Positions 1 to 6,976 of a stretch of 6,976 nucleotides of DNA are shown piece after piece. This DNA is from Candidatus Vampirococcus lugosii (GTDB lineage Bacteria > Patescibacteriota > Gracilibacteria > Absconditabacterales > Absconditicoccaceae). Both the position numbers and the translations under genes were made by a program. Within the stretch, counting starts at the first letter, position 1. Each line of letters opens with the position of its first letter. Location of the stretch: assembly GCF_018420025.1 (NCBI RefSeq), contig NZ_JAEDAM010000051.1, positions 1 through 6,976 of the forward strand, given 5' to 3'. The notes beneath the pieces are model-generated. The model had not been told where the DNA came from. It did not search any database and saw only the letters and a list, made by a program, of their open reading frames with translations.

Positions 1-402
1 GATTTAGATTTTAAAGAAAAAACAGGAAGAGTAATTGCTGGTAAAGGAGATAAAGATAGGATTATAATATTATCTAAAAATTGGATAGAAAAGTATGAAA
101 AATATCTAAAAAAAAGAAAATTTAATTCAGAATATTTATTTGTAAATAATAAAGGTACAAAATTATCTCCTGATAGTATTCAAAAATTCTTAAAAATATC
201 TGCAAAAAAAGCAAATATTCAAAAAAGTGTAAGTCCACATAAATTAAGACATTCTTTTGCAACTTCTTTATTAGAAGAAGATGTAAGTATTAGATATATA
301 CAACAACTTCTAGGTCATGCTAATTTAAATACTACTCAAATATATACTAAAGTAAATACAAATAAATTAAAAAATATTAAAAATCCTTTAGATAGCTTAT
401 AA
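1..402 (+). CDS. xerA: Tyrosine recombinase, XerA/XerC/XerD family; C-terminal catalytic domain only, 5' end lies outside the window
   Basis: Frame 1 is open from base 1 to TAA at 400-402. It is absent from the ORF track because there is no ATG in the window. My translation reads DLDFKEKTGRVIAGKGDKDRIIILSKNW...SVSPHKLRHSFATSLLEEDVSIRYIQQLLGHANLNTTQIYTKVNTNKLKNIKNPLDSL. It carries the HxxR box (HKLRH), the LGH box and the catalytic Tyr (QIYT) of tyrosine recombinases. The gene symbol is inferred from the archaeal context. Confidence 0.85.
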   Translation, partial: DLDFKEKTGRVIAGKGDKDRIIILSKNWIEKYEKYLKKRKFNSEYLFVNNKGTKLSPDSIQKFLKISAKKANIQKSVSPHKLRHSFATSLLEEDVSIRYIQQLLGHANLNTTQIYTKVNTNKLKNIKNPLDSL

Positions 403-406
403 AAAC

Positions 407-438
407 ATTTTCAACCTTAATATATATTAGGTGAAAAT
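407..438. repeat. Imperfect 32-bp palindrome immediately downstream of the recombinase stop codon
   Basis: ATTTTCAACC (407-416), TTAATATATATTA (417-429), GGTGAAAAT (430-438). The reverse complement of the right arm is ATTTTCACC, one base shorter than the left arm. The core TAATATATATTA is itself a perfect palindrome. The right arm contains the SD-like AGGTGA of the next ORF. Confidence 0.5.
429..434 (+). promoter_or_regulatory. Shine-Dalgarno-like AGGTGA, 6 nt upstream of the ATG at 441
   Basis: AGGTGA is complementary to the conserved 3' end of 16S rRNA (..GAUCACCUCC). The spacing to the start codon is appropriate. Confidence 0.4.
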
Positions 439-440
439 AT

Positions 441-698
441 ATGAGATTTAAAAATTTTTTAGGTAAAAAATCATTTCAAATAAATCCAGATAAAAGAAAA
501 GAATTAGAATCAAGAAAAAAAGAGATTAAAGATATAATAGAAACTACAAATAATAAAATTCAAATGTTAGAAAATAAAATATATAAGATAGATAACTCTA
601 AAGAAATTAAAAAAGATAATAAAGAATTAAAAAAATTAGAAACTAAATTAAAAACACAAACTAAAAAATATGAAAATATAAAAACAAAATTAAAATAA
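441..698 (+). CDS. Hypothetical small (85 aa) Lys/Glu-rich protein, predicted coiled coil
   Basis: ATG ORF preceded by an SD-like motif. Heptad-like K/E/L/I pattern (KELESRKKEIKDIIETTNNKIQMLENKIYKI...LKKLETKLKTQTKKYENIKTKLK). I recognise no family. The composition is also what an AT-rich genome yields by chance, so confidence is moderate. Confidence 0.5.
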   Translation: MRFKNFLGKKSFQINPDKRKELESRKKEIKDIIETTNNKIQMLENKIYKIDNSKEIKKDNKELKKLETKLKTQTKKYENIKTKLK

Positions 699-875
699 TC
701 ATAGATACCCCACACTTCCTGTAATAATTTAATTTTTTTAAATAAAATAAGTAAGAAAATAAAAATCAAACTAATTATATATAATAGTTTAATAATTAAA
801 ATAGATAAATATATAAATATTTTGACTAACTCATACTATATTAAATACATAATTTATATAATATTTATAGATTTT

Positions 876-880
876 GGAGG
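876..880 (+). promoter_or_regulatory. Shine-Dalgarno GGAGG, 6 nt upstream of the ATG at 887
   Basis: The sequence ttttGGAGGaataatATG is a canonical anti-16S match in an otherwise G-poor region. Confidence 0.5.
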
Positions 881-886
881 AATAAT

Positions 887-1240
887 ATGAGTACAAGAAT
901 ATCAAAATTATTTGGAATGGATATATATCAAACAGATGCAACTTATAGAGGAAAAGTACACGACCTTATAGTTAATTTAGAACAAGGTATTGTAGAGACT
1001 GTTACAACTCAACCTTTAAAAGTAAATTCTAAAGTAGAAGCTAAAAAAATAATAACAGATTATAGTATACCTTATAATAAAGTTATTTCTGCTGATGATA
1101 TATTGTTAATTAATGCAGGTAATGTTCCAGCTAATAATAAAAAAGCACCTGCAGCTAAAAAAGAAGAATTTAAAGATTCTAAAGAAGAACAAATTAGAAA
1201 AAAATATATAGGTTATAGAAGTAGATATTCTAGAAGATAG
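887..1240 (+). CDS. PRC-barrel domain protein with a Lys/Arg-rich C-terminal tail
   Basis: N-terminal ISKLFGMDIYQTDATYRGKVHDLIVNLEQGIVETVTT fits the archaeal PRC-barrel pattern S.L.G..V....G...G.V.D......G.I. A strong SD precedes it. The ORF ends in TAG and is followed by oligo-T runs. The tail is AAKKEEFKDSKEEQIRKKYIGYRSRYSRR. Confidence 0.8.
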   Translation: MSTRISKLFGMDIYQTDATYRGKVHDLIVNLEQGIVETVTTQPLKVNSKVEAKKIITDYSIPYNKVISADDILLINAGNVPANNKKAPAAKKEEFKDSKEEQIRKKYIGYRSRYSRR

Positions 1241-1264
1241 TTTTTTTCTATTTTTTTTTATTTT
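1241..1264 (+). terminator. Oligo-T tract, archaeal intrinsic terminator candidate for the PRC-barrel gene
   Basis: T7 (1241-1247), T9 (1251-1259) and T4 (1261-1264) directly follow the stop codon. Archaeal RNAP terminates at oligo-T runs. Confidence 0.4.
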
Positions 1265-1363
1265 ATATTATATATATATATAATTATATATATAAATATA
1301 TATACATAATAAAATTTTTATTTTAAAAAAAAGAAGAATACACGAAGTATGGGGGGTCTCTAA

Positions 1364-1966
1364 GTGAACAAAATAAAATCAGATTATATAAAATATAATT
1401 TTATATTTCCAGAGGGTACAAATCATTCTTCTTATATATATCAAAAAGTATTTAGATCTATATATGGATATAGTCAAAATGTTACTAAAAAAAATAATAA
1501 AATATATACATATTTAAGAAAAGGGATTATTTCAGAAATACCTTATATAAAACCAGGAAAAAATACTGTTATTTTACCTTTAAATAATAAAGATTTATTA
1601 TTAGATTATTTTAAAACAGGAATTAATCCAACTCATAATTGGAAAATAAGAGGAGATTGGAAAGTTGATTATAATATAGATACTATTGAAGTTGATTCTG
1701 AGAGTATAATTAGAAGTTTAGAATATTATATAAAAAATTATAAAGTAATTAATATATTTAATAAAAATAATTTATTATTAAATGAAATAGAATTTTGTAT
1801 AAATAATAATAATATAAATAAAGATTATATTGATTATATATATAAAATAATAAATAAAATAACTAGTTTTAATTGGTATAAAGAAGTTTATAATGATTCT
1901 GAATATTTAACTAATTTTAATAATAAAGTAATTGAATTTAAGAATAAATTTTATAATAATGAATAA
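1364..1966 (+). CDS. Hypothetical protein (200 aa), GTG start
   Basis: The ORF has no internal Met codon and starts at GTG 1364, directly after an in-frame TAA. A G-rich SD-like GGGGGG lies at 1351-1356. The first ~90 aa are non-repetitive (YIYQKVFRSIYGYSQNVTKKNNKIYTYLRKGIISEIPYIKPGKNTVILP), which argues for a real gene. The C-terminal half is Asn/Ile/Lys/Tyr-rich. I cannot assign a family with confidence. Confidence 0.55.
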   Translation: MNKIKSDYIKYNFIFPEGTNHSSYIYQKVFRSIYGYSQNVTKKNNKIYTYLRKGIISEIPYIKPGKNTVILPLNNKDLLLDYFKTGINPTHNWKIRGDWKVDYNIDTIEVDSESIIRSLEYYIKNYKVINIFNKNNLLLNEIEFCINNNNINKDYIDYIYKIINKITSFNWYKEVYNDSEYLTNFNNKVIEFKNKFYNNE

Positions 1967-2557
1967 TTATTTTTCAATAATTATTACATTCTTTTTCCAA
2001 GTTCTTCTTTTACCTGTATTATTTACTTTAATTAAATTAATATCTGTTAATGTTTTTAGATAAGGGTATAGGCTTTTTTCGTTTTTATACTCTATATTGA
2101 ACTCTAGTTTAATATTTTGCTTTATCTCATCCATATTTATCCATCTATCTGATGGAATGCTTCTAATTATATGGTCTGCTTGGGTGTTTTCTTTAATCTT
2201 TAATATATCCCAAATAGTGTTTAATTCATTTTTTAATTCTTGATAATTTACTGTTTTTTCTTGATATTGTAATTGTTGGTTTTGTTGTTGTGTTTGTATT
2301 TGATTAGATTCTTGTGCTTGTGATTGATTAGATTGTTGTATATTGTTTTGTTTATTAGTAATTAATTCATTAGAATTATTTTTTTTATTATTATTAATAT
2401 TTTGAGTATGTATGTTATTTGAATAATTTTCTGTTTGATTGTTTAAATTTTGTTTTTTATCTATATTTTCATTTTGATTAGTTTGATTATTATCTTCTAT
2501 ATCTTTTTTTTTATTAAATAGTGTTTTTAAATTATTTATAATTTTTTTTAATTCCAT
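1967..2557 (-). CDS. Hypothetical protein: N-terminal Gln/Asn-rich low-complexity region plus C-terminal putative winged-helix DNA-binding domain
   Basis: 196-aa ATG ORF. Residues ~20-100 are almost entirely N/Q/S/T/K (QNNIQQSNQSQAQESNQIQTQQQNQQLQYQ). Residues ~105-196 are ordinary sequence (ADHIIRSIPSDRWINMDEIKQNIKLEFNIEYKNEKSLYPYLKTLTDINLIKVNNTGKRRTWKK) resembling a helix-turn-helix followed by a basic beta-wing. The domain call is inference only. Confidence 0.6.
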   Translation of the reverse strand: MELKKIINNLKTLFNKKKDIEDNNQTNQNENIDKKQNLNNQTENYSNNIHTQNINNNKKNNSNELITNKQNNIQQSNQSQAQESNQIQTQQQNQQLQYQEKTVNYQELKNELNTIWDILKIKENTQADHIIRSIPSDRWINMDEIKQNIKLEFNIEYKNEKSLYPYLKTLTDINLIKVNNTGKRRTWKKNVIIIEK

Positions 2558-2562
2558 ACATA

Positions 2563-2694
2563 TAGTAATTACCGTAATTATTTTAAAGGGTATAGTAATT
2601 ACAGTAATTATACTAAGGTATTTTTAGTAATTACAGTAATTATTAGCTTATATTTTATAGTAATTACTTAAATTTTATTGGTAATTACAGTTAT
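2563..2694. repeat. Array 1 of the palindromic motif GTAATTAC (5 perfect copies plus 3 one-mismatch partner sites)
   Basis: Perfect copies are at 2565-2572, 2595-2602, 2627-2634, 2660-2667 and 2681-2688. Partner sites GTAATTAT, 9 bp downstream, are at 2574-2581, 2604-2611 and 2636-2643. The 19-mer TAGTAATTACAGTAATTAT is identical at 2593-2611 and 2625-2643 and differs by one base at 2563-2581. Confidence 0.85.
2580..2593 (-). promoter_or_regulatory. Putative archaeal promoter (BRE-like ATACCC plus TATA TTTAAAAT) for the 1967-2557 gene
   Basis: The minus strand reads ATACCCTTTAAAATAATTACGGTAATTACTATATGT-ATG. The TATA centre is about 26 nt from the A of the ATG, which fits a leaderless mRNA. 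GTAATTAC sites lie on both sides of it. Confidence 0.4.
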
Positions 2695-3059
2695 TTTTAT
2701 ATAATTTATATATTTTTTATAAATTAAGTTAATAAATATATATTTATACATATCAAAAATATTTTTTATTTAATATTTTATGTATATATATTTGTATATT
2801 TGTGTAAAATTAGTCTTTTTTTATGATTTTTTTCTAATTTTTATATTTTTTTTAATAATTTTTAGTTTAAAAAAAGTTTTTATAGTCTTTTTTTATAATT
2901 TAAATATCTTTAATACCTTTAATTTTAATTTAAATTATAAATTTTGTTTTATTTTTTATTTAAAGGGTATTTATAGCTTTAAATACGTTTAATTTTAATT
3001 AATTTATATGTCCAAGAATTAGATCAAAATTAAAATTTATTTAAAAAATAGTTATTAAA
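2695..3059. other. Gene-free, ultra-AT-rich spacer with internal direct repeats
   Basis: My hand count gives about 33 G/C in 2701-3060, roughly 9% GC. Stops are frequent on the minus strand, and the only tracked ORF here (2780-2992, plus strand) is a low-complexity Phe/Ile/Leu artefact. TAGTCTTTTTTTAT occurs at 2811-2824 and 2883-2896. ATAC(C/G)TTTAATTTTAATT occurs at 2913-2930 and 2983-3000. Both pairs are about 70 bp apart. Confidence 0.5.
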
Positions 3060-3134
3060 TAGCGGGGAGTGGATTTGAACCACTGACCTTCGGGTTATGA
3101 GCCCGACGGGCACTCCAGACTGCCCCACCCCGCT
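3060..3134 (-). tRNA. tRNA-Met (anticodon CAT), initiator type
   Basis: The reverse complement folds as a cloverleaf: AGCGGGG-TG-GGGC-AGTCTGGAGT-GCCC-G-TCGGG-CTCATAA-CCCGA-AGGTC-AGTGG-TTCAAAT-CCACT-CCCCGCT-A. An A1:U72 pair and three consecutive G:C pairs closing the anticodon stem are hallmarks of archaeal/eukaryal initiator tRNA. No CCA is encoded. Confidence 0.9.
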
Positions 3135-3155
3135 ATAAAAAATAAAGAATATAGT

Positions 3156-3163
3156 ATATTAAA
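3156..3163 (-). promoter_or_regulatory. Candidate TATA box (TTTAATAT on the minus strand) for tRNA-iMet
   Basis: It is centred about 25-26 nt upstream of the mature tRNA 5' end at 3134. AT-rich background makes false positives easy. Confidence 0.35.
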
Positions 3164-3208
3164 TTAATATATATTTATATAACCAAAACTTATTTAAAGT
3201 ATTAGTAA

Positions 3209-3781
3209 TTATTCACATATATACCCTTTAGTATCATCATTAATTTTATTTAATATCTCTTCTAATCTATTTATATTTTTCTGAATATTTGTTTTCTTTC
3301 TTTTTAATGTAGTTATTTTTTTCTTAGTATCTACCATTTCTAAATTAGAATTACAATTAGGACATTTAAAATTATAACCTGCTGCTTCTTCAAAAGGTAA
3401 TTCAATACATTTTTTAGGACAATAAAAAAAGTCGTGTATTTGTTTATCTTCAATAGTATATTCTAATTTTTTAAATTTCTTCATTTCTTGAATTAATAAT
3501 ATCTCTATAATTTTTTTATATTTTATTTCCCAATAAAATTCATATAAATTATTATCTTTTCTTCTTTCTTTTTTATAACATGCAATACCTCTATAGTGTA
3601 AACTATTTAATGTAGATCTTACTACTGTTATTTTTTCATTTAATTTATCTGATACTTGTTCAGGAGTTAAAGATTGTTTTTCAAACATTTTAACAATATC
3701 TGTTGCTAAAGGTCCTGCTATTTGTTTTAAAAATTCTAATGTATTTTTATCTTTTAATAATTCTTGTTTTAATTTCTTCAT
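3209..3781 (-). CDS. tfe: Transcription factor E (TFE alpha, archaeal TFIIE-alpha homologue)
   Basis: The N-terminal winged helix (FLKQIAGPLATDIVKMF...LTPEQVSDKLNEKITVVRSTLNSLHYRGIACYKKERRKDNNLYEFYWEI) matches the conserved TFE pattern. It is followed by a zinc ribbon, YCPKKC...(17)...CPNCNSNLEMVD. Confidence 0.9.
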   Translation of the reverse strand: MKKLKQELLKDKNTLEFLKQIAGPLATDIVKMFEKQSLTPEQVSDKLNEKITVVRSTLNSLHYRGIACYKKERRKDNNLYEFYWEIKYKKIIEILLIQEMKKFKKLEYTIEDKQIHDFFYCPKKCIELPFEEAAGYNFKCPNCNSNLEMVDTKKKITTLKRKKTNIQKNINRLEEILNKINDDTKGYICE

Positions 3782-3830
3782 AATTTATCTCTTTAAAATT
3801 GGTATTTATATATATAATTATATATCAAAC

Positions 3831-4355
3831 TTATTTTAAATTAATTACATTCTTATTATCATTATTAGGTATTATTTTAATCTCTGAATTATAATCTTTA
3901 TTTTCTATAGATTTATTATCTATTAAATATAATATCATAGCAATTGCAGCAACTTCACTATGTGGTTGATTTGTTACACCTATATTATAATTAGCTATCT
4001 CATAGTATTTATGTTCTACTTTTGGTCCACCAACAATTAATAAAATATTTTTATTGTTTTTTATTTCTTTTATTTTCTTTGTAATATTTTCTCCATACAT
4101 AGTTAAATGAATAATTATGTATTTTTCTTTTTTTAATTTTTTCACAAGTTCATATGGTTTTTGTGTATAATTAATTTCAAAAGAACTTCCAAATTTATTA
4201 TTTATTTCTAAAACATTTTTTTCTATATTTTTATCTTGGATTCCAGAATAAAAAAAACTATTTGCTTTAAATGCTCTAGATACTAATGCACAATGTGTAG
4301 TTATTCTTTTATCTCTTAAAGGTCTATGATCTAATTTTAAAATCTTTATGTTCAT
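3831..4355 (-). CDS. trm56: tRNA (cytidine56-2'-O)-methyltransferase aTrm56 (SPOUT family)
   Basis: [34 protein letters not shown] and [37 protein letters not shown] align colinearly with my recollection of Pyrococcus aTrm56 ([50 protein letters not shown]). Confidence 0.9.
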   Translation of the reverse strand: [174 protein letters not shown]

Positions 4356-4460
4356 ATTATATTTTAGAAGTAATATGTTTTTATAATTTATTTTAATTGA
4401 TTATGTAGGTTTTTTTGGTGTCCTTTTAAAAAGTTTTCTTTCATTATAATATATATAAAT

Positions 4461-4468
4461 TTTATATT
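4461..4468 (+). promoter_or_regulatory. Candidate TATA box (TTTATATT) for the tRNA-Lys/Lys/Phe operon
   Basis: It is centred about 32 nt upstream of the first tRNA 5' end (4497), implying a short leader. This is an inference in AT-rich DNA. Confidence 0.35.
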
Positions 4469-4496
4469 TTAAACAAATATAACTTTTTTTTATAAT

Positions 4497-4570
4497 GGAC
4501 CTGTAGCTCAGCCTGGCAGAGCACTGGGCTTTTAACCCAGGTGTCAGGGGTTCAAATCCCCTCGGGTTCA
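4497..4570 (+). tRNA. tRNA-Lys (anticodon TTT)
   Basis: Cloverleaf: GGACCTG-TA-GCTC-AGCCTGGCAG-AGC-A-CTGGG-CTTTTAA-CCCAG-GTGTC-AGGGG-TTCAAAT-CCCCT-CGGGTTC-A. The acceptor stem has two G:U pairs. Confidence 0.92.
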
Positions 4571-4580
4571 TAAATTAAAA

Positions 4581-4655
4581 GGGCTCGTAGCTCAGTCTGG
4601 TTAGAGCACTGGACTCTTAATCCAGGTGTCGGGGGTTCAAATCCCCCCGAGCTCA
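4581..4655 (+). tRNA. tRNA-Lys (anticodon CTT)
   Basis: Cloverleaf: GGGCTCG-TA-GCTC-AGTCTGGTTAG-AGC-A-CTGGA-CTCTTAA-TCCAG-GTGTC-GGGGG-TTCAAAT-CCCCC-CGAGCTC-A. It lies 10 nt after the previous tRNA. Confidence 0.92.
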
Positions 4656-4670
4656 CTTGGATTATATTTA

Positions 4671-4744
4671 GGTACCGTAGCTCAGTCTGGGAGAGCAATA
4701 GGCTGAAGACCTATGTGTCGCGGGTTCAAATCCCGCCGGGACCA
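4671..4744 (+). tRNA. tRNA-Phe (anticodon GAA)
   Basis: Cloverleaf: GGTACCG-TA-GCTC-AGTCTGGGAG-AGC-A-ATAGG-CTGAAGA-CCTAT-GTGTC-GCGGG-TTCAAAT-CCCGC-CGGGACC-A. It has one A4/G69 mismatch in the acceptor stem. It lies 15 nt after the previous tRNA and is followed by a T5 run (4757-4761). Confidence 0.88.
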
Positions 4745-4784
4745 CTCTAAATTCTATTTTTATTTAAATAATAATTTTGTTTAA

Positions 4785-4887
4785 TAGTAATTACTCTTTT
4801 TTTATTAAGTAATTACACAATAATTTACAGTAATTACTATTTTTCAAGTAATTACAGAATATTTTATCAAGTAATTACTATAATTAC
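4785..4887. repeat. Array 2 of the palindromic motif GTAATTAC (5 perfect copies plus degenerate partners)
   Basis: Perfect copies are at 4787-4794, 4809-4816, 4830-4837, 4848-4855 and 4871-4878, with start-to-start spacing of 22, 21, 18 and 23 bp. A one-mismatch partner ATAATTAC is at 4880-4887, 9 bp after the last copy. A degenerate TAATTTAC is at 4821-4828, 9 bp before the third copy. Confidence 0.85.
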
Positions 4888-4940
4888 ATTTTAATAGATT
4901 AAATATATTTTTAATAAGTTTTGTTACTATAAATATATTT

Positions 4941-6959
4941 ATGCAAGACAATTTAACACCAATGATGAAACAATATGTAGAGACTAAAAAAAAATATCCT
5001 GAAGGTATATTATTATTTAGAGCTGGAGATTTTTATGAGATGTTTTACGATGATGCAAAAATAGCATCTGAAATACTAAACATAACTTTAACAAAAAGAG
5101 GCTCTGAAAAAATAAATGTTCCTTTAGCTGGAATTCCTTTTCATTCTATAGATCCATACATAGCAAAATTAGTTAAAGCAGGAAAAAAAGTTGTAATTTG
5201 TGAACAAACAGAAAATCCAAAAAAAGCAAAAGGTTTAGTTAAAAGAGAAGTTACTAGAGTAATTACTCCTTCAACTTTATTTTCACAAAACTATGAAAAT
5301 AATTTTCTTTGTTCAATAACATACTTAAATTCATCCTTTGGTTTTTCAATTATAGACATAACTACAGGTGAATTTAAAGCTACAAACTTTACTAATCTTT
5401 CAACATTACTTAATGAATTAAATTCAATAAAACCAAAAGAATTATTACTTACAAAAAATATTCTTAAAAATTACAAATTATATGATGAAATAAAAAAAAC
5501 ATTACCAAACACAATTATTAATTATACACAAAATTTAGATTTAAATAACTCTTTAGAAAATCTAAAAAAACATTTTAATTTAAGTTCTTTAGAGGGTTTT
5601 GGAATTTCAAAAAATCCAGAAATAATAATCTCTTGTAATAACGCTTTAGTTTATTTAAAAGAAACACAGTTTTCTAAATTAGAATATATTAAAGTAATTA
5701 CTAGATATTCCTCTAAAAAATATTTAATGCTTGATAGAAAAACTATTAGAAATTTAGAATTAGTTTCAAATCTTCAAGATAATACTATAAAATATTCTTT
5801 ATTTTATTTAATAAACAATACAAAAACTGCAATGGGTTATAGAAAATTATTTTTTGATATAACTCATCCTTTATTAGAAAGAGAAGAAATTAAACAAAGA
5901 CTAGATGCTATTGAATATTTAAAAGATAATTTAGTTTATTTTCAATCAATTAATGAAAACCTATCATATATTTCAGATATTGAAAGAATTATAAGCAAAG
6001 TTGGTTTTAATAATGCCTCACCAAGAGATTTAGTTTCACTTAGACAATCTTTAGATATTATTCCTGAAATTAAATTTATTTTAAAAAAAACAGATAATAA
6101 ACTATTACAAGAAATAGATAAAAATTTAGAAGATGTAAAAGATTTAAGAGAATTACTACATAAATCTATTGTAGATCAACCCCCTTTTAGTGTAAGAGAA
6201 GGTAAATTTATTAAAGTAGATTATAATAAAGAATTAAATGAATTAATAAACATACATAAAACTATAGATTCCTGGATTACAGAATATGAATATAAATTAA
6301 AAAATGAATTAAACATAAAATCTTTAAAATTAAAATTTAATAAAATATTTGGTTATTACATAGAGATTCCTAAAACCTATACATCTAAAGTTCCAGATTA
6401 TTTTGAAAAAAAACAAACTTTAGTTAATGCAGAAAGATATACAACTAAAGAATTATCTCAAAAAGAAGAAACTTTAATTAATGCTAAAGAAAAAAGATTT
6501 GATTTAGAATTTCAAATATTTACAGATATTTGTAAAGATGTTTTAAATTATCAATCAACAATACAAAACATTTCTAAATATTTAGGTTTTTTAGATTTAA
6601 TAATATCTCATACAAACACATCTATAACAAATAACTATAATAAACCAAATCTAAAAGAAACAAATAGACTTTATTTTAAAGATTTAAGACATCCAATTAT
6701 AGAAAAACAAACTGAATTTATCCCAAATGATTGTGATTTAGATAATGAGAATAGAACTATGATAATAACAGGCCCAAATATGTCTGGAAAGAGTAGTTAT
6801 ATGAGAAGTGTTTGCCTTTCTATTATTTTAACACATACAGGGTGCTTTATTCCTGTTAATGACTCTGAAATTGGTTATATTGATGGTGTATTTACTAGAG
6901 TAGGCGCATCTGATGATATCTTACATGGACAAAGCACTTTTTTAGTTGAGATGTCTTAA
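4941..6959 (+). CDS. mutS: DNA mismatch repair protein MutS (bacterial MutS1 type). The ORF stops at an in-frame TAA after the STF(L)VEM motif, before Walker B and the C-terminal domains
   Basis: The N-terminal mismatch-recognition domain carries the Phe-X-Glu motif (GDFYEMF, F31/E33). Also present are the Walker A motif ITGPNMSGKSSYMRSV and the motif GQSTFLVEMS. The alignment is colinear with E. coli MutS up to about residue 675 of about 850. The stop lies 17 nt before the window end. Confidence 0.9.
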   Translation: MQDNLTPMMKQYVETKKKYPEGILLFRAGDFYEMFYDDAKIASEILNITLTKRGSEKINVPLAGIPFHSIDPYIAKLVKAGKKVVICEQTENPKKAKGLVKREVTRVITPSTLFSQNYENNFLCSITYLNSSFGFSIIDITTGEFKATNFTNLSTLLNELNSIKPKELLLTKNILKNYKLYDEIKKTLPNTIINYTQNLDLNNSLENLKKHFNLSSLEGFGISKNPEIIISCNNALVYLKETQFSKLEYIKVITRYSSKKYLMLDRKTIRNLELVSNLQDNTIKYSLFYLINNTKTAMGYRKLFFDITHPLLEREEIKQRLDAIEYLKDNLVYFQSINENLSYISDIERIISKVGFNNASPRDLVSLRQSLDIIPEIKFILKKTDNKLLQEIDKNLEDVKDLRELLHKSIVDQPPFSVREGKFIKVDYNKELNELINIHKTIDSWITEYEYKLKNELNIKSLKLKFNKIFGYYIEIPKTYTSKVPDYFEKKQTLVNAERYTTKELSQKEETLINAKEKRFDLEFQIFTDICKDVLNYQSTIQNISKYLGFLDLIISHTNTSITNNYNKPNLKETNRLYFKDLRHPIIEKQTEFIPNDCDLDNENRTMIITGPNMSGKSSYMRSVCLSIILTHTGCFIPVNDSEIGYIDGVFTRVGASDDILHGQSTFLVEMS

Positions 6960-6976
6960 ATCTTTAAAATAAAGTC

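Follow-up and report, generated by a model that had tools for sequence, protein, structure and literature searches.

What occupies the dense array of palindromes that reaches the start codon of a small orphan regulator gene, and what would its occupancy do to that gene? The window, by which we mean the whole stretch of DNA analysed, is a complete contig of 6976 bp and 20.7% GC that is filed under Ca. Vampirococcus lugosii, a CPR bacterium. Its TFE, aTrm56 and XerA are archaeal and Iainarchaeota/Diapherotrites-like. The 196-aa protein considered below is deposited as MBS8122188.1 under "Candidatus Vampirococcus lugosii", and its named homologues are from Ca. Iainarchaeum and Diapherotrites MAGs. 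Because an archaeal gene set stands on a contig filed under a CPR bacterium, we conclude that the whole contig is misbinned: the window is a fragment of an archaeal chromosome, and the analysis flags it as such within a published CPR bacterial genome. A scan of the window for bacterial promoters and terminators was uninformative, since the DNA is from an archaeon.

The gene order is as follows. XerA (1–399, plus strand), a coiled-coil ORF, a PRC-barrel protein (887–1240, plus strand) and ORF200 (1364–1966, plus strand) are met by the convergent gene for the 196-aa protein (1967–2557, minus strand), a winged helix-turn-helix (wHTH) protein that is the proposed binder of the sites. An intergenic region of 501 bp separates the wHTH gene from tRNA-Met (3059–3135, minus strand), TFE-alpha (3209–3781, minus strand) and aTrm56 (3831–4355, minus strand), after which come two tRNA-Lys genes, tRNA-Phe (ending at 4745) and mutS (ATG at 4941). 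An Rfam search of the window, with E up to 1, returned the four tRNAs only, and no known RNA family in the intergenic region.

Two octamer arrays in the window

The preliminary description of this DNA had reported five perfect octamers in 124 bp upstream of the wHTH gene, three of them in a composite that repeats every 30–32 bp, and had placed a TATA-like string between the first two composites. All of these elements are in the sequence. Exact copies of GTAATTAC start at 2565, 2595, 2627, 2660 and 2681 (span 2565–2688, 124 bp), the first beginning 8 bp from the A of the ATG at 2557. The composite is a 19-bp sequence, TAGTAATTAC(C/A)GTAATTAT, present in three copies with spacings of 30 and 32 bp: putative proximal (2563–2581), middle (2593–2611) and distal (2625–2643) operators. 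In the direction of the gene the proximal copy reads ATAATTAC-g-GTAATTAC-TA and lies at −24 to −8 relative to the ATG. Within a composite the octamer centres are 9 bp apart, giving a double site, ATAATTAC-N-GTAATTAC, of 17 bp. Two single octamers extend the array in phase: one at 2660–2667 (tAGTAATTACt), 33 bp from the preceding octamer, and one at 2681–2688 (gGTAATTACa), 21 bp further on. The extended consensus of the octamer is a 10-bp palindrome, R-GTAATTAC-Y.

The putative TATA box, TTTAAAAT on the minus strand at 2580–2587 (the plus strand reads ATTTTAAA), lies between composites 1 and 2, with its centre ~26–27 nt upstream of the ATG. The proximal composite fills the interval from this predicted box to the presumed start, and the middle composite is directly upstream of the TATA/BRE position. 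With box and start both predicted, the position implies a leaderless or near-leaderless mRNA, whose transcription would begin on the minus strand at 2557, give or take a few nt; it counts against the box call that TATA-like strings are frequent in DNA of 10–20% GC. Beyond the array, the rest of the intergenic region (2689–3058) is unusually long and falls to 5–7.5% GC. It carries a conserved element, TTGGACA (plus strand TGTCCAA at 3009–3015), which we considered as a XerA dif half-site; no 11-6-11 inverted repeat was seen around it.

Composition does not account for the number of octamers. Where 0.20 exact copies are expected, the window has 12; the richest of 200 dinucleotide-preserving shuffles had 2. 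With one mismatch allowed, there are 25 copies against 6.35 expected. Outside the wHTH promoter, five of the exact copies form a second array at 4787–4887, a putative auxiliary or secondary operator cluster of five AGTAATTAC(T/A) sites between tRNA-Phe and mutS that ends 53 nt upstream of the mutS ATG. These copies start at 4787, 4809, 4830, 4848 and 4871 (spacings 22, 21, 18 and 23 bp), and the last is a composite with ATAATTAC at 4880. Two more copies are inside the mutS CDS (5259 and 5694); in the loci compared below, stray mutS copies coincide with conserved V-I-T codons. The parts of the preliminary description that the sequence could test have held up, but its picture was incomplete, lacking the second array, the helical phasing and the satellite clusters described below.

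Conservation and phasing across 14 genomes

We compared the window with 13 further loci that encode a homologue of the wHTH protein, all from related DPANN archaea. One (L003) came from a scan of genome contigs with the 19-mer composite, which gave 26 matches, nearly all of them single chance ones in bacteria, with this locus alone informative. Nine (L027, L028, L029, L204, L205, L206, L207, L208 and L209) came from an exact-protein look-up and three (L043, L113 and L122) from a scan for a three-octamer pattern. Where the contig reaches, synteny is identical: XerA, PRC-barrel, ORF200 homologue, wHTH gene, long intergenic region, tRNA-Met, TFE and Trm56. L206 shows the XerA side only, its contig stopping 234 bp upstream of the gene. 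Measured in 11 genomes, the intergenic region spans 320–610 bp, which is long by the standard of the other intergenic gaps at these loci.

Regulator gene and sites co-occur as a phylogenetic footprint: GTAATTAC is found within 450 bp upstream of the wHTH gene in 14/14 of the genomes that carry it, over a GC range of 21–51% and with identity in the C-terminal domain of the protein down to ~43%. The upstream regions make up 2.9% of the 216,954 bp compared and hold 53 of the 75 exact octamers (binomial p ~5e-64, kinship ignored); as the genomes are related, such statistics overstate independence. In the four relatives of 43–51% GC (10–20 kb each), where ~0.3 copies per 20 kb are expected, all exact copies are within 135 bp upstream of the gene: at −56 in L204; −65 and −24 in L205; −132 and −73 in L206; and −21 in L208. 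The 9.8-kb locus L043 agrees, all its exact copies being in that interval. In the ~217 kb of the 14 loci, the other intergenic regions were free of the motif, save for a few satellite clusters close to the array locus.

The sites are also held in register with the promoter. When five of the intergenic regions were aligned, they were unalignable except in the last ~100 columns, where the three ATAATTAC-N-GTAATTAC composites and a CCTTTA(A/T)A box fall in register, the middle composite in all five genomes. About half of these columns are invariant, against ~10% in the rest of the intergenic region, and the TTTA(A/T)A columns that include the putative TATA box of the window are conserved. In the AT-rich relatives the TATA-like CCTTTA(A/T)A stands between the middle and proximal composites, and a proximal module, (C)CTTTA(A/T)A-ATAATTACgGTAATTAC-TATA, is shared almost unchanged by the window, L003, L027, L028, L113, L122, L207 and L209. 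The GC-rich clade (43–51%) has a TATA-like element between TTACCGTAA and GTAATTAC; for example, the order in L205 is TTACCGTAA, the TATA-like TTATTTTAA and GTAATTAC, and L208 is similar. In L043 the order is GTAATTACCGTAA, gAATTATAA and GTAATTAC, followed by ATAATTATGGTAATCA across the start codon. Several genomes have a CDS that opens ATG-GTA-ATT-AC (M-V-I-T), with a site overlapping the start codon (ATGGTAATTAC). The operator geometry that the preliminary description had proposed around the TATA box is therefore in register among the AT-rich relatives and has an analogue in the GC-rich clade: as judged from sequence, the feature conserved in both clades is sites on both sides of a TATA-like box, up to the start.

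Spacing within the arrays follows the helical repeat. Gaps between adjacent exact octamers at the 14 loci are 12 bp (two cases), 18–23 bp (15), 30–33 bp (14), 39–42 bp (five), 53, 59 and 61 bp. They cluster near 21, 31 and 42 bp, with zero cases at 13–17, 24–29 or 34–38 bp. A Rayleigh test at a period of 10–10.5 bp gave R = 0.63–0.68 and p ~1e-7 to 1e-8, the gaps being partly non-independent.

Additional sites are more variable. The second array of the window has no counterpart in L003, L027, L028 or L029, where mutS follows tRNA-Phe by only ~40–58 bp, and an octamer cluster at the mutS position was also not found in L113, L122, L207 or L209. Satellite clusters occur elsewhere near the locus. 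In L209 the wHTH and ORF200-like genes converge on a gap of 58 bp, which carries three sites, at +570, +590 and +611. The Trm56 CDS of L207 contains a canonical composite and, 31 bp on, a GGTAATTACC site, at a place where the encoded residues differ from those of the window; L207 also has a single site and a composite inside the CDS of the wHTH gene itself. L122 has two sites inside its own wHTH CDS. These satellites are 0.5–2.3 kb away, some within CDS, and are not conserved between genomes. A different element, TTACTT, is present five times on the same strand of the intergenic region in each of L204, L205 and L208, against 0.2–0.3 expected. Its spacings (62, 62, 63 and 94 bp; 95, 73, 83 and 83 bp; 52, 62, 63 and 135 bp, respectively) are each within ~0.13 turn of a whole multiple of 10.4 bp. 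The second array and the satellites hint at a larger nucleoprotein complex.

The orphan winged-helix protein

A word-indexed search returned 101 homologues of the 196-aa protein, none of which (0/101) carried a Pfam family, and an exhaustive profile search of 1.84 billion representative proteins found 40 clusters only, with a sharp cut-off. Judged by these searches, the wHTH proteins are a small, tight, lineage-specific orphan family that was previously undescribed. In the alignment they begin with a short amphipathic N-terminus that is conserved (M-x-L-x-x-I-x-N-x-F), continue with a Q/N-rich linker that is hypervariable and is missing from the 135–157-aa forms, and end with a C-terminal domain of ~90 aa (residues ~97–196 of the window protein) with 20 invariant columns, including EY-N-KSLYPY-KT--D and the invariant stretch EYKNEKSLYPYLKTLTD. 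The invariant putative recognition region in the protein parallels the invariant motif in the DNA.

A winged helix had been thought plausible for the C-terminus, and structure prediction bears this out. The AlphaFold2 model of the C-terminal domain has a pLDDT of 87, and its Foldseek matches, at TM ~0.5, are the DNA-binding domains of Fur/PerR, PadR, Sso10a, F93, BlaI/MecI and AspA. The PadR structures among them (4esf at TM 0.50, 5x11 and 8ioi) are equalled by the others, with E of 4e-3 or weaker. The model supports a generic winged-helix fold.

By sequence the best, though weak, resemblance is to PadR (PF03551), a family of small dimeric wHTH regulators that bind palindromes. The Pfam model gives the window protein 13.8–15 bits, below its gathering cut-off of 27 bits, and matches 28 of 54 family members at subthreshold level only (best E = 0.0012). 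The N-terminal amphipathic peptide and low-complexity linker are not PadR architecture, and the array here is unlike the ATGT-N8-ACAT type of operator. Membership of PadR is not supported.

For ORF200, the conserved convergent neighbour, we obtained a confident structure model that has no analogue in the PDB and in which a DNA-binding fold was not recognised. Profile searches of PDB sequences gave zero matches for either the ORF200 family or the wHTH family.

A probable autoregulatory operator and its alternatives

We think it probable that the array is a cooperative operator of the adjacent wHTH gene, bound by the product of that gene, and that it serves negative autoregulation by promoter occlusion. 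The wHTH protein would bind R-GTAATTAC-Y as a dimer, probably with high affinity at the double site of 17 bp, ATAATTAC-N-GTAATTAC. With composites ~3 helical turns apart and single sites at 2–4 turns, bound proteins would lie on one face of the DNA, and such an alignment argues for cooperative binding with bending or wrapping of the DNA. In the regulator's own promoter, palindromic sites flank the predicted TATA box and reach the predicted start. With sites on both sides of the box, and the proximal composite covering the stretch from it to the start, a fully occupied array should block either the binding of TBP/TFB or the recruitment of RNA polymerase, giving negative autoregulation. A concentration-dependent switch could still operate. 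From the arrangement of the sites we infer the mechanism, and with it that control is negative, where transcription begins and that binding is cooperative. The array upstream of mutS and the satellites in the relatives would be auxiliary or secondary sites for looping, or lineage-specific extra targets. One feature counts against a simple dimer at each octamer: the half-sites GTAA/TTAC are too close together for a canonical wHTH dimer.

MDR1 is an archaeal repressor that occludes the core promoter. Archaeal autoregulators that act through multiple phased sites or promoter occlusion also include Ss-LrpB, LrpA and Lrs14 (PMC2995911). The operators of LrpA (Pyrococcus) and Lrs14 lie between TATA and start or over BRE/TATA, and in negative autoregulation they block the recruitment of RNA polymerase or the binding of TBP/TFB (PMC2995911). 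The array here is like those of LrpA, Lrs14 and MDR1 in its placement relative to TATA, BRE and start, but those proteins are of other families and their mechanisms were demonstrated in vitro, whereas here the mechanism is read from geometry. In Sulfolobus solfataricus, three interacting dimers of Ss-LrpB wrap ~100 bp in a concentration-dependent autoregulation (PMC2995911). Here, similarly, three composites span ~80 bp at 30–32-bp intervals with more phased sites beyond; however, the protein is without a Lrp/AsnC HTH, RAM domain or Pfam match, the motif and spacing differ, and the sites extend to either side of the TATA box and as far as the start codon. The class of mechanism is well known; the protein family and the motif are new. 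A literature text search for GTAATTAC returned primers and unrelated text only.

To our knowledge, hardly any transcription factor or cis-element has been characterised in DPANN archaea, none of which is genetically tractable. The locus offers a concrete protein–DNA pair, consisting of a lineage-wide orphan wHTH family and R-GTAATTAC-Y with its 17-bp double form, in a promoter architecture kept at genome GC contents of 21–51%. The pair is directly testable with recombinant protein (by GTAATTAC-to-GTCCGGAC mutants, and by ATAATTACGGTAATTAC versus a single octamer) and would serve as an anchor when promoters and start sites are modelled in these genomes.

The array nevertheless has more in it than a simple operator needs: 5–8 sites over 130–450 bp, satellites and a long intergenic region. 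A different reading is that the wHTH protein nucleates or spreads from these sites as an architectural, centromere-like complex for chromosome organisation or segregation, with autoregulation as a by-product. We regard this as unlikely, although it accommodates the many phased sites, the satellites near the locus (the second array of the window, the clusters in L209 and in the Trm56 CDS of L207, and those in the own CDS of L122 and L207), the five phased same-strand TTACTT elements in L204, L205 and L208, and the strictly conserved long intergenic region in a synteny three genes from xerA. The N-terminal amphipathic peptide and flexible linker could dock a partner or the membrane. AspA of pNOB8, a dimeric wHTH protein, recognises a palindrome upstream of the aspA gene itself and forms a superhelical filament as it spreads over >200 bp, and the centromere-binding SegB of Sulfolobus has sites that may double as regulatory sites (PMC5120986). 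Both are, like the system proposed here, archaeal site-specific proteins with palindromes upstream of their own gene or operon, and AspA is one of the fold matches (4rs8). The AspA match is, however, no better than those of dozens of ordinary wHTH regulators, and there is no sequence similarity to either protein. Moreover, none of the 14 loci has a gene for a ParA/SegA-type ATPase or for ParB next to the wHTH gene; one flank always has ORF200, PRC-barrel and XerA, and the other tRNA-Met, TFE and Trm56. The satellites differ between genomes, and a regulatory role accounts directly for the fixed place of the proximal sites with respect to the core promoter. The centromere-like partition site that the preliminary description had offered as an alternative has gained little support, but the satellites, the phased TTACTT elements and the long intergenic region, while they fit auxiliary operators with looping, keep it alive.

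A more specific form of this idea is an element peculiar to Iainarchaeota/Diapherotrites, a lineage for which we know of no partition system. The wHTH protein, its N-terminal peptide docking to a partner or to the membrane, would nucleate on the GTAATTAC palindromes of the long intergenic region near xerA and build a phased complex over several hundred bp, with satellites out to ~2.3 kb, for chromosome organisation or segregation, and autoregulation would be secondary. We hold this to be decidedly unlikely; if such a higher-order complex is real, the locus could reveal how tiny genomes organise or segregate their chromosome.

Gene and sites may be linked without the adjacent protein being what binds there. 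The sites could instead be operators of a different factor, either a global regulator encoded elsewhere or ORF200, with the wHTH gene merely a conserved target. The identity of the binder is itself something that we infer, a second array of the window stands at another promoter (that of mutS), and the ORF200 model, confident and novel relative to the PDB, might be taken to leave room for such a role. The wHTH promoter is, however, the sole constant partner of the sites in the 14 genomes, while the extra arrays vary. Self-regulation is usual for small wHTH regulators with palindromes in their own promoter, the invariant recognition region parallels the invariant motif, and ORF200 is without a recognisable DNA-binding fold. 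We therefore see a separate binder as quite improbable, and keep the wHTH protein as the favoured one. Such doubt as is left about the autoregulatory operator goes mostly to this alternative and to the architectural one.

The preliminary description had also raised replication iterons. As origin-recognition repeats beside an AT-rich unwinding element, the sites would mark a chromosomal replication origin; in the window the phased repeats do adjoin a 360-bp stretch that falls to 5–7.5% GC, the long intergenic region is conserved, and genes of DNA metabolism (xerA, mutS/mutL, ribonucleotide reductase and dUTPase) are near. Against this, orc1/cdc6 is absent within 10 kb either side in eight 20-kb loci; the relatives of ~50% GC are without a marked AT-rich dip (the lowest 100-bp window in L204 is 39% GC); and five 20-kb loci, which are short for skew, had no consistent GC-skew switch, their skews following gene orientation. 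The motif also seems unlike archaeal ORB elements, and the register of the sites with the core promoter is fixed. An origin is thus very improbable, and the iteron alternative found little or no support.

That the octamers are simply what an AT-rich genome produces through its composition, promoters or repeats, and do nothing specific, is hardly credible: TAATTA-like strings are common at 21% GC and unrelated arrays of GTAATTAC are frequent in metagenomes as perfect tandem or other palindromic repeats, but the shuffles never reached the count of the window, the other intergenic regions of the 14 loci are without the motif, and it persists upstream of the same gene at 43–51% GC. The preliminary description had named a similar density of the motif in most intergenic regions as a refutation, and this was not borne out at these loci. 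The unrelated arrays are evident in the three-octamer pattern scan, which gave at least 120 metagenome matches and 54 viral ones. Most were perfect tandem or other palindromic repeats, such as AGAGTAATTACTCT in L077 and TAGTAATTACTAT in L106, and three new relevant loci (L043, L113 and L122) were among the matches listed. Among those same matches (at least 174 loci), the largest array-adjacent protein family was the wHTH family, tied in raw size with overlapping reading frames that come from just two loci.

Contig origin and the genes flanking the array

The window, which is a complete contig, has its proteins deposited under the CPR bacterium Candidatus Vampirococcus lugosii (e.g. MBS8122188.1 / WP_213349515.1). 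Among its genes are those for archaeal TFE-alpha, aTrm56 and XerA, and its synteny is shared with Iainarchaeota/Diapherotrites MAGs. The contig is a misbinned DPANN archaeal contig.

The product of the wHTH gene, the orphan winged-helix gene downstream of the main octamer array, has two parts ahead of its C-terminal domain (window 1970-2557, minus strand): an N-terminal peptide (residues 1-15) and a linker (about residues 16-100). The short amphipathic peptide, M-x-L-x-x-I/F-K-N-I-F-x-K, is common to the wHTH protein family and could serve for docking, dimerisation or membrane binding. In AT-rich lineages it is followed by an N/Q-rich linker, hypervariable and 40-120 residues long, in place of which the GC-richer lineages carry a short acidic segment.

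Convergent with the wHTH gene and abutting its stop codon is ORF200 (1364-1966, plus strand), which is kept in every syntenic locus. Searches of Pfam, NCBIfam and PDB sequences gave no match to ORF200. AlphaFold2 predicts its structure with confidence (pLDDT 90.6), and a Foldseek search with that model against the PDB returned no meaningful match (best E = 0.2); the fold may therefore be undescribed.

Further elements of the long intergenic region

Outside the main array, the remainder of the intergenic region between the wHTH gene and tRNA-Met (2689-3058) is extremely AT-rich, with 7.5% GC over 2701-2900, and has no match in Rfam. Across relatives the intergenic length is kept (320-610 bp) but the sequence is not. 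One element within it is conserved: (T)TC/G-TTGGACA-Y-A, present in the window at 3009-3015 (TGTCCAA on the plus strand) and in the relatives' loci L027, L028, L029, L113, L122, L003, L204 and L205. In every AT-rich relative the long intergenic region has a single copy, 375-500 bp upstream from the wHTH gene; L204 and L205 instead have the element upstream of tRNA-Met. We considered it as a XerA/dif half-site, and an 11-6-11 inverted repeat was not found.

Three GC-richer loci carry five TTACTT(T) elements per intergenic region, all on the same strand (L204, 9626-9913; L205, 9565-9905; L208, 9590-9908), where 0.2-0.3 would be expected. Their spacings are all near whole multiples of 10.4 bp, and the distal palindromic site follows ~30 bp downstream of the last element. 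These elements may be phased half-sites (ATTAC) that extend the array.

Octamer copies outside the main array

Unrelated kinds of GTAATTAC arrays occur commonly in contigs from metagenomes and viruses (L077, L106, L066, L053, L047 and many others); among them are perfect tandem repeats and different palindromic repeat families, e.g. AGAGTAATTACTCT and TAGTAATTACTAT. An array of the octamer is therefore not diagnostic alone.

Within the window, a second array (4787-4887) is located between tRNA-Phe and mutS, which starts at 4941. Its five AGTAATTAC(T/A) sites are spaced 22, 21, 18 and 23 bp apart, with ATAATTAC in addition at 4880. The array is missing in the relatives checked, in which the gap from tRNA-Phe to mutS is about 40-58 bp. 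It may mark the mutS-mutL operon as an extra target peculiar to this lineage, or serve as a looping partner for the main array, 2.2 kb away.

The mutS coding sequence itself holds two GTAATTAC copies. Coding constraint accounts for that at 5259-5266, which encodes V-I-T of the conserved TRVITPS motif and is found again at identical codon positions in L027 and further relatives; that at 5694-5701 is specific to the window.

Some relatives have satellite GTAATTAC clusters near the locus (L207, 8320-8367 and 10074-10123; L209, 10571-10619; L122, within its own CDS at +91 and +109). One, comprising a composite and a single site 31 bp apart, falls within the Trm56 coding sequence; another, of three sites with 20-21-bp spacing, occupies the gap separating convergent wHTH and ORF200-like genes; and further clusters lie within the N-terminal linker region of the wHTH gene itself. 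L113 and L207 have an additional site at the 3' end of the wHTH gene.

Follow-up and report, generated by a model that had tools for sequence, protein, structure and literature searches.

A Lineage-Specific Palindrome Cluster Upstream of mutS as a Candidate Secondary Target of a Winged-Helix Protein in an Iainarchaeota Contig

The intergenic DNA between the tRNA-Phe gene and mutS of the contig studied here carried a cluster of five perfect copies of the 8-bp palindrome GTAATTAC (array 2). With some reserve, we lean towards reading array 2 as a secondary binding-site cluster for the ORF5-family winged-helix protein, which is encoded 2.2 kb away. The conserved locus formed by ORF5, its own upstream cluster (array 1), and the non-coding region beside it was the more interesting object of the two.

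Source and Gene Organization of the Contig

The window, that is, the whole stretch of DNA analyzed, was an entire contig of 6976 bp deposited under 'Ca. Vampirococcus lugosii'. The V. lugosii genome was obtained from whole-genome-amplified, micromanipulated consortia, with binning by tetranucleotide frequency (PMC8080830). As the contig encodes TFE and an archaeal Trm56 and is syntenic with Iainarchaeota relatives, it is archaeal. Judged by its genes and synteny, it came into the Vampirococcus lugosii bin as a contaminant from a low-GC archaeon of the Iainarchaeota (Diapherotrites, DPANN), and a mis-binned archaeal contig is flagged here within a published CPR bacterial genome.

The left part of the window contained, on the plus strand, the 3' part of a XerA-type tyrosine recombinase gene (1–402), an 85-aa coiled-coil ORF (441–698), a PRC-barrel protein gene (887–1240), and ORF4 (1364–1966). 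ORF5 (1967–2557, minus strand), coding for a winged-helix protein of 196 aa, was monocistronic and convergent with ORF4. It was followed by array 1 (2565–2688), an AT-rich non-coding region of about 370 bp (2689–3058), tRNA-Met(CAU) (tRNA-iMet, 3059–3135), tfe (3209–3781), and trm56 (3831–4355), the latter three genes being on the minus strand. The tRNA-Lys(UUU), tRNA-Lys(CUU), and tRNA-Phe(GAA) cluster (4496–4745, plus strand) was located directly 5' of array 2 (4784–4887), which was separated by the proximal upstream region (4888–4940, plus strand) from a bacterial-type mutS with domains I–V (4941–6959, plus strand; Pfam MutS_I to MutS_V). The tRNA genes were assigned by ARAGORN and Rfam. 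The mutS frame stopped early at the contig end, where the window read LVEMS* and the relatives read on LVEMSEVAYILN; in the relatives, mutL was found 3' of mutS. The GC skew inside the window tracked gene orientation.

ORF4 gave no family, no solved homologue, and no fold match in the PDB (best E = 0.13), and its structure model was confident (pLDDT 89). Rfam at permissive thresholds returned the four tRNAs only and nothing in array 1, array 2, or the non-coding region, and a structured-RNA nature of the arrays was rejected on this result.

Distribution and Layout of the Palindrome

The window contained 12 perfect copies of GTAATTAC, starting at 2565, 2595, 2627, 2660, 2681, 4787, 4809, 4830, 4848, 4871, 5259, and 5694. 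The mean expected from dinucleotide-preserving shuffles was 0.20 copies; the maximum in any shuffle was two, and none of the 200 shuffles reached 12. Ten of the 12 copies fell into two intergenic clusters of five each. The other two, inside mutS, were in-frame Val-Ile-Thr codons (RVITPS and KVITRY).

The perfect sites of array 2 were located at 4787–4794, 4809–4816, 4830–4837, 4848–4855, and 4871–4878, with spacings of 22, 21, 18, and 23 bp. Relative to a helical repeat of 10.5 bp, their phases were 0, +1, +1, −2, and 0 bp, and because all of them lie within 2 bp of this repeat, the sites should fall on one face of the DNA. The perfect copies began 154 bp and ended 63 bp upstream of the mutS ATG (4941). 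With one mismatch allowed, an imperfect partner ATAATTAC was found at an offset of 9 bp (4880–4887), so that array 2 including this partner spanned −154 to −54 relative to the mutS start. The resulting double site, GTAATTAC-T-ATAATTAC (4871–4887), reads as the 15-bp palindrome TAATTAC-N-GTAATTA. Moreover, a degenerate partner ATAATTTAC (4820–4828) adjoined the site at 4830, and a T7 run was present inside the array at 4797–4803.

These results agreed with the first-pass annotation of the stretch in its copy counts, coordinates, and distances to the mutS ATG. Its estimate of fewer than one copy per window was borne out by the shuffles, and the five in-phase sites on one face, the Val-Ile-Thr reading of the two mutS copies, and the double site at 4871–4887 were all recovered. 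The two arrays also bracket tRNA-iMet, tfe, trm56, and the tRNA-Lys/Lys/Phe cluster, as had been noted.

In array 2, Tandem Repeats Finder recognized a unit of about 39 bp with two sites, present in 2.2 copies at a 78% match. Neither array was a plain tandem repeat with a fixed unit; traces of local duplication were seen, and the part in common was an 8–10-mer. A plain tandem-repeat or iteron array was rejected for this reason.

Properties of ORF5

The C-terminal part of ORF5 is a winged-helix DNA-binding domain, which a low-complexity linker rich in Q and N joins to an amphipathic helix at the N-terminus. Among the family members, the amphipathic helix was shared, the linker was variable and either acidic or Q/N-rich, and a K/E-rich tail was frequent. 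No Pfam or NCBIfam family was found for ORF5. The AlphaFold2 model of the C-terminal domain was confident (pLDDT 87, pTM 0.74) and had a winged-helix fold, and its best Foldseek matches in the PDB were Fur, PerR, PadR, MarR, STIV F93, Sso10a, and RosR, with E-values of about 2e-3 to 3e-2. The helix SLYPYLKTL was invariant among the homologues.

A weak match to PadR (PF03551) was obtained in 16 of 21 ORF5 homologues, and the PadR structures 4esf, 5x11, 8ioi, and 5dym were among the Foldseek matches. The best E-value of the 21 homologues was 0.0012. The score of 15.2 bits was far below the gathering threshold of 27, and membership of ORF5 in the PadR family was rejected on this ground. The C-terminal 97 aa retrieved 24 homologues, all of them hypothetical proteins of 'Ca. 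Iainarchaeum'/Diapherotrites MAGs. In a full-library profile search of 1.84 billion representatives, only 40 clusters (50% identity) belonged to the family, and it did not grade into other families, PadR included. From the model and these searches, ORF5 is a lineage-restricted winged-helix protein. A full-text search of the literature for GTAATTAC returned primers and unrelated sequences only, and neither the ORF5 family nor the GTAATTAC operator had a record in the literature searched.

Conservation among Relatives

The relatives were collinear with the window over trm56, tfe, tRNA-iMet, a long non-coding region, and ORF5, with ORF4, PRC, and XerA next, on the strand opposite to ORF5. The synteny of the tRNA-iMet/tfe/trm56 block was conserved in all of them. 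In addition, a blind scan of one genome per species (185,579 species) was performed with the pattern GTAATTAC-N{4,34}-GTAATTAC-N{4,34}-GTAATTAC, and at least 120 loci were obtained. Among the matches listed, all 14 archaeal loci (GC 20–43%) adjoined an ORF5 homologue by tblastn. Most of the matches were bacterial; these were true tandem iterons of 22–23 bp with an embedded GTAATTAC and were unrelated. One of the 14 archaeal loci was on a contig mislabelled 'Bacilli'.

Together with the syntenic loci found via the protein, the blind scan gave 21 distinct loci with the motif upstream of ORF5. Across these loci (GC 20–50%), nearly all GTAATTAC copies lay upstream of ORF5, and a motif cluster was present upstream of every ORF5 homologue examined. 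On this comparison, the pairing of the array with the ORF5-family gene is conserved in no fewer than 20 genomes of Iainarchaeota over the same GC range, and the motif is a genuine conserved signal, predicted to be bound by protein. The position of the sites and their co-occurrence with the gene suggest that ORF5 is the protein that binds GTAATTAC.

The 74 spacings between adjacent sites in 20 genomes peaked at 10, 21, 31, and 41 bp (9–13, 18–23, 29–33, and 39–42), with a Rayleigh R of 0.71 at periods of 10.3–10.5 bp; the loci are related, and the p-value is indicative only. Judged by these spacings, same-face placement is a property of the ORF5 family, which array 2 fits too. The same-face, cooperative placement suggested in the first-pass annotation is supported by the family spacings at multiples of about 10.4 bp.

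The result for array 2 was different. At the tRNA-Phe/mutS junction, GTAATTAC was found in none of the 12 distinct relatives that keep this junction (L001, L003, L023, L075, L086, L105, L130, L131, L132, L133, L210, and L211), in which the identity was 58–70% for MutS and up to 82% for the ORF5 C-terminus. The spacer was about 25–55 bp long and without GTAATTAC in 11 of the 12, and in L105 an unrelated gene was inserted between tRNA-Phe and mutS. The closest relatives in the databases searched, as judged by the identity of MutS (70%, metagenome scan), the ORF5 C-terminus (82%), and ORF4 (61%), did not carry array 2 either. As far as these genomes tell, array 2 is a novelty of the contig's lineage.

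The first-pass annotation had proposed conservation of the arrays at orthologous positions as a check, and it was found for array 1 (21 loci) and not for array 2 (0/12). It had also proposed a regulon shared by mutS and the winged-helix gene. The winged-helix part was well supported by the array–ORF5 pair in at least 20 genomes and by the C-terminal winged helix of ORF5, while the membership of mutS is lineage-specific at best, because none of the 12 relatives with the junction carries GTAATTAC at that place.

Several relatives carried secondary clusters at other places, all of them within 2.5 kb of ORF5. Such clusters were found in the spacer between the 3' ends of ORF5 and ORF4 (L054, L075, and L105), between the divergent tRNA and trm56 genes (again L054), and within the trm56 coding sequence (L003 and L133). 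Because the relatives carry such clusters at this distance, extra clusters near the ORF5 gene are a recurrent feature.

Array 1 and the Promoter of ORF5

In array 1, three sites were double and read GTAATTAC-N-GTAATTAT (2565–2581, 2595–2611, and 2627–2643), and two were single (2660–2667 and 2681–2688). The GTAATTAT partners, with one mismatch allowed, were at 2574, 2604, and 2636. By direct reading, a TATA-like box TTTAAAAT was located at 2580–2587, and the proximal palindrome AATTAC-G-GTAATTAC was located between this box and the ORF5 ATG (2557). The TATA–operator–ATG layout was common to L001, L003, L015, L023, L105, and L210. In the low-GC relatives the order was invariant: the TATA-like box TTTAAAAT, then (T)AATTAC-G-GTAATTAC, 7–10 nt, and the ATG. 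In the higher-GC relatives, the TATA box was flanked by the core TTAC-S-GTAA and by a GTAATTAC. The variant of L054 was CATTAC-N-GTAATG, which reduces the invariant core to ATTAC-N-GTAAT. Further sites reached 100–360 bp upstream of ORF5 in the relatives.

No Shine-Dalgarno sequence was found at the ORF5 start, and the centre of the TATA box was about 26–28 nt from the ATG, which together fit a leaderless transcript. Archaeal repressors at such a position block RNA polymerase recruitment, and the proximal operator of ORF5 appears to have the geometry of an autorepressor. From its layout and its conservation, array 1 is the conserved, predicted operator cluster of ORF5.

The GC content of the non-coding region between array 1 and tRNA-iMet went down to 8.7%. 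The region contained short periodic elements, namely TAGTCTTTTTTTAT at 2811 and 2883, and also a CTTGGACA motif on the minus strand at about 3008–3015. The short elements were repeated with a period of about 60–72 bp. The length of the region (about 400–450 bp) and its periodic motifs were conserved in 20 genomes.

Origin of Array 2

Positions 4784–4945 aligned with 2592–2750 in direct orientation over 153 columns with about 74% identity, and the motif-masked alignment score was 44, compared with 29.2 ± 3.4 for shuffles. The flanks 4888–4940 and 2693–2750 were 78% identical over 58 nt; their local alignment score was 32, compared with 16.6 ± 2.5 for shuffles (0/2000) and at most 24 for other intergenic DNA of the window. 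The array 2 sites 4787, 4848, and 4871 corresponded to the array 1 sites 2595, 2660, and 2681, respectively, 4830 corresponded to the GTAATTAT partner at 2636, and the counterpart of 4809 was a non-site. These alignments point to array 2 and its flank as a diverged local copy of the distal part of array 1 with its flank. The array 1 flank (2693–2750) was conserved in the non-coding region of L023 (z = 5.3), and array 1 is the likely donor for this reason. The array 2 flank was weakly similar to the mutS upstream region of L001 (z = 3.6). Given this likeness, copying from array 1 to array 2 is the likely direction and is not fully settled.

An 8-bp direct repeat, TTTAATAG, flanked array 2 (4780–4787 and 4890–4897), as might be left by a mobile element. 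A target-site duplication was rejected as its source, since the paralogous stretch of array 1 continues past the repeat to 4945 and since such a repeat is not improbable in the AT-rich DNA here.

A copy of this kind could be a neutral by-product of local segmental and tandem duplication, which may soak up protein and have no selected role. Its paralogy with array 1, its internal tandem structure, and its being missing in 12 of 12 relatives with the same junction would all be expected on this account, and the secondary clusters at differing places in the relatives are what sporadic local duplication predicts. However, the flanks are only about 74% identical and yet all five 8-mers are perfect, and two of them (4809 and 4830) are better than their array 1 counterparts. 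Furthermore, the helical phasing was kept, whereas a decaying copy should have lost sites. Five perfect sites despite diverged spacers, two of them improved, argue for sites that are maintained rather than decaying, and we regard a purely neutral copy as unlikely.

Proposed Effect on mutS

A TATA-like box, TTTTAATAA, was read directly at 4909–4917, about 28 nt before the mutS ATG, and no Shine-Dalgarno sequence was seen by direct reading of 4888–4940; the promoter elements were picked by eye in DNA of 10–20% GC, where such elements turn up easily. On this reading, mutS may have a leaderless promoter.

The reading of array 2 as a secondary ORF5 target would involve the following steps. The primary, ancestral target of ORF5 would be its own promoter, where binding to the TAATTAC-N-GTAATTA palindrome, placed behind the TATA box and ahead of the leaderless start codon, would lead to autorepression. 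Dimers of ORF5 would occupy the palindromes, and the helically phased upstream sites would allow cooperative assembly on one face. The distal part of array 1 would then have been copied together with its flank, about 160 bp in all and in direct orientation, into a very short tRNA-Phe/mutS spacer, and the copy partly expanded through tandem duplication of a two-site unit, with five perfect in-phase sites upstream of the mutS TATA-like box as the outcome. In the relatives, mutS starts about 30 bp after tRNA-Phe, and for this reason the insertion is proposed to have changed mutS expression in this lineage.

ORF5 protein at array 2 would modulate the transcription of mutS (and mutL) in either direction. 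The bound factor might help or hinder TBP/TFB recruitment at mutS. Together with the T7 run, it might keep transcription of the tRNA operon from running on into mutS, or it might form a loop with array 1. The placement of the sites suggests that array 2 may affect mutS expression, to which the comparison with the 12 relatives lends no support.

Comparison with Known Regulators

In working principle, the closest systems seem to be winged-helix regulators of archaea and bacteria that control their own genes through phased operators, such as Ss-LrpB-like cooperative boxes and PadR-like dimers. The control region of the Ss-LrpB gene of Sulfolobus solfataricus has three palindromic boxes at regular intervals, to which Ss-LrpB reportedly binds cooperatively, wrapping the DNA. 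The likeness lies in an archaeal gene for a regulator with several palindromic sites in helical phase upstream, within the gene's promoter region; cooperative same-face binding, autoregulation, and extra targets elsewhere would be shared if ORF5 works as proposed. However, Ss-LrpB belongs to the Lrp/AsnC proteins, has a RAM domain, and uses boxes of 15 bp (TTGYAW...WTRCAA), whereas ORF5 has no Lrp/RAM signature, and its motif is GTAATTAC, with many more sites, including the 9-bp-offset double sites.

The PadR repressors (B. subtilis PadR, 5x11; BCE3449, 4esf) resemble ORF5 in the winged helix and in the SLYP-x-L-x-x-L signature of the recognition helix. As dimers, these repressors recognize inverted repeats, and they commonly regulate their own genes. 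ORF5 differs from them in its operator, which is not ATGT-N8-ACAT, in its sub-threshold Pfam score, in the sharp isolation of its family, and in its domain order, with the amphipathic helix and linker preceding the C-terminal winged helix.

Architectural and Replicative Readings

ORF5 might also have an architectural role, either bridging arrays 1 and 2 in a 2.2-kb loop or marking a centromere-like or membrane-tethered site via its N-terminal amphipathic helix. Two in-phase five-site clusters with the same motif would suit such a role, as would the conserved amphipathic helix and flexible linker, separate from the DNA-binding domain, and a conserved neighbourhood that includes the chromosome-resolution recombinase XerA and the 400–450 bp non-coding region with periodic motifs. 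The secondary clusters of the relatives, all within 2.5 kb of ORF5, fit as well, but nearby clusters are also expected from local duplication alone. Moreover, neither the window nor the surrounding ±10 kb in L001, L005, and L008 encoded an NTPase of the ParA, ParM, or SegA type, and a two-cluster architecture cannot be the ancestral function, because the second cluster is not conserved. We consider an architectural role improbable.

The first-pass annotation had drawn an analogy in this direction with parC of plasmid R1, in which two sets of five 11-bp direct iterons lie on either side of the parMR promoter, all within an unbroken stretch of about 160 bp. Its binder ParR is a ribbon-helix-helix protein, and the gene for an actin-like ATPase is adjacent. 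The count of five plus five is shared, as is a site cluster overlapping the promoter of the (presumed) binder's gene. In contrast, the clusters here are chromosomal and 2.2 kb apart with housekeeping genes between them, they consist of 8-bp palindromes spaced variably by 18–33 bp, no gene for a partition NTPase lies close by, and only one lineage has the second cluster. The analogy did not hold, and a parC-like centromere was rejected for its wrong geometry and the lack of an NTPase gene in the window and within ±10 kb in the three relatives. AspA of the Sulfolobus plasmid pNOB8 is a small winged-helix centromere-binding protein that spreads from a palindrome upstream of its own operon. It resembles ORF5 as a small archaeal winged-helix protein with a palindrome before its own gene and potential multi-copy assembly along DNA. 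However, AspA works with ParB and ParA of the same operon, whereas ORF5 is monocistronic and no partner genes were found.

A bolder variant, which we rate as a long shot, would take ORF5, the phased GTAATTAC arrays, and the 400–450 bp non-coding region together as an undescribed chromosomal cis-acting locus of Iainarchaeota. Located beside xerA, it might work as a boundary element or as one that is centromere-like or tethered to the membrane, or else it might be an origin of a non-cdc6 kind; ORF5 would assemble on one DNA face, and array 2 would be a second anchor looping out the tRNA-iMet/tfe/trm56 block.

In the one complete Diapherotrite genome described (Forterrea), the GC-skew origin adjoins cdc6 (PMC5905446). 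A chromosomal replication origin within the AT-rich non-coding region, with the arrays as its iterons and ORF5 as an origin-binding factor, is highly improbable: the conserved length of that region, its GC minimum of 8.7%, and its short elements every 60–72 bp next to the arrays would suit an origin, but neither the window nor the surrounding ±10 kb in three relatives (L001, L005, and L008) contained an orc1/cdc6 gene, the proximal sites have a promoter–operator layout, and array 2 is outside the non-coding region and not conserved. Membership in archaeal oriC was rejected for want of an adjacent cdc6.

Significance

To our knowledge, gene regulation in DPANN archaea is almost entirely uncharted, and we know of no lineage-specific transcription factor with a known target there. 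The locus described here offers a ready-made pair, conserved at GC contents of 20–50%, of a clear-cut 8-bp palindrome and a small winged-helix protein with a lineage-restricted distribution. If array 2 is a secondary ORF5 target, it would represent a natural experiment, in which an operator module was copied before a horizontally acquired bacterial-type mismatch-repair operon in one lineage, and a case of regulon growth by duplication of a cis-acting module. It also gives a hint that the expression of mutS, and hence the mutation rate, may be under dedicated control in this lineage.

Distribution of the Motif in Related Genomes and in Bacteria

The 8-bp palindrome GTAATTAC was not confined to the two arrays of the window. 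Secondary clusters, with a spacing of about 19-21 bp, were also present in the Iainarchaeota relatives (loci L105 2056-2104, L075 4663-4691, L054 3314-3360 and L054 29-55). Three of them lay where ORF4 and ORF5 (the presumed winged-helix binder of the palindrome) converge, in the spacer that separates their 3' ends, and one lay in the divergent region between a tRNA and trm56. The position of every secondary cluster was lineage-specific, as was that of array 2, which precedes mutS. Furthermore, array 2 was flanked by an 8-bp direct repeat, TTTAATAG, at 4780-4787 and 4890-4897, which could have been left by a duplication or an insertion, or could match by chance in DNA so rich in A and T.

An operator-like layout was also observed within coding sequence, where the double site ATAATTACAGTAATTAC, two copies offset by 9 bp, was found about 31 bp from a single GTAATTAC (L003 8305-8352, L003 10070-10114 and L133 7469-7507). 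Two different relatives carried it in trm56, and in L003 it also lay in the ORF5 homologue, within the part that encodes the N-terminus.

In bacteria, true tandem iterons of 22-23 bp containing GTAATTAC occurred, among the matches listed, in many MAGs of the Bacteroidales and in a small number of genomes from other bacteria (L013, L018, L027, L053, L069, L088 and other matches of the scan), and a single Prevotella MAG carried more than 10 such loci. These bacterial iterons are unrelated to the archaeal arrays.

Non-Coding Region and the Motif behind Genes

Between tRNA-iMet and the motif sites upstream of ORF5 (the operators), a non-coding stretch kept its length of 400-450 bp in about 20 genomes (window 2689-3058, L005 9570-9920, L008 9500-9910, and equivalents in L020, L054 and L114). 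A short element recurred in it every 60-72 bp or so, mostly beside an A-run, reading TAGTCTTTTTTTAT at 2811 and 2883 of the window, ATTACTTT in L005, L008 and L003, and CACTCAC in L020, L114 and L054. The Rfam search of this region returned no matches.

Moreover, the motif RCAC-N4-6-(T)CTTGGACA(W) directly followed stop codons and tRNA-iMet, and was recurrent in all Iainarchaeota loci, at GC contents from 20 to 50%. It was located at about 3000-3024 on the minus strand of the window and at many sites in L005, L008, L014, L020, L025, L054, L067, L085 and L114. This motif may signal termination or processing, or serve as the site for a different binding factor.

Gene Calls of ORF4 and ORF5

ORF4 (1364-1966) encoded a conserved protein of 190-200 aa and was convergent to ORF5 in every case. 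Its AlphaFold2 model was confident (pLDDT 89); the Foldseek search against PDB folds gave no match (best E = 0.13), and no Pfam or NCBIfam family or solved homologue was found. Several annotated ORF5 homologues opened with MVI or MITVIIVIMVI (N-termini of P0009, P0010 and P0023). These residues were translated operator DNA (ATG GTA ATT ...) just upstream of the ORF5 ATG in L014, L041 and L085, so the annotated starts are probably inside the operator.

Origin of the Contig

The mutS frame of the window terminated at LVEMS*, where LVEMSEVAYILN continued in all relatives (6957-6976), and over about its final 17 nt the contig did not match mutS. The early stop is due either to a genuine disruption or to a chimera, formed at the contig end or during amplification. 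The window makes up the full 6976-bp contig deposited as 'Candidatus Vampirococcus lugosii', and its ORF4 protein was 100% identical to that of the NCBI entry. It encoded the archaeal markers TFE and archaeal Trm56 together with archaeal-type tRNAs, and its gene order was collinear with that of Ca. Iainarchaeum MAGs. Therefore, the window is a DPANN archaeal contig mis-binned into the published genome of the CPR bacterium 'Candidatus Vampirococcus lugosii'.
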